From contig PSLI01000005.1 in assembly GCA_040289515.1 (NCBI GenBank), forward strand, positions 12,207-76,206: a DNA stretch of 64,000 bases, read 5' to 3'. The DNA is from Candidatus Sysuimicrobiota bacterium. GTDB lineage: Bacteria > Sysuimicrobiota > Sysuimicrobiia > Sysuimicrobiales > Sysuimicrobiaceae. The position numbers and the translations under genes were made by a program. The notes below the pieces were generated by a model. That model saw only the letters and a list, made by a program, of their open reading frames with translations, searched no databases and was not told the origin of the DNA. Of this stretch, positions 1 through 64,000 are shown piece by piece; the stretch's first letter is position 1, and each line of letters starts with the position of its first letter.

Positions 1-182
1 GTGGCCACCACCACGATGTCATCCACCCGCGGGCTGTGGTGAAAGGGGAGGATGGACCGCACGATGACAGGCACCTGGTACAGGGACAGCAGCACCTTGG
101 GCGTACCCTGCCCCATGCGCGCGCTGCGCCCGGCTGCCGCGATTACCGCGGCCACCCGGGTGCGGCTGGACCTTCCCCTCAC
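1..182 (-). CDS. ispD: 2-C-methyl-D-erythritol 4-phosphate cytidylyltransferase, N-terminal part (runs off window)
   Basis: Manual translation from GTG 182 (GTGA overlap with yacL stop): ..VAAVIAAAGRSARMGQGTPKVLL..VDDIVVVA; follows PIN/TRAM gene as in Bacillota. Confidence 0.85.
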   Translation of the reverse strand, partial: MRGRSSRTRVAAVIAAAGRSARMGQGTPKVLLSLYQVPVIVRSILPFHHSPRVDDIVVVA

Positions 183-1261
183 CGCGGGGACACCGCCCCA
201 TCCGAGCCACGCCCCCACGCGGCCTCCTGCTTGGGCCTGGCGAACACCATGCGGCCCGCGGAGGTCTGCAGGACGCTGGTCACCACCGCTTCCACGGTGG
301 TGCCCACCAGGGGCTTGCCTCCCTCCACCACCACCATGGTGCCGTCCTCCAGGTAACCAACCCCCTGGCCTGGCTCCTTGCCCTCCCGCAGCAAGTGCAC
401 GCTCACCTCCTCGCCCGGCAGCACCACGGGACGCAAAGCCGCGGCCAGGTCGTTCAGGTTGAGCACCCGCACCCCCTGCAGCTGGGCCACCCGGTTGAGG
501 TTGAAGTCTGTGGTCACCACGCTGGCCCTTACAGCCCGCGCCAACCGCACCACCCGTTCGTCCACCTCGCCTTGCCCGTCGTCCTCCACGATGTGCACCG
601 CCTGGGAATCCTTCTGCAACCGGTGCAGGACGTCCAGCCCCCGGCGGCCCCGGGCGCGGCGCAGGGGGTCGGAGGAGTCCGCGATGACCTGCAGCTCCCG
701 CAGCACGCACCGCGGCACCAGGAACGGACCTTCCAGGAACCCTGCTTGCACCACGTCCGCCACCCGGCCGTCGATGATGGCGCTGGTGTCCAGAACCTTG
801 GCGGGGCCCCGGGGCCGCCTGCGCTCCAGCAGGCCCGCCATCTCCTCCCGCCGCTGCAAGGCAAACTGTAGTCCCAGGTAGCCGAACACCACCAGGGCTG
901 CCAGTCGCAGGTAGCCGCCGATCACGGGGATCCCCGAAAGCAGGTAGCCTACCGCGGTGGCCACCACCAGGCCTGCCACCAACCCCGCCGCACCGATCTC
1001 CACGTCCCGCCAGGGCAGGCGTCCCATCCGGGCCAGGACCCGGGCCATCATCCGCACGAACAGCTGCCACGCGGCCGGCGCCAGCATGGCCCCCAGGCCA
1101 GCACCCACCAGCGCACCTGCCAGTTCTGCACCCACCCGGGTCCATCCCCCCAGGGACACCAGGGGAGCCAGTGCCACCACCACCTGGACACCTAGGGCTG
1201 CGCCCAGCACCGCCCCGGCCCAGGCCGCCACCCGCCGCGCGGTCCGACCCTCTGAGACCAT
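179..1261 (-). CDS. yacL: PIN/TRAM domain membrane protein (YacL family)
   Basis: TM N-terminus, KVLDTSAIIDGR PIN motif, GVGYLEDGTMVVVE TRAM; ATG 1261 lies just after a TATACT box. Confidence 0.9.
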   Translation of the reverse strand: MVSEGRTARRVAAWAGAVLGAALGVQVVVALAPLVSLGGWTRVGAELAGALVGAGLGAMLAPAAWQLFVRMMARVLARMGRLPWRDVEIGAAGLVAGLVVATAVGYLLSGIPVIGGYLRLAALVVFGYLGLQFALQRREEMAGLLERRRPRGPAKVLDTSAIIDGRVADVVQAGFLEGPFLVPRCVLRELQVIADSSDPLRRARGRRGLDVLHRLQKDSQAVHIVEDDGQGEVDERVVRLARAVRASVVTTDFNLNRVAQLQGVRVLNLNDLAAALRPVVLPGEEVSVHLLREGKEPGQGVGYLEDGTMVVVEGGKPLVGTTVEAVVTSVLQTSAGRMVFARPKQEAAWGRGSDGAVSPR

Positions 1262-1306
1262 TTCGAGCCCAGTATAAGCTGGACCGCGCACCGTGTCCGC
1301 GCGGGA

Positions 1307-2644
1307 TCACCGCCAGGGTGCGAGCTCCAGCGCCTCTCCCACGGTGCCCACCGGCACCAGCTCGAGTCCGAATCCCTCCGTCTCCTTCCCGCCCCGCGGG
1401 ATCAGCGCCCGCTGGAATCCCAGCTTGCTGGCTTCGCCCAAACGCCGAGCCAGCTGGGGGACCGGACGTACCTCCCCCGCTAGACCGAGCTCCCCGCAGA
1501 ACACCGTGCGATCGTCCAGGGCCACGCTGCGGTACGAGGAAACCAGGGCCAGGCAGATCCCCAGGTCCGCCGCCGGCTCTTCCACCCGCACCCCGCCCGC
1601 GGCGTTGGCGTACACGTCGGCCTGCGAAAAGGAAAACCCCGCGTGCTTCTCCAGCACCGCCAGCAGAAGCAGCAGCCGGTTGGAGTCCACCCCTGAAGCG
1701 GCGCGCCGTGGCGTTCCGAAGGGGGTAGGGCTTACGAGAGCCTGGACCTCCACCAGCAACGGCCGGCTCCCTTCCACCGTGCACACCACCGCGGCCCCCG
1801 CCGCACCCCGTGGACGCTCGCTCAGGAACACCAGGGAGGGGTTCGGGACCTCGACCAGGCCGGAGGGGCCCATCTCGAACACCCCGATCTCGTTGGTGGA
1901 CCCGAAGCGGTTCTTGGTGGCTCGCAGGATGCGGTACGCCTGGTGGCGCTCGCCCTCAAAGTACAGGACCGTGTCCACCAAGTGCTCCAGTACCCTGGGC
2001 CCCGCCAGCATTCCCTCTTTGGTCACGTGGCCCACCAGAAGCACCGCCGGACCTTCCGACTTGGCCAGCTGCAGCAGCGTTGCCGCGCACTCCCGCACCT
2101 GGCCCACACTGCCCGGGGCGCTGGGTACGTCTGGCCGGTACACCGTCTGGATGCTGTCCACCACCACCAGGGCGGGCCGCAGCTGGCGCACGGACGCCAG
2201 CACCGCGTCCAGGTCCGTCTCCGCCACCACCCACACGCCTCGCGACAGGGCGCCAAGCCGCTCGGCCCGCATGCGGGTCTGCTGCGCGGACTCCTCGCCC
2301 GCCACGTACAGCACCGGTCGCCCCGACTTGGCCAGGCGGAAGGCCGCCTGCAGGGCCAGGGTGCTCTTCCCGATCCCCGGGTCTCCGCCCACCAGCACCA
2401 GGGAGCCCGGCACGAACCCCCCGCCCAGCACCCGGTCCAGCTCTCCGATGCCCGTGGGCCACCGCTCCTCCGGTAGCGGGGACACTTCCACCAGGGGTGT
2501 GGGCCTGGCCGGCTTCGGATCCCGGACGCGGTGCGGGAGTTCGGCTTCCTCCACGAAACTGTTCCACTCCCCGCAGTTGGGGCACCGCCCCAGCCACCGC
2601 GCTGAGCGGTAGCCGCAAGCCTGGCAGGTGAACTGCACCTTCAC
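1307..2644 (-). CDS. radA: DNA repair protein RadA/Sms
   Basis: CxxC..CxxC zinc finger, GDPGIGKST Walker A, KNRFG motif. Confidence 0.97.
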   Translation of the reverse strand: MKVQFTCQACGYRSARWLGRCPNCGEWNSFVEEAELPHRVRDPKPARPTPLVEVSPLPEERWPTGIGELDRVLGGGFVPGSLVLVGGDPGIGKSTLALQAAFRLAKSGRPVLYVAGEESAQQTRMRAERLGALSRGVWVVAETDLDAVLASVRQLRPALVVVDSIQTVYRPDVPSAPGSVGQVRECAATLLQLAKSEGPAVLLVGHVTKEGMLAGPRVLEHLVDTVLYFEGERHQAYRILRATKNRFGSTNEIGVFEMGPSGLVEVPNPSLVFLSERPRGAAGAAVVCTVEGSRPLLVEVQALVSPTPFGTPRRAASGVDSNRLLLLLAVLEKHAGFSFSQADVYANAAGGVRVEEPAADLGICLALVSSYRSVALDDRTVFCGELGLAGEVRPVPQLARRLGEASKLGFQRALIPRGGKETEGFGLELVPVGTVGEALELAPWR

Positions 2645-2648
2645 CGGC

Positions 2649-2966
2649 TCATTCCCCTGATCTCCAAAGCCCCGGGAGGTGCGCGATGCGCGCCCACCCC
2701 GCGCCCCGCGCCACCGGTTCGGTGCGCAGCTGGTCGAAGTAGCGGTCCACCACGGCCTCCCGCTCCATGGCTAGGGGCGGGGAGCAGGAGTCTTCCTCTA
2801 CCCATACCGCCTCCCCGGTGGCCGGGTCCAGGCGGGCCCCTAGCAGCGCCGTTGTCAGCGCCCGCCCGAAAGGTTGCAGGCCGAGGAACTCTCCACCTGC
2901 AAGCCGCCTGTGCAGTTCGCCCAAAAGATCCCGGCGGGGCTTTGCTCGCACCAGGTAGTACGCCAC
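2649..2966 (-). CDS. Hypothetical protein (~105 aa)
   Basis: GTG after GGAGG; typical codon usage; WVEEDSCSPPLAMERE segment. Confidence 0.7.
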   Translation of the reverse strand: MAYYLVRAKPRRDLLGELHRRLAGGEFLGLQPFGRALTTALLGARLDPATGEAVWVEEDSCSPPLAMEREAVVDRYFDQLRTEPVARGAGWARIAHLPGLWRSGE

Positions 2967-3108
2967 GCCCGCACCTCCTCCCGCCTGTGATCCGGACGGC
3001 GCAGCCGCTCCGGGGCAGCTGCCCTGCAGGAGACCTCCACGAATCCGCGAAGGACCCTGTGTAGAGCATACCCAGCTTGTCGCTTTCGGTGTGCTGCCGG
3101 AGGGAGTC

Positions 3109-4011
3109 GTGGGGGAGCTGGTGGAGCTTGCGGCCGGATGCGGGTACCTGCCCGGAGCGGTCAACATGGGCGTGGTGTGGGAAGGTGGCCGAGCGGTGGG
3201 GGTGGACACAGGCGGCGACCGGGACGCGGGGCGCCGCCTCTTGCGCGCCGTGCGGGCCCGGTCGTGGGAGTTGATGGCGGTGGTGAACACCCATTCCCAC
3301 GCGGACCACTACGGTGGCAACCACTACCTGGTCCGGCAGCTGCCCGCGCTGCGGGTGTGGGCACCGGAGGTCGAGGAGGCGGTGCTGCGCAACCCCTACC
3401 TGGAACCCTTCTTCCTGTTCGGGGCCCGCCCTCCCGAGGCCCTGCAGAACAAGTGGCTGATGGCCGAACCTTCACCGGTGCACCACGTGTACACGCCCGA
3501 GCAAGGCGAGCTGCAGGTGAGCGGGCTGCTGCTGCGCGTGCACCCCGCCCACGGTCACGCGGTGCGGCAAGCCGCGCTGGGGTTCGGCCCCGTGTGCTAC
3601 GCGGCGGACGCCTTTTTCGGACCTGAGGTTCTGGACAAGTACGAGATCCCCTTCTGCCACGATGTGGCAGGCCAGCTGGCGACCCTGGATCGCCTGGCGG
3701 GCTGGCCCTACGAGTGGTTCGTCCCCGGCCACGGGAGCCCCATCCACCGCGAGCAGCTAGAGGTGGTTCTGGAGCGGAACCGTCGCGCGGTGCGGGAGGC
3801 GACCGAACGCGTTCGCGCCGCTGTGGCAACGGGTGCCACCGCGGACGAAGTGGTGCACCGGGTGGCCGGTGGCCTGCGCAACCCGCCCGCCAACCCTTCC
3901 ACATACTTCCTGCTCCGCAGCACGGTCCTGGCACACCTCGCGTATCTGCTGGAGCGCGGAGAGGTGGACTGGACGGTCTCAGGCGGCGTACTGCGGTGGG
4001 AGATCCGCTGA
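3109..4011 (+). CDS. MBL-fold metallo-hydrolase
   Basis: THSHADHYGG, HGH, PGHG motifs; start could be 3091. Confidence 0.9.
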   Translation: MGELVELAAGCGYLPGAVNMGVVWEGGRAVGVDTGGDRDAGRRLLRAVRARSWELMAVVNTHSHADHYGGNHYLVRQLPALRVWAPEVEEAVLRNPYLEPFFLFGARPPEALQNKWLMAEPSPVHHVYTPEQGELQVSGLLLRVHPAHGHAVRQAALGFGPVCYAADAFFGPEVLDKYEIPFCHDVAGQLATLDRLAGWPYEWFVPGHGSPIHREQLEVVLERNRRAVREATERVRAAVATGATADEVVHRVAGGLRNPPANPSTYFLLRSTVLAHLAYLLERGEVDWTVSGGVLRWEIR

Positions 4012-4192
4012 GGCATGGACGCCGCTGGGTAAACGGCCGTCCCGTGGCAAGTCGAACCGGTTCCGGGGCAGGTCCGCGGAAGACAAGCTTGAGGTACCGA
4101 GTCAGTTCCCGGCCGGGCCCCTTGACCCATCCGACCCACTTGGGGCAAGGTAGACGAGACCGCGGGTTCGGACGAACCTACCGGAGGGGGCC

Positions 4193-4648
4193 ATGGGGAC
4201 TGTTCCCGCTGCAGCGGCCAAAGCGGATCTGGGCAAGCGGCTCGTGGCCGGGCTGATCGACGGGTTGCTGGCTGCGGGGGTGAGTTTCCTCCCCGTGGTG
4301 GGAGGCATCGCGGCTGTACTGTACATGCTGCTGCGGGACGGCCTGGAGGTGGAGTTCATGGACCGCCGCTCCATCGGCAAGAAGCTGCTCAAGCTGCGGC
4401 CGGTCCGTCTGGACGGCCAACCCATGGACCTCACCGCCTCCGCCAGGCGCAACCTCTCCCTGTGCGTGGGGTATGTGGGGACCATCCTCACGGTGATCCC
4501 CCTGTTGGGATGGGGCCTGGCAATGTTGCTGGGCCTAGCCGGGCTAGCCCTGGTTGTGGTGGAGCTGGTGCTGGTGCTGGCGGACCCGGAGGGACGCCGG
4601 ATGGGGGACAGGTGGGCCGGCACCAGAGTGGTAGAGGCTTCGGACTGA
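4193..4648 (+). CDS. RDD family membrane protein
   Basis: KRLVAGLID, SIGKKLLKLR, GRRMGDRWAGTRVV; SD GGAGG. Confidence 0.9.
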   Translation: MGTVPAAAAKADLGKRLVAGLIDGLLAAGVSFLPVVGGIAAVLYMLLRDGLEVEFMDRRSIGKKLLKLRPVRLDGQPMDLTASARRNLSLCVGYVGTILTVIPLLGWGLAMLLGLAGLALVVVELVLVLADPEGRRMGDRWAGTRVVEASD

Positions 4649-4815
4649 GGCCCTCTGCGCAAGCTCCTCGGACCGCAGAAATGCGATCCCGCCCGGAATC
4701 GACATACTCTTTCTGCCCGCTACAGGCCCCGGGTGTCCAGGGAGGTCTCACCCGAGTCTTAGGAGGTGGCCCTGCGGCGCTGGCGGCGCCTGCGCGGCCG
4801 GCGGTCTATAAGGGT

Positions 4816-5171
4816 TTAGCTGCGGATGCGGTCCCTGTGGTCCCGCACCAGGGAGTCCGCCACCTCCAAGATCCCCCGCACCCGCGGGTCCCCACACCGG
4901 AGTACGCGTAACGCCCCTGCCGGCGCACCTGTACATACCCGCGCCACCGCAGGCAAGCCAGGTGGCTGCTGACCCGACCCTGCGGGGCCCCCAATTGGGC
5001 CACCAGCTCCGACACGGTCCGCTCGCCTTCGAGCAGCAGCCGCAGGATCCGCAGCCGCGTGGGGTCTTCCAGGGCCCGGAAGAACTTCGCCGTCAGCACC
5101 TCATCCGAGAGGTTCGGCAGCACAAATGGTGGGGTTATGAGCTCCCGTACATCCTTCACCCTCCGGTGCAT
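4816..5171 (-). pseudogene. ArsR/SmtB family regulator, frameshifted near 4890
   Basis: FRALEDPTRLRIL..VSSHLACLR; C-terminal GDPRVRGILEVADSLV lies in another frame, restored by one extra base in the C4 run 4890-4893. Confidence 0.75.
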
Positions 5172-5269
5172 CCGGAACCGCGCATCCGTTCTTCCTGACC
5201 GTCCCACCGCGTCCAGGGGGCGATCAACGATCCCGCCGCGGGGTTCCCGGGTGGAGCGGACCGGTGCGT

Positions 5270-5298
5270 TTGACACACGGAGGGATCCGTGGTAGGGT
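5270..5298 (+). promoter_or_regulatory. Sigma70-type promoter of cspA
   Basis: TTGACA-17-TAGGGT. Confidence 0.75.
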
Positions 5299-5353
5299 CA
5301 GCGGGAGCCCGTAAGGAGCTCAAATCCACGGCAAGGCCGGAAGGAGCAAGGGA

Positions 5354-5554
5354 ATGGCAGAAGGCACGGTCAAGTGGTTCAACGCGGAGAAGGGCTACGG
5401 CTTCATCTCCGTAGACGGCGGAAAGGACGTCTTCGTCCACTACACCGCCATCAACATGGACGGCTACCGTACCCTCCAGGAGGGACAGCGGGTGCAGTTC
5501 GACGTCGTGGAGGGTCGCAAGGGGCCTCAGGCGGCCAACGTCACACCGCTGTGA
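5354..5554 (+). CDS. cspA: Cold-shock protein
   Basis: [21 protein letters not shown]. Confidence 0.97.
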
Positions 5555-5577
5555 ACACAGGCCCTCGAGCGGACTCT

Positions 5578-5611
5578 GGAGGGCCCCGCGCTGCGGGGCC
5601 CTCCGCGTTTC
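5578..5611 (+). terminator. Terminator-like hairpin after cspA
   Basis: GGAGGGCCCCGC/GCGGGGCCCTCC stem followed by a short T run. Confidence 0.6.
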
Positions 5612-5639
5612 CTGCCCTGCGAGCCCGAAGGGCCCGGCC

Positions 5640-6040
5640 AGACCTACCGCCACCAGGGGGGATACCACCAAACGAGCACCGCCGCCGTCAGCAACCCCGG
5701 GGAGGCCGCCACCGGCCCACTCGGGCAGTCCGTAGTTGCCCGCGTTGTACAGGAACACGGGAAGGCGGCCCGCCGCGCATCTCGCAGGCCCAGCACCGCG
5801 CTGGCCACCAGGCCCAAAAGGAGCCTCACAGCCATCTGGGCCAGGCATGCGGCCAGCAAACGTGGCGCGTCTGCCGCCCAGGGGTACGCAAAAGGGACTG
5901 AAACACCAGCGCGGGGCCAACGGATACATGGACACGGGGGCGAGACCTCCACGGGGCGATACCGTCCCAGCAGGTAGCTGGTTCGCACCAAGCACCAAAA
6001 GGAAGACGGAACCAACGATGTCGGGCAGCGCGGCGCCCAA
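5640..6040 (-). pseudogene. Decayed AEC-family (auxin efflux carrier-like) transporter fragment
   Basis: Hydrophobic pieces in alternating frames, including FLYNAGNYGLP; far shorter than a full AEC protein. Confidence 0.55.
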
Positions 6041-6047
6041 GGCCTCC

Positions 6048-6521
6048 TTACCGCCGTGGGGTACGGGCCGCCGCCGCCTTCCGCTTGGGGCGCGGCCGCG
6101 GGGTGGGCGAGGGTGCCTTAGGCAGCCGCTCCTCTTCCCAGGTCACGATGCTGTGGAAGTACACGCGGTCTCCCTCGTCCAAACCCCGAGTGACTTCCGT
6201 GATGTGCACGTTCTTGGCCCCGAACTCCGCCAGGGCGTACTCCACCGCCGCCTCGGGCTTCGCGTCCTCTCCGCAGGTGTAGATGTCCAGGGCCACGTAG
6301 CCCGTCTCGGGCCAGGTGTGTACGGACAGGTGGGACTCGGAGATGACCACGACCCCGCTCACGCCCACCGGCGAGAAGCGGTGGAAGGAGATGGCCCAGA
6401 TCTGAACGCCGGCCACCTCCGCGGCCCGGGTCATGATCTGCTCCACCCGCTCCACCTTGCTGATGACCTCCGGGTCGCACCCGGAGGCCTCCACGATGTA
6501 GTGGTGTCCCACCGTGTCCAT
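6048..6521 (-). CDS. speD: Pyruvoyl-dependent S-adenosylmethionine decarboxylase proenzyme
   Basis: GVSGVVVISESHLSVHTWPE, DIYTCG. Confidence 0.92.
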   Translation of the reverse strand: MDTVGHHYIVEASGCDPEVISKVERVEQIMTRAAEVAGVQIWAISFHRFSPVGVSGVVVISESHLSVHTWPETGYVALDIYTCGEDAKPEAAVEYALAEFGAKNVHITEVTRGLDEGDRVYFHSIVTWEEERLPKAPSPTPRPRPKRKAAAARTPRR

Positions 6522-6697
6522 GGGTACCCTCCTCGTACGCTCTCCGCCGCGGTCTCAACCCCCAAACACACACGTCCCCGGGCGCCGCGTCCGCCGCGCC
6601 CAGGGACGGTTCGTGGGATCCGCACCCATCCTAGGGACAACGCCGCCCGGGGTCAAGGGTGGCGACGAGCGCTGCAGGCCCGGAATCGTCTCCTTGC

Positions 6698-7147
6698 CTA
6701 CAACTCGCCCCGAGCCCGCAGGAGCCGGTGCAGCACCGCCATGCAGGCGTCCATGACCACCCGCAGGCCGGCCTGCCGGGCGCGCCAGGCGGCCTGTTCG
6801 TGCCGCACCCCCGCCTGCATCCACACGGCCCGCGCCCCCACCGCCACCGCCTCCTCTACCAACCCGGGCACGCACTCCAGCCGCCGGAAGATCTGCACCA
6901 GGTCCACCGGCCCGGGCACGTCCCGCAGGCGCGGGTAGCTGCGCAGCCCCAGGACCTCCTGCACCCGCGGGTTCACGGGCACGATCTCGTAGCCCTGCTC
7001 CCGCAGGTACCGCACCACCTGGTAGCTGGGGCGGTGCGGTTTGTCCGACAGCCCCACCACCGCGATCCGGCGCGCGCTCCGCAGGATCGTTCGGGCCTCC
7101 TCCAGCTGCGGTTCAAGACCTCCGACGCCGTGCGGTTCGCTGCTCAC
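6698..7147 (-). CDS. CoA-binding protein (YccU-like)
   Basis: IAVVGLSDKPHRPSY, VPVNP, VWMQAG. Confidence 0.9.
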   Translation of the reverse strand: MSSEPHGVGGLEPQLEEARTILRSARRIAVVGLSDKPHRPSYQVVRYLREQGYEIVPVNPRVQEVLGLRSYPRLRDVPGPVDLVQIFRRLECVPGLVEEAVAVGARAVWMQAGVRHEQAAWRARQAGLRVVMDACMAVLHRLLRARGEL

Positions 7148-7614
7148 CGCGTTTCACCTCCCGGGACTTCGGCGGCCGAACGCGCCGCGCACTCCCGCAG
7201 CAGCTCCTCCAGCACCTGCTGCGCGCGAGCTACGTCTTCTTCCTGGACCAGGAGGTGGTCGCGGTGGAAGGTCGACACCACGCAGACCGGGATCCCCGCC
7301 TGCGCCAGCCGGTCCGTCACCACCCGGAGGTACCCCGCCTCCGGGAGGTCCAGCTCCGCGTCCAGGGTGATCATGCGGTAGCCGCGCTGCACCGCCCGCG
7401 TCCGCAGACCCTTGCCCACCTGATCCCATTCCACCTCCCGGCAGACCAGGGAAACCTCCTGCGGTGCGAAGGTGAGGCAGAAGGGCGAGTGGAACCGGTC
7501 CGCCCGGCGCTGCAGGCGGCCGCGCTCCCATGGGGGAAGGTTCACCAGCACCAAAGGGTCCGAGTGGATCACCACCCGCGTGCGCGCCAGGAGACGTGCT
7601 ACCCGGAGGTCCAT
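7144..7614 (-). CDS. ACT-domain protein
   Basis: GYLRVVTDRLAQAGIPVCVVSTFHRDHLLV; translationally coupled on both sides. Confidence 0.75.
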   Translation of the reverse strand: MDLRVARLLARTRVVIHSDPLVLVNLPPWERGRLQRRADRFHSPFCLTFAPQEVSLVCREVEWDQVGKGLRTRAVQRGYRMITLDAELDLPEAGYLRVVTDRLAQAGIPVCVVSTFHRDHLLVQEEDVARAQQVLEELLRECAARSAAEVPGGETR

Positions 7615-8780
7615 CACGCCAGCGCCCGGTCCAGGTCCTCCAGCAGGTCCTCCGCGTCCTCGATCCCCACCGCCACCCGGATCAGGCCCTCCCCGATCCC
7701 GGCCCGTAGCCGCTGGTCCCGAGGCACGTGCACGTGGGTGGTGCTGGCCGCGTGCGTCACCAGGGAGTGCACCCCACCCAGGCTCACGGCCAGCTTCATC
7801 CACCGCAGGCTCTCCACCACCCGGCGGCCCGCGTCCAGGCCGCCGCGCACCTCGAAGCTCAAAACCCCGCCAAAGCCCCGCATCTGCCGGCGCGCCACCT
7901 CGTGCCCGGGGTGATCTGGCAAACCAGGGTAGTACACCCGCTCCACCTTCGGGTGCCGGCGCAGGAACTCTGCCAGGGCTAGGGCGGTGGCGTTCTGCCG
8001 CTCCACCCGCAGCCCCACGGTCTGCACACCCGTGAGCAGCAGCCACGCGGAGAACGGATCCGCGCAGCCGCCGAACACCCGCAGCTGCTCCCTCCACGCG
8101 GGCAGGAAACGCGCAGAGCCGGCCACCGCACCCAGCACCAGGTGGTGGTGGCCGCCCAGGTACTTGGTGGCGCTGTGCACCACCACGTCCACCCCGAACG
8201 TTAAAGGCCGCGTGTTGTAGGGGGTTGCGAAGGTGTTGTCCGCTATGCACACCGCCCCCGCGGCACGGCTCAGCTCCGCCACCGCGCGAAGGTCGGTGAT
8301 GGCCAGTACCGGGTTCGCCGGGGTCTCTACGTACACCAGGCGGGTGTTGGGACGCAGGGCCCGGGCGTAGTGCTCGACGTCAGTGGGATCCACAAACGTG
8401 GTTTTGACCCCAAGGCGCGGCAGCACGCTGGAGAACAGCTCGAGGGTTCCCGAATACGCGCAACCCGGACAGACGACGTGGTCTCCCGCCCTCACCACGG
8501 ACAGCACCGCCAGGCTCACCGCGGCCATGCCCGACGCGGTGAGCACGCAGGCCTCCGCGCCCTCCAGGGCCGCCAGCCGCTGCTCGGCCCGCCGCACAGT
8601 GGGGTTACCCCACCGGGTGTAAAACGCCTCCGAGTGCGAGGCGGCCCGCCGGGCACCCTCCTCCACGGTGGGGAAGGCAAACGTGGAGGTCTGGTAGATG
8701 GGCGGCGAGACCGCGCCATGCGGGTCCGCAACATCCCCCGCGTGAGCGGCCAGGGTGTTGAAGCCCGGCTCGCGCTCCAT
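7614..8780 (-). CDS. PLP-dependent trans-sulfuration enzyme (cystathionine gamma-synthase/lyase or methionine gamma-lyase family)
   Basis: PIYQTSTF, YTRWGNPT, DNTFATP, HSATKYLGG, AVSLGG. Confidence 0.92.
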   Translation of the reverse strand: MEREPGFNTLAAHAGDVADPHGAVSPPIYQTSTFAFPTVEEGARRAASHSEAFYTRWGNPTVRRAEQRLAALEGAEACVLTASGMAAVSLAVLSVVRAGDHVVCPGCAYSGTLELFSSVLPRLGVKTTFVDPTDVEHYARALRPNTRLVYVETPANPVLAITDLRAVAELSRAAGAVCIADNTFATPYNTRPLTFGVDVVVHSATKYLGGHHHLVLGAVAGSARFLPAWREQLRVFGGCADPFSAWLLLTGVQTVGLRVERQNATALALAEFLRRHPKVERVYYPGLPDHPGHEVARRQMRGFGGVLSFEVRGGLDAGRRVVESLRWMKLAVSLGGVHSLVTHAASTTHVHVPRDQRLRAGIGEGLIRVAVGIEDAEDLLEDLDRALA

Positions 8781-8953
8781 ACAGCCTCCCTCCCTCCTCC
8801 GCGTTCGGCGCTCACCCCGTCCCTGGAAAACCGACCGCAATTTGTGCCAGCACAACTCCGCGCCGGGCACGCGGTGTCCGTGACCCTGACCGGCCCCAGG
8901 GAAAGACGGCGCGCCAACAGGATACCGCGCCGTGGGTCGAGTACAGTACCACC

Positions 8954-9793
8954 GTGCGGTTCGGGGCACACGTCTCCATCCGGGGGTACGTCTACCAGGC
9001 CGCCGACCGGGCGGCGCGCCTGGGGTGCGAGTGCTTGCAGATTTTCGTCGGCAGCCCGCGCACCTGGCGGGAGGTCCGCTACCCGGCCGAGGATCTTGCG
9101 GAGCTACGGCGGCGCTGCCGCGCTTACGGGCTGCGGCCCCTGGTGGCCCACGCGGCGTACCTGGTGAACCTGGCCGCCGGGGACGAGGTCTTCAAGCGGT
9201 CGGTGCGGCACCTGGCCCACGCCCTGCGGACGGTGGAGCAGGCCGGAGGGCTCGGCGTGGTCACCCACCTGGGCAGCCGCGGTGACACACCCCTGCCCCG
9301 CGCGGTAGAACGCGTGGCGCTGGGCGTAAGCCAGGCCCTGGCCGACTCCCAGCGGGCAATGGTCCTGCTGGAGGGCAGCGCGGGCCGCACCCTAGGAACC
9401 TTCGAGGAGCTCAGCATGGTCCTGGACGCTCTCCACGGACACCCGCGGGTGGGCGTGTGCCTGGACACCGCGCACCTGTTCGCCGCAGGCTGGGACCTGC
9501 GCACCCCCGAAGGGGTGGACGCTACCCTGCAAGCGTTCCACGAGCGGGTGGGTCTGGGACGGCTGCAGCTGGTCCACCTCAACGACTCCCAAGCGCAACT
9601 GGGAAGCGGCCTGGACCGCCACGAGAACATCGGCCGGGGCTTCATCGGGCTTGCGGGGTTCCGGGCCTGGGTCCACCATCCCAGGCTGCGCCACCTCAGC
9701 GGGGTTATCGAGACTCCCGGGTTTGACCGGACGGGACCGGACCGGGCGAACCTGCAGCGCCTCAAGCGGCTGCGGGACGGGGGATCTCGGTGA
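8954..9793 (+). CDS. nfo: Endonuclease IV
   Basis: GAHVSI, HAAYLVNLA, CLDTAH, HLNDS, DRHENIG, IETP. Confidence 0.93.
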   Translation: MRFGAHVSIRGYVYQAADRAARLGCECLQIFVGSPRTWREVRYPAEDLAELRRRCRAYGLRPLVAHAAYLVNLAAGDEVFKRSVRHLAHALRTVEQAGGLGVVTHLGSRGDTPLPRAVERVALGVSQALADSQRAMVLLEGSAGRTLGTFEELSMVLDALHGHPRVGVCLDTAHLFAAGWDLRTPEGVDATLQAFHERVGLGRLQLVHLNDSQAQLGSGLDRHENIGRGFIGLAGFRAWVHHPRLRHLSGVIETPGFDRTGPDRANLQRLKRLRDGGSR

Positions 9794-10023
9794 GCCCCAT
9801 CCGCTGCGCGTACCACCCCGACCAGGATGCCCTGCAGTACTGCAACCGCTGCGGCAGGCCCGTGTGCAACGACTGCGTGGTGCGCGCCGCAGCCGGGAAC
9901 CTGTGCCGAACGTGCGCGGAGGGGCGGGCGCGGCCTCGTCCATCTCGGCCGGTTCAGCTGTGGTTATGGCTGGGCGCAGGCGCGGTCTTGCTCCTGCTCT
10001 TCGCCCCGCGGTGGTTCCGGTAG
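9790..10023 (+). CDS. Small B-box-like zinc-finger membrane protein
   Basis: CAYHP..CNRCGRPVCNDC..LCRTC plus C-terminal TM helix. Confidence 0.8.
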   Translation: MSPIRCAYHPDQDALQYCNRCGRPVCNDCVVRAAAGNLCRTCAEGRARPRPSRPVQLWLWLGAGAVLLLLFAPRWFR

Positions 10024-10072
10024 CGAGCACCCCAGGGCGACGCCGCGTCCGTTCCCGGCATCCCGGGTGGCC

Positions 10073-11077
10073 CTACGCGCGCGTGGAAGCGGGGTCCTCG
10101 TGAAACCGCAAAAACGCGGCTTCCAGGGCCAGGCGGGGCGTCACGTTCCGGCGGACAGCCAACCGGGCCTGCTCAAGGGCCTGCAGGCGGCGCCGCAGGG
10201 CTCCACCATCCAGGGTGTGCGCGAGTTCCGCGATCTGCTCCTTGCGGTCCGCGTTCACCAGCAGCGCCGGATCCTGCGTCTCCCGCCAGACCAGCAGGTC
10301 CCGGTACCACAGGGCGGCCACCTCCAGTCGATCCGGAAGGCGCGCGCGGTCCTGGGCGAGGAACTCGCAAGCTTCCAGGGCTGCCAGCAGGCCCTCCTTC
10401 TCCGCCCGCACAAGGCGATCCACCACCGCATCCCGCTCCTCCAGGGCCGCGGGGTCTTTGGACCACCCGGCCGCGCGGGCCGCCCGACCCGCAGACAGGG
10501 CTGCCAGCACCCGGGCGCGGGCAGGCTCCACCCCCAACTGCACCCGCAGGGCATGCTCGATCTGGCTGATGGGTACCAAGTTGAACCGGACCATCTGGCA
10601 CCGGGATACCACGGTGGGCAGCAGGGCGTGGGCGGACTCCACGATCAGCACGAACACCACGCGCTCCGGGGGTTCCTCCAGGACCTTCAGCAGGCTGTTC
10701 TGCGCCTCCGCCAGCATGCTGTCCGCGGGGCAGAACACGAACACCTTCCACCGGCCCTCGTGGGGACCGTAGGCCGCCTCCCGGCGCACCTCCCGCACCT
10801 GGTCGATGCCGATAGCGGTCTTGCCCTCCAGGGGTCGCACCCACCGTACGTCCGGGTGCACACCGCCGGAGACCTTGCGGCACGGCTCGCAGACCGCGCA
10901 GCTGTCCTCGTGGTAGCGCTCGCACTGAAGGGCCTGCGCGAAGGCTGCGGCGGTCTCCGACCGGCCCGTGCCCGCGGGCCCCGCGAACAGGTATGCGTGG
11001 TGCACCCGTCCGCTGCGGAGCGCCGATCGGAGCAGCCCGATGGCATGGTGCTGGTCCAGGACGTCCGCGAAGCGCAC
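10073..11077 (-). CDS. holB: DNA polymerase III delta' subunit
   Basis: HAYLFAGP, Zn Cys cluster, HPD, QNSLLKVLEEPP, SRC. Confidence 0.95.
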   Translation of the reverse strand: MRFADVLDQHHAIGLLRSALRSGRVHHAYLFAGPAGTGRSETAAAFAQALQCERYHEDSCAVCEPCRKVSGGVHPDVRWVRPLEGKTAIGIDQVREVRREAAYGPHEGRWKVFVFCPADSMLAEAQNSLLKVLEEPPERVVFVLIVESAHALLPTVVSRCQMVRFNLVPISQIEHALRVQLGVEPARARVLAALSAGRAARAAGWSKDPAALEERDAVVDRLVRAEKEGLLAALEACEFLAQDRARLPDRLEVAALWYRDLLVWRETQDPALLVNADRKEQIAELAHTLDGGALRRRLQALEQARLAVRRNVTPRLALEAAFLRFHEDPASTRA

Positions 11078-11080
11078 GGC

Positions 11081-11410
11081 CTACACCCGCTCCATCCGAT
11101 CCACGCTCAGCACGAACACCACACCCCCGCCCACCTGCACCCTCACCGGATACGCGGCGTAGGCGTCCACGGGCTCGACCACGGGCGGGAGGGGGCTTAC
11201 CAGCTGCTCCCGGACCCGGCAGGTGCGCCGCACCACCTCTAGCACCCGCTCCACGTCCGCGTCCTCCACCCCGATGAGAACCGTGGCGTTCCCGCTGCGC
11301 AGAAACCCCCCCGTGGACGCCAGCAGGGTGGCTGAGAAGCCCGACTCCGTGAGGGTGTCCATCAGCCGTCCGGAGTCCTTCTCCTGCACGATGGCCAGCA
11401 CCAGCTTCAT
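11081..11410 (-). CDS. darA: PII-like cyclic-di-AMP receptor (DarA/PstA/YaaQ)
   Basis: MKLVLAIVQEKD, STGGFLRSGNATVLIGV, VQVGGGVVFV; lies between tmk and holB. Confidence 0.92.
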   Translation of the reverse strand: MKLVLAIVQEKDSGRLMDTLTESGFSATLLASTGGFLRSGNATVLIGVEDADVERVLEVVRRTCRVREQLVSPLPPVVEPVDAYAAYPVRVQVGGGVVFVLSVDRMERV

Positions 11411-12042
11411 CCGCCCGCCGCCTTCCTCTCCACCAAAGGCCAGACCTCCTCCCAGATGCGTTCCTCCACCCGGTCCGGCTCCTGGTCCGCCGGGATTACA
11501 CGGATGCGCGGGTCTTCGCGGCTCAGCTGCAGATACCCTTCCCGCACGCGCCGGTGGAACGCCAGGTCCTCCTGCTCCATGCGGTCCTGGGCGCCCGCTT
11601 GCCTGTCCCGCGCCAGGCCCTCCTCCACCGGCAGGTCCAGCACCACGACCAGGTCGGGTAGCAGTCCCCCTGTGGCCAGTTCATTGGCCCGCCACACCGC
11701 CTGCACACCCAGCCCCCGGCCATATCCCTGGTAGGCTACGGAGGCGTACACGCAGCGGTCGGAGACCACCACCTGCCCCCGCTGCAGGGCCGACTGCACG
11801 ACCTCCCGCAAAAGCTGGGCCCGCGCCGCTGCGAATAGCAGTGCTTCGGCTTCCGGGGCCATGTTTCCATAGGTGGGGTCTGCCAGCAGAAGCCGCACCT
11901 GCTCGCCTAGGGGTGTTGTGCCCGGCTCCCGCACCTCTACCACCTCCAGCCCCCGCGCCCGGAGCCGTGCCGCCAGACGCCGCGCCTGAGTCGTCTTGCC
12001 CGAGCCGTCTGGGCCCTCCAGGGCGATGTACAGGCCGCCCAC
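11407..12042 (-). CDS. tmk: Thymidylate kinase
   Basis: EGPDGSGKTT, REPG, DR..SVAYQG. Confidence 0.96.
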   Translation of the reverse strand: MGGLYIALEGPDGSGKTTQARRLAARLRARGLEVVEVREPGTTPLGEQVRLLLADPTYGNMAPEAEALLFAAARAQLLREVVQSALQRGQVVVSDRCVYASVAYQGYGRGLGVQAVWRANELATGGLLPDLVVVLDLPVEEGLARDRQAGAQDRMEQEDLAFHRRVREGYLQLSREDPRIRVIPADQEPDRVEERIWEEVWPLVERKAAGG

Positions 12043-12057
12043 GGGAATTCGCGCCCG

Positions 12058-13659
<1,602 letters not shown>

Positions 13660-13768
13660 TGTTCGTCCCCTCCTTTAAAAAAACGACGAGAGAGCACCCT
13701 GCCCTCCCGTCGGTCGCTGTGGGCAACCTCTTTGTCCGGACCGCCACGTCGGTCGCACCCCTATTGTA
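13660..13768 (-). promoter_or_regulatory. Promoter -10 and structured leader ending in an intrinsic terminator
   Basis: TACAAT at 13768-13763; hairpin 13684-13712 with T7 tail directly before SD AAAGGAGG. Confidence 0.7.
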
Positions 13769-13788
13769 CCCGCCCCACCCCATCCCGC

Positions 13789-14976
13789 CTAGGCCACCGC
13801 CTGGAGGACGAAGCACTTCAGGTAGCGGGTCTCCGGCATGCTGCCCAGGGCCGGATGGTCCCGCGCCTGGGAGCGCTGCTCCACGAGCCGCAGACGCCGC
13901 CCCGCGTCCCTCGCCGCGTCCAGTACCACGCCCCACAGGGTCGCCTCGTCCACGTGGTACGAGCACGAGCAGGTGATCAAAAACCCCCCCGGCCGCAACA
14001 GCTTCAGTGCCCAGAGGTTGATGTCGCGGTACCCGGACAGGGCCCGACGGACCGCCTCCTTGCGCCGCGCGAAGGCGGGCGGATCCAGGACCACCCAGTC
14101 GAAGGTGCGTCCCTCCCGGGCCAAAGACCGGAGCTCGTCGAAGGCGTTGGCCACCCGGTACTGACAGCGGTCCGCGACCCCGTTGAGGCGCGCGTTCTCC
14201 TGGGCCAGATGTACCGCCTCCTCGCTCACCTCGATCCCCAGCACGGACCGGGCGCCCGCCAGGGCCGCATGGATCCCGAACCCTCCCGTGTAACAAAACA
14301 CCTCCAAGGCTTCCCCGTCCCGGGCCAGGCCAGCTGCGCTGATCCGGTTCTCCCGCTGGTCGCAGAACCACCCCGTCTTCTGGCCTCCCTGCACGTCCAC
14401 CACAAACCGGGCGGGGTCCTCCTGCACCACCTGCTTCAGCTCCGCCTCGCCCCGGAGGAAGCCCTGGTGTCGTGGCAGACCCTCCAGTTCCCGGGTGTGG
14501 GGGTCGTTCCGGAGGTACACGGCGCGGCAGCCCGTCAGGGAGAGAAGGAGGTCCGCGAATAGGTCCTTGCGCACGTCCATGCCGACGGTCAGGGTCTGCA
14601 TGACGAGCAGGTCGTTGTACCGGTCCACCACCAGGCCCGGCAGCAGGTCCCCCTCCCCATACACCAACCGGTACGCGGTGGTTCCCGACACCACCCGCTC
14701 CCGCAGTTGCAGCGCCTCCCGCAGCCGACGCTCGAAGAAGGCCTCGTCCACGGGCTCCTCGCGACAGGTGAGCAGGCGGACCCGGATGGCAGAAACTGGG
14801 CTGTAGGTCCCGCGCCCCAGGAACTCTTGCCGCCACGACCGAACGTCCACCAGCTCGCCGGGGGCGGGCTCTCCCCGCACCTCCTCGATCTCCCCCTCGT
14901 ATACCCACAGGTGGCCATCGCGCAGCCGCCGTTCCCGGCCGCGCCGCAGCGCCACCGTGGGGGCGCGGGCGGCCAT
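13789..14976 (-). CDS. rlmI: RlmI/RlmK-like SAM-dependent rRNA methyltransferase (PUA domain)
   Basis: GHLWVY, EGDLLPGLVVDRY, GQKTGWFCDQR, VLDPPAFA, CSCS. Confidence 0.88.
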   Translation of the reverse strand: MAARAPTVALRRGRERRLRDGHLWVYEGEIEEVRGEPAPGELVDVRSWRQEFLGRGTYSPVSAIRVRLLTCREEPVDEAFFERRLREALQLRERVVSGTTAYRLVYGEGDLLPGLVVDRYNDLLVMQTLTVGMDVRKDLFADLLLSLTGCRAVYLRNDPHTRELEGLPRHQGFLRGEAELKQVVQEDPARFVVDVQGGQKTGWFCDQRENRISAAGLARDGEALEVFCYTGGFGIHAALAGARSVLGIEVSEEAVHLAQENARLNGVADRCQYRVANAFDELRSLAREGRTFDWVVLDPPAFARRKEAVRRALSGYRDINLWALKLLRPGGFLITCSCSYHVDEATLWGVVLDAARDAGRRLRLVEQRSQARDHPALGSMPETRYLKCFVLQAVA

Positions 14977-14981
14977 GCCGG

Positions 14982-16223
14982 TCAGAACAGGCTCATCTGG
15001 GCCGTCTCCGGCTCACCCGTGGGTGTCGGTGCGGGGCTGTCCTCGAACAGGTGGATGCGCCCGAACTCTCCATCGTAGCCCGGCTCGATGTGCACCCGCC
15101 CAGCTCGCATGCGACGGATCCCCTCCACCACCTTCGGGTGCGTGGCCCGCTCCAGCTCCTCCAGGGGAGCCTCCTCCAGCACCCGGAGCTCGTCCCCGAA
15201 GTGGGCCACCAGCTTGAGGTACTCGTCCCGCACGCGCCCGGTGCCCACGCCCTGCCCCAACGCCTCCGCCAGGATCTCCTCCAACGGGATCAGGTTGCGG
15301 TACCCGGGCCGCCCTGTGGGCCGCACCCCCTCCTCGCGGTCCGCCAGCGACTCCACCCGGTGCAGGACCCCCACGGTGACGGGCCGACCGCAGCGGGGGC
15401 AGCGGCCTCCGTACTGGCGGGTGATACGCGGCGGCCACCGGACCCCGCACCCCCGGTGACCGTCGTAGTGGTACTTGCCCTCCTCCGGAAAGAACTCGAT
15501 GGTGTAGTCTACCCGACCGGTGCGCAGGGTCTCCACGATGGCGGGATATGACCGCTCACAGTCCAGCACCGTGGCCTCCCGCCCCAACTTTGTGGGGGAG
15601 TGGGCGTCGCTGAAGGACACCAGGGTCACCCCGTCCAGGAAGCTGCAGCGCCAGTTCATGGGCGGGTCGCTGCTGAGCCCCGTCTCGAGGGCGCGCACGT
15701 GGGGCAGCTGGTCGCCGAAGCAGCTTTCGAGGTCGTCGAACCCCGACTGGGAGCCCAATACGGAGAACCACGGGGTCCACGCGTGCGCGGGGATCACCAG
15801 GCAGCCCGGGGACAGCTCCATCACGTACTCCACCAGCTTGGCGCAGGAGATGGTCAAAGTAGGCCGGCCGTCCGCGAAAAGGTTGCCGAAGCGCCCCAGA
15901 ACCGCAGCGATCCGGTCGCACACCTCGAAGGAGGGGCTCAGGAGGATGCTGTGCACCTTGCGCAGCCGGCCGTCTTGCGGGTACACGTTGCTGACCTCCG
16001 CGGTGAGCAGGAAGCGGGTCTCCCCATACCGGTACAGCCCGGGCTCCGCGGGTTCCAGCTTGGCCTGCAGCTCCCGGCGCCACACGGGGTGCGTGAAGTC
16101 CCCCGTGCCCACCACGTGGATGCCCTTCCGCCGTGCCCACAGGGCCAGGTTTTCCACGTCCATGTCGCGGCTGGTGGCCCGGCTGTACTTGGAGTGGACG
16201 TGCAGGTCGCACACCAGTCTCAT
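14982..16223 (-). CDS. Endonuclease Q family (PHP domain)
   Basis: DLHVHSKYSRATS, GTGDFTHP, ETGLSSDP, SDAHS, GKYH, PGYDGEFG. Confidence 0.9.
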   Translation of the reverse strand: MRLVCDLHVHSKYSRATSRDMDVENLALWARRKGIHVVGTGDFTHPVWRRELQAKLEPAEPGLYRYGETRFLLTAEVSNVYPQDGRLRKVHSILLSPSFEVCDRIAAVLGRFGNLFADGRPTLTISCAKLVEYVMELSPGCLVIPAHAWTPWFSVLGSQSGFDDLESCFGDQLPHVRALETGLSSDPPMNWRCSFLDGVTLVSFSDAHSPTKLGREATVLDCERSYPAIVETLRTGRVDYTIEFFPEEGKYHYDGHRGCGVRWPPRITRQYGGRCPRCGRPVTVGVLHRVESLADREEGVRPTGRPGYRNLIPLEEILAEALGQGVGTGRVRDEYLKLVAHFGDELRVLEEAPLEELERATHPKVVEGIRRMRAGRVHIEPGYDGEFGRIHLFEDSPAPTPTGEPETAQMSLF

Positions 16224-17080
16224 GGGCGACCTCCCCGCGCGGGTCCCACGAGCCACTCCCGGACCCGTGCGTAGGTCACCGGGAGCACGGAACTCAGGCC
16301 GTAGCCGGGGAACCGGTTGCGCAGGTCGGCGGCCACCTCCGCCTCTCCCTTCCCGGTAGCCAGGCCCTGGCGGATCGCCTCCTCCACCGCGTCGTGGTAC
16401 GCAGCCTGCGCCGCCAGCAGCTCGGGCCCCCCCGGCAGCCCGTGTCCGGGCACGAACACCTCCGCATCCAGCGACCGCAGGGCCTCCAGGCCGCGACGGG
16501 CTCCCGCGAGATCCGCGTCCTGGTAGTTAAAGTGGTATCCGTTGAACACCAAATCCCCGCACACCGCCACGCCCCAGTCCGGCAAATACACGAAGGCGTC
16601 CCCGGGCGTGTGGGCGTGACCGGGGTGCCACACCTCCACTTCCACGCCCAGGTGCACCCCGATCCCCTCGTCAAAGGTGAGGGTCGGCAGCACCAGCACC
16701 ACCTCCTCGAGCAGCTCCGCGAGCTCGGGCTGAGCCCGGCGGGCGGCCAGCTGGCCTGGATGCTCCGTGGCCATGCGTTCCCGGCACGCCCGGTGCGACA
16801 CCACGAGCGCCCCTTGCCGGACAAAGTGCACCGCGCCCCACGTGTGGTCTGCGTGGTGGTGGGTCAGGATCACCAGCCGCACCGGCCGGTCCGTCCGCTC
16901 CCGCAGCGCTGCCTCCACCCGCCGCGCGTGGGCGGGCGACAGGGACGCGTCCACCAGCACCACCCCTGCGTCCGCCACCACCGCCACGCAGTTGGCACCG
17001 TACGCGGCCGCGGGTCCATCGCCCTCGAAGCCGAACACCCACACGCTGTCTTGGACCTGGATCTCCCTTAGCTGGCTCAT
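16220..17080 (-). CDS. MBL-fold metallo-hydrolase (cyclase-like)
   Basis: THHHADHTWG, AHTPGD, GDLVF, PGHG. Confidence 0.88.
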   Translation of the reverse strand: MSQLREIQVQDSVWVFGFEGDGPAAAYGANCVAVVADAGVVLVDASLSPAHARRVEAALRERTDRPVRLVILTHHHADHTWGAVHFVRQGALVVSHRACRERMATEHPGQLAARRAQPELAELLEEVVLVLPTLTFDEGIGVHLGVEVEVWHPGHAHTPGDAFVYLPDWGVAVCGDLVFNGYHFNYQDADLAGARRGLEALRSLDAEVFVPGHGLPGGPELLAAQAAYHDAVEEAIRQGLATGKGEAEVAADLRNRFPGYGLSSVLPVTYARVREWLVGPARGGRP

Positions 17081-17185
17081 ACGCCTTCTATTCGAGGTGC
17101 CGGCCGCGGCTCCCCCCTGCCGGAAGGCCGCGGCGGGCTGCTTGTGGGAGAAATATGCGGGCCCGGCCGCACGTTGTCCCCGAGC

Positions 17186-17600
17186 ATGGAGCAACAGGAG
17201 CCGCTGGACGCGTACTCTCAGGCCGTGGTGCGTGCGGTGGAGGTCGTCGGGCCGGCGGTGGTCAGGGTGGGGCTCCGGCGGACCCCCGACCCGTGGCGGC
17301 CCCGCGGGATGCCCGAGATGCGTGGGGCCGGCAGCGGGGTGATCATCACCCCCGACAGCCTGGAGGCCGACCGCGCGGCCCGTGTGGTGCACGTGGAACC
17401 GGCCTCCGCGGCGGACCGTGCTGGGCTGCGCCCAGGAGACCTGGTGGTGCGGGCCTCGGACCGGGTGGTGCGGGGGCCCAAGGACCTGCAGCTGGCTGTG
17501 GCCCAGCACCCGCCGGGACAGCCCCTGGAGGTGTAGCTGCTGCGCCACCGCCGCCTGCTGCGGGTGGAGGCGATCCCCACGGAGCTCGGGGATCGGCGGG
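17186..17600 (+). pseudogene. HtrA/DegP-type protease remnant; protease domain deleted, PDZ interrupted by TAG
   Basis: LDAYSQAVV..GPAVV..GAGSGVIITPD joined directly to PDZ-like VEPASAADRAGLRPGDLVV; stop 17534-17536, after which PDZ-like sequence continues. Confidence 0.8.
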
Positions 17601-17674
17601 TACAATCGAGCTGGACCGATGCCGCGGGGCGGTGCTCACGCGAGGGCCTGCGCCGCGGCACGGAGGCTCCTTCG

Positions 17675-18145
17675 ATGCGGGCGGTGGTGCTGCTGGTAGC
17701 AACGTTGGTCTGGGCGACCGCTGCGGCCGCGCCCGCGAAGCGCGGCACGGTGGTCCTGGTGGACGGGGGCCGGCGGGTCAGCCTGGAGGTGGAAGTGGCG
17801 GACACCCCCACCACCCAGGCCCGTGGGCTCATGTACCGCACGTGGCTGCCAGAGTACGCCGGTATGCTGTTTGTGTTCGACGCACCCCAGCGCCTGGCGT
17901 TTTGGATGAAGAACACCCGGATTCCCCTGTCCATCGCCTTCATCGACAGTGCGTGGCGCATCGTGGACATTCAGGATATGGACCCGCCCGCGCCGGGCGG
18001 TGAGCTCCCCATCTATGTGTCGCGCCGGGAAGCGCAGTATGCCCTGGAGGTCAACCAGGGATTCTTCGCCCGCCACGGGATCGGCATCGGCGCCCGGGTG
18101 GTGTACCGGCCGTGCACCGCCCGGATGCTCCTGGCCGCACAGTGA
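17675..18145 (+). CDS. DUF192 family exported protein
   Basis: VEVADTP..RGLMYR, GMLFVF, FWMKNTRIPLSIAFID, ALEVNQG. Confidence 0.92.
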   Translation: MRAVVLLVATLVWATAAAAPAKRGTVVLVDGGRRVSLEVEVADTPTTQARGLMYRTWLPEYAGMLFVFDAPQRLAFWMKNTRIPLSIAFIDSAWRIVDIQDMDPPAPGGELPIYVSRREAQYALEVNQGFFARHGIGIGARVVYRPCTARMLLAAQ

Positions 18146-18606
18146 CCGCCCGGTCCGGGGCGTTCCTGCTTTTCTGCGCTGCGTCGGTGGCCTACTCCCC
18201 AACTGCCCGCACGTCCCTGTGCCTGCCCTCGGACGGCCGGTTTGAACTCCGCTACCTGCACTCCGTGGAGCGTACCCCGGTGGTGGAGCGGTACCGGGTG
18301 GCGGCCGACGGGACCCTGTGGCTGGAGGGCATGCGTTTCCGCTCCTCCGGCTGGGGATTCCCATCGGAGGGCTTCCGCCGGCACGGCGCGTGGTTCGAGA
18401 CCACCCACCCGCCCCGGCGCCTAGACGGGCTGGTCCTCCGGGTCAGCCGCCTGAGCCGGCAGGAGCTGCGCGCAGGCGTGCGGGTGCTGGCGCTGTACCC
18501 GCTCGCCCGGGAGGGGGCGGCGCTGCGGGTGGACCCGTTTACCCGGGGCCGTTGCCCCCGCGGCCTGATCCTGCGCTCGGTGGCGCGGGGCCGTTCGGTC
18601 CGCTAG
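18142..18606 (+). CDS. DUF1850 family protein
   Basis: FELRYLHSVERTPVVERY; GTGA coupling with upstream gene. Confidence 0.75.
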   Translation: MTARSGAFLLFCAASVAYSPTARTSLCLPSDGRFELRYLHSVERTPVVERYRVAADGTLWLEGMRFRSSGWGFPSEGFRRHGAWFETTHPPRRLDGLVLRVSRLSRQELRAGVRVLALYPLAREGAALRVDPFTRGRCPRGLILRSVARGRSVR

Positions 18607-18671
18607 CATAGTTAGTTGGCTTCCGGGAGCCGGAGCCCGCGGATGAGTTTGCACACCGGAGGAGGATCCGC

Positions 18672-21002
18672 ATGTCGGAGGCAAAGATCGTCCTGCCACC
18701 GTTTGGCACCGCGGAGCTGGTGGCTTTGTGGCTGGTCCTGGGCTCCGCGGTGCTGGCCCTGGCGTACGGGTGGGCGCTGCGCCGGCGCGTGCTGAGCCGG
18801 GATCCTGGACCCGAGGCCATGGTAGCCGTGGCCAGGGCCATCCAGGAGGGCGCCCACGTGTACCTGTCACGCCAGGCCCGCACCATGGCGTGGTTCGTGC
18901 TCCTGCTAGCCGTGGCCCTGTACGCCCTGTACGCGCCCCTGTACCGGGACCGGCCTTCCCTGGCACTGGGCGTGGCGGTGGCGTTCCTGATGGGCTGCCT
19001 GGCCTCCTACGGCGCGGGCTACGTGGGGATGACCTCCGCGGTTCACGGAAACGTGCGGGTGGCCAGCGCCGCACGCCGCTCGTTTAAGGAAGCGCTGGAA
19101 TTGGCCTTCCAGGCGGGGACCATCTCCGGCATGTTCACCGTAGGGCTGGGGCTGCTGGGAGCGGTGGTCATCTTCCTGTTGTTCCGGGAGCACGCCATGC
19201 GGGTCCTGGTGGGCTTCGGGTTCGGCGGCTCTTTGGTGGCGGCCTTCATGCGGGTCGGCGGCGGGATCTACACCAAGGCCGCGGACGTGGGTGCGGACCT
19301 GGTGGGGAAGCTGGAAGCTGGGATCCCGGAGGACGACCCACGGAACGCGGCGGTGATCGCGGACAACGTAGGCGACAACGTGGGGGACTGCGCGGGGATG
19401 GCGGCGGACGTCTTCGAGTCCTACGAGGTCACCCTGGTAGCAGCCATCCTCCTGGGCGCCGCCACCCTCCTGGAGCCCACCTTCCGCGCCCGCTTCCCCA
19501 CCGAGGCGGCCGCGCAGGCTTTCGCCCTCAAGCTGGTGGTCTTCCCCTTCCTGGTTCGCGCGGTGGGCGTGTTCGCCTCGGTGGTGGGGACCTGGGTGGT
19601 GCGGGGTTCCCACGAGGCTGTCGGCGACCCCATGAAGCCCATCAGCCGGGGCTTCTGGACCGCTGCGGGTCTGGCAACGGTGGGGTTCGGGCTGCTGAGT
19701 GCCTTCTACCTGGGCGACGGGCGCTACTTCCTGGCCACCTTCACCGGCATCCTGCTGGCGGTGGTCATCGAGCGGATCACGGACTACTACACCCACACGG
19801 ACCGCGCGCCCGTGACGGAGATCGCGTACTCCAGCAAGACGGGCGCGGCCACCTTGCTCCTCACGGGGATGGGGCTCGGAATGGAGTCCAGCGTGGGGTC
19901 CGTAGCGGCCATCGGCGCCACCATTCTGACCAGCTTTGCCATTTTCGGCGGTGACCCGGCCCTGTCCGCGTACGGCATCGCCCTGGCAGGGCTCGGGCTG
20001 CTCACCACCACGGGTTTCATCCTGGCGGAGGATACCTACGGGCCCATCGTGGACAACGCCAACGGGATCTTCGAGATGTCCGGGGTGGAGCGGGGCGACA
20101 GCCTCGCGGGCCGGGTGGTGGCGCGCCTGGACCAGGTGGGCAACACCACCAAGGCCCTCACAAAGGGGTTCGCCATCGGCACCGCGGTGGTGGCAGCCAC
20201 CGCCCTGTTCCGGTCCTACCTGACGGAGGCGCAGCTGTTCGCGGATCCCCGGGAGCTGTCCCAGGCTGTCGCTTCCGGCAGCTCCGCGCTCCTCCAGGCC
20301 CTGGAACGGGTTGGCATCCAGGTGAATCTGCCTTCGGTGTTCGTGGGCCTGCTCCTTGGGGGCGCGGTACCATTTCTGGTGTCCGCCTTCCTCATCCGGG
20401 CCGTGGGACGGTCGGCCTTCCACGTGGTGGAGGAAGTGCGCCGCCAGTTCCGGGAGATCCCCGGCCTGCTGGAGGGGCGGGCCCGCCCGGAGTACTCCCG
20501 CTGCGTGGACATCGTGACAGCGGCGGCGCAACGGGAGCTGATTCCCTCGGCCCTGGTGGCCCTGGCGGCACCCGTGCTGGTGGGGTTCTCCCTGGGGGCG
20601 GCGGCGCTGGGAGGGTACCTGGCCGGGGCGATTCTCACCGCCCAGCTGCTGGCGGTGTTCATGGCCAACACCGGCGGCGCGTGGGACAACGCCAAGAAGA
20701 AGATCGAGGACGGTTACCTGGGTGGCAAGGGTACCGAGGCGCACCGGGCCGGAGTGGTGGGGGACACCGTGGGCGACCCCCTCAAGGACACCGCGGGACC
20801 CGCACTGAACCCCATCATCAAGGTCATGAATCTGGTGGCCCTGCTCATCGCGCCCGTGCTGGTGCGGCCGCTGCCTGTCCTGGTGGGGGTCGCCGTGGGT
20901 GCGGGAGCCCTCGGTGCCATCGCGCTGGCGGTGTGGATGAGCAAGCGCGGCACACGGGTGGAAGCCCCGCAGGCCCAGCGGGCCCCTGCGGCCTCCGGCT
21001 AG
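18672..21002 (+). CDS. hppA: Membrane pyrophosphatase, K+-independent H+-translocating type
   Basis: GGIYTKAADVGADLVGK, DNVGDNVGD, GNTTKA, GDTVGDPLKD. Confidence 0.95.
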   Translation: MSEAKIVLPPFGTAELVALWLVLGSAVLALAYGWALRRRVLSRDPGPEAMVAVARAIQEGAHVYLSRQARTMAWFVLLLAVALYALYAPLYRDRPSLALGVAVAFLMGCLASYGAGYVGMTSAVHGNVRVASAARRSFKEALELAFQAGTISGMFTVGLGLLGAVVIFLLFREHAMRVLVGFGFGGSLVAAFMRVGGGIYTKAADVGADLVGKLEAGIPEDDPRNAAVIADNVGDNVGDCAGMAADVFESYEVTLVAAILLGAATLLEPTFRARFPTEAAAQAFALKLVVFPFLVRAVGVFASVVGTWVVRGSHEAVGDPMKPISRGFWTAAGLATVGFGLLSAFYLGDGRYFLATFTGILLAVVIERITDYYTHTDRAPVTEIAYSSKTGAATLLLTGMGLGMESSVGSVAAIGATILTSFAIFGGDPALSAYGIALAGLGLLTTTGFILAEDTYGPIVDNANGIFEMSGVERGDSLAGRVVARLDQVGNTTKALTKGFAIGTAVVAATALFRSYLTEAQLFADPRELSQAVASGSSALLQALERVGIQVNLPSVFVGLLLGGAVPFLVSAFLIRAVGRSAFHVVEEVRRQFREIPGLLEGRARPEYSRCVDIVTAAAQRELIPSALVALAAPVLVGFSLGAAALGGYLAGAILTAQLLAVFMANTGGAWDNAKKKIEDGYLGGKGTEAHRAGVVGDTVGDPLKDTAGPALNPIIKVMNLVALLIAPVLVRPLPVLVGVAVGAGALGAIALAVWMSKRGTRVEAPQAQRAPAASG

Positions 21003-21052
21003 CTTCATGTGCTCCGTGGCGGAGGTGGAGAACACCTGCTAGGCTGTTAGTT

Positions 21053-21691
21053 GTGCGGAGCGCCGTGCACGTCCCGCGCCAGGGAAGTCTACGCGGATGG
21101 CCGTGGACGCTTGCCGCTGCAGCTTTGTGCGTGGCGGCCCTGGCGGCTTCTGGCCGGGCACAGCTGCTGGCCACGGGGCGATTCGCGGTGGTCCCGGAGG
21201 ACTCCCGCATCGAGCTGTTCGTTCGGGACAACGTGGGCGGGTTCCGGGTCCGGGCGCGCGAGTTCGAGGGCACTGCGGTGGTGCGCCAGACGGGCGAGCG
21301 CAGCTTCGTGGCGGACCTGGAGCTGGTGGTGTCCAGCCGGTCGGTGACCACACACCTGGCTCTGCGGGATAGCCAGATGCACCGGGAGCAGCTCCTCACC
21401 GAGCAGTTCCCTACCATCACCTTCCAGGGCGTAGTCACCACGGACTCCGCGCGGGTGGTGGGCACGTTCCCCGCCACGGTCCACGGCCGCCTCACCCTGC
21501 GGGGCGTCACGCGCCAGGTATCCGCCCCTGTGCAGGTGACACCCCTGCCGGACGGCTTCCGGGGTCGGACCGAGTTCGACCTGCGCATGTCCGACTACGG
21601 CATGCCCGTTCCCCGCTTCCTGTTCTTCGTGGCCGAAGACGTGGCCCGGGCCACGGTGGAGCTCCGGCTGCGCGCCACCGGCCGGCCGTAG
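21053..21691 (+). CDS. YceI family lipid-binding protein
   Basis: Signal-like N-terminus, RDSQM..FPTITF, GRLTLRGVTR, MSDYGM; start uncertain. Confidence 0.8.
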   Translation: MRSAVHVPRQGSLRGWPWTLAAAALCVAALAASGRAQLLATGRFAVVPEDSRIELFVRDNVGGFRVRAREFEGTAVVRQTGERSFVADLELVVSSRSVTTHLALRDSQMHREQLLTEQFPTITFQGVVTTDSARVVGTFPATVHGRLTLRGVTRQVSAPVQVTPLPDGFRGRTEFDLRMSDYGMPVPRFLFFVAEDVARATVELRLRATGRP

Positions 21692-21757
21692 CCCCCATAC
21701 GGTCCGGTCCGCGGCGCGATACAGTGGATTCGAAAAACCCGCCAGGAGGCCGACACC

Positions 21758-22867
21758 GTGCAGTACCGGCGCCTGGGCGCGCGGGAAGCCCAGGACACGC
21801 CTTTGGGTCGTGTCCTGCAGGAGAGGACCCGGGAGGGCGAGCTGTACCGCCCCCTGGAGGGGGGAAAGGTAGAGTGCTTCGCCTGCGGTCACCGGTGCGT
21901 GGTGTTCGAGGGCCTGCCCAGGGTGTGCCGGGTGCGGTTCAACCGCGGCGGGAAGCTGTACGTGCCGTGGGGCTACGTGGGCGCCCTGCAGCTGGATCCC
22001 ATTGAGAAAAAGCCCTTCTTCCACGCGTACCCGGGGGCGCGCACCCTCAGCTTCGGGATGCTTGGCTGCGACCTCCAGTGCCCGTACTGCCAAAACTGGC
22101 AGATCAGCCAGACGCTACGGGACCCGGTGGCCACACGCCTGGCGGACTACACCCCCATTACCCCCGAGGAGTTCGTGCAGCTGGCGCTGCGTTCCGGTGC
22201 CCGAGTGCTCACCAGCACCTACAACGAACCTCTCATCACCAGTGAGTGGGCGGTGGCGCTGTTCCGGGAGGGACGGCGTTACGGGCTCGTGGGCAGCTAC
22301 GTCTCCAACGGCAACGCCACGCCCGAGGTCCTCGACTACCTCCGCCCGTACGTGGACCTGTACAAGGTGGACCTCAAGTCCATGCGGGAGGACCGTTACC
22401 GCGTGTTGGGCGGTCCGCTGCGGACGGTCCTGGACACCATCCGGCGGGCGTGGGAGCAGGGGTTCTGGGTGGAGGTGGTGACCCTGGTGGTGCCGGGTTT
22501 CAACGACGACCCCGCGGAGCTGCAGGAGGCAGCCGCATTCCTGGCCAGCGTGTCGCCCTTCCTCCCGTGGCACGTGACCGCCTTCCACCCCGATTACCGC
22601 ATGACCGAAACCCCCACAACACCCCCGCACACCCTCCTCCGGGCCGCGCGGATCGGGCAGGAGGCGGGCCTGCGGTACGTGTACGTGGGCAACCTCCCCG
22701 GTCAGGTGGGCCGGTATGAAAACACGTACTGTCACGGGTGCGGTGCGCTCCTGGTGGAGCGCCGGGGGTTCCAGGTGCTTCAGGACCGCCTCACCCCCAC
22801 GGGGGGCATCTGCCCGGACTGCGGGGTCCGCATCCCGGGCGTCTGGGGCGCTCCGGCCACCACCTAG
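21758..22867 (+). CDS. AmmeMemoRadiSam-system radical SAM enzyme
   Basis: DPIEKKPFFH, GCDLQCPYCQNWQISQ, TYNEP, PWHVTAFHPDY. Confidence 0.9.
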   Translation: MQYRRLGAREAQDTPLGRVLQERTREGELYRPLEGGKVECFACGHRCVVFEGLPRVCRVRFNRGGKLYVPWGYVGALQLDPIEKKPFFHAYPGARTLSFGMLGCDLQCPYCQNWQISQTLRDPVATRLADYTPITPEEFVQLALRSGARVLTSTYNEPLITSEWAVALFREGRRYGLVGSYVSNGNATPEVLDYLRPYVDLYKVDLKSMREDRYRVLGGPLRTVLDTIRRAWEQGFWVEVVTLVVPGFNDDPAELQEAAAFLASVSPFLPWHVTAFHPDYRMTETPTTPPHTLLRAARIGQEAGLRYVYVGNLPGQVGRYENTYCHGCGALLVERRGFQVLQDRLTPTGGICPDCGVRIPGVWGAPATT

Positions 22868-23433
22868 GGCTGGGCTACGTACAGGATGCGGGTACCCTCT
22901 ACCCGTGCGAAGGGAGTCAGGCGATGCGGTTCGCAGCCGCGGTCCGTGATGTGACGGACCTGCCAGCCGCGCACCACGAAGGCGTCTGCCAGCAGCTGTC
23001 GGTGGCAGCGCCACGGGCTGGCCTCCGCACACAGGAGGCTCACCCGCGCCCCGGAGGCCAGGGCTTCCAGCTGTTCCAGAGCACGCTGGAACTCCGCCGT
23101 CAGCATGAAGTCTGCGTAGGCCCGGAACGCTCCCACGCGCCAACCGGTGTTGGGAGACTCCGGGGACGGCCTGCGGAACCCACCCAGTTCTTCCCGCCAC
23201 AGGTACCGAATGCCCTCCTCCTCCAGGGCCTCCCGCAGCGCCCGCTTCTGGAAGTGGGGGAAGCGCCGCGACGTGGGCCACCGCCGCACGTCTACCACGG
23301 CCCCGATGTCGTGGGCCCGCAGCAGCCCCAGGAACTCCGCGAGCCCCCGGGTCGAATGACCCACGGTGTGCAGCGTCCGCGGACCTGCACAGCCCGGCTT
23401 TCCGTTCCGCGTCAGTGCCTCCCGGCCACCCAC
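22864..23433 (-). CDS. DUF488 family protein
   Basis: TVGHSTR, VDVRRWP, ELGG, LCAE..WRCHR; start uncertain. Confidence 0.88.
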   Translation of the reverse strand: MGGREALTRNGKPGCAGPRTLHTVGHSTRGLAEFLGLLRAHDIGAVVDVRRWPTSRRFPHFQKRALREALEEEGIRYLWREELGGFRRPSPESPNTGWRVGAFRAYADFMLTAEFQRALEQLEALASGARVSLLCAEASPWRCHRQLLADAFVVRGWQVRHITDRGCEPHRLTPFARVEGTRILYVAQP

Positions 23434-24209
23434 GACGCTCCCGCGAACAGGAGGATGCTAACCAGGACCACCGCACCGCTGGGAGCCACGTCCAGGTAGA
23501 AGCTGGCCACAAGCCCGCTCAAAACCGCCGCGGCCGCGAACGCCACCGCCAGTCCCAAGGTCGCCCGGAAGCTGCGCGCCAGCCGCATGGCGGTCAAAGC
23601 AGGGATCACCAAAAGGGCGCTGGTGAGCAACACGCCCACCACCCGCATGCCCACCACCACCGTGACGGCCACCAGCACCGTCAGCAGCACGTTTAGCGCC
23701 TCCACGGGCACGCCCTGTACACGGGCCGCCTCCTCATCGAAGGTCAGGGCGAACAGGTCCTTGTAAAAGATCGCTAAGCTGCTGCCTACCACCACAGCCA
23801 AGACAGCCATCCACACCAGGTCCTGCGGGCCCACCGCGGTCACCGCCCCGAACAAGTACCCCAAAAGGCCCGCGTTCACCCCCCGCGCCAGACTCAGCAG
23901 AACCAACGCCACCGCCAGCCCGCCGCTCAAAAACAGCGCCAGGGCCGCTTCCCCGAACAGTTGGCCGGACGCCCGAAGCCGCTCCACCCCCAGGGCGCCG
24001 ATCAGGGCCAGCACCAGAGCACCCAAGGCCGGGGATACCCCCAGCAGGACCGCCGCGCCCACTCCTGCCAGGGCCACGTGGGCCAGGGTGTCCGCCATGG
24101 GGCTCATGCGGCGCAGCACCACAAACACGCCCACCGCCGGGGCCGTCAGAGCCAGCAGCAGCCCCGCGCCCACCGCCCGCAGCATGAACCCGTACTGCAG
24201 CAGCTCCAC
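23412..24209 (-). CDS. znuB: Zn/Mn ABC transporter permease
   Basis: DTLAHVALAG, YLFG, VVGVLLTSALLVIPA. Confidence 0.92.
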   Translation of the reverse strand: MELLQYGFMLRAVGAGLLLALTAPAVGVFVVLRRMSPMADTLAHVALAGVGAAVLLGVSPALGALVLALIGALGVERLRASGQLFGEAALALFLSGGLAVALVLLSLARGVNAGLLGYLFGAVTAVGPQDLVWMAVLAVVVGSSLAIFYKDLFALTFDEEAARVQGVPVEALNVLLTVLVAVTVVVGMRVVGVLLTSALLVIPALTAMRLARSFRATLGLAVAFAAAAVLSGLVASFYLDVAPSGAVVLVSILLFAGASWVAGRH

Positions 24210-24216
24210 GGCCCCC

Positions 24217-24966
24217 TCAGTGGCGGTGAGCGACCACAAGGCTGCGCGTGCCGTACAGCCGCTCCAGCGTCCCGGCCCGCAGTGCCTCCTCCGGAGGTCC
24301 GTGGAAGAACAGGGTGCGGTTCAGGCACGCCAGCTGCGACACCTCACGCGCCACGGCGGCCACGTCGTGGGAAACGAGCACCACCGTGGTGCCCCGCTCG
24401 CGGTGCAAGTGCCGGAGCAGTTCGTAGAACCGCTCCTCGCCCTCCGGGTCCACGCCCACCGTGGGCTCGTCCAGCAGCAACAACTCCGGCTCGTTGGCGA
24501 GCGCGCGCGCCACGAACACCCGCTGCTGCTGGCCAACGGACAGCTGTCCCACTAGGCGGTCCCGCACTTCCCACAGGCCCGCCGCCTGCAGGGCTGCCTC
24601 CGCGGCCGCGCGGTCCTGGGGGCCGAACCGCCGGCCCACCCCCCCGCGCCCGGCGCGCCCGCTCAGCACCACCTCCAGGATCGTGGCGGGGAATCGGGTC
24701 TCGAAGGCCACCGCCCTCTGGGGCACGTAGCCCACCCGGTGCCAGTCCCGGAAGCGCCGCAGATCCTGCCCGAACAGCCGCACGTGCCCGCAGCTGAGAC
24801 GCACCAGGCCCAACAACGCCCGCAGCAAGGTGGTCTTGCCCGCTCCGTTGGGGCCGATAACCCCCACGAACTCACCCCTGCGGATCCGCAGGTCCACACG
24901 GTCCAGCACCCGCTCCCCGTGGAAGTCCACGCACACGTGCTCCAGCTCCACCACGACGGCGTCCAC
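24217..24966 (-). CDS. znuC: Zn/Mn ABC transporter ATPase
   Basis: GPNGAGKTT, GYVPQ, LSVGQQQR, LDEPT, C-terminal HRH. Confidence 0.92.
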   Translation of the reverse strand: MDAVVVELEHVCVDFHGERVLDRVDLRIRRGEFVGVIGPNGAGKTTLLRALLGLVRLSCGHVRLFGQDLRRFRDWHRVGYVPQRAVAFETRFPATILEVVLSGRAGRGGVGRRFGPQDRAAAEAALQAAGLWEVRDRLVGQLSVGQQQRVFVARALANEPELLLLDEPTVGVDPEGEERFYELLRHLHRERGTTVVLVSHDVAAVAREVSQLACLNRTLFFHGPPEEALRAGTLERLYGTRSLVVAHRH

Positions 24967-25020
24967 GGCCTCCTCCCTACCCCACCGCGGCCCCATTCTA
25001 CTGCCCCGCTGCGGGCTGTC

Positions 25021-25422
25021 TTATAGGGTGATCACCTGGTCGGGCGGTTCCGCTTGCAGGGCTGCAAACAGGTCGGGGAAGCACCCCACGTATACTCCGT
25101 CCACCACGTCCACGGGCTCGCAGGCCGCGGGGGTCTGCCGTCCCGTGCCGTCCGGGTTACACCACCTCGGTTGCCCGCGCGCTAGCCCCCGTTCCAGTGC
25201 GCATGCGTCGCACGCCATCACCAGAATCCTCTGGTCCCGCGCGACCCGGGCGAGCCGCTCTCCCAGCGGATCACCCCGCCGCAGCGCGAAGACGTTGTCG
25301 TCGAAGAAGAACATGGCCACCACGCGGGCTCCGTGAACCCCAGCCTCTAGCTGTGGCAGGATCATCTGACCCAGCTTGTAGCTGGCCGCGCGCGGCGTCG
25401 CAAACACGTAAGCGACCCTCAC
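25021..25422 (-). CDS. DsrE-like (SaoD/DsrE-type) small protein
   Basis: SD GGAGG; MILPQLE..MFFFDDN..ACDACALER..GCFPDL. Confidence 0.75.
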   Translation of the reverse strand: MRVAYVFATPRAASYKLGQMILPQLEAGVHGARVVAMFFFDDNVFALRRGDPLGERLARVARDQRILVMACDACALERGLARGQPRWCNPDGTGRQTPAACEPVDVVDGVYVGCFPDLFAALQAEPPDQVITL

Positions 25423-25433
25423 CGCACACCTCC

Positions 25434-26354
25434 TCACCGACAGCCCAGCCCGTCCACCAGCTGCCGCAGGTTTTCCTCCATGACGGAGAAGTAGTCCCTC
25501 CCCCGCTGCAGGTCCGCCTCCGAAAGGCCCTCCAGGGGATCCAGCACCAACACCCGAGCTCCCACGTCCTGGGCCAGTCCCTCCATGATCGGCCTGCCAC
25601 CCAAGGTTTCCGCGTACACCGCCTGCACCCGTTCCCGCCGCCCCAGCTCCACCAGCTCCCGCAGACGTCGGGGCGAGGGCTCCGCTTCGGGGGCCAAACC
25701 CGCCACCGACTCCCAGTGCAGGCCGTACCGGCGGGTCAGATATCCGAAAGCCGCGTGGGAGGTGATGATCACCCGGCTGCGGCAGCGGCGCAGGGCCTGC
25801 GCGTACCGGCCATGCAGCTCCTGCAGGCGCCTGATGAGCCGCCGGCTCCGTTCCAAATATTCCCTCGCGCCTGGCGGATCCGCCCGCACCAGCCCCTGCG
25901 TCACGTTCCGGACCATCCCCTGAGCCAGCACAGGATCCAGCCACACGTGCGGGTCCAGCGTTCCCGCCTGCTTCTCCTTGTGTCCATCCCCCTCCGGGTG
26001 CTGGCGCTCTGCCTGCGAGCGCAACAAGGGAAGCCCCTCCGTCGCCTCCACCCTCACCGCGTCCGCGGGTAGCTCCGCCGCCACAAGCCGCGCGACCCAC
26101 GGCTCAAGTCCGGCTCCGTTGTATACGAACACCCGTGCACGACCCAGAAGCGCCACGTCGGCGGGCCTCGGTTCGAAGTCGTGCGGAGACACGCCGTACG
26201 GAACCAGCTGTCGGACTTCCACCCGCGGTCCGCCCACCTGGCGTGCAAACTCGTACAGGGGGTAAAAGGAGGCCACCACGGCGATCCTGGCCTGTGACCC
26301 TTGCAACCCGCACCCGGCGAGGAATATGGCGAGGACCACCACCGCGCTTCTCAC
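25434..26354 (-). CDS. znuA: Zn ABC transporter substrate-binding lipoprotein
   Basis: LAGC lipobox, PHDFEP, DPHVWLDP, HAAFGY, LDPLE. Confidence 0.92.
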   Translation of the reverse strand: MRSAVVVLAIFLAGCGLQGSQARIAVVASFYPLYEFARQVGGPRVEVRQLVPYGVSPHDFEPRPADVALLGRARVFVYNGAGLEPWVARLVAAELPADAVRVEATEGLPLLRSQAERQHPEGDGHKEKQAGTLDPHVWLDPVLAQGMVRNVTQGLVRADPPGAREYLERSRRLIRRLQELHGRYAQALRRCRSRVIITSHAAFGYLTRRYGLHWESVAGLAPEAEPSPRRLRELVELGRRERVQAVYAETLGGRPIMEGLAQDVGARVLVLDPLEGLSEADLQRGRDYFSVMEENLRQLVDGLGCR

Positions 26355-26356
26355 CC

Positions 26357-26779
26357 TCACCTCCCCCGACAGTTGTGGCAGTAGCCCAGGATCTCCAGCC
26401 TGTGGCCGGTCACGAGGAACCCTCCAGCCAGCGTGGCACCCTTTCGGATCGGTACGGGGCAGCGGTCCCAACGCACCAGAGCCCCGCACCCCAAGCAGAC
26501 GAGGTGGTGGTGATGCGGCCGGTCCAGCTCGTAGCGCGCCACCCCGCCCTGCTCCCACCGCTGTACCCACCCTTCCCGCGCGAGCAAGCCCAGGGTGCGG
26601 TAGACGGTGACCAACCCTAACTTGGGATGAAGCTGCCGCGCGAGCTGGTAGACGGAGCGCGTATCCGCGGCGCACCCCGCCCGCCAGAGGGCCTCAAGCA
26701 CCGCCCGGCGTGCGGCGGTGACCCGCCGCCCCCGCACCTTCCAGGCCTCCAGGAGCGACTTATCGATACTCATTTTCAT
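26357..26779 (-). CDS. zur: Fur-family regulator, probably Zur
   Basis: TVYRTL, HHHHLVCLGCG, GYCHNC; first gene of the znu operon. Confidence 0.85.
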   Translation of the reverse strand: MKMSIDKSLLEAWKVRGRRVTAARRAVLEALWRAGCAADTRSVYQLARQLHPKLGLVTVYRTLGLLAREGWVQRWEQGGVARYELDRPHHHHLVCLGCGALVRWDRCPVPIRKGATLAGGFLVTGHRLEILGYCHNCRGR

Positions 26780-26814
26780 TTAGAGAGGCTAGCCTTTCCC
26801 GCCGGTGCCGTCAA
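26760..26814 (-). promoter_or_regulatory. zur promoter and Fur/Zur-like box over the start codon
   Basis: TTGACG-17-TAGCCT; AT-rich imperfect palindrome TAAATGAAAATGAGTATCGATAA. Confidence 0.7.
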
Positions 26815-26833
26815 GGGCCGCAGGCCGTGCCAT

Positions 26834-26874
26834 GGCTCTGTCCCCTAGGCCCTGTCCCCGGGCTCTGTCCCCAG
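26834..26874. repeat. Three tandem GGCYCTGTCCCC units (REP-like) downstream of the transposase
   Basis: Units start at 26834, 26848 and 26861. Confidence 0.85.
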
Positions 26875-27144
26875 ATCCTGTGCCCGCTCCCAGTTCCGGC
26901 TCGCCCTTCTCCGCCGCACCACTGCCGGTTCAGCCGGGCGATTCTGCGGACTGCTCTCTAGGGAAGGACCGGGCTTGGCACTCTCGCGCCCCTCGACAAA
27001 ACGTCCGGGTGCCGCAACCCGCGGTCAAACCATCACGGCACCCCGGGCGCTTGGGCTTCGCTGACTCCCACTCCACCTGGCAGGTGAACTCCCTACGTGG
27101 CCTTTGTCGGCGGGCAACCCGCGCTCGCCGGTTCGCTACAGCAG

Positions 27145-27744
27145 TTACGTAGGGGCTCGCGGTGTGCCGCGTGATGGTTCCCCACGCTGGCCAACCTGCA
27201 GGGGTCGGGGCTGGCCTGAGTTCCGTGGAATCCAAGTCAAATCGTCGGACCGAGGGAAGTCTATCAGCTCGCGCAGGCGCGCGGCTGCGGTTACACCATC
27301 GGGGCGCCCCGCGTACGCCCCGAAGCTGCTCCATCGGTACTCCTCCGCGTAGTCGACCAAGCCTGCGCGGACCGGGTTGTCGTGAAGGTAGCGAACCAGC
27401 GCCCACAGGTACCGATCCACGGCGCAGGGCCAGCAACGAAAGCGGCCCTCGAAGACGTGTCCGCTCCGCTGGTAACGCTGGTTGTGCCACTGCGCGAAAC
27501 GACCATGCAGGTCGCGCATAAAGCCCGAGAGCACACCATCCGCCGCCCGGAGCAGCAGGTGAACGTGGTTCGGCATCAGCACGTACGCTAGGATGTCGAT
27601 GCCGTGACGTTCCGACATCCGGCGCATAAGTTTCAGATACTCCTCGAAAGCGTCCCGAGTGAGAAAGAGCCGCTCTCGACGGTTCCCCCGGCTCACCACG
27701 TGGTACACGCCCGCAGATAGATGGCCCCTGGCCCGACGCGCCAC
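27145..27744 (-). mobile_element. HUH/Y1 transposase, REP-associated (RAYT/TnpA-REP-like)
   Basis: YHVVSRGNRR, YVLMPNHVHLL (HUH), GHVFEGRF, YLHDNPVRAGLV, YRWSS; visibly lower GC than flanks. Confidence 0.9.
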
Positions 27745-27803
27745 GCGTCCCCCCTGCACGTCCCACGTTATTGAACGCCGCATCGGCCGGGTTTGGAGCC
27801 TTG

Positions 27804-27864
27804 GGCCCTGTCCCCTAGGACAGTCCCCCAAGGCCCTGTCCCCAGGGGACAGGGCCTTGGGGGA
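27804..27864. repeat. REP-like cluster upstream of the transposase, with a perfect 20-bp inverted repeat
   Basis: TCCCCCAAGGCCCTGTCCCC-A-GGGGACAGGGCCTTGGGGGA (27824-27864) plus an extra unit at 27804. Confidence 0.88.
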
Positions 27865-27945
27865 GCCGGCAGCCCCGGCCAGGCCCTCCCACCGGGCTGT
27901 CGGGAGCCTCCCGCAGGATTCGAAAGCGTACAATGCGGGTTGGAG

Positions 27946-29589
27946 ATGACCCGCCAGCAGCTGGAGAACCTTCTGCGGCGTAAGTCGGCGGAGATCGCCG
28001 CCCTGCGGGAGATCAGCCGCACCATCAGCCAAGCCCATGACCTGGACACCACCCTGACCACCATCACCCGCAAGACCGCGGAGGTCATGGGCATGGACTC
28101 CTGCTCCGTGTACCTTCTGGACCCCCAGGGGGAGTACCTGGTGCTGCGGGCCACCACGGGCCTGGCACCGGAGGCGGTGGGGCGGGCTCGCCTGCGGCTC
28201 GGGGAGGGGCTGACAGGGTGGGCCGCGCTGCACGAGCAGCCTGCCTGGAGCAGCGACGCGCCCAGCGACCCCCGGTTCGTGCTGCTCCCCGAGACCGAGG
28301 AGCTGCGCTTCCAGTCCCTGCTGGCCGTCCCCCTGACGGTGGGCGGCCGGGTGCTGGGGGCCATGAACGTGCAAACCCGCACCACCCACGAGTTCACCGA
28401 GGACGAGGTGGAGCTGGTCAGCATGATCGCGGACCTCGCCGGGGGGGCCATCGAGAAGGCCACCCTGCACGACCACATGCGGCGCCAGATCCGCGAGCTT
28501 TCTACCCTCGCGGAGCTCAGCCAGACCCTGGCCTCGCCCCTGTACCTGGAGCAGGTGCTGCAGGTCATCGTGCAGATGGCCGCCCGCATGCTGGAGGCCC
28601 GGCTGTGCTCCCTGCTGCTGGTGGATGAGACCGCGGGGCTCCTGCGGCCCGCGGCGGCCCACCCGGCAGGCGAGGCGTACACGGAACGGGCTCCCATCCC
28701 CCTGGGGGCCGGGATCGCGGGCCGGGTGGCCCAGACGGGTGAGAGGGAGGTGGTACCGGATCTGCTGGCCGAGCCCCGTTTTTCGGACCCCGAGTTCGCT
28801 TCCCGGGAGGAGCTTCGGTCCATGGTGTCGGTGCCCCTGCGGGTCCGAGACCGAATCATCGGCGTGCTGAACTGCTACCGTGGCCAACCCGCGGCTTTCA
28901 GCCCCGCGGACGTGAACCTCCTGACCACCCTCGCCACGCAGACGGCCCTGGCCATCGAGAACGCCAACCTGGTCATGCGGTCCGCGGTGGTGCGGGAAAT
29001 GCACCACCGGGTCAAGAACAACCTCCAGACCATCGCCATGCTGCTGCGTCTGCAGCTGGCGGACGGCCGCGAGCCTTCCGGCCGCGAGGTCCTCACGGAG
29101 ACCATCAACCGCGTCCTGGGTATCGCCGCGGTGCACGAGATCCTGTCCCTGGAAGGGTTCCGCACCGTGAACCTGCGGGAGGTGCTGGATCGGCTCACCC
29201 ACGCGGTGGTGGCCAACATGCGACGGCCCGATCTAGACCTCGAGGTGTCGGTGCAGGGCGACGACGTGTACTTCCCCTCCCAGCCCGCCACCTCCGCGGC
29301 CCTGGTAGCCACAGAGCTGGTCCAGAACGCTCTGGAGCACGCCTTCCGGGGCCGCACCCGCGGACGGCTGTGGGTGCGCCTGGTGGACACTGCCAGTCAC
29401 GTGGTGCTGGAGGTGGAGGACGACGGTACCGGACTGCCGGAGGGGTTCGACCCGGAGACCTGTTCCGACCTGGGCCTGCGCATCGCCCGGACCCTGGTCC
29501 GGGAGGACCTGAAGGGAGAGCTTTTGGCCTGCGGGGGCCTGGGCGCCCGGTTCGTGGTTCGCATCCCCAAGGAGGTTTTGGGCGCGTGA
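27946..29589 (+). CDS. Cytoplasmic double-GAF histidine kinase (HisKA_2, PdtaS/EutW-like)
   Basis: Two GAF repeats, EMHHRVKNNLQ, ELVQNALEH, DDGTG; no TM segment. Confidence 0.92.
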   Translation: MTRQQLENLLRRKSAEIAALREISRTISQAHDLDTTLTTITRKTAEVMGMDSCSVYLLDPQGEYLVLRATTGLAPEAVGRARLRLGEGLTGWAALHEQPAWSSDAPSDPRFVLLPETEELRFQSLLAVPLTVGGRVLGAMNVQTRTTHEFTEDEVELVSMIADLAGGAIEKATLHDHMRRQIRELSTLAELSQTLASPLYLEQVLQVIVQMAARMLEARLCSLLLVDETAGLLRPAAAHPAGEAYTERAPIPLGAGIAGRVAQTGEREVVPDLLAEPRFSDPEFASREELRSMVSVPLRVRDRIIGVLNCYRGQPAAFSPADVNLLTTLATQTALAIENANLVMRSAVVREMHHRVKNNLQTIAMLLRLQLADGREPSGREVLTETINRVLGIAAVHEILSLEGFRTVNLREVLDRLTHAVVANMRRPDLDLEVSVQGDDVYFPSQPATSAALVATELVQNALEHAFRGRTRGRLWVRLVDTASHVVLEVEDDGTGLPEGFDPETCSDLGLRIARTLVREDLKGELLACGGLGARFVVRIPKEVLGA

Positions 29590-30155
29590 AGCGCATCGTG
29601 GTGGCGGATGACGAAGCCCTGATCCGCATGGGGTTGCGGGCCATGCTGGAGGACCGCGGCTACCGGGTGGTGGGCGAAGCCTCCGACGGCCGGCGGGCCG
29701 TGGAGCTGGTGGTGCGTCTGCGGCCGGACCTGGTGTTCCTGGACGCGAAGATGCCGGGGATGGACGGGCTTGCGGCGGCTGCTCGTATCCAGCAGGTGTG
29801 CCCGACCCCCGTGGTACTGCTCACCGCGTACAGCGAGCGGGAACTGATCAAGCAGGCCCAGCAGGTGGGCGTGCTGGCCTACCTGGTGAAGCCTATCAAG
29901 GAGGAGGACCTCGTTCCCACCATCGAGGTGGCCCTGGCCCGCTTCGCGGACCTCCAGCGCAAGGCCCAGCGCATCGAGGAGCTGGAAGAACAGCTGCACA
30001 CCCGCAAGCTGGTGGAGCGGGCCAAGGGGTTGCTGATGCAGCGGGAGGGCCTGTCGGAGGAGGAAGCGTTCCGCCGGATCCAGGGGGAGGCCCGCCGCAC
30101 CCGCCGCACCATGCGGGAGGTGGCCCTGCAGATCCTCAGCGAGCAGCCCTCGTAG
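29586..30155 (+). CDS. REC-ANTAR response regulator (PdtaR/EutV-like)
   Basis: ADDE, LD..MP, KP; RKLVERAKGLLM..LSEEEAF ANTAR. Confidence 0.93.
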   Translation: MKRIVVADDEALIRMGLRAMLEDRGYRVVGEASDGRRAVELVVRLRPDLVFLDAKMPGMDGLAAAARIQQVCPTPVVLLTAYSERELIKQAQQVGVLAYLVKPIKEEDLVPTIEVALARFADLQRKAQRIEELEEQLHTRKLVERAKGLLMQREGLSEEEAFRRIQGEARRTRRTMREVALQILSEQPS

Positions 30156-30635
30156 CTACGGTTCCTGGGGGCTTGCCAGGTCCCGCAACAGGGTCGCCAT
30201 CTCCACCGCAGCCAGGGCGGCGTCGCGCCCGCGGTTGCCCGCCTTCCCGCCAGCCCGTTCCGCCGCCTGCTGGGGCTCATCCGCGGTAATGACCCCGTAC
30301 AGTACCGGGACGCCGCTCTCCAAGGCCGCCCGGGCGATGCCCGCCGCGCTCTGGCCTGCCACGTACTCGAAGTGGGGTGTGTCGCCCCGCACCACCGCTC
30401 CCAGGCACACCACCGCCTGGTACCGCCCCGAACGGGCCAGCTGCAGCGCGACCAGGGGCAACTCAAACGCCCCCGGGACCCACGCCACGTCCGCCTCCTC
30501 CACCCCGCACCGCCGCAGGCCGTCCAGGGCACCGTCCACCAGCAAGCGGGTGGTGGCCTCGTTGAACCGGCTGGCCACCACCGCCACCTTCAGCCCGCGG
30601 CCAACTAGGGAACCCTCAAACGTTCGGACCCGCAT
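30156..30635 (-). CDS. ribH: 6,7-dimethyl-8-ribityllumazine synthase
   Basis: SRFN, VPGAFELP, VRGDTPHFEYV. Confidence 0.96.
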   Translation of the reverse strand: MRVRTFEGSLVGRGLKVAVVASRFNEATTRLLVDGALDGLRRCGVEEADVAWVPGAFELPLVALQLARSGRYQAVVCLGAVVRGDTPHFEYVAGQSAAGIARAALESGVPVLYGVITADEPQQAAERAGGKAGNRGRDAALAAVEMATLLRDLASPQEP

Positions 30636-31850
30636 CGTCACCTCCCAGCTCCCCAAGGAGATGCCCCAACCGGTCCCGCTTGGTCCGCAGGTACGCCACG
30701 TTCTCCGGACTCACCCCTACCATCAGAGGAATACGCTCGGTCACCGCCACCCCGGCCTGCTGCAAGGCCCGCACCTTCGCGGGGTTGTTGGTAAGCAGCC
30801 GCGCCCGCTCCACTCCCAGGGCCCGCAACATCTGCGCACCCACCGCGTGGTCCCGGGCATCCGGGGGAAACCCAGGGCCAGGTTGGCTTCCACCGTGTCG
30901 TAGCCCGCGTCCTGGAGGGCGTACGCCCGCACCTTGTTGGCCAGCCCGATGCCCCGCCCCTCCTGCCGTAGGTAGACCACCACCCCGCAGCCCTCCTGCG
31001 CCACCCGCCGCATGGCCTCCTCCAGCTGCGCCGCGCAGTCGCACCGCCGCGACCCGAACGCCTCGCCCGTGAGGCACTGGGAGTGCATCCGCACCAGCAC
31101 GGGATCCGGGCCCGCCACCTCCCCCAGCACCAGGGCCAGGTGCACGCGGTCGGTGAACCGGTGCCGGAAGGCCACCAGGCGCCAGGTGACCCCGCGGGCG
31201 GGTAGGTACGTCTCCTCTACCACCTCCACCACCGTCTCGCGCTCCAGCCGCCAGCGCACCAGGTCCGCCACCCGCAGCATCCCCACGCGCAGCCTGCGGC
31301 ACAGAGCTGCCAGCTCGGGCAGCCGCGCCATGTGGCCGTCGGGGGCCAGCACCTCGCAGATGGCCGCCACCGGCGGTAGCCCCGCCCGCTGTACCAGCTC
31401 CACCGCGGCTTCCGTGTGCCCGGGCCGCTCCAGGACACCACCCTCTCGGGCCACGAGGGGGAACACGTGTCCAGGGCGGTCCAGGTCCTCCGGCCGGGTG
31501 GCAGGATCCGCCAGGGCCCGCAGGGTCGCAGCCCGGTCGAAGGCGGAAATGCCGCTACCGGCCCCCTTTCGGGCGCTCACGGACACGGTGAAGGCCGTGC
31601 CGAAGCGGCTGGTGTTGCGAGCGGTCATGAAGGGCAGCTCTAGTTCCCGGGCCCGCTGCGCGGTGAGGGGTGCACACAGCAGCCCCCCACCCTCGCGGAT
31701 CATGAGGTTCACCGCCTGCGGGGTAGCGTGGCACGCGGCCAGCACAAAGTCACCCTCGTTCTCGCGCTGCTCGTCGTCCAGCACCACCACCAGCTCCCCC
31801 CGCGCCAACCGACGCACCGCTTCCTCCACGGAGATCCAGGGAACGTTCAC
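30616..31850 (-). CDS. ribBA: Bifunctional DHBP synthase/GTP cyclohydrolase II; frameshift at ~30865
   Basis: [39 protein letters not shown]; the tail [26 protein letters not shown] is in the -1 frame. Confidence 0.9.
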
Positions 31851-32431
31851 CGCCGCAGCCCCCCTGCCAGCCGCTCCACGTACTTGGCCAGCACGTCCAC
31901 CTCCAGGTTCACCGGGTCGCCCACACCCCGCTGCCCCAGGGTCGTGGCCTGGAGTGTCTTCGGGATCAGACACACGAGGAAGCTGCCGGACTTCACGCCC
32001 GCCACCGCGAGGCTCACCCCGTCCACCGACACCGATCCCCGCTCCACCAGGTACCGCATCACCTTCGGAGGTGCCGCCACCTCCATCCACCGCGCCTGCC
32101 GCTCCGGTCGCACCGCCCTCACGCAGCCAACGGCGTCCACGTGTCCCTGCACCAGGTGGCCACCCAGGGGCTGCCCGAGCCTCAGCGGCCGCTCCAGGTT
32201 CACAAAGTCCCCGGGCTTCCGGACGCCGAGGGTGGTGCGCTGGAGGGTCGCAGGGCCCAGGTCGGCCTCAAAATACGCCCGGCCCACCCACACCGCGGTC
32301 AGGCACACCCCGTCCACAGCCACGCTGTGGCCCTCCTGCAGGCCGCGGACCACCCGCCGGGCCTGCACGCGCAGGCGGCCGCCTCGCAGCCAAGCCACCC
32401 GGCCCACCTCCTCCACGATCCCGGTGAACAT
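31847..32431 (-). CDS. ribE: Riboflavin synthase
   Basis: [24 protein letters not shown]. Confidence 0.96.
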
Positions 32432-33414
32432 CAGCCGTCCCCGCGCAGACGGCCGCGCACCTCCGCCACGAAGGCCACCACGCGGTCCACCAGGCCAGTA
32501 CAGAAAAGCGAGGCGTGCAGCTCGGCACCCCCCTCCGCCAGCACGCTCAGCACCCCGCGCTCGGCCAGCCGGCGCAGCACGTCCTGAAGGGAAACCCGCT
32601 CGCCTTGGGCCTCACACACCCACACCTCCGCGCCCGCGCGCTGCAGCTGGTCCTTCCGCTCCGGGGCCGCATGGGGGGTCGTGGCCACCACGACCTTCGA
32701 GGACCCCTGCCGCAGCATCCGGGCGTTAGGCGGAAGATGCAACTGGCTATCGACCACCACCCGCAGGGGGTCCCGGCCACCCGGGATCCGGCACGTGAGG
32801 GCGGGGTCGTCCCGTAGGGCGGTACCGCAGCCTACCAGGACAGCATCGTGCTGGTCCCGCAGACGGTGCGCGAACTCCCGGGCTGATGTGCCTGTAATCC
32901 ACCGCGCCTGTCCCGCGCGGGTGGCCATACGGCCGTCCGCGGACATGGCCCACTTGGCGGTCACCCACGGCAGACCTGTCGACCGGTGCTTCACGTAGGC
33001 GGCGTTGAGCTGCCGTCCTTCCTCCTCCAGGACGCCCAGCGTTACCTCCACCCCGGCCTCCCGGAGGCGGCGGATTCCGCGGCCGCCCACCCTGGGGTCT
33101 GGGTCCCCCATGGCCACCACCACCCGTTGGATCCCCGCAGCAAGGATGGCCTCGGTACACGGGGGTGTGCGGCTGTGGTGGTTGCAGGGCTCCAGATTCA
33201 CGTACAGGGTGGCGCCTTGGGCCTGCGGACCTGCGCGCTCCAGGGCCATGGCTTCCGCGTGCGGGTAACCCGCGGCCTGGTGGTAACCCCACCCGGCCTC
33301 CGTGCCGTCCCGCACCACCACCGCGCCCACCATGGGGTTGGGGCTGGTGCGCCCCTGGCCCATGGAGGCAAGTTGCAGGGCCCGTCGCATCCAGAAGGCG
33401 TCCTGCAAACGCAT
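32431..33414 (-). CDS. ribD: Bifunctional deaminase/reductase RibD (C-terminus looks shortened)
   Basis: PNPMVG, HAE, LEPCNH..PPC, EGG. Confidence 0.93.
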   Translation of the reverse strand: MRLQDAFWMRRALQLASMGQGRTSPNPMVGAVVVRDGTEAGWGYHQAAGYPHAEAMALERAGPQAQGATLYVNLEPCNHHSRTPPCTEAILAAGIQRVVVAMGDPDPRVGGRGIRRLREAGVEVTLGVLEEEGRQLNAAYVKHRSTGLPWVTAKWAMSADGRMATRAGQARWITGTSAREFAHRLRDQHDAVLVGCGTALRDDPALTCRIPGGRDPLRVVVDSQLHLPPNARMLRQGSSKVVVATTPHAAPERKDQLQRAGAEVWVCEAQGERVSLQDVLRRLAERGVLSVLAEGGAELHASLFCTGLVDRVVAFVAEVRGRLRGDG

Positions 33415-33441
33415 GCGCCCGGAGGTAGAACCTCCGGGCGC
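33415..33441 (-). promoter_or_regulatory. SD-sequestering hairpin (FMN riboswitch expression platform)
   Basis: GCGCCCGGAGG-TTCTA-CCTCCGGGCGC immediately before the ribD ATG. Confidence 0.75.
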
Positions 33442-33529
33442 CGCTTAACGCAAGGCCGCTGGCGGATCCCGAACCCGTGGTCCGGGCCGTCGGTGACAAG
33501 GGCGCCTGCACTACCGGAAGCGCCCCGGC

Positions 33530-33705
33530 GACCTTCTCCCATCCGGACTGTACCGTCGGCCCCGGACTGGGCTCCTCTAAGCCTCCACCGGAGTCCACCG
33601 CGCCGCAGACCGTACGCGGGTCGCGGGCTCGCACCGGCCCTGCCGGTGCCCACCGCCGGTCGGGAATCGGGGACCGTACAGCCCCCTCACCCTGCCCCGA
33701 AGGTC
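33530..33705 (-). ncRNA. FMN riboswitch (RFN element)
   Basis: CTTCGGGGCAGGGTGA..ATTCCCGACCGGCGGT..AGCCCGCGA..CCGGTG..CCGACGGTACAGTCCGGATGGGAGAAG upstream of the rib operon; TATAAT at 33724-33719. Confidence 0.96.
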
Positions 33706-33815
33706 CTACCGCGGCCTCATTATACTAGTTCGCACGTTTCAAGGCGCAACGTTCGAAAATGCCGACCCTTTCCCCTGGCCACGCTTCGCCGTGAAAACTT
33801 TTGGCCGCGGACCGG

Positions 33816-33844
33816 TTGACAGCCGCAGCCTACATTGCTATCTA
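33816..33844 (+). promoter_or_regulatory. Promoter of riboswitch-gltB
   Basis: TTGACA-17-TATCTA with extended TG. Confidence 0.65.
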
Positions 33845-33865
33845 ACAAACAAACGAAATCGCTCG

Positions 33866-33987
33866 TGAGGGAGTGCGCCTAGGGTTCCGCGGCCTGCACC
33901 CACCAGGCCGGTCTGGGCCAAGCGGCGCAGGCGGGAGATCTGGCCCGCTACACCGTCGGGACAAAAGCCCGAGGGGGAGGTTCCTCA
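33866..33987 (+). ncRNA. ykkC-motif riboswitch, subtype 2, probably ppGpp-sensing
   Basis: CCTAGGGTTCCG..GGGCCAAGCGG..ACACCGTCGGGACAAAAGCCCGAGGGG; extra closing stem TGAGGGA/TTCCTCA; upstream of glutamate synthase. Confidence 0.88.
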
Positions 33988-34020
33988 GGCAGAGGCCCCC
34001 TCGGGCTTCGGGTTATTTTT
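33965..34020 (+). terminator. Riboswitch terminator overlapping the aptamer 3' end
   Basis: AAGCCCGAGGGGG/CCCCCTCGGGCTT stem followed by GGGTTATTTTT. Confidence 0.8.
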
Positions 34021-34049
34021 CCGAAATTTACTAGGAGGGAGCCGGGACC

Positions 34050-37000
34050 GTGACGTCTTTGGCGGCGTTTCCGGAGCGCGACGCGTGCGGGGTGGGGTTC
34101 GTAGCGCGGCTGGACGGAGTCCCCTCCCACGCGGTGCTCCAGGCCGCACTGCGCGCTCTGCGCAACCTGGCCCACCGGGGAGCCCAGGCGGCGGACGGCC
34201 GCACGGGGGACGGAGCGGGCATCCTCACCGAGATTCCGCACGGGCTGTTTGCCCGCGTTCTGCGGGAAATGGGCTACCGTGGCGACGAGGGGCCCCTGGT
34301 CGTGGGAATGTTCTTCTTCCCCACCGCGGAGGACCGCTACCGGGCCTGCCGGGAGGCGTGTGACGCGGAGTTCGCCCGCGCAGGCCTGCGGCTGCTGGGA
34401 TGGCGGACGCCCCCGGTGCAGCCTAAGGCCCTGGGCGAATACGCCCTGCGCACCCTGCCCCGCATCCAGCAAGCCCTGCTGACCCCGCTGGTGGAGTGGG
34501 AGCCCGAGGCGCTGGAACGGCACCTGTACCTGGTTCGGCGCCGCATCGAGAAGCGCACAGCATCCCTGGGACTGTACATCCCTTCCCTATCCTGCCGGAC
34601 GGTGGTGTACAAAGCCCTGGTCTCCGCCCCGCAGCTGGAGCGCTTCTACCTGGACCTTCAGGATCAGGACTTCGCGGTGCGGGCTGCAGTGTTCCACCAG
34701 CGCTACAGCACCAACACCCACCCCTCCTGGCAGCTGGCGCAGCCCTTCCGCTTGGTGGCCCACAACGGTGAGATCAACACGCTGCTGGGGAACGTGAACT
34801 GGATGCGGGCCCGGGAGGGCGACCTGCGCAGCAGCGTGTGGGAGGACCGGCTGCAGGAGCTGCTCCCCGTGATCCAGGACGGGGGCAGCGACAGCGCCAT
34901 GCTGGACAATGTGCTGGAGCTGGTGCGCCGCAGCGGCCGTGACCTTCCCCACGCGGTGCGGATGTTGGTGCCCGAGGCGTGGGAGGGCGCCTGGAACCTG
35001 GACGCGGCCGTGCGGGCCTTCTATCGCTACCACGCGTGCCTTGCCGAACCGTGGGACGGGCCGGCGGCGTTGGCCTTCTTCGATGGCCGCACGGTGGGGA
35101 TGGCCCTGGACCGCAACGGCCTGCGTCCAGCCCGGTATACCGTCACCCACGAAGGCCTGGTGGTGGCCGGCTCCGAGGTGGGCGTCCTGCCCATCCCGCC
35201 CGGACGGGTCCTGGAGAAGGGCCGGCTGGGTCCGGGAGAGATGGTGGTGGTGGACCTGGAGGAGCGGCGTTTCCTGCACCACCCCGAGATCCTCCAGCGT
35301 CTGTCCCGGCGCCGTCCGTACGTCAAGTGGGTGGAGCGCCTGGTGCGGGTGGAGCCTAAGCCGAAGTCCTGTTCCCCGGAGGAGCGGGTGGACCTGCTGC
35401 ACCTGGCGTTCGGCTACACGAAGGAGGACCTGCAGCGGGTGCTACAAGCCATGGCGGCGGAGGGCAAGGACCCCGTGGGCTCCATGGGCGACGACACCCC
35501 TCCCTCGGCCCTGTCCAGCCAGCCACGGCTGCTGTACCAGTTCTTCCGCCAGCGGTTCGCTCAGGTCACCAACCCGCCCATCGATCCCTTGCGGGAGCGG
35601 GTGGTGATGTCCCTGGAGGTGCGGCTGGGGGCTCGCCGTTCCTTCCTGGAGGAAGGGCCGGAGCACGCGGATCTGGTGGAGCTAGCCAGCCCCGTGCTGC
35701 CGGACCTGGACTGGCTGGAGGAGGTTCCCCTGCAGCCCAAGCTTCTGGACGCTACCTTCGAAGCGGAACGGGGCGCGCACGGGCTAGAGGAGGCTTTGGA
35801 CCACCTGTGCCGCCAGGCCGAGGAAGCGGTGCGCGCGGGCTGCACCGCCCTGGTTCTCAGCGACCGCCGGGTGAACCGCGAGCGGGCGCCCATCCCGGCC
35901 CTGCTGGCCACCGCGGCGGTGCACCACCACCTGATCCGCCGAGGCCTGCGCCTGCGGACCGCGTTGCTGGTGGAAACCGGAGAGGCCCGGGAGGTGCATC
36001 ACGTGGCCTGCCTGGTGGGCTACGGTGCCGAGGGGGTCTACCCTTACCTAGCGCTCGCCACCGCCCAACGCCTGTCCAGTCAGGGTGCCGGCAACCTCAA
36101 GAAGGCTCTTGAAGCCGGGCTGCTCAAGGTCATGGCCAAGATGGGCATCGCCCCCCTGCAGGCTTACTGCGGGGCGCAGATCTTCGAGACCATCGGGCTC
36201 GAGCAGAGCCTGGTGGATCGCTACTTTCCGGGCACCCCCAACCACGTGCCGGGCGTTGGGCTGGCGGCCCTGGCGCGGGACGTGCTGGAGCGGCACGCCG
36301 CCTACCGCCGGGCCCTGGCGGGCGAACCCGCCACGGTGCCGGACCTCGGGTTTTACCGGTACCGGCACGGGGGCGAGCAGCACGGGTTCGAGCCGGACGT
36401 GGTAAAAGCTATCCACCGGGTGAGCTTGAACGGTCCCGCAGCGTACCCTGATCTTGCGGAGCTGGTGAGCGCCCGGCCTCCGCAGGCCCTGCGGGACCTG
36501 CTGGAGATCCAGCCCGCGGGGCCTCCGGTTCCCCTGGAGGAGGTGGAGCCCGCGGAGCGCATCCTCCGCCGGTTCGTCATCTCCGCCATGTCCCACGGGG
36601 CTCTGTCCCGGGAGGCCCACGAGACGCTGGCCATCGCCGCCAACCGCCTGGGCATGCGCTGCAACAGTGGGGAGGGCGGCGAGGACCCTGCCCGCCGCCA
36701 GGTGCGGCCCAACGGCGACTGGCCCAACACCACCATCAAGCAGGTGGCCTCCGGCCGGTTCGGCGTCACCGCGGGCTACCTGCGCTCTGCGGTGGAGCTG
36801 GAGATCAAGATGGCGCAGGGCAGCAAGCCGGGGGAGGGTGGTCAGCTGCTGGGGCACAAGGTGACCGAAGAGATCGCGCGGCTGCGCAAGACCCAGCCGG
36901 GTACCGCCCTCATCTCGCCCCCGCCCCACCACGACATCTACAGCATCGAGGACCTGGCGCAGCTCATCTACGATCTCAAGCAGGTGCACCCCACCGCGCA

Positions 37001-38453
37001 CGTGGCGGTGAAGCTGGTGGCCACCACCGGGGTTGGCACCATCGCCTCCGGCGTGGCCAAGGGTTTCGCGGACGTGGTGCAGATCAGCGGTCACGAGGGC
37101 GGCACCGGTGCTTCCCCCCTGGACTCCATCAAGAACGCAGGGCTGCCCTGGGAGGTGGGGTTGAGCGAGGTCCGCCGAGCGTTGAGCGCCAACGGCCTGC
37201 GGGGTCGGGTGCGGATCCGGGTGGACGGCGGGTTCAAGGTGGGCCGGGACGTGGTGCTGGCAGCCCTACTGGGGGCGGACGAGTTTGGGTTTGGCACCGC
37301 GGCCCTGGTGGCCCTGGGCTGCGTCATGGCCCGGCAGTGCCACAACAACACCTGCCCCGTGGGCATCGCCACCCAGCGGGAGGACCTGCGCAGCAAGTTC
37401 CCGGGTACGCCCGAGCGGGTGGAGGCGTACTTCCGGGCCCTGGCGGAGGACGTGCGGCGACAGCTGGCCCAGATGGGTGCGCGCTCCCTGGAGGAGATCA
37501 TCGGGCGCGTGGACCTCCTCCGGGTTCGGGACGACGTGCGCCTGAACCGCGCCGAGCAGCTGGACCTGTCCGAGCTTTTACAGCCCGCACACGGCCAGAC
37601 CCGAGGCAGCTTTGCGGCCCCCCTGCCCGTGGAGGGTCCGTTGAACCGGCTGCTGGTGGAGCAGTACCGGCAGACCATCGAGCACGGCGTGCCCGCGGAG
37701 GGACACCACCCCATCACGAACCGGGACCGCACCGTGGGCGCCACCCTGGCGGGCGAGATCGCGCAGCGGTGGGGTGACGCGGGCCTGCCGGAGGGCACCC
37801 TCCGCCTCACCTTCGAGGGGGAAGCCGGCCAGAGCTTCGGGGCCTTCTGCATGCCGGGCATGCAGCTGCGCCTGGTGGGCGAGGCCAACGACTACGCGGG
37901 CAAGGGGATGTCGGGGGGTGAGATCGTCCTGGTGCCGCCGCCTCCGTTGCACCGGGACAGCTGGCGGCACGTCATCGTGGGCAACACGGTGCTGTACGGA
38001 GCCACCGGCGGGGTGTTCTTCGCCGCCGGCCGGGCTGGGGAGCGGTTCGCAGTGCGCAACAGCGGCGCGGTGGCGGTGGTGGAGGGCGCGGGAGACCACT
38101 GCTGCGAGTACATGACCGGCGGTGTGGTGGTGGTCCTGGGTCCCGTGGGCCGCAACGTCGGTGCGGGCATGACGGGCGGGCGCGCCTACGTGCTGGACGA
38201 GGCGGGCGTGCTGGATCGCCAGATCAACGCCGACTCTGTACAGACCGCGCCCCTGTCCGAGCCGGAGGCGGAAGAGCTGCGGGCGCTTTTGGTGGGCTAC
38301 CACGAGGCCACGGGAAGCCACCGGGCCCAGCTGCTCCTGCGGCGGTGGCCGCGCGTGGTGCACCAGTTCCGGGCGGTGCGGCCGCGCTCCGCGGCGGAAG
38401 TCCCCGTGCAGGTGCCCGCCCGAAGCACCGGTGCAGCCCGCCGGGCCCGTTGA
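34050..38453 (+). CDS. gltB: Glutamate synthase large subunit
   Basis: ERDACGVGF, HQRYSTNT, HNGEINT, KQVASGRFGV, QGSKPGEGGQL, CVMARQCHNNTCP. Confidence 0.98.
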   Translation: MTSLAAFPERDACGVGFVARLDGVPSHAVLQAALRALRNLAHRGAQAADGRTGDGAGILTEIPHGLFARVLREMGYRGDEGPLVVGMFFFPTAEDRYRACREACDAEFARAGLRLLGWRTPPVQPKALGEYALRTLPRIQQALLTPLVEWEPEALERHLYLVRRRIEKRTASLGLYIPSLSCRTVVYKALVSAPQLERFYLDLQDQDFAVRAAVFHQRYSTNTHPSWQLAQPFRLVAHNGEINTLLGNVNWMRAREGDLRSSVWEDRLQELLPVIQDGGSDSAMLDNVLELVRRSGRDLPHAVRMLVPEAWEGAWNLDAAVRAFYRYHACLAEPWDGPAALAFFDGRTVGMALDRNGLRPARYTVTHEGLVVAGSEVGVLPIPPGRVLEKGRLGPGEMVVVDLEERRFLHHPEILQRLSRRRPYVKWVERLVRVEPKPKSCSPEERVDLLHLAFGYTKEDLQRVLQAMAAEGKDPVGSMGDDTPPSALSSQPRLLYQFFRQRFAQVTNPPIDPLRERVVMSLEVRLGARRSFLEEGPEHADLVELASPVLPDLDWLEEVPLQPKLLDATFEAERGAHGLEEALDHLCRQAEEAVRAGCTALVLSDRRVNRERAPIPALLATAAVHHHLIRRGLRLRTALLVETGEAREVHHVACLVGYGAEGVYPYLALATAQRLSSQGAGNLKKALEAGLLKVMAKMGIAPLQAYCGAQIFETIGLEQSLVDRYFPGTPNHVPGVGLAALARDVLERHAAYRRALAGEPATVPDLGFYRYRHGGEQHGFEPDVVKAIHRVSLNGPAAYPDLAELVSARPPQALRDLLEIQPAGPPVPLEEVEPAERILRRFVISAMSHGALSREAHETLAIAANRLGMRCNSGEGGEDPARRQVRPNGDWPNTTIKQVASGRFGVTAGYLRSAVELEIKMAQGSKPGEGGQLLGHKVTEEIARLRKTQPGTALISPPPHHDIYSIEDLAQLIYDLKQVHPTAHVAVKLVATTGVGTIASGVAKGFADVVQISGHEGGTGASPLDSIKNAGLPWEVGLSEVRRALSANGLRGRVRIRVDGGFKVGRDVVLAALLGADEFGFGTAALVALGCVMARQCHNNTCPVGIATQREDLRSKFPGTPERVEAYFRALAEDVRRQLAQMGARSLEEIIGRVDLLRVRDDVRLNRAEQLDLSELLQPAHGQTRGSFAAPLPVEGPLNRLLVEQYRQTIEHGVPAEGHHPITNRDRTVGATLAGEIAQRWGDAGLPEGTLRLTFEGEAGQSFGAFCMPGMQLRLVGEANDYAGKGMSGGEIVLVPPPPLHRDSWRHVIVGNTVLYGATGGVFFAAGRAGERFAVRNSGAVAVVEGAGDHCCEYMTGGVVVVLGPVGRNVGAGMTGGRAYVLDEAGVLDRQINADSVQTAPLSEPEAEELRALLVGYHEATGSHRAQLLLRRWPRVVHQFRAVRPRSAAEVPVQVPARSTGAARRAR

Positions 38454-38580
38454 CACGGGCCCGCGGGCGGGTTACCCTCAGCTCGAAACCTGAAGCCGCG
38501 CCAGGACGCCGGCCCGACAGCCGGCGTCTCCTTTTTCGGAGGCCAAGACGCCCCGACCGGCCGGGCGCTGCTCTTTTTTC
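38450..38580 (+). promoter_or_regulatory. Promoter and leader with two terminators, each overlapped by a CRNGAC-loop hairpin
   Basis: TTGACA-17-TACCCT; terminators 38505-38536 and ~38549-38579. Confidence 0.75.
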
Positions 38581-38601
38581 AAACAGGCAAGGGGGTCCAG
38601 C

Positions 38602-39189
38602 GTGAGCAAGCGGATCGTGATCGCCGAGGACGAGGCGGTGGTCCGCATGGGGGTGCGGGCCATCCTGGAGGCGGCGGGCTACCGGGTGGCAGGAGAGGCG
38701 GCCAACGGCGAGGAGTGCCTGGAGCTGGTGCGCTCCTGCGACCCCGACCTCGTGATCCTGGACGTGCGCATGTCCCCGCCGGACGGCATCGAGGTGGCCC
38801 GTCGGCTGCGGGAGACGTCCCCACGGCCGGTGGTGTTCCTCACCGCCTTCAGCGACCGGCAGCTGCTGGAGGCCGCCGCGGAAGCCGGAGCCTACGGATA
38901 CGTGGTAAAGCCCGTGGTGGGCGCAGAGCTGCTGGCGGCCGTGGAGCTGGCCTGGGCCCGCTGGCGCGACCTGCAGGAGGCCCGGGAGGCCCTGCAGACC
39001 CGCAAGCTGGTGGAGCGGGCCAAGGGCGTGCTGATGCGGCGGCTGGGGCTCGGGGAGGAGGAAGCGTACCGCCTGCTGCAGCGCCGCAGCCGTAACCTGC
39101 GGCGCCCCATGCGGGAGGTGGCGCAGGCGGTCCTGGTGCAGGAGGAGATCGTCTCGCAGTCCTCCAAGCCAAAGCCGAAACCCCGTTGA
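38602..39189 (+). CDS. REC-ANTAR response regulator (NitR-like context)
   Basis: AEDE, LDVRM, KP; RKLVERAKGVLM..EEEAYRLLQRRS. Confidence 0.94.
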   Translation: MSKRIVIAEDEAVVRMGVRAILEAAGYRVAGEAANGEECLELVRSCDPDLVILDVRMSPPDGIEVARRLRETSPRPVVFLTAFSDRQLLEAAAEAGAYGYVVKPVVGAELLAAVELAWARWRDLQEAREALQTRKLVERAKGVLMRRLGLGEEEAYRLLQRRSRNLRRPMREVAQAVLVQEEIVSQSSKPKPKPR

Positions 39190-39317
39190 CAACCGCCCGC
39201 GGGGTTGGTATAAGAACGGTAGGCTGGGCCGGGACGCCCGTGGGTGCGGACGTCCCGGCCCTTTGTGTTTCGCAGACACTTCGGGCCAGGACGCCCTCCC
39301 GGGCGTCCTGTGCTTTT
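39186..39317 (+). promoter_or_regulatory. amtB promoter and leader with two hairpin/terminator modules
   Basis: TTGACA-17-TATAAG; terminators 39226-39270 and 39287-39317. Confidence 0.8.
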
Positions 39318-39330
39318 CCGGGAGGGAGCG

Positions 39331-40694
39331 ATGCGTAGACTCGGCATCCTGGTTGGTGCTTTTGCCCTGCTGGCCTGCGCCCCCGCCGCCTGGGCCGCAG
39401 ACCCCGCGGGGCCGCTACCCTGAAGGCCAGCCCGTCCGCACCGGTGAACTTCACCTGGACCTTGGTGGCGGCTTTCCTGGTGTTCTTCATGCAGGCGGGG
39501 TTCGCCCTCTTGGGCGCGGGTCTTATTCGCTCCAAGAACACCGTCAACTACCTCACCAAGAGCTACATGGACTTCAGCATCGCGGCCCTCAGCTACTGGG
39601 CCTTCGGCTTCGCCCTCATGTTCGGCGGCAGCAAGCTGGCTAGCGGCCTGGAGTACGGGAACGCCTGGGTGGGGCTTTCGGGCTTCTTCCTGAGCGGCGC
39701 GGCCTACGACGTTACCACGACCCTGTATTGGTTCTTCCAGATGGTGTTCGCGGCCACCGCGGCCACCATCGTGGCGGGCGCCGTGGCGGAGCGCACCAAG
39801 ATCCAGGCATACCTGGCGTACAGCTTCATCGTGAGCGCCCTCATCTACCCGATCTACGGGCACTGGGTGTGGGGCGGGGGCTGGCTGGCCAACCTCCCCT
39901 TCGGGGCGGGGGCGAAGGACTTCGCGGGTTCCGGCGTGGTGCACACGGTGGGCGGTCTGCTGGGCCTGATGGGTGCCGCCATGGTGGGGCCCCGAATCGG
40001 CAAGTTCAACCCCGACGGAACCCCCAACCCCATCCCCGGCCACAACATGGTGTACGTGGTCACGGGCACCTTCATCCTGTTCTTCGGGTGGTTCGGCTTC
40101 AACCCGGGTAGCACCCTGGCCGCCACGGACCTGCGCATCTCCATCATCGCGGTGAACACCTTCCTGGCCGGTGCGGCGGGCGGCGTGGTGGCTTTGTACG
40201 CCACCCTGGCCCGCACGGGCAAGGCCGACATCGCCATGGCCTGCAACGGCGCCCTGGCGGGCCTGGTGGGCATCACGGCCCCCTGCGCCTACGTGGCCCC
40301 GTGGGCCGCGGTGGTGATCGGCGGCGTGGCGGCCCTGGTCATGATGTGGAGCCTCGGGTTTGTGGAGCGGGTGCTGAAGGTGGACGACCCCGTGGGCGCG
40401 GTATCCGTGCACGCCGCGGGTGGCCTGTGGGGGCTGCTGGCGGTGGGGATCTTCGCGGACGGTACTTACCAGAACGTCCGCGGCCTCATCGTGGGCGAGG
40501 TGGGCCAGCTGATCGCACAGCTGATCAGCATGGGTGCGGTGACCGTGTGGACCCTCGCCACCGGGTACCTGATGTTCGCCCTGCTCCGGGCCACCATCGG
40601 GCTGCGGGCCTCCCGGGAGGAGGAGTTGCAGGGCCTGGACATCCCCGAGCACGGAGTGCCCGCCTACGTCCTGGAGCCCGCGCCCGGGCTGTAG
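39331..40694 (+). CDS. amtB: Ammonium transporter; signal-peptide region frameshifted at ~39410
   Basis: FMQAGF, FQMVFA, HWVWGGG, DFAGSGVVH, GWFGFN, DDP..VH; ATG 39331 with SD encodes a signal peptide that joins the main frame if one G is added to the run 39408-39411. Confidence 0.95.
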
Positions 40695-40743
40695 GAGGAG
40701 AGGTTTGCACGGCCACACTTTCCGGAAAGGAGGTCGGAGGTCC

Positions 40744-40851
40744 ATGGAAGCTTGGCTCGCACTGGGATCCTTCGTGCTGCTGTTCTGCGCGTGGGTGGTG
40801 CTGCCCAGCCGGCTTTTGCGGCGCGCGCGGCGGGCCGAGGAGGAGGTTTGA
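40744..40851 (+). CDS. Unannotated 35-aa single-TM peptide MEAWLALGSFVLLFCAWVVLPSRLLRRARRAEEEV
   Basis: Double SD AAAGGAGGTCGGAGG, ATG, hydrophobic helix then Arg cluster; fills the amtB-glnA gap. Confidence 0.75.
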   Translation: MEAWLALGSFVLLFCAWVVLPSRLLRRARRAEEEV

Positions 40852-40951
40852 CAGCCGGCCCGGGGTTGTGCTATAAGAGCTGCGAACCCAATCGGGAATC
40901 CTGCGGGCCGCGACGCCCCTGCGCCATCGGCGCCGGGGCGTCTTTGCGTTT
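40848..40951 (+). promoter_or_regulatory. glnA promoter and leader with one hairpin/terminator module
   Basis: TTGACA-18-TATAAG; GGGC-CGCGAC-GCCC overlapping terminator 40912-40951. Confidence 0.8.
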
Positions 40952-40987
40952 CGGGGAAAGACTTCTGAGGAGCGGAGGTGCAGACAG

Positions 40988-42427
40988 ATGGTTCCAAGGA
41001 CGCCCAGCGACGTGCTGGCCCTGATCAAGGAGAAGGAGATCCAGATGGTGGACCTGCGGTTCACCGACCTGCCGGGGACCTGGCAGCACACCTCCGTCCC
41101 CGCCTCCCAGGTAGACCTGTCCACCTTCACCAAGGGCATCGGGTTCGACGGCAGCAGCATCCGGGGCTTCCAGGCCATCCAGGAGAGCGACATGCTGCTG
41201 GTGCCAGACCCCAGCACCGCCTTCGTGGATCCCTTCCTGGAGATCCCCACTCTGGTCATGATCTGCGACGTGGTGGACCCGGAGACCCGGGCCCCCTACT
41301 CCCGTGACCCCCGGTACGTGGCCCGCAAGGCGGAGGCGTACCTGAAGGAAACGGGGATCGCGGACCTGAGCTTCTGGGGCCCGGAGATCGAGTTCTTCAT
41401 CTTCGACCACGTCACCTACGAGGTGGCGCCCCACCGGATGGGCTACTCCATCGACAGCCGGGAGGGCATCTGGAACAGCGGCAACGGGGAAGGGAAGAAT
41501 CTGGGCTACAAGATCCGGCCCAAGGAGGGGTACTTCCCCACCCCGCCCACCGACACCTTCCAGGACATCCGCAGCGAGGCGGCCCTCCTCCTGGAACGGA
41601 TCGGCATCCCCGTGGAGATGCACCACCACGAGGTGGCCACCGCCGGCCAGGCGGAGGTGGACATGGAGCGGGACAGCCTGGTGCGCATGGCGGACAAGGT
41701 CATGGTGTACAAGTACGTGATGCGGAACGTGGCCCGGCGCCACGGTTGCACCGTGACCTTTATGCCCAAACCCCTCTTCGGCGACAACGGGAACGGCATG
41801 CACACCCACCAGAGCCTGTGGAAGGACGGCCGCAACCTGTTTTACGCGGAGGGCGGCTACGCGGAGCTCAGCCCTCTCGCCCTCCACTACGTGGCCGGTC
41901 TGCTCACCCACGTGGACAGCTTGCTGGGCTTCACCAGCCCCACCACCAACTCCTACAAGCGGCTGGTTCCCCACTACGAGGCGCCCGTGAACGTGGCCTT
42001 CAGCAAGCGCAACCGCAGCGCCTGCGTGCGCATCCCCATGTACTATTCCGGTCCGGAATCTGCGGCCAGCAAGCGGGTCGAGTTCCGGCCTCCGGATCCC
42101 AGCTGCAACCCGTACCTGGCCTTCGCGGCTATGCTCATGGCAGGGCTGGACGGCGTTCGCCGGAAGCTGGACGCTTCCCCCTTCGGGTCCCTGGACGTGA
42201 ACACCTATGAGTTGCCGCCGGAGGAGGCAGCCCGGGTGAAGAGCGTGCCCGGCTCCCTGGGGGCGGTGCTGGACGCCCTGGAGGCGGACCACGAGTACCT
42301 GCTGGAGGGCGACGTGTTCACCCGGGACCTGATCGACACCTGGGTGGCGTACAAGCGGGAACGCGAGCTCCACGAGGTGAACATCCGGCCCCACCCGTAC
42401 GAGTTCTACCTGTACTTCGACGTCTGA
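40988..42427 (+). CDS. glnA: Glutamine synthetase type I
   Basis: FDGSSI, HHHEVAT, TFMPKP..DNGNGMHTHQSL, NSYKRLVP, NRSACVRIP, RVEFR. Confidence 0.98.
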   Translation: MVPRTPSDVLALIKEKEIQMVDLRFTDLPGTWQHTSVPASQVDLSTFTKGIGFDGSSIRGFQAIQESDMLLVPDPSTAFVDPFLEIPTLVMICDVVDPETRAPYSRDPRYVARKAEAYLKETGIADLSFWGPEIEFFIFDHVTYEVAPHRMGYSIDSREGIWNSGNGEGKNLGYKIRPKEGYFPTPPTDTFQDIRSEAALLLERIGIPVEMHHHEVATAGQAEVDMERDSLVRMADKVMVYKYVMRNVARRHGCTVTFMPKPLFGDNGNGMHTHQSLWKDGRNLFYAEGGYAELSPLALHYVAGLLTHVDSLLGFTSPTTNSYKRLVPHYEAPVNVAFSKRNRSACVRIPMYYSGPESAASKRVEFRPPDPSCNPYLAFAAMLMAGLDGVRRKLDASPFGSLDVNTYELPPEEAARVKSVPGSLGAVLDALEADHEYLLEGDVFTRDLIDTWVAYKRERELHEVNIRPHPYEFYLYFDV

Positions 42428-42435
42428 CGGCGCTT

Positions 42436-42468
42436 CTGGGGTCCGGGAGCACCTCCCGGGCCCCAGCG
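42436..42468. terminator. Hairpin between convergent glnA and EVE genes
   Basis: CTGGGGTCCGGGAG/CTCCCGGGCCCCAG. Confidence 0.6.
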
Positions 42469-42469
42469 T

Positions 42470-42877
42470 TCACAGCCCCGCCATCTGCAGCAGCACCCGC
42501 CAGCTGGCCTCGTCCACGGGCACCACCGACAGCCGCGGCTGACGGACCAGGGCCAAGCCCCGCAGGCGAGCTTCCGCCTTGATCTGCGCCAGGGTCACGG
42601 GCCGGGGCAGTGCACGCACGGCCCGCACGTCTACCACCACCCGGCGGCCCGCCGGATCGCGGGGGTCGGGGTAGGCTTCCCGCACTACCTCCACGATGCC
42701 CACCGCCTGCCGCTCCCGCCCCGTGTGGTAAAACAGGGCCAGGTCCCCGCGCCGCATGGCCCGCAGGTTCCGAACCGCCTGGGGGTTGGTCACCCCGTCC
42801 CACACATCCACCCCAGCACGCACCTGGTCGTCCCAGGACCACTCCTCCGGCTCAGTCTTCAAAATCCAGTACGCCAC
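42470..42877 (-). CDS. EVE domain protein
   Basis: YWILKTEP, WDGVTN, FYHTG, RLSVVPV. Confidence 0.93.
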   Translation of the reverse strand: MAYWILKTEPEEWSWDDQVRAGVDVWDGVTNPQAVRNLRAMRRGDLALFYHTGRERQAVGIVEVVREAYPDPRDPAGRRVVVDVRAVRALPRPVTLAQIKAEARLRGLALVRQPRLSVVPVDEASWRVLLQMAGL

Positions 42878-42958
42878 CGCTCCCTCCGGTGCGAGGCCTG
42901 CGGCCTTCATGCTAACATGGCGGCGGTTCTCCGCACGAAGCCACGGGGAGACGTAGGT

Positions 42959-46258
<3,300 letters not shown>

Positions 46259-46274
46259 CCGAGGGAGGCGAAGG

Positions 46275-47216
46275 ATGGACCGACGTGGGTGGCTGGTGGC
46301 GGCCGTCGCGCTGGGGGTGATCCTGGCGGCAGGTACGGTGGTGGCGGTGCGCTGGACGCGGCGGGGTCCTGCATTGGCGGCCACGGTGAACGGCGAGCCC
46401 ATCTACGCCGCGGAGGTGGACCGCTACGTGCGGGAGATCGGTGCCCGGTTCGGGGTGGACTTCTCCAAGGGGGAGGCAGCCCGCCAGCGTGCCCAGGTCG
46501 CCCGCAGCGTACTGGACCAGCTCATCGACCGCACCCTCATCCTCCAGGAGGCTCGCCGGACCGGCCATCTCGCCTCGGAGGCTGAGGTGGACGCCCGGCT
46601 GGCGCAGATCGCTAAGAGCTTTCCCACCACGGAGGAGTTCGAGCGCACATTAAAGCAGCAGGGCGTCTCCCAAGCGGAGCTGCGGGAGCGGGTCCGGTTC
46701 GAGCTCACCGTGCGACGCCTTCTGGGCCGGATGCCCACCCCGGACGTGACGGAGCAGGAGGCCCGGGCGTACTTTGAATCGCACCGCAAGGCCTTCGACG
46801 AGCCGGAGCGGGTTCGGGCTCGCCACATCCTGGTGCAGACGGAATCCCAGGCCCGCCTGGTGCTGGCCCGCCTGCGGGCCGGGGAGCCCTTCGACCGGCT
46901 GGCCCGGGAGCTGAGCCAGGACCCAGCTAGCCGCGACCAGGGCGGCGAGCTGGGCCTGGTGGCACCAGGCCAGACGGTTCCCGAGTTCGAGCGCGCTGCC
47001 TTTGCCCTCAAAGCCGGGCAGCTCAGCGAGCCGGTGCGGAGCCGTTTTGGCTATCACGTGATCCAGGTCACGCAGCGTCTGCCCGCCAAGGAGGCTACGT
47101 GGGAGGGGGTCCGCCAGCAGGTGCTGCAGCTGGTGCGGGAGAACAAGCGCCGGGAGGCTTTTGAAGCCTGGCTGAAGGGCGTGCGGGCGCGCGCCAGGAT
47201 CGTGGCGTACCTGTGA
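46275..47216 (+). CDS. prsA: PrsA/SurA-like parvulin peptidyl-prolyl isomerase
   Basis: N-terminal TM, RARHILV, SQD..GGELG, FGYHVI. Confidence 0.9.
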   Translation: MDRRGWLVAAVALGVILAAGTVVAVRWTRRGPALAATVNGEPIYAAEVDRYVREIGARFGVDFSKGEAARQRAQVARSVLDQLIDRTLILQEARRTGHLASEAEVDARLAQIAKSFPTTEEFERTLKQQGVSQAELRERVRFELTVRRLLGRMPTPDVTEQEARAYFESHRKAFDEPERVRARHILVQTESQARLVLARLRAGEPFDRLARELSQDPASRDQGGELGLVAPGQTVPEFERAAFALKAGQLSEPVRSRFGYHVIQVTQRLPAKEATWEGVRQQVLQLVRENKRREAFEAWLKGVRARARIVAYL

Positions 47217-47992
47217 GCCGGCCCACCTTCGAGGACCTGGTGCGGGTGATGGCGACCCTCCGGGGTCCCGGGGGCTGCCCCTGGGACCGGGAACAGACGC
47301 ACACCTCCCTGCGAGCCTATCTCCTGGAGGAGGCGTACGAGGTCCTCGAGGCCATCGACGCCGGCGACCCGCAGCGCCTCCGGGAGGAACTGGGGGACCT
47401 GCTGCTGCAGGTGGTCTTCCACGCCCAGATCGCCTCCGAGCGCGGAGCGTTCACCATCTGGGACGTGGTGGCGGGCATCCACGACAAGCTGGTGCGTCGC
47501 CACCCCCACGTGTTCGGCGGATTACAGGGGATCCAGACCGCCCAGCAGGTGAAGGAGCGGTGGGACGCTCTGAAGCGCGCGGAGCGCCCAGACGCTGGGT
47601 CCGCCCTGGACGGGGTCCCCCCCTCCCTGCCGGCCCTGGCCCGCGCCCAGAAGCTGTACCAGCGGGCCTCGCAGGCGGGCTTCGAGTGGCCCAACGCGCG
47701 CAGCGCCCTGGACAAGGTGCACGAGGAGCTGGCCGAGCTGGACGCGGCGGTGAACATGCGGGACGCCGCCGCCATCCACGAGGAGGTCGGGGACGTCCTC
47801 CTGACGGTGGCAAAGGTGAGCGTCTTCGTGGGCGTGGACGCCGAGCAGGCGCTCCGGGACGCCTGCGGGAAGTTCATCCGCCGCTTCCAGTCCCTGGAAC
47901 GGCTGGCGGCAGAGCGGGGCCAGCGTATCGAACAGCTGTCCCTGCCGGAGCTGGAGGACCTGTGGCGGGAGGCCAAACACGCCGCGGGCTAG
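47213..47992 (+). CDS. mazG: Nucleoside triphosphate pyrophosphohydrolase
   Basis: GCPWDREQT, EELGDLLLQVVFH, RRHPHVF. Confidence 0.96.
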   Translation: MSRPTFEDLVRVMATLRGPGGCPWDREQTHTSLRAYLLEEAYEVLEAIDAGDPQRLREELGDLLLQVVFHAQIASERGAFTIWDVVAGIHDKLVRRHPHVFGGLQGIQTAQQVKERWDALKRAERPDAGSALDGVPPSLPALARAQKLYQRASQAGFEWPNARSALDKVHEELAELDAAVNMRDAAAIHEEVGDVLLTVAKVSVFVGVDAEQALRDACGKFIRRFQSLERLAAERGQRIEQLSLPELEDLWREAKHAAG

Positions 47993-47999
47993 GCTCCCT

Positions 48000-50247
<2,248 letters not shown>

Positions 50248-50349
50248 AGGCTCTCCTGTGGGGATGTCTCTGCAGCAGGAGACCGCGGTCCCCTCCGCGA
50301 AGGCCTGCAACGGCACAGGGGTGCCCTGAGGTGCCCACGGAGCGCATAC

Positions 50350-50679
50350 GTGGCGACCGACGCAGCGACGTTGCTCCGCCCACGGCGGGTGGCCTGGCTT
50401 CTGGGGCTGGCGGGCGCGGGATTGCTGGCCTTCTCCTCCGCGCAGGCGGTGCTGCGTCTGTACCACCTGACCGGCCAGCTGGCGCAGCTGGAGCACCGGC
50501 GCGACGCTCTGCTGCGGGAGAACCGTCGTCTGCGGGAGGAGCTCCGCCGGCTAAAGGATCCTGCCTATGTGGAACGCCTTGCGCGGGAGCAGCTGGGCCT
50601 GGTGCGCCCCGGGGAGATCGCCGTGGTGCTGATCCCCGAGCCCACCCCTTCCCCGCGCCCCAGCCCGCGTGCCCGCTAG
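50350..50679 (+). CDS. divIC: Septum formation initiator DivIC/FtsB
   Basis: TM plus coiled coil plus VERLAREQLGLVRPGE. Confidence 0.9.
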   Translation: MATDAATLLRPRRVAWLLGLAGAGLLAFSSAQAVLRLYHLTGQLAQLEHRRDALLRENRRLREELRRLKDPAYVERLAREQLGLVRPGEIAVVLIPEPTPSPRPSPRAR

Positions 50680-50780
50680 CTCGGTTCCAGGACTGGGCAC
50701 TTGCGGCCGGGGCGACCCTCTGGGAACAGCAAGGCCCGGCACGGACTACGTCCGTGCCGGGCCCGCTGGACACCCTCCGG

Positions 50781-51284
50781 TCACCGCGCCGCTCCGGCCA
50801 GCATCCTCTCGCCGGGTCCGGCCACCTCCACGGTTACCTTCCGCGGCAGGGCGCTCTCCACCACGGGGATCCGGATCTCCAGGACGCCGTGCTCGTACCG
50901 CGCGGACACCTGGTCCGTCTTCAGGTGCTGCGGCAGGGTGAGAGTCCGCTCGAACCGCCCGTAGGCCACCTCACTGAACAGGTAGTCGTCCCGGGGCACG
51001 TCCAGCCCCAGCTTGCGCTCGCCGCGGATGGTGAGCACATTGTCCGTCACGGTCACGTCCACGCTGTTCGGATCCACCCCGGGCAGGAAGCACCGCAGCA
51101 CCAGAGCGCCCCCGTGGTAGAAGGCCTCCATGGGAGGCACCCACTCCGCAGTCCGGGCCCTCACGCCCAGGGCCGCCTCCGTGGTGCCCAGCACCCGGTC
51201 AAAGAGGTTACTGATCTCCCGCTGGATGGCGCGGATCTCCTCGAAGGGGTCCCACCGATTCCACCGGCTCAGCACCTTCACCAC
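50781..51284 (-). CDS. Hsp20/alpha-crystallin small heat-shock protein
   Basis: WDPF, LPGV, LTIRGER, YGRFERTL, YEHGVLEI. Confidence 0.94.
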   Translation of the reverse strand: MVKVLSRWNRWDPFEEIRAIQREISNLFDRVLGTTEAALGVRARTAEWVPPMEAFYHGGALVLRCFLPGVDPNSVDVTVTDNVLTIRGERKLGLDVPRDDYLFSEVAYGRFERTLTLPQHLKTDQVSARYEHGVLEIRIPVVESALPRKVTVEVAGPGERMLAGAAR

Positions 51285-51294
51285 CTCCTCTCCC

Positions 51295-51374
51295 GAGTGT
51301 CAAGGGGAGCGTTTCACACTCCCATAGGTCTACATAGCAGAAGCCGAGGGGTTTGTCAAGCCTCCGCTTTGACA
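51295..51374 (-). promoter_or_regulatory. hsp20 promoter with two TGTCAA-N9-TT(G/C)ACA inverted repeats
   Basis: TTGACA-17-TATGTA; repeats at 51295-51321 and 51354-51374. Confidence 0.6.
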
Positions 51375-51379
51375 TACAT

Positions 51380-52050
51380 TCGCCGCACAGGAACCCCCGT
51401 TGCTGCCGCCCGGGGTCACCAGGTCCACCGGTCCTCCCCGGCTGGAGTACCACGCCCCGTTGCCGTCCGGCCCGGTGGTGCCTACTGCCACCACCTCGTC
51501 CAGGTTCGCAGGGCACGCCACCGTGCAGGTTCCACCCGGGCCCCTGTTGCCCGCGGCGGCCACCGCCAGCACCCCGCGCGCTACCACCTCCTGGACCGCC
51601 GAGCCCAGGCCATCCGGACGAGGAACGGGATCCTCGGTGCCCAGGCTCAGGTTGACCACCCTTGCCCCGCGCTCTGCGGCCCACCGCAGTGCCTCCTCCA
51701 CGTCCAGCAGACTGCCCGTGCCCTGCTCGTCCAGCAGCACCCGCCCCGACCAGTAAGGCCTACCCGCAGAGCCCCACGTCACGCCCGCCATGCCGCGTCC
51801 GTTGTTGGTCAGCGCTGTCAACACGCTGGCCACCATGGTCCCGTGGCTGGTACAGGCGAGGTTCGGGTCGTCTGGATCCGTGGGGTCAGGGTCGTGCGTG
51901 GCCCCCCGCCCCGCGGACGTACCCAGACGGCCCGCGACCGCGTGCGGATTTTCACCTCCGCCCCCGCAGCCCCGGCCACCTTCACAACCCGGTGCACGGG
52001 GACGCCGGATCGTGACCGTACCACGAGCCCCGGTGGAAACCTGGCGGGAC
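51380..52050 (-). pseudogene. Subtilisin-like S8 peptidase remnant
   Basis: HGTMVAS, VVNLSLG, AAAGN, PA..EVVAVG present; catalytic Asp region and GTSMA Ser absent. Confidence 0.8.
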
Positions 52051-52155
52051 CGGTTCGCCGCACCAGAGGGGAGAGTCCGGCGGAGCCCTGACAGCTGGCG
52101 GGGTTGGGAGGAGGTGCCGAAGCCATCCCGCTCCCTCGGCAAGCGGCCGGCAGCG

Positions 52156-53163
52156 CTAAGCCAGCTGGCGCCGCGACCAGCCTGGCGCTCCTCCCGCGGG
52201 CTGGTCCAGCCACTCGAAGGCCACCACGTGGAAGGTGGCCAGCCGACCGCTGGAGGAGAGAAGCCAGCACACCTCGATGGGCTGCGCAAAGTCCGGCTGC
52301 AGCCGGCCGTGCTGCAGCCAGTAACGCGCGTGTGGGTCTCCTAGAATGCTGGGGTTCGCCCTGGTCACCAGCCGTACCGGTCGGTCCACCAGGTGCACCT
52401 CCTCCAGCTCCGGGATCTGCCCCAGCCGGTGTAGCACCTCCCGTGCCACGGGTTCTTGGGGCAGAGGCCAGAGGTTCACGAGCCCCACGTTCCGCCGCAG
52501 CGGCCCCAGCACCTTCACGTTGGCCAGCTGAGCCGGAAAGCCCAGCTCCCGCACCGCCTCCAGCACCACCTCGTTGGCGCGTGCCACCGCCCGGCCGTGG
52601 TAGTCGGGGTTGGCCAGGGGTTTGAGCAGGTGCTTGAGCTTGCACCCCTCCCGGCCCGGGTTCTCACCGATCTTCGTGTGGGGAGGGTCGATGCCCAACT
52701 GCAGGGCCAGGGCCCGGATCTGGGGCTTGTCCAGGTCCAGCAGCGGTGCGTAGAAGCCGTTGCACACCTTCAGCCCCATCCGTCCCCAGGTGTCCGACCG
52801 GTTGGCGCCCGTGACCACCAGGCGTCCCCGGGCGGCCGCCTTCACCAACCCCAGCTTGATCTCCCGGGTGCACCGGTTGCAGGCGGGGCCCCCTGCCATG
52901 ATGCGGTCCTGCATGGCCTGCCCCAGCAGGCAGCGCTGCTGCAGCCCCAGCCGCTCTGCCATCTCCAGCACGATCTCGTTGCCCCGGCGGTACGCGTACT
53001 GGCCCATGTTGACGGTCACCAGCAGCACCCCATCCGGCCCCAGCGCTTCCCGGCACAGGGCCGCGGCCACGCTGCTATCCAAACCGCCGCTGAAAGCCAC
53101 CGCCACGGGCTCCCCGCGGGTGACCTGCCGGACCTCCTCCACCAGGGCCTCCAACAGCTCCAC
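52156..53163 (-). CDS. PP-loop (adenine nucleotide alpha-hydrolase) protein, distantly LarE/ExsB-like
   Basis: AFSGGLDSSV, CNRC, TGANRSD, APLLDLDK, GC. Confidence 0.8.
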   Translation of the reverse strand: MELLEALVEEVRQVTRGEPVAVAFSGGLDSSVAAALCREALGPDGVLLVTVNMGQYAYRRGNEIVLEMAERLGLQQRCLLGQAMQDRIMAGGPACNRCTREIKLGLVKAAARGRLVVTGANRSDTWGRMGLKVCNGFYAPLLDLDKPQIRALALQLGIDPPHTKIGENPGREGCKLKHLLKPLANPDYHGRAVARANEVVLEAVRELGFPAQLANVKVLGPLRRNVGLVNLWPLPQEPVAREVLHRLGQIPELEEVHLVDRPVRLVTRANPSILGDPHARYWLQHGRLQPDFAQPIEVCWLLSSSGRLATFHVVAFEWLDQPAGGAPGWSRRQLA

Positions 53164-53291
53164 GCTTTTTCAAATGTATGCCATCCGCGCTTGCGGACTG
53201 GTACGATCGTATGTTCGCATCTTTCGGCAGGGATAAGTTTCACGTAAAAGGGTAGGTGAGTCGGTCCAATCTGACCCAAGGGGGTTCCTGC

Positions 53292-54881
53292 ATGCGAACG
53301 GTTCTGTTGGCACTGGTCGCTGTAGCGGTGGCCCTGGCCGCGGGCCTGCCCGCAGCCAGCGGTCCGGCGACTCCTGCCCCGCAGCCCGGCGGCACCCTCG
53401 TCATCGGGCGCGGTGTGGACTCCGTCACCCTGAGCCCGTACGCATCGGCTTCCCCGGACGCGGAAGTGATCGCCCACGTGGCGGAGACCCTGTACCGGCT
53501 CACGCCCGAGGGCCGCATCGAGCCCCTGCTGGCGGACCGCCTGCCAGAGGTGTCTTCCGACGGCCGCTCCATGACCATCCGGCTCCGACGGGGGATCCGG
53601 TTCCACGACGGTACGCCCCTCGACGCAGCCGCCGTTAAGTGGAACTTCGACTTCATCCTGAATCCCGACAACCGCGCGCCCTTCCGTGCCATCCTTCTCG
53701 GCCAGGTCACCAGCGTGGACGTGGTGGACGCGTACACCGTGCGCCTGAATTTGAGCCGGCCCTTCGTGCCCCTGCTGGCCCACCTCACCCACGATTTCCT
53801 GGCCATCCACAGTCCCACCGCGGTGCAGCGTGCGGGCGGCATGCGGCCACCCACAGGGGAACCGTACGGCCGCGCACCCGTGGGAACCGGGCCCTTCCGA
53901 TTCCGGGAGTGGGTGCGGGGCGATCGCATCGTGCTGGAACGCAACCCGGACTACTGGGGGCCGCGCAAGCCCCTGCTGGACCAGGTGGTGTGGCGCGCCA
54001 TCCCCGACGACGGGGCCCGGGTCCTGGCCCTGGAGGGTGGCCAGGTCCACGTGGCGGTGCGTATCCCGCCCCGGGAGACCACGCGCCTTGCTTTGAACCG
54101 TGCCCTGCGCATCGACCGGACCAGCAGCGTCCGCACCATCTACATCGCCTTCAACAACCAAAAGCCACCCTTCACGGATGCCCGGGTCCGCCAGGCCTTC
54201 AACTACGCGGTGAACAAGCGGGCCATCGTGCAGACGGTGTTGGGGGGTGCCGCGCGGGTGTCCGACGCTCCCATCAGCCCAGGCATTGTGGGCTACAGCC
54301 CCATCCAGCCCGGTGGCTGGCCGTACGACGTGGAGCGCGCCAAACAGCTTCTGGCGGAGGCAGGACACGGCTCCGGCCTCAACGTCACCCTGCTGCACCC
54401 CACCGGGCGGTACGTGCAGGACGCCGCGGTGGCCGCTGCGGTGCAGGCCCAGCTGCGAGCCGTGGGGATCCACGCGCGGCTGCAGACCATGGAGTGGGCC
54501 GCCTACCTGGCGTTCACCAACCAGCCCGTGGACCGCACCCCCGTGGAGATGTTCATGCTGGGCTGGGGGACGGTGACGGGCGACGCGGACTACGGCCTGT
54601 TCAGCCTGTTCCACAGCAGCCAGTGGGCGCCCGCGGGGTTCAACCGGTTCTTCTATCGGAACCCGCAGGTGGATCAGCTCCTGGAGGAAGCCAGGTCCAT
54701 CCCCGACCCCGCCCGCCGCGCGGCCACGTACAAGCAGGCCATGGAACTCATCTGGCGCGACGCGCCGTGGCTGTTCCTGCACAGCGAGTCCCAGGTCACG
54801 GGGCTGCGGCGCGAGGTGCAGGGGCTGGTGGTGCACCCCACCGAGCGCATTCTGGCCCACACCGCCTGGCTCGCTCGGTAG
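53292..54881 (+). CDS. Family-5 ABC substrate-binding protein (dipeptide/glutathione-like)
   Basis: Signal peptide, FHDGTPLDA, PVGTGPF, VRQAFNYAVN. Confidence 0.93.
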   Translation: MRTVLLALVAVAVALAAGLPAASGPATPAPQPGGTLVIGRGVDSVTLSPYASASPDAEVIAHVAETLYRLTPEGRIEPLLADRLPEVSSDGRSMTIRLRRGIRFHDGTPLDAAAVKWNFDFILNPDNRAPFRAILLGQVTSVDVVDAYTVRLNLSRPFVPLLAHLTHDFLAIHSPTAVQRAGGMRPPTGEPYGRAPVGTGPFRFREWVRGDRIVLERNPDYWGPRKPLLDQVVWRAIPDDGARVLALEGGQVHVAVRIPPRETTRLALNRALRIDRTSSVRTIYIAFNNQKPPFTDARVRQAFNYAVNKRAIVQTVLGGAARVSDAPISPGIVGYSPIQPGGWPYDVERAKQLLAEAGHGSGLNVTLLHPTGRYVQDAAVAAAVQAQLRAVGIHARLQTMEWAAYLAFTNQPVDRTPVEMFMLGWGTVTGDADYGLFSLFHSSQWAPAGFNRFFYRNPQVDQLLEEARSIPDPARRAATYKQAMELIWRDAPWLFLHSESQVTGLRREVQGLVVHPTERILAHTAWLAR

Positions 54882-54966
54882 CACCCACGGGCAGCATGGA
54901 GAACCGCGCGGGGGTCGGCTCCGCCGGCCCCCGCGCTTCGGTACGATGAGACGCGGGTGAGCCGTC

Positions 54967-55887
54967 GTGTGGCGCTATGCGGCCAAGCGCGTGCTTTTGG
55001 CCTTCCCGGTGCTCCTGGGGGTGTCCGGGGTGGTGTTCGTGGCCATCCGCCTCATCCCGGGGGATCCCGCCCAGATCATGGCGGGCCAGGCCGCCACCGA
55101 GGAGGTGGTGCGCCAGATCCGCCAGTCCCTGGGCCTGGATCAGCCCGTACCCGTACAGTACCTGTACTTCCTACGCAACGTGCTGCGCGGCGACCTGGGG
55201 CGCTCCCTGTTCAACGGCGTCCCCGTGGTGGAAGAGCTGGGGCAGCGCTTCCCCAGGACCGTCCGGCTGGCCGTGGCCAGTATGGCGGTGGCCTCCCTCA
55301 TCGGCATCCCCGCTGGGATCCTGGCGGCCACCCGCCGGCTCACCTGGGTGGATACCCTGGTAATGCTGGTCGCCCTGGTGGGGGTGTCCATGCCCGTGTT
55401 CTGGCTGGGGCTAAACTTCATTTTGGTGTTCTCGGTGCGGCTCCAGTGGCTGCCGGCCTTCGGTTACGGGACCTGGCGCCACCTGGTGCTGCCCTCGGTC
55501 ACCCTGGGCGCCGCCTCCGCAGCGGTGGTGGCTCGCATGACCCGCTCCGCCATGCTGGAGGTGCTGGGCCAAGACTACATCCGCACCGCGCGGGCCAAGG
55601 GGCTGGCCGAGCGCGTGGTGGTGCACCGCCACGCCCTCCGCAACGCGCTGATTCCCGTGGTGACCATCCTGGGGCTGCAGCTGGGGACGCTGCTGTCGGG
55701 CGCGGTGCTTACGGAGACGGTATTCGCGTGGCCCGGTATCGGCCGCCTCCTGGTGGAGGCCGTGCTGGCCCGCGACTACCCCGTCATCCAGGGCACTACT
55801 CTGCTCATCGCCACCACCTTCGTGGCACTCAACCTCACCGTGGACCTGCTGTACGCTCTGCTGGACCCGCGCATCCGCTATGAGTGA
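54967..55887 (+). CDS. Peptide ABC permease (DppB/GsiC-like)
   Basis: PGDPA, GDLGRS, DYIRTARAKGL, DPRIR. Confidence 0.94.
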   Translation: MWRYAAKRVLLAFPVLLGVSGVVFVAIRLIPGDPAQIMAGQAATEEVVRQIRQSLGLDQPVPVQYLYFLRNVLRGDLGRSLFNGVPVVEELGQRFPRTVRLAVASMAVASLIGIPAGILAATRRLTWVDTLVMLVALVGVSMPVFWLGLNFILVFSVRLQWLPAFGYGTWRHLVLPSVTLGAASAAVVARMTRSAMLEVLGQDYIRTARAKGLAERVVVHRHALRNALIPVVTILGLQLGTLLSGAVLTETVFAWPGIGRLLVEAVLARDYPVIQGTTLLIATTFVALNLTVDLLYALLDPRIRYE

Positions 55888-56791
55888 TGCCCCCCGCTCC
55901 TCCGCTGTGCCGGCCGTCCAGGCGGTACCCGTGGGCGCCACGCGCCGGGTCCTATCCGCCGGAGCGGTGGTGTGGCGCCGCCTGCGCCGCAGTCGCTCCG
56001 CGGTGCTGGGGCTGGGGATCCTAGGAGTCTTCGCCACCAGCGGCCTGCTGGCCCCGTGGCTGGCTCCGTACGACCCCTACGCCTCGGACCTGGAAAACAG
56101 CTTGAAGCCGCCCAGCGCTCGCCACTGGCTGGGCACCGACGAACTGGGCAGAGACCTGCTGAGTCGGATCGTGTACGGGGCGCGCCTGTCCATGGTAATC
56201 GGCACCATCGCGGTGGCCATCGGCGTGGCGGTCGGAGTCCCCCTGGGGCTTGTGTCTGGATACCTGGGCGGCTGGTTTGACCTGATCGTACAGCGGGGGG
56301 TGGACGTTCTCTTGGCGTTCCCCAGCACGGTGCTCGCGATCCTTCTGGTGACCATCCTCGGGGTGGGTCTGGTCAACGTGATGATCGCGGTGGGGATCGT
56401 CTCCGTACCCACGTACACGCGGCTGGTGCGAGGGCAGGTACTGTCCCTGAAGGAGCAGGAGTTCGTGGAGGCCGCGCGGGCACTGGGTGCCGGCAGCCTG
56501 CGCATCGTGTTCCGCCACATCCTGCCCAACACCCTTGCGGTGCTCATCGTCCAGACCACCCTACAGGTGGCCAGCGCCATCCTCTCCGCCGCCGCCCTGG
56601 GGTTCCTCGGCCTGGGAGTCCAGCAGCCCACCGCGGAGTGGGGCGCCATGCTATCCACCGCCCGTCAGCACATCCAGCTGGCTCCCCACACCCTGGTGTT
56701 CCCCGGGCTGGCCATCATGCTGACGGTGCTGGGCTTCAACCTGTTCGGCGACGGGCTGCGGGACGCCCTGGACCCGCGGCTGCGCGTTTAG
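55880..56791 (+). CDS. Peptide ABC permease (DppC/GsiD-like)
   Basis: HWLGTDELGRD, FVEAARALG, HILPN, GDGLRDALDP. Confidence 0.94.
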   Translation: MSDAPRSSAVPAVQAVPVGATRRVLSAGAVVWRRLRRSRSAVLGLGILGVFATSGLLAPWLAPYDPYASDLENSLKPPSARHWLGTDELGRDLLSRIVYGARLSMVIGTIAVAIGVAVGVPLGLVSGYLGGWFDLIVQRGVDVLLAFPSTVLAILLVTILGVGLVNVMIAVGIVSVPTYTRLVRGQVLSLKEQEFVEAARALGAGSLRIVFRHILPNTLAVLIVQTTLQVASAILSAAALGFLGLGVQQPTAEWGAMLSTARQHIQLAPHTLVFPGLAIMLTVLGFNLFGDGLRDALDPRLRV

Positions 56792-56813
56792 CGCCGACCG
56801 GTACAATCGGGGC

Positions 56814-56903
56814 GGAGGGGTGCCGGAGCGGTTGAACGGGGCGGTCTTGAAAACCGCTAGGGTGGAAGCGCCCGCGTGGGTTCGAATCCCACCCCCTCCG
56901 CCA
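56814..56903 (+). tRNA. tRNA-Ser(TGA)
   Basis: GGAGGGG/CCCCTCC acceptor stem, anticodon TGA 56848-56850, long variable arm, GGTTCGAATCC, CCA; TACAAT upstream. Confidence 0.97.
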
Positions 56904-56904
56904 C

Positions 56905-57288
56905 ACCCGCGCAGGACCGGGGCCTCAGGGACGCCCCAGACCCACACCACCTCCTCCCGGAGGGCCCTCCAGAAGGCGCGTCCCTGCTGCTCCAACTGAC
57001 CCCACCCCTCACACGTGCACACCAGCACGTCCGCAGGGGCTGGCAACCTGGTGGCGTCTAGCTCCGCGGCGCGGCGGTGGAAGGGTAGGTCCGAGTGTGA
57101 CAAGAGCACAACGATGTCCACATCGCTTCCCGGCCCCCAATCGCCCCGCGGGTAGGGCCCGCGTAGCCCGCAGCCCGGACGTCAGCCCGGGCTTGGGCCA
57201 GGGCCGCTGCCCACTCCCGCACGGCCCGGTCCACGGTGTCCCGGGTAGGCCATCTAAGAACGGCAGAACGCAACGATCTCACCGGCAT
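56905..57288 (-). pseudogene. Minimal nucleotidyltransferase (MNT antitoxin), frameshifted at ~57156
   Basis: MPVRSLRSAVLRWP.. then, in another frame, RGDWGPGSDVDIVV..PADVLV; no stop before the tRNA. Confidence 0.75.
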
Positions 57289-57634
57289 ACTGGATCGCCT
57301 CCCCGCTCTGCAGGGGGCCGTAGGGGTCGTGCGGCGCCCCCTCGGGGTGACTGTTAGGGTACCGGGTGGGCACGTAGAAGTTGTCCAGCACCTTCGCTTT
57401 TTCCACCAAGGCTTCGGGGACTTGCACCGTCTCAGGCAGCTCCCGCAGCAGCCGGGCCGCCACGTGACCCCACGCCTCCTGGCCCAGGGACAGGTGAGGG
57501 TCCGCTACGGCCTTCTCCGCGGCCTGCTGCGCCGCGAAGCACGCCCACTCGTGCCGGCCCGCGCGCCGCGCGTCGTGCGCCTCCTCCAGGTCGACCAGGG
57601 CCGGTGCCAGCCAGTCCCGTGCCTGGTTGGCCAT
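57254..57634 (-). CDS. HEPN domain protein
   Basis: WACFAAQQAAEKA, WGH, YVPTRYPN. Confidence 0.9.
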   Translation of the reverse strand: MANQARDWLAPALVDLEEAHDARRAGRHEWACFAAQQAAEKAVADPHLSLGQEAWGHVAARLLRELPETVQVPEALVEKAKVLDNFYVPTRYPNSHPEGAPHDPYGPLQSGEAIQYAGEIVAFCRS

Positions 57635-57677
57635 GTCCCGCCTTCCCCGGATTCCCTGCGTATTGTATGATGACCGT

Positions 57678-58790
57678 TCAACCCGGCCGGATGAGTTCGC
57701 GGCGCACGGTCACCCGCTCCACCCGATCCCGCCGCACGCGGGGCGCCACCCCCACCTCCGAGGGCACCGCCACCGTCCCGTCCGGATCAAGGACCACGGG
57801 CGGGTCGATGAGGTCCTCCTCGAAGTAGCGGTCCGAGGCCGACACATCCCCGGGCAGGCGGAAGTTGGGCAAAGACGCCAGGGCCAGGTTCGCGAGCCGC
57901 CCGATCCCCGTCTCCAACATGCCCCCGCACCACACGGGAACCCCACGGGAAGCGCACACGTCGTGGGTCTGCACCGCGGCCGCAAGCCCGCCCAGCCGCG
58001 CGGGCTTCACGTTCACCACCCGGCAGCTCCCGAGCTCAATGGCCTTGCGGGCGTCGTGGGGATGCACCACGGACTCATCCAGGCACACGGACGTACGCAG
58101 CCGCGCCTGCAGCCGGGCGTGGTCCACAAGGTCGTCCTCCCCGAGGGGCTGTTCCACCATCAACAGGTCGAGGTCGTCCATGGCCTCGAACACCGCCGCA
58201 TCCTCCAGGGTGTAAGCGGCGTTGGCGTCCACCTGTAGGGGCAGGCGGGGAAAGGCCCGGCGCAGCTGTCGCACCACCTCCACGTCCCAGCCGGGCCGGA
58301 TCTTGACCTTGACCCGCCGGTAGCCCTGCGCCACGAACGTCTCCACCCGCCGCACCAGGTCGGCCACGGTCGGCTCGATCCCCAAGCTCACCCCCACCTC
58401 CACCCGGTCCCGCACGCCGCCCAGCAGGTCCTGCAGGCTACGGCCCTGTTGCTGCGCGTACAGGTCCCACAGAGCCGCCTCCAACCCGGCTTTGGCCATG
58501 TGGTGCCGCCGCACGTGCAGCCACCGCCGCCGGAGCTCTTCGGGGTGCGCCAGTTCCCGGCCGAGTACCGCGGGGACCAGAAAATCCCGGAGCACGTGCC
58601 AGGCTGTTTGTACGGTCTCCTCGTTGTACAGGGGGCGGCTCATGACCGGCGCTTCGCCCCAACCCACCAGCCCGTCTGCGTGCACGGCCACCAGCACCGC
58701 GTGCTTGGTATCCTCCCGGCCGAAGCTGGTCTCGAAGGGGAACCGCAGGGGCAGTGCCACCACCCGCAGCTCCACCGCTTCCAGCCTCAT
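57678..58790 (-). CDS. menC: N-succinylamino acid racemase / o-succinylbenzoate synthase (NSAR/OSBS)
   Basis: FETSFG, KVKIRPG, VDANAAY, EQP, LDES, WCGGMLETGIG. Confidence 0.9.
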   Translation of the reverse strand: MRLEAVELRVVALPLRFPFETSFGREDTKHAVLVAVHADGLVGWGEAPVMSRPLYNEETVQTAWHVLRDFLVPAVLGRELAHPEELRRRWLHVRRHHMAKAGLEAALWDLYAQQQGRSLQDLLGGVRDRVEVGVSLGIEPTVADLVRRVETFVAQGYRRVKVKIRPGWDVEVVRQLRRAFPRLPLQVDANAAYTLEDAAVFEAMDDLDLLMVEQPLGEDDLVDHARLQARLRTSVCLDESVVHPHDARKAIELGSCRVVNVKPARLGGLAAAVQTHDVCASRGVPVWCGGMLETGIGRLANLALASLPNFRLPGDVSASDRYFEEDLIDPPVVLDPDGTVAVPSEVGVAPRVRRDRVERVTVRRELIRPG

Positions 58791-59581
58791 GCCCGCCGCT
58801 CCAGCACGTAGAAGCCTCGGCCCTGCCACCGGACGAAGTCCACCGCCGCGTAACCCGCCTCGAAGCACCGCTGGAAGGCCTCCCGGGTGCTCAGCCGCCA
58901 GGCCAGAGCCACCTCCAGATCCTGGTCCCGCAGGGCAGCGATGGAAGAGGGCACTTCGAGCCGCACGCGCTCCCCCTGCGGCGCGTGTACCGGGCCTGGC
59001 CGAACGCCCGTCGCTTCCAGCACCGGAGCGGCCTCTTGCACCGGAGGGCTCACCCACCGCTGCTCGAGCCGCAACCGCACCGCCTCGCTGGCCACCCACC
59101 AGTCCACCTCCAGCCGGTCGGTCGGCAGCCCCCGGTTCAGCTCGTCCTGCATCTGCCCGTAGTAGTCCACCTCGTACCGCTCAGCCCGCGCCCCCAGCTT
59201 GTGCACGTTGAAGTACGCGTTGCGGCTCTGCAGCGGGTCGAAGGTCCACACGACCCTCCGGTACCCGTGGGCGAGGGCCCAGTCCCGCTGCGCCCGCTTT
59301 AGCTGGTAGCCCACGTCCTGGCCCTGCAGCTCCGGGAGCACCGCGGTCATGTGGGAGTGCAACACCCGCTCCCCCTCGCGCCAGCCCACGAACGCGTACG
59401 AGAAGCCCACCAGCCGGTCGGCCCGCCACGCTCCCAGCACCAACCCGCCATTCCGTAGCGCGGCCAGGAGCTGGTGGGCGGGCACCACCTCCCGGTCGGG
59501 CATGCCCCACACGGCCTGCTGCAACGCCTCCAGGGGCCGCAGCTCCGCCACCGTGCGCAAAAGGCGGATTTCCACCTCCAC
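58787..59581 (-). CDS. GNAT acyltransferase (D-amino-acid N-succinyltransferase-like)
   Basis: LHSHMTAV, LKRAQR, WTFDPL..NAYFN..KLG, TDRL; coupled to NSAR gene. Confidence 0.88.
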   Translation of the reverse strand: MEVEIRLLRTVAELRPLEALQQAVWGMPDREVVPAHQLLAALRNGGLVLGAWRADRLVGFSYAFVGWREGERVLHSHMTAVLPELQGQDVGYQLKRAQRDWALAHGYRRVVWTFDPLQSRNAYFNVHKLGARAERYEVDYYGQMQDELNRGLPTDRLEVDWWVASEAVRLRLEQRWVSPPVQEAAPVLEATGVRPGPVHAPQGERVRLEVPSSIAALRDQDLEVALAWRLSTREAFQRCFEAGYAAVDFVRWQGRGFYVLERRA

Positions 59582-59737
59582 GGGGAGATGGTTTCGACGC
59601 TCGCCTGCCTGCTCCTCGGTACGGCCTCGCCCGCGCCTGGGTAAAATGTTCTCCGGTCGGAGTTCGTGGTGTGCTACCACGGCGGTTTGTTCGGGCCCGG
59701 CCGCACAGCGCCTGCGGGAGATCGCCTCCGGGCTGAC

Positions 59738-60289
59738 GTGAGGCCACCGGTGCGCTGGCGAGCCGGCCTGCTGGCGGCCGCCCTGGGCGCGCTGGCGAGC
59801 CCGGAGGGCGCGGGTTCTGCGAATTCCTGCACCCACCCTCCCCGGCCTCCTGCGCTTCTGCAAGCGCGCGTGGTGCGGGTGGTGGACGGGGACACGCTGC
59901 GTGCGCGCCTCCGTGACGGCCAACAGCGCGTGCGCCTTGTGGGCGTGGATGCCCCCGAAACCCTTTCCGGGCCGCACCAGGAGCGGCAGGCGCGGCAGTG
60001 GGGACTTTCACCCGAGGAACTGCAGCGGTGGGGCGAAGTCGCCTCCGCGTTCGCACGGAGGCACCTGAGCGGCCGCTGGGTGGGCCTGGAGTTAGACATC
60101 GAGGAGCGCGACGAGTTCGGCCGGCTGCTGGCCTACGTGTGGCTGGGACGCCTGGTGTTCAACCTGGAGCTGGTGCGGGAAGGGTACGCGTGGGCGCATC
60201 CGGTACCGCCCAACCTCCGGTATGCGGACCGGCTGGTTGCCTGCCAGTGGGAGGCCCAGCGGCTTCGCCGCGGCCTGTGGGGCCGCTGA
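59738..60289 (+). CDS. Thermonuclease (SNase) family secreted protein
   Basis: RVVDGDTL, VRLVGVDAPE, DEFGRLLAYV, RGLWG. Confidence 0.92.
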   Translation: MRPPVRWRAGLLAAALGALASPEGAGSANSCTHPPRPPALLQARVVRVVDGDTLRARLRDGQQRVRLVGVDAPETLSGPHQERQARQWGLSPEELQRWGEVASAFARRHLSGRWVGLELDIEERDEFGRLLAYVWLGRLVFNLELVREGYAWAHPVPPNLRYADRLVACQWEAQRLRRGLWGR

Positions 60290-60292
60290 GGG

Positions 60293-61492
60293 CTAGGACC
60301 GGGTCGCGTATAGGTTGAGCGGGTGGCGCACCCAGCGTGGCCCCAACACCCGCGCGAGCCGGTCGAACATCTCCATGTCGTACTGGCCCACCAGGGTGAT
60401 GGCAGTCCCGGGTCGGCCGGCCCGGGCGGTGCGGCCCACCCGGTGCACGTACGTCTCCACGTCCTCCGGCATGTCGAAGTTCACCACGTGGGACACCTGG
60501 GGCAGGTCCAGCCCGCGGGAAGCCAGGTTGGTAACCACCAGGATGGGCTTGCGGCACGAGGCGAAGGCACGCAGGGCTGCCAGCCTCGCGCGCTGCCGCA
60601 TCCCCCCGTGAAGGGCGGCTGCCGGTTGCTCTCGCGCCAGCACCTCCGCCAAGCGCTGCGCGGCCCGCTGGGTCCTGCGAAATACCAAGGCCGACTGCAC
60701 CGGCTCGCTGCGCAGCAGGGCCCGCAGTGCCCGCAGCTTGTCCTGCTCTGCCACCTCCACGTAAAACTGACGGACCTCCTCCACGGTGGGCACCGCCCCC
60801 TCCAGGCGGATCCACACAGGGTTCCGAAGGGTGCGCCGCACCAGGCCGGTGATCTGCGCGGGTAACGTCGCCGACAGCAGGGCCGTCTGGCGGTCCGGAG
60901 GCGCGGCGGCCAGGATCCGCTCCACGTCCGGCAAGAAGCCCACCTCCAGCATTCGGTCGGCTTCGTCCAGCACGGTTACCCAGACCCCGTCCAGGCGCAC
61001 CGACCCCCGGCCGAGGAAGTCCAGCAGCCGACCGGGTGTCGCCACCACCACGTGCGGCCGGGCCTGCAAGGCTTCGTGTTGAGCGGCCATGGAGGCGCCC
61101 CCGTACACGCACGCCACCCGCACACGCCGCCCGCAGCCCAACACACGCAGGTGGTCCGCCGCCTGGAGGGCCAGCTCCCGGGTGGGGACCAGCACCAGCG
61201 CCTGGGGATGGTCGACCCCCTGTGAGTCCAGCCGCTCGACCAGGGGGAGCCCGTACGCGGCGGTCTTGCCAGATCCGGTCTGCGCCTGCACGGCCACGTC
61301 GCGGCCAGCAACCATCAGGGGGATCACGCGGCGCTGCACCGGGGTGGGCGAACTCCAGCGCAGGCGCCGGACGCCCTCCAGGGTTTGCGGGCTCAGGGGC
61401 AGCGTGTCGAAGGAGCCGGAGCCGCCTTTCAATCCGTAGATCTGCTCTCCCGCCGCTCCAGAGGTGTGGGGTTCTCGCAAATTCGCGGTCAT
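60293..61492 (-). CDS. DEAD-box RNA helicase
   Basis: PTPVQ, TGSGKT, PTRELA, TPGR, DEAD, SAT, HRVGRTAR. Confidence 0.96.
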   Translation of the reverse strand: MTANLREPHTSGAAGEQIYGLKGGSGSFDTLPLSPQTLEGVRRLRWSSPTPVQRRVIPLMVAGRDVAVQAQTGSGKTAAYGLPLVERLDSQGVDHPQALVLVPTRELALQAADHLRVLGCGRRVRVACVYGGASMAAQHEALQARPHVVVATPGRLLDFLGRGSVRLDGVWVTVLDEADRMLEVGFLPDVERILAAAPPDRQTALLSATLPAQITGLVRRTLRNPVWIRLEGAVPTVEEVRQFYVEVAEQDKLRALRALLRSEPVQSALVFRRTQRAAQRLAEVLAREQPAAALHGGMRQRARLAALRAFASCRKPILVVTNLASRGLDLPQVSHVVNFDMPEDVETYVHRVGRTARAGRPGTAITLVGQYDMEMFDRLARVLGPRWVRHPLNLYATRS

Positions 61493-61765
61493 CTTTACAG
61501 GCCTCCTTCAGCCGCGGCCCGTTGGCCGCGCGGATTCGGTCGGCATCCGCGTGTCCCGCCCGACCGACCCGACCGGCGAAGAAGGCCTGCGAAACACCCG
61601 GGGCACGCGCCCCGGTCCCAGCGTGACGACTGTTGCTACCCTAGCACGACGACGCGCGGAACGCAACCCATCCTGCTGGCTGCGTACACCAGGAGAGGGG
61701 ACGCGGTGCACCGTGCGGCCCTGGGGGCTCTATAATGAGGCCGCTACTCCGTGCGGGGGTGACCC

Positions 61766-63316
61766 ATGGCGCTACCGGAGTTCCGCAACGAGCCCTTCAC
61801 CGACTTCAGCCTGGAGGCCAACCGGCAGGCCATGCGCCAGGCCATTGCCGCGGTGGAAGGGAAGCTGGGCCTGGAGCTGCCCGTGGTGATCGGGGGGCAG
61901 CGGATCCGCGGCCTGGAGACGTTTGAGTCCCGAAACCCCTCCAACAAGCACGAGGTGGTGGCGCGTGCGCCGAAGGCCACCTCGGAGTTGGTGGACCGCG
62001 CGGTGGAAGCTGCCTGGCGCGCCTTTCCGGGTTGGAAGCGGGTGCCCCCGGAGGTGAAAGCGGCCCTGTTCTTACGCGCCGCGGAGCTGCTGCGCCGCCG
62101 CAAGTTCGAGGCCGCGGCATGGATGGTGCTGGAGGTGGGGAAGAACTGGGCGGAGGCCGATGCGGACGTCGCAGAGGCCGTCGACCACCTGGAGTACTTC
62201 GCCCGTGAGATCCTCCGCTACGCCGAAGGCAGGCCCACCGTCCCCCACCCGCAGGAAGTCTCGTACTACACGTACGAGCCGCTGGGGGTGGTGGCCGTGA
62301 TCCCGCCGTGGAACTTCCCCCTGGCCATCCCCATGGGCATGGCCCTGGGGGCTATCGCGGCGGGCAACACCGTGGTGCTGAAGCCCAGCAGTGATGCACC
62401 GGCCACCGCGTACCTGTTCCTAGAGGTGATGGAGGAGGCGGGGCTGCCAGCAGGAACCCTGAACGTGGTACCGGGGTCCGGCTCGGTGGTGGGGGATCAG
62501 CTGGTTCAGCACCCCCGGGTCCGCATGGTGGCCTTCACGGGATCGCGGGAAGTGGGCTGCCGCATCTACCAAGAAGCCGCCAAGGTCCGGCCCGGGCAGG
62601 TGTGGCTCAAGCGCGTCATCGCGGAGATGGGGGGCAAGAACGCCGTGGTGGTGGCGGAGGACGCGGACCTGGAGGAGGCTGTGTCCGCCGCGGTGGTGTC
62701 CGGCTACGGCTACCAGGGGCAGAAGTGCTCCGCGGGCTCGCGCCTGGTGGTCACCGAGCCGGTGTACGCCCGGGTCCTGGAGGCCTTCGTGGAGCGGGTG
62801 CGGGCGCTAGCGGTGGGGCCGGCAAAGGACAACTACCCTGTAGGCCCGGTGATCAACGAGCGCGCGTACCGGACCGTCCTTCAGTACGTCGAGGTGGGCA
62901 AGCAGGAGGGCCGGCTCCTGTGCGGCGGTGAGCCCGCGGAGGGGGACGGGTACTACATCCAGCCCACCGTGTTCGCGGACGTGGACGCCGCCGCCCGCAT
63001 CGCTCAGGAGGAGATCTTCGGGCCCGTGGTGGCCGTCCTCCGCGCCCGCGACTTCGACCACGCTCTGCAGATCGCCAACTCCACGGAGTACGGCCTGACG
63101 GGGGCCGTGTTCACCCGCGATCCGGAGCGTATCGCGAAGGCCCGGGCGGAGTTTCACTGCGGCAACCTGTACATCAACCGGAAATGCACCGGGGCTTTGG
63201 TGGGCGTGCACCCCTTCGGGGGCTTCAAGATGAGCGGCACGGACGCGAAGGTAGGCGGCCCTGACTACCTTCTGTACTTCCTGCAGCCGAAGGTGACCAG
63301 CATCAAGTTCCGCTGA
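61766..63316 (+). CDS. pruA: 1-pyrroline-5-carboxylate dehydrogenase
   Basis: FRNEPFTDF, PWNFP, FTGS, EMGGKN, GQKCSA, EEIFGP; TATAAT upstream. Confidence 0.95.
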   Translation: MALPEFRNEPFTDFSLEANRQAMRQAIAAVEGKLGLELPVVIGGQRIRGLETFESRNPSNKHEVVARAPKATSELVDRAVEAAWRAFPGWKRVPPEVKAALFLRAAELLRRRKFEAAAWMVLEVGKNWAEADADVAEAVDHLEYFAREILRYAEGRPTVPHPQEVSYYTYEPLGVVAVIPPWNFPLAIPMGMALGAIAAGNTVVLKPSSDAPATAYLFLEVMEEAGLPAGTLNVVPGSGSVVGDQLVQHPRVRMVAFTGSREVGCRIYQEAAKVRPGQVWLKRVIAEMGGKNAVVVAEDADLEEAVSAAVVSGYGYQGQKCSAGSRLVVTEPVYARVLEAFVERVRALAVGPAKDNYPVGPVINERAYRTVLQYVEVGKQEGRLLCGGEPAEGDGYYIQPTVFADVDAAARIAQEEIFGPVVAVLRARDFDHALQIANSTEYGLTGAVFTRDPERIAKARAEFHCGNLYINRKCTGALVGVHPFGGFKMSGTDAKVGGPDYLLYFLQPKVTSIKFR

Positions 63317-63375
63317 CCGTTCGGAAGGTGCGTCCCGCGCCGCTCCGCGGCGGCGGCCGTGTTATGCTAGCAGCA

Positions 63376-63450
63376 GGGGACGTAGCTCAGCGGGAGAGCA
63401 CCTGGTTTGCAACCAGGGGGTCGGGGGTTCGAATCCCCTCGTCTCCACCA
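63376..63450 (+). tRNA. tRNA-Ala(TGC)
   Basis: GGGGACG/CGTCTCC acceptor with G3:U70, anticodon TGC 63408-63410, CCA. Confidence 0.97.
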
Positions 63451-63485
63451 GTTGCAGCGTCCTGCCCGCATTCCAGCCTTGTACC

Positions 63486-63520
63486 GGTCCCTGTCCCCAG
63501 GGGACAGAACCCTGGGGACG
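63486..63520. repeat. Distal REP-like copy CTGTCCCC-A-GGGGACAG
   Basis: Core 63491-63507 identical to the centre of the 27824-27864 palindrome. Confidence 0.85.
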
Positions 63521-63790
63521 CCGGCCGGTGTTGACCACCACGCGGTAGCCGTCAGGCGCAAGGCCTGCCTGTTCCGCCACGCGCCGGATCACCAGCTGGA
63601 CGTGTCCGAGGAGGTCGCGGTCGGCCTCCTCCACCTCCGCTAAGCTGGCGATGTGCTTCCTCGGCACCACCGGGATGTGAACCGGTGCCTGCGGGTTGAT
63701 GTCGCGGAACGCCAGCACCTGATCGTCTTCGTATACCTTGGAGCTCGGTAGTTCGCCGTCGCGGATGCGGCAGAACACGCACGCGCTCAC
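63521..63790 (-). pseudogene. hinT: HIT-family (HinT) protein truncated before the HxHxH motif
   Basis: CVFCRI, FRDINPQAPVH, GYRVVVNTG, then repeat-derived sequence instead of GQxVxHxHxH. Confidence 0.85.
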
Positions 63791-63940
63791 GGCGGCACCT
63801 CCACCCTACCGCAAGGGTTCGCAACGCCCGCGCCGGAACCTGCCGCGCCGGCGGTGGCCGTTTGCCGTTTACGGGGCACCCGCCCGCCGGGCCGGACAGG
63901 GCTCCTTGCGGCACTGCCCGCCGCAGCGGGCGGAGCCGGC

Positions 63941-64000
63941 TCAGTCCAGCGGCGTCAGCTGCGCCACGATCTCTGCGCGGTAAGGTTCGAGAAACGGCGG
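63941..64000 (-). CDS. C-terminal end of a gene entering from the right (VOC/ring-cleaving dioxygenase-like)
   Basis: PPFLEPYRAEIVAQLTPLD*. Confidence 0.5.
   Translation of the reverse strand, partial: PPFLEPYRAEIVAQLTPLD

Follow-up and report, generated by a model that had tools for sequence, protein, structure and literature searches.

Five hexaloop hairpins, each sharing bases with a predicted intrinsic terminator, precede the genes for an ANTAR response regulator, the ammonium transporter AmtB, and glutamine synthetase in the analyzed window (the whole stretch of 64,000 nucleotides). Conservation, covariation, and co-occurrence lend good support to the view that amtB, glnA, and the regulator gene are controlled by ANTAR-type antitermination, and judging from the sequences we consider antitermination as such highly probable. 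The chance that it goes together with a true co-adaptation between an arginine of the regulators and a pyrimidine of the loop is slightly better than even. The regulon itself, with ANTAR control before amtB, glnA, and the regulator's own gene, is of a type predicted before. New here are the pairing of C at loop position 1 (C1) with Arg in the protein and the first hairpins that have no partner.

All five hairpins listed in the earlier note were recovered on the forward strand (Table 1). As in canonical ANTAR-target RNAs, each has a six-base loop closed by a C-G pair on a stem of at least three pairs, and G occupies loop position 4 (G4) in 5/5 units. Position 1 is C in 5/5, where the canonical loop has A (A1). 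The first site had been described as weak-stemmed, but its stem is stronger than that: folding of GCCG-C-GC-CAGGAC-GC-CGGC (38495-38513) gives a six-pair stem (two pairs, one bulge, then four pairs). The hexaloop hairpins of units 1-5 have energies of -7.7, -2.4, -7.2, -5.7, and -6.0 kcal/mol, and the corresponding terminator folds -20.3, -9.4, -31.7, -20.6, and -27.2 kcal/mol. The terminator fold is thus more stable than the hairpin that shares its bases, and the predicted default is "stop."

The claimed overlap of every hairpin with a terminator followed by a U-rich tail holds at all five sites with regard to base sharing, and the two folds are mutually exclusive, as is canonical for ANTAR targets. 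However, the terminator of unit 2 is weak in this genome (z +0.58); in the four congeners examined (L002-L005), its stem is clean. A terminator scan reported terminators at units 1, 4, and 5 only and did not pick up those of units 2 and 3. The hairpin of unit 3 begins 11 nt past the -10 box of the amtB promoter, and the whole of it is paired within the terminator fold. The glnA leader has a single hairpin, as noted earlier, with no G4 hexaloop upstream of unit 5. An Rfam search over 38490-40951 returned no family at the gathering score or with E up to 1.

Table 1. Features of the nitrogen locus and of the kinase-linked regulator locus in the window
Feature	Position	Strand	Description and evidence
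GAF-GAF-HisKA_2 sensor kinase, candidate activator (putative role)	27946..29589	+	Pfam; stop overlaps start of regulator B
REC-ANTAR response regulator B, kinase-linked, candidate core regulator	29586..30155	+	Pfam
Putative sigma-70-type promoter of ANTAR regulator gene	38450..38478	+	TTGACA, 17 nt, TACCCT; read from sequence; layout common to congeners
Unit 1	38495..38539	+	Hexaloop CAGGAC (38495-38513) overlapping terminator 38504-38529, tail CCTTTTT; folding, terminator scan, model R1 26.3 bits, window rank 3
Unit 2	38541..38580	+	Hexaloop CAAGAC (38541-38552) overlapping weak terminator 38547-38569, tail CTCTTTTTT; folding, model R1 13.6 bits, rank 5
REC-ANTAR response regulator A, 195 aa	38602..39189	+	Pfam PF00072+PF03861; ungapped ANTAR alignment to EutV 6wsh
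Putative amtB promoter	39186..39214	+	TTGACA, 17 nt, TATAAG; overlaps stop codon of regulator
Unit 3	39226..39271	+	Hexaloop CGGGAC (39226-39239), terminator 39226-39261, tail TTTGTGTTT; folding, model R1 18.0 bits, rank 4
Unit 4	39283..39320	+	Hexaloop CAGGAC (39283-39296) overlapping terminator 39287-39310, tail TGCTTTT; folding, terminator scan, model R1 28.3 bits, rank 2
amtB, ammonium transporter	39331..40694	+	PF00909
35-aa hydrophobic ORF between amtB and glnA	40744..40851	+	Kept in relatives; matches no Pfam family
Putative glnA promoter	40848..40877	+	TTGACA, 18 nt, TATAAG
Unit 5	40905..40952	+	Lone hexaloop CGCGAC (40905-40918) overlapping terminator 40911-40942, tail TTTGCGTTT; folding, model R1 40.5 bits, best match in genome
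glnA, glutamine synthetase	40988..42427	+	PF00120+PF03951

The Pfam domains agree with the earlier labels of the regulator, amtB, and glnA. In amtB, the transporter domain is in frame from 39444, and the first ~30 codons from the ATG at 39331 are out of frame; the break corresponds to a one-base gap relative to four congeners. A strict promoter scan called none of the three putative promoters (regulator, amtB, glnA).

The five hairpins are far above chance expectation. The strict 12-mer [GC]GCC-NN-GACGCC occurs five times in 38450-40990, compared with a maximum of two in 2000 dinucleotide shuffles, and 40 times in the whole 1.99-Mb genome. Model R1, trained without this genus, puts the five units at window ranks 1-5. 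When 150 of 5804 candidates from the whole genome were scored, the top three matches all lay in these leaders. Neither the model on these 150 candidates nor a regular-expression scan found further units in the genome; the scan gave 11 matches, three of them these units, and the sole other strict match is inside a coding frame. A loose genome scan for any hexaloop with a terminator gave 220 matches and no excess of G4, and was set aside as uninformative. Upstream of gltB in this genome there is no unit; a riboswitch is found there instead.

The module GGC-CNNGRH-GCC and its overlapping terminator are found throughout the order, and compensatory changes accompany their conservation. The earlier note had made its proposal depend on conservation in orthologous leaders; with the loop left free, the unit is found in 28/32 glnA leaders of the order and in 27/29 of its amtB leader loci that have a promoter of their own, three of the amtB loci being duplicates. 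Of the four glnA leaders missed, two come from ANTAR-less genomes, where GGCC and GACGCC are spaced by 8 nt versus 2; in the other two the hairpin is present but the tail filter was not passed. In the terminator, 98.7% of 315 cells are paired, and there are 40 double changes versus 9.4 in shuffles, including changes at loop positions 5 and 6 (AU/GC and CG/AU/UA). G4, facing C or U, is invariant in 35/35 units, for which it was part of the selecting pattern, and is also present in 40/40 amtB loops read with the loop free. Across the order, loop position 1 is C in 104, A in two, and T in one of 107 units, and positions 2 and 3 vary. An upstream true G4 hexaloop accompanies 25 of the 73 first units that have room for it (shuffles: mean 8.1, maximum 15), and 14 more first units have no room. 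This textbook two-hairpin form carries C or T at position 1 in 19/25 cases.

In the stem below the hexaloop, the three core pairs are invariant and therefore give no covariation signal; the fourth is paired in 32/35 units with five double changes, the slid control being equal to the whole-structure counts. A core stem lacking covariation, and the palindromic nature of GGC-N6-GCC as DNA, would suit another explanation, in which the units act simply as terminators that leak in part and GGC-N6-GCC serves as a DNA operator or is recognized by a non-ANTAR factor. But the loop is asymmetric, and it is always found on the transcribed strand ahead of a terminator. The clustering of promoter-to-unit distances near 20 nt in many leaders also favors this explanation, but the hairpin can be as close as about 2 nt to the start or as far from it as 95 nt. 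Further, the two ANTAR-less genomes that keep glnA lost the hairpin and not the terminator, A1 forms are found in the same slot, and the geometry equals that of CAGGCAANGGCGCC, to which GnfR binds as RNA (PMC2995071). We consider an operator or a non-ANTAR factor very improbable.

Another scenario is that an ANTAR protein binds the hairpins and its main effect is on translation or pausing, as with the targets of mycobacterial Rv1626. Mycobacterial targets do act on translation (10.1101/660928, PMC8164766), and the fold of unit 4 reaches towards the amtB ribosome-binding site, but units 1, 3, and 5, at 35-90 nt from the start codon, leave the ribosome-binding site uncovered. The interrupted U-tails (TGCTTTT, TTTGCGTTT) also point to such an effect, but U-rich tails are retained throughout the order, as they are in Anaerolineae and Clostridia. 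We consider this scenario very improbable.

Both regulators of Table 1 carry the substitution on which the argument for a changed loop specificity depends. The receiver domain with its phospho-acceptor Asp and the ANTAR domain are both there, with the motifs ILDVRM, FLTAFS, and VVKPV. Regulator A keeps R142, K143, E160, Y164, N173, and R175 of EutV (its E152 and Y156 correspond to E160 and Y164 in the ungapped alignment), and thus has R, E, and Y at the G4-reading residues R142, E160, and Y164. Regulator B has E and F at EutV positions 160 and 164. Met172 of EutV, a loop plug essential for RNA binding (PMC8934654), is absent from both proteins, its position being taken by R164 in regulator A and R170 in regulator B; the third ANTAR paralogue of the genome has Gln there. 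The kinase-linked type is the sole ANTAR protein in many unit-bearing relatives. In most proteins with Arg at the plug, it is accompanied by Gln at the position of EutV R168. As this Gln travels with Arg, another residue could be the real determinant.

Units occur together with ANTAR genes and before nitrogen genes, the contrast being with two ANTAR-less genera only. Outside the training set, a model match below E 0.01 is present in 22/24 ANTAR-bearing genomes versus 0/8 ANTAR-less genomes; these eight belong to the two genera, six of them having neither amtB nor this glnA type and the other two being 86-87% complete. Of the two ANTAR-bearing genomes without a match, G013 has a Gln-type protein as its sole ANTAR, and G041 has T1 in its glnA unit. 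Weighing against the regulon, 21/67 matches in the genome collection precede clear nitrogen genes, and the rest precede unrelated or unassigned genes. Matches also sit before gltB, other ANTAR genes, LysE, and peptide-binding proteins.

The plug residue and loop position 1 tend to vary together. Outside the order, Met proteins have 22 purine-1 and two pyrimidine-1 sites, and Arg proteins two and seven, respectively (Fisher p 3e-4 for a tally by hand of sites not chosen for C1; the sites are not independent). All 18/18 Chloroflexota genomes that were picked by a C1 DNA pattern and have an ANTAR gene have a single one, with Arg. In a sample of the phylum, the 70 ANTAR domains read comprise 67 Met, two Gln, and one Arg, and the genome with this Arg (G452) carries a C1 unit ahead of amtB; it also has an A1 match before an unassigned gene. 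In G017, A1 loops are seen in the leader of the only Met protein and in that of a nearby amtB, the other units of this genome being C1. Another A1 site precedes the Arg gene of G082, which also encodes a Met protein. Among the leaders listed, amtB leaders of Met-type Chloroflexota (22/30 genomes with amtB) mostly contain no unit, and thus the Met/A1 side rests mainly on Clostridia. Few new sites came from the glnA leaders of Arg-type Chloroflexota, since these are mostly operon-internal.

In the phylogenetic tree, the Clostridial Arg proteins are nested within Clostridial Met proteins, and a topology test rejects the grouping of all Arg proteins in one clade (p-AU 4e-8 with the trait column dropped). 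Genome GC content as the cause of C1 was also rejected: Clostridial loci at 31-36% GC have C1/T1, and a Chloroflexota locus at 63% GC keeps A1. A strict code is broken by two genomes with a single Met protein, G280 with CAGGAC before glnA and G226 with TAAGGC before PII-amtB. The altered specificity suggested by the earlier note has thus gained a candidate basis, Arg for Met172 tracking pyrimidine-1 in at least two protein lineages, as a tendency but not a strict code. We found no literature on C1 loops or on Arg at Met172; Fig. 4A of PMC8934654 and Figs S1-S2 of PMC3369931 may show such variation.

A bolder reading, somewhat less likely than not, is that the plug residue by itself sets the ANTAR code, Met reading purine-1 loops and Arg pyrimidine-1 loops. 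The Arg/pyrimidine class would have arisen at least two times (in this order plus Anaerolineae, and in Clostridia), would let paralogues of one cell run separate regulons, would antiterminate from a lone hairpin, and would have been missed by all A1-seeded dual-hairpin searches. A somewhat doubtful alternative is an ordinary ANTAR regulon in which position 1 is unread, C1 and Arg being separate lineage traits co-inherited by descent. Indeed, A1 makes no specific contact in the EutV-RNA crystal (PMC8934654), so that this base may be read with little stringency, and in actinobacterial targets the conservation of A1 and G4 is only ">50%" (PMC8164766); but Met proteins do depend on position 1, since A1-to-U mutations lower induction and binding by EutV (PMC3369931) and A1 is selected by NasR in vitro (PMC7496416). 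C1 or T1 sites are found in some Met genomes, as described above, but the A1 switch within G017 follows the Met paralogue, and C is almost fixed in the order, in spite of variation at positions 2 and 3. The proteins of the order and of Anaerolineae may have one origin, leaving few independent events, but the Clostridial Arg clade is separate.

Among the nearest known systems is EutV/EutW of the Enterococcus faecalis eut genes (PMC3369931, PMC8934654). Both systems have a HisKA_2-type kinase close to a REC-ANTAR regulator (E 7e-35 against 6wsh) and a C-G-closed G4 hexaloop overlapping an intrinsic terminator, and the G4-reading residues are kept. The loop has A1 there and C1 here, and Met172 and Arg168 are replaced by Arg and Gln, respectively. 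EutV requires two hairpins 5-12 nt apart (PMC3369931, PMC8934654), whereas an upstream non-terminator partner with such a linker was found in none of the three window leaders. In the tandem leaders here, the linkers are 27 and 43 nt and contain a terminator each, so that each hairpin has its own.

GnfK/GnfR of Geobacter sulfurreducens also exerts two-component ANTAR control over nitrogen genes (nifH, glnK-amtB), and its site has a GGC-N6-GCC stem running into a terminator, described as one motif (PMC2995071). However, it has A1 and sigma-54 promoters under GnfL/GnfM, unlike the putative sigma-70-type promoters here. The closest solved structure is that of mycobacterial PdtaR (PdtaS/PdtaR, Rv3220c/Rv1626; 1s8n, E 2e-40), which shares Gln at the EutV R168 position but keeps Met at the plug and has targets acting mostly on translation (10.1101/660928). 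ANTAR control of amtB, glnA, and the regulator, with serial sites, was predicted earlier: in Table S2 of PMC3369931, the ANTAR gene itself, glnA, and amtB-PII are preceded by sites in Desulfotomaculum, Desulforudis, and Carboxydothermus, with two serial sites before amtB-PII in D. acetoxidans. Those regulons were found by an A1/G4 dual-hairpin model, unlike the units here. No Chloroflexota names were found in the searched supplements to published predictions. The double gating and autoregulation put forward in the earlier note are thus real sequence features but not new, sites before ANTAR genes and serial amtB-PII sites being among those tabulated. The second unit is dispensable in relatives: a single one precedes the regulator in G001 and amtB in the family members G008, G010, and G011.

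A likely sequence of events can be outlined. Under nitrogen shortage, the GAF-GAF kinase at 27946 would phosphorylate the adjacent regulator B. By analogy with EutV, an ANTAR dimer would flip G4 out into the conserved Arg/Glu/Tyr-or-Phe pocket. Arg, replacing Met as the plug at the loop center, would go with a pyrimidine and not A at position 1, as their co-variation suggests; it might touch the O2 edge that C and U share, or merely need room. The 3' half of the hairpin is the 5' arm of the predicted terminator, with shared bases and a more stable terminator fold observed computationally, and binding of the nascent-RNA hairpin by Arg-plug regulators would probably lead to read-through into the regulator gene, amtB, and glnA. 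The first hairpin of each leader would be caught alone, without a recruitment hairpin. With a second, serial unit the response would become sharper, and regulator A, behind two units, would serve as a positive-feedback amplifier.

The EutV structure leaves two questions: A1 is conserved yet uncontacted, and a second hairpin is needed though the dimer binds one (PMC8934654). The variant described here bears on both: a single residue is the candidate switch for position 1, and the leaders start with a lone hairpin. A loop letter C for A that goes with the residue Arg for Met in several lineages would constitute a simple recognition rule and, if true, provide orthogonal protein-RNA pairs for synthetic circuits. 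ANTAR regulons would then extend to a whole uncultured order and to Anaerolineae, and the present data would be the first sketch of nitrogen control in these bacteria.

The five hexaloop hairpins proposed in the earlier note are present in the window where it placed them and, as it had claimed, each has bases in common with a downstream hairpin followed by a U-rich tail; the downstream hairpin is the more stable of the two. These units, each a hairpin with an overlapping predicted terminator, lie in the leaders of regulator A, amtB, and glnA. Terminator 2 is weak in the source genome and clean in congeners. The strict 12-mer [GC]GCC-NN-GACGCC occurs five times in 2.5 kb of the window (at most two in 2000 shuffles) and 40 times genome-wide, and an Rfam search over the units returned no matching family. 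An inferred TTGACA-N17/18 promoter stands at the start of each of the three leaders; a strict promoter scan of the window called none of these.

Regulator A is followed by amtB, a 35-codon ORF, and glnA, and 9 kb upstream are a GAF-GAF-HisKA_2 kinase gene and a second REC-ANTAR gene (regulator B). Another contig carries a third ANTAR gene, accompanied by a kinase of its own. The hydrophobic product of the 35-codon ORF, conserved in the family and in genome G017, has no Pfam match and might associate with AmtB or GlnA as a small membrane partner. The amtB gene has one base fewer near 39420 than four congeners, so that the leading codons from ATG 39331 run into a stop; this is either an assembly error or a real change. 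Elsewhere in the window, a minus-strand ORF with HV...PNHVH motifs, flanked by short GTCCCC/GGGGAC repeats, presumably resembles a REP-associated tyrosine transposase. An FMN riboswitch precedes riboflavin-synthesis-like genes (56.3 bits against a cut-off of 66.2, E 5.5e-11), and a guanidine-I/ykkC-family aptamer precedes gltB (57.7 bits against the Rfam cut-off of 63, E 1.5e-8). The position of the latter before glutamate synthase fits ppGpp subtype 2a as described in the text of PMC6003355.

Coordinates of the features discussed, in window positions
Feature	Position	Strand
ORF with HV...PNHVH motifs (within)	26840-27880	-
Kinase gene	27946-29589	
Regulator B (REC-ANTAR)	29586-30155	
FMN riboswitch	33527-33708	-
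Guanidine-I/ykkC-family aptamer	33868-33978	+
Terminator-like hairpin after the aptamer	33992-34009	
gltB	34050-38453	
Regulator A (REC-ANTAR)	38602-39189	
amtB, segment with the one-base difference	39331-39444	
35-codon ORF	40744-40851	+
glnA	40988-42427	

Conservation was assessed in 60 relatives (seven of the same genus, four of the same family, and 49 of the same order), whose leaders were taken protein-first with the loop bases left free; close homologues of regulator A carry the NCBI label Armatimonadota bacterium. The unit is present in 28 of 32 glnA leaders and in 27 of 29 amtB leader loci with their own promoter, so the motif is conserved in orthologous leaders. The earlier note suggested a covariance model of the five sites; the model built here from 35 units all outside the source genus (model R1) places those sites at ranks 1-5 in the window. 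Pairing in the terminator helix reaches 98.7% across these 35 units, 40 double changes occur there, and loop positions 5 and 6 belong to two covarying terminator pairs. Three pairs of the hexaloop stem are invariant and the fourth is formed in 32/35; covariation in this stem is not above slid controls. With 99 candidates scored per genome, R1 gave a match at E < 0.01 in 22 of 24 held-out ANTAR-bearing genomes versus none of eight without an ANTAR hit, the latter representing two genera only, with six also lacking the target genes. The unpublished genome G023 is counted among the 22 and among 53 ANTAR-bearing genomes; no conclusion rests on it. The two ANTAR-less genomes that retain glnA also retain the terminator, with a loop longer by six bases. 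Further matches lie upstream of gltB, additional ANTAR genes, LysE, and a peptide-binding protein, and many have no assignable ORF in the cut-outs.

Within the order, the textbook two-hairpin form occurs alongside a one-hairpin form. The 107 distinct units for which a promoter was inferred divide into 87 that come first in their leader and 20 that come second. Of the first units, 14 lie less than 12 nt from the estimated transcript start, leaving no space for a partner. Under a three-pair rule, a genuine upstream hexaloop with G at loop position 4 (G4) precedes 25 of the remaining 73 (8.1 in shuffles, maximum 15), most of them from one family, whereas 48 have none, some showing remnants of one or two pairs. 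The window has the one-hairpin form only, single or in series. One-hairpin sites with A at loop position 1 (A1) are common upstream of Clostridial glnA, and therefore this layout is not specific to the source lineage. EutV is described as requiring both hairpins, spaced 5-12 nt (text of PMC3369931); in the text of PMC8934654, lengthening the linker by 20 nt abolishes antitermination, and a lone hairpin is bound as well as the pair.

At loop position 1, the 107 units of the order have C in 104 cases, A in two, and T in one. The ANTAR domain of regulator A aligns with that of EutV without gaps, retaining R142, K143, E160, Y164, S171, N173, and R175, with K147 changed to Arg, R168 to Gln, and R177 to Pro. 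Both nearby regulators have Arg at EutV Met172 (the plug), a mid-loop position whose loss abolishes binding; in the EutV-RNA crystal A1 makes no contact (both from the text of PMC8934654). In single-ANTAR relatives the plug is Arg in 19 and Gln in one (20 read of 21), and the Gln-only relative has no good unit. Both A1 units of the order are in G017, next to that genome's one Met protein.

Several other arrangements were observed in other genomes. A divergent clade of REC-ANTAR proteins in families f2 and f4 (L124, L177-L179, L212-L218) is encoded directly 3' of a C1 unit. The residue aligned with EutV Y164 is Ala, Ser, or Thr in this clade, which thus lacks the G4-stacking aromatic; its members might serve as a decoy or phosphate sink whose expression this switch also induces. 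At seven f4 loci (L021, L022, L024-L027, L030) the kinase-linked ANTAR frame extends ~350-400 residues past the ANTAR domain. In an uncultured lineage (L563, L567, and L570 of G084; L227, L239, L242), several C1 units precede a REC-PilZ gene and a sigma-54 activator, have a conserved GGACCCC...GGACG motif upstream, and adjoin both Arg and Met ANTAR paralogues.

In the species collection, a C1 pattern was found at 67 loci, with downstream ORFs scanned for 63; about two thirds of the matches are unrelated or unassigned. One of amtB, glnA, and gltB lies downstream of 16 of 19 Chloroflexota loci, and nifH or PII downstream of three Bacillota loci. A single ANTAR gene, always with Arg at the plug, is present in 18 of these 19 Chloroflexota genomes, whereas an even Chloroflexota sample gave Met 67, Gln 2, and Arg 1 (70 domains read of 143 listed: the 30 best-scoring and 40 picked down the list). 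In the sole Arg genome of that sample, amtB is preceded by a C1 unit and an unassigned gene by an A1 match. In Clostridia, A1/G1 sites adjoin Met proteins and C1/T1 sites Arg proteins, with exceptions in G280, G226, and G082. A manual count over sites that had not been picked for C1 gives 22 purine and two pyrimidine sites for Met proteins (two of these 24 sites are from G017) and two and seven, respectively, for Arg proteins outside the order (p 3e-4; 8e-4 without three sites found by the C-biased model); these p values overstate the support because the sites are kin. Placing all Arg proteins in a single clade is rejected (p-AU 4e-8), with at least three changes, on a quick tree of 38 proteins with the trait column dropped and one long-branch row omitted, the tested Arg group having been defined only after a first tree had been viewed.

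The units are a real regulatory element, probably working like an ANTAR antiterminator. Judging from computed fold energies, termination would be the default state; as in EutV and GnfR, kinase-activated ANTAR dimers would bind and hold the hairpin so that transcription reads through. The core reader is probably regulator B, because its kinase-linked type is the sole ANTAR in many unit-bearing relatives, and regulator A may amplify the response. The dual A1/G4 hexaloop motif was defined in PMC3369931, which already predicts sites upstream of amtB, glnA, and ANTAR genes, including a pair of serial sites ahead of amtB-PII in D. acetoxidans. Unlike canonical ANTAR targets, the window units lack two defining features, A1 and paired hairpins. 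Neither C1 loops nor an Arg plug is reported in the literature searched as text without figures, with subscription papers mostly outside it (further ANTAR and riboswitch sources: PMC2995071, PMC8164766, PMC7496416, PMC12591593, PMC6003355, bioRxiv 10.1101/660928). The association of Arg with a pyrimidine, seen at the sequence level, is a correlation only, and this pairing is the part of the finding that merits testing.
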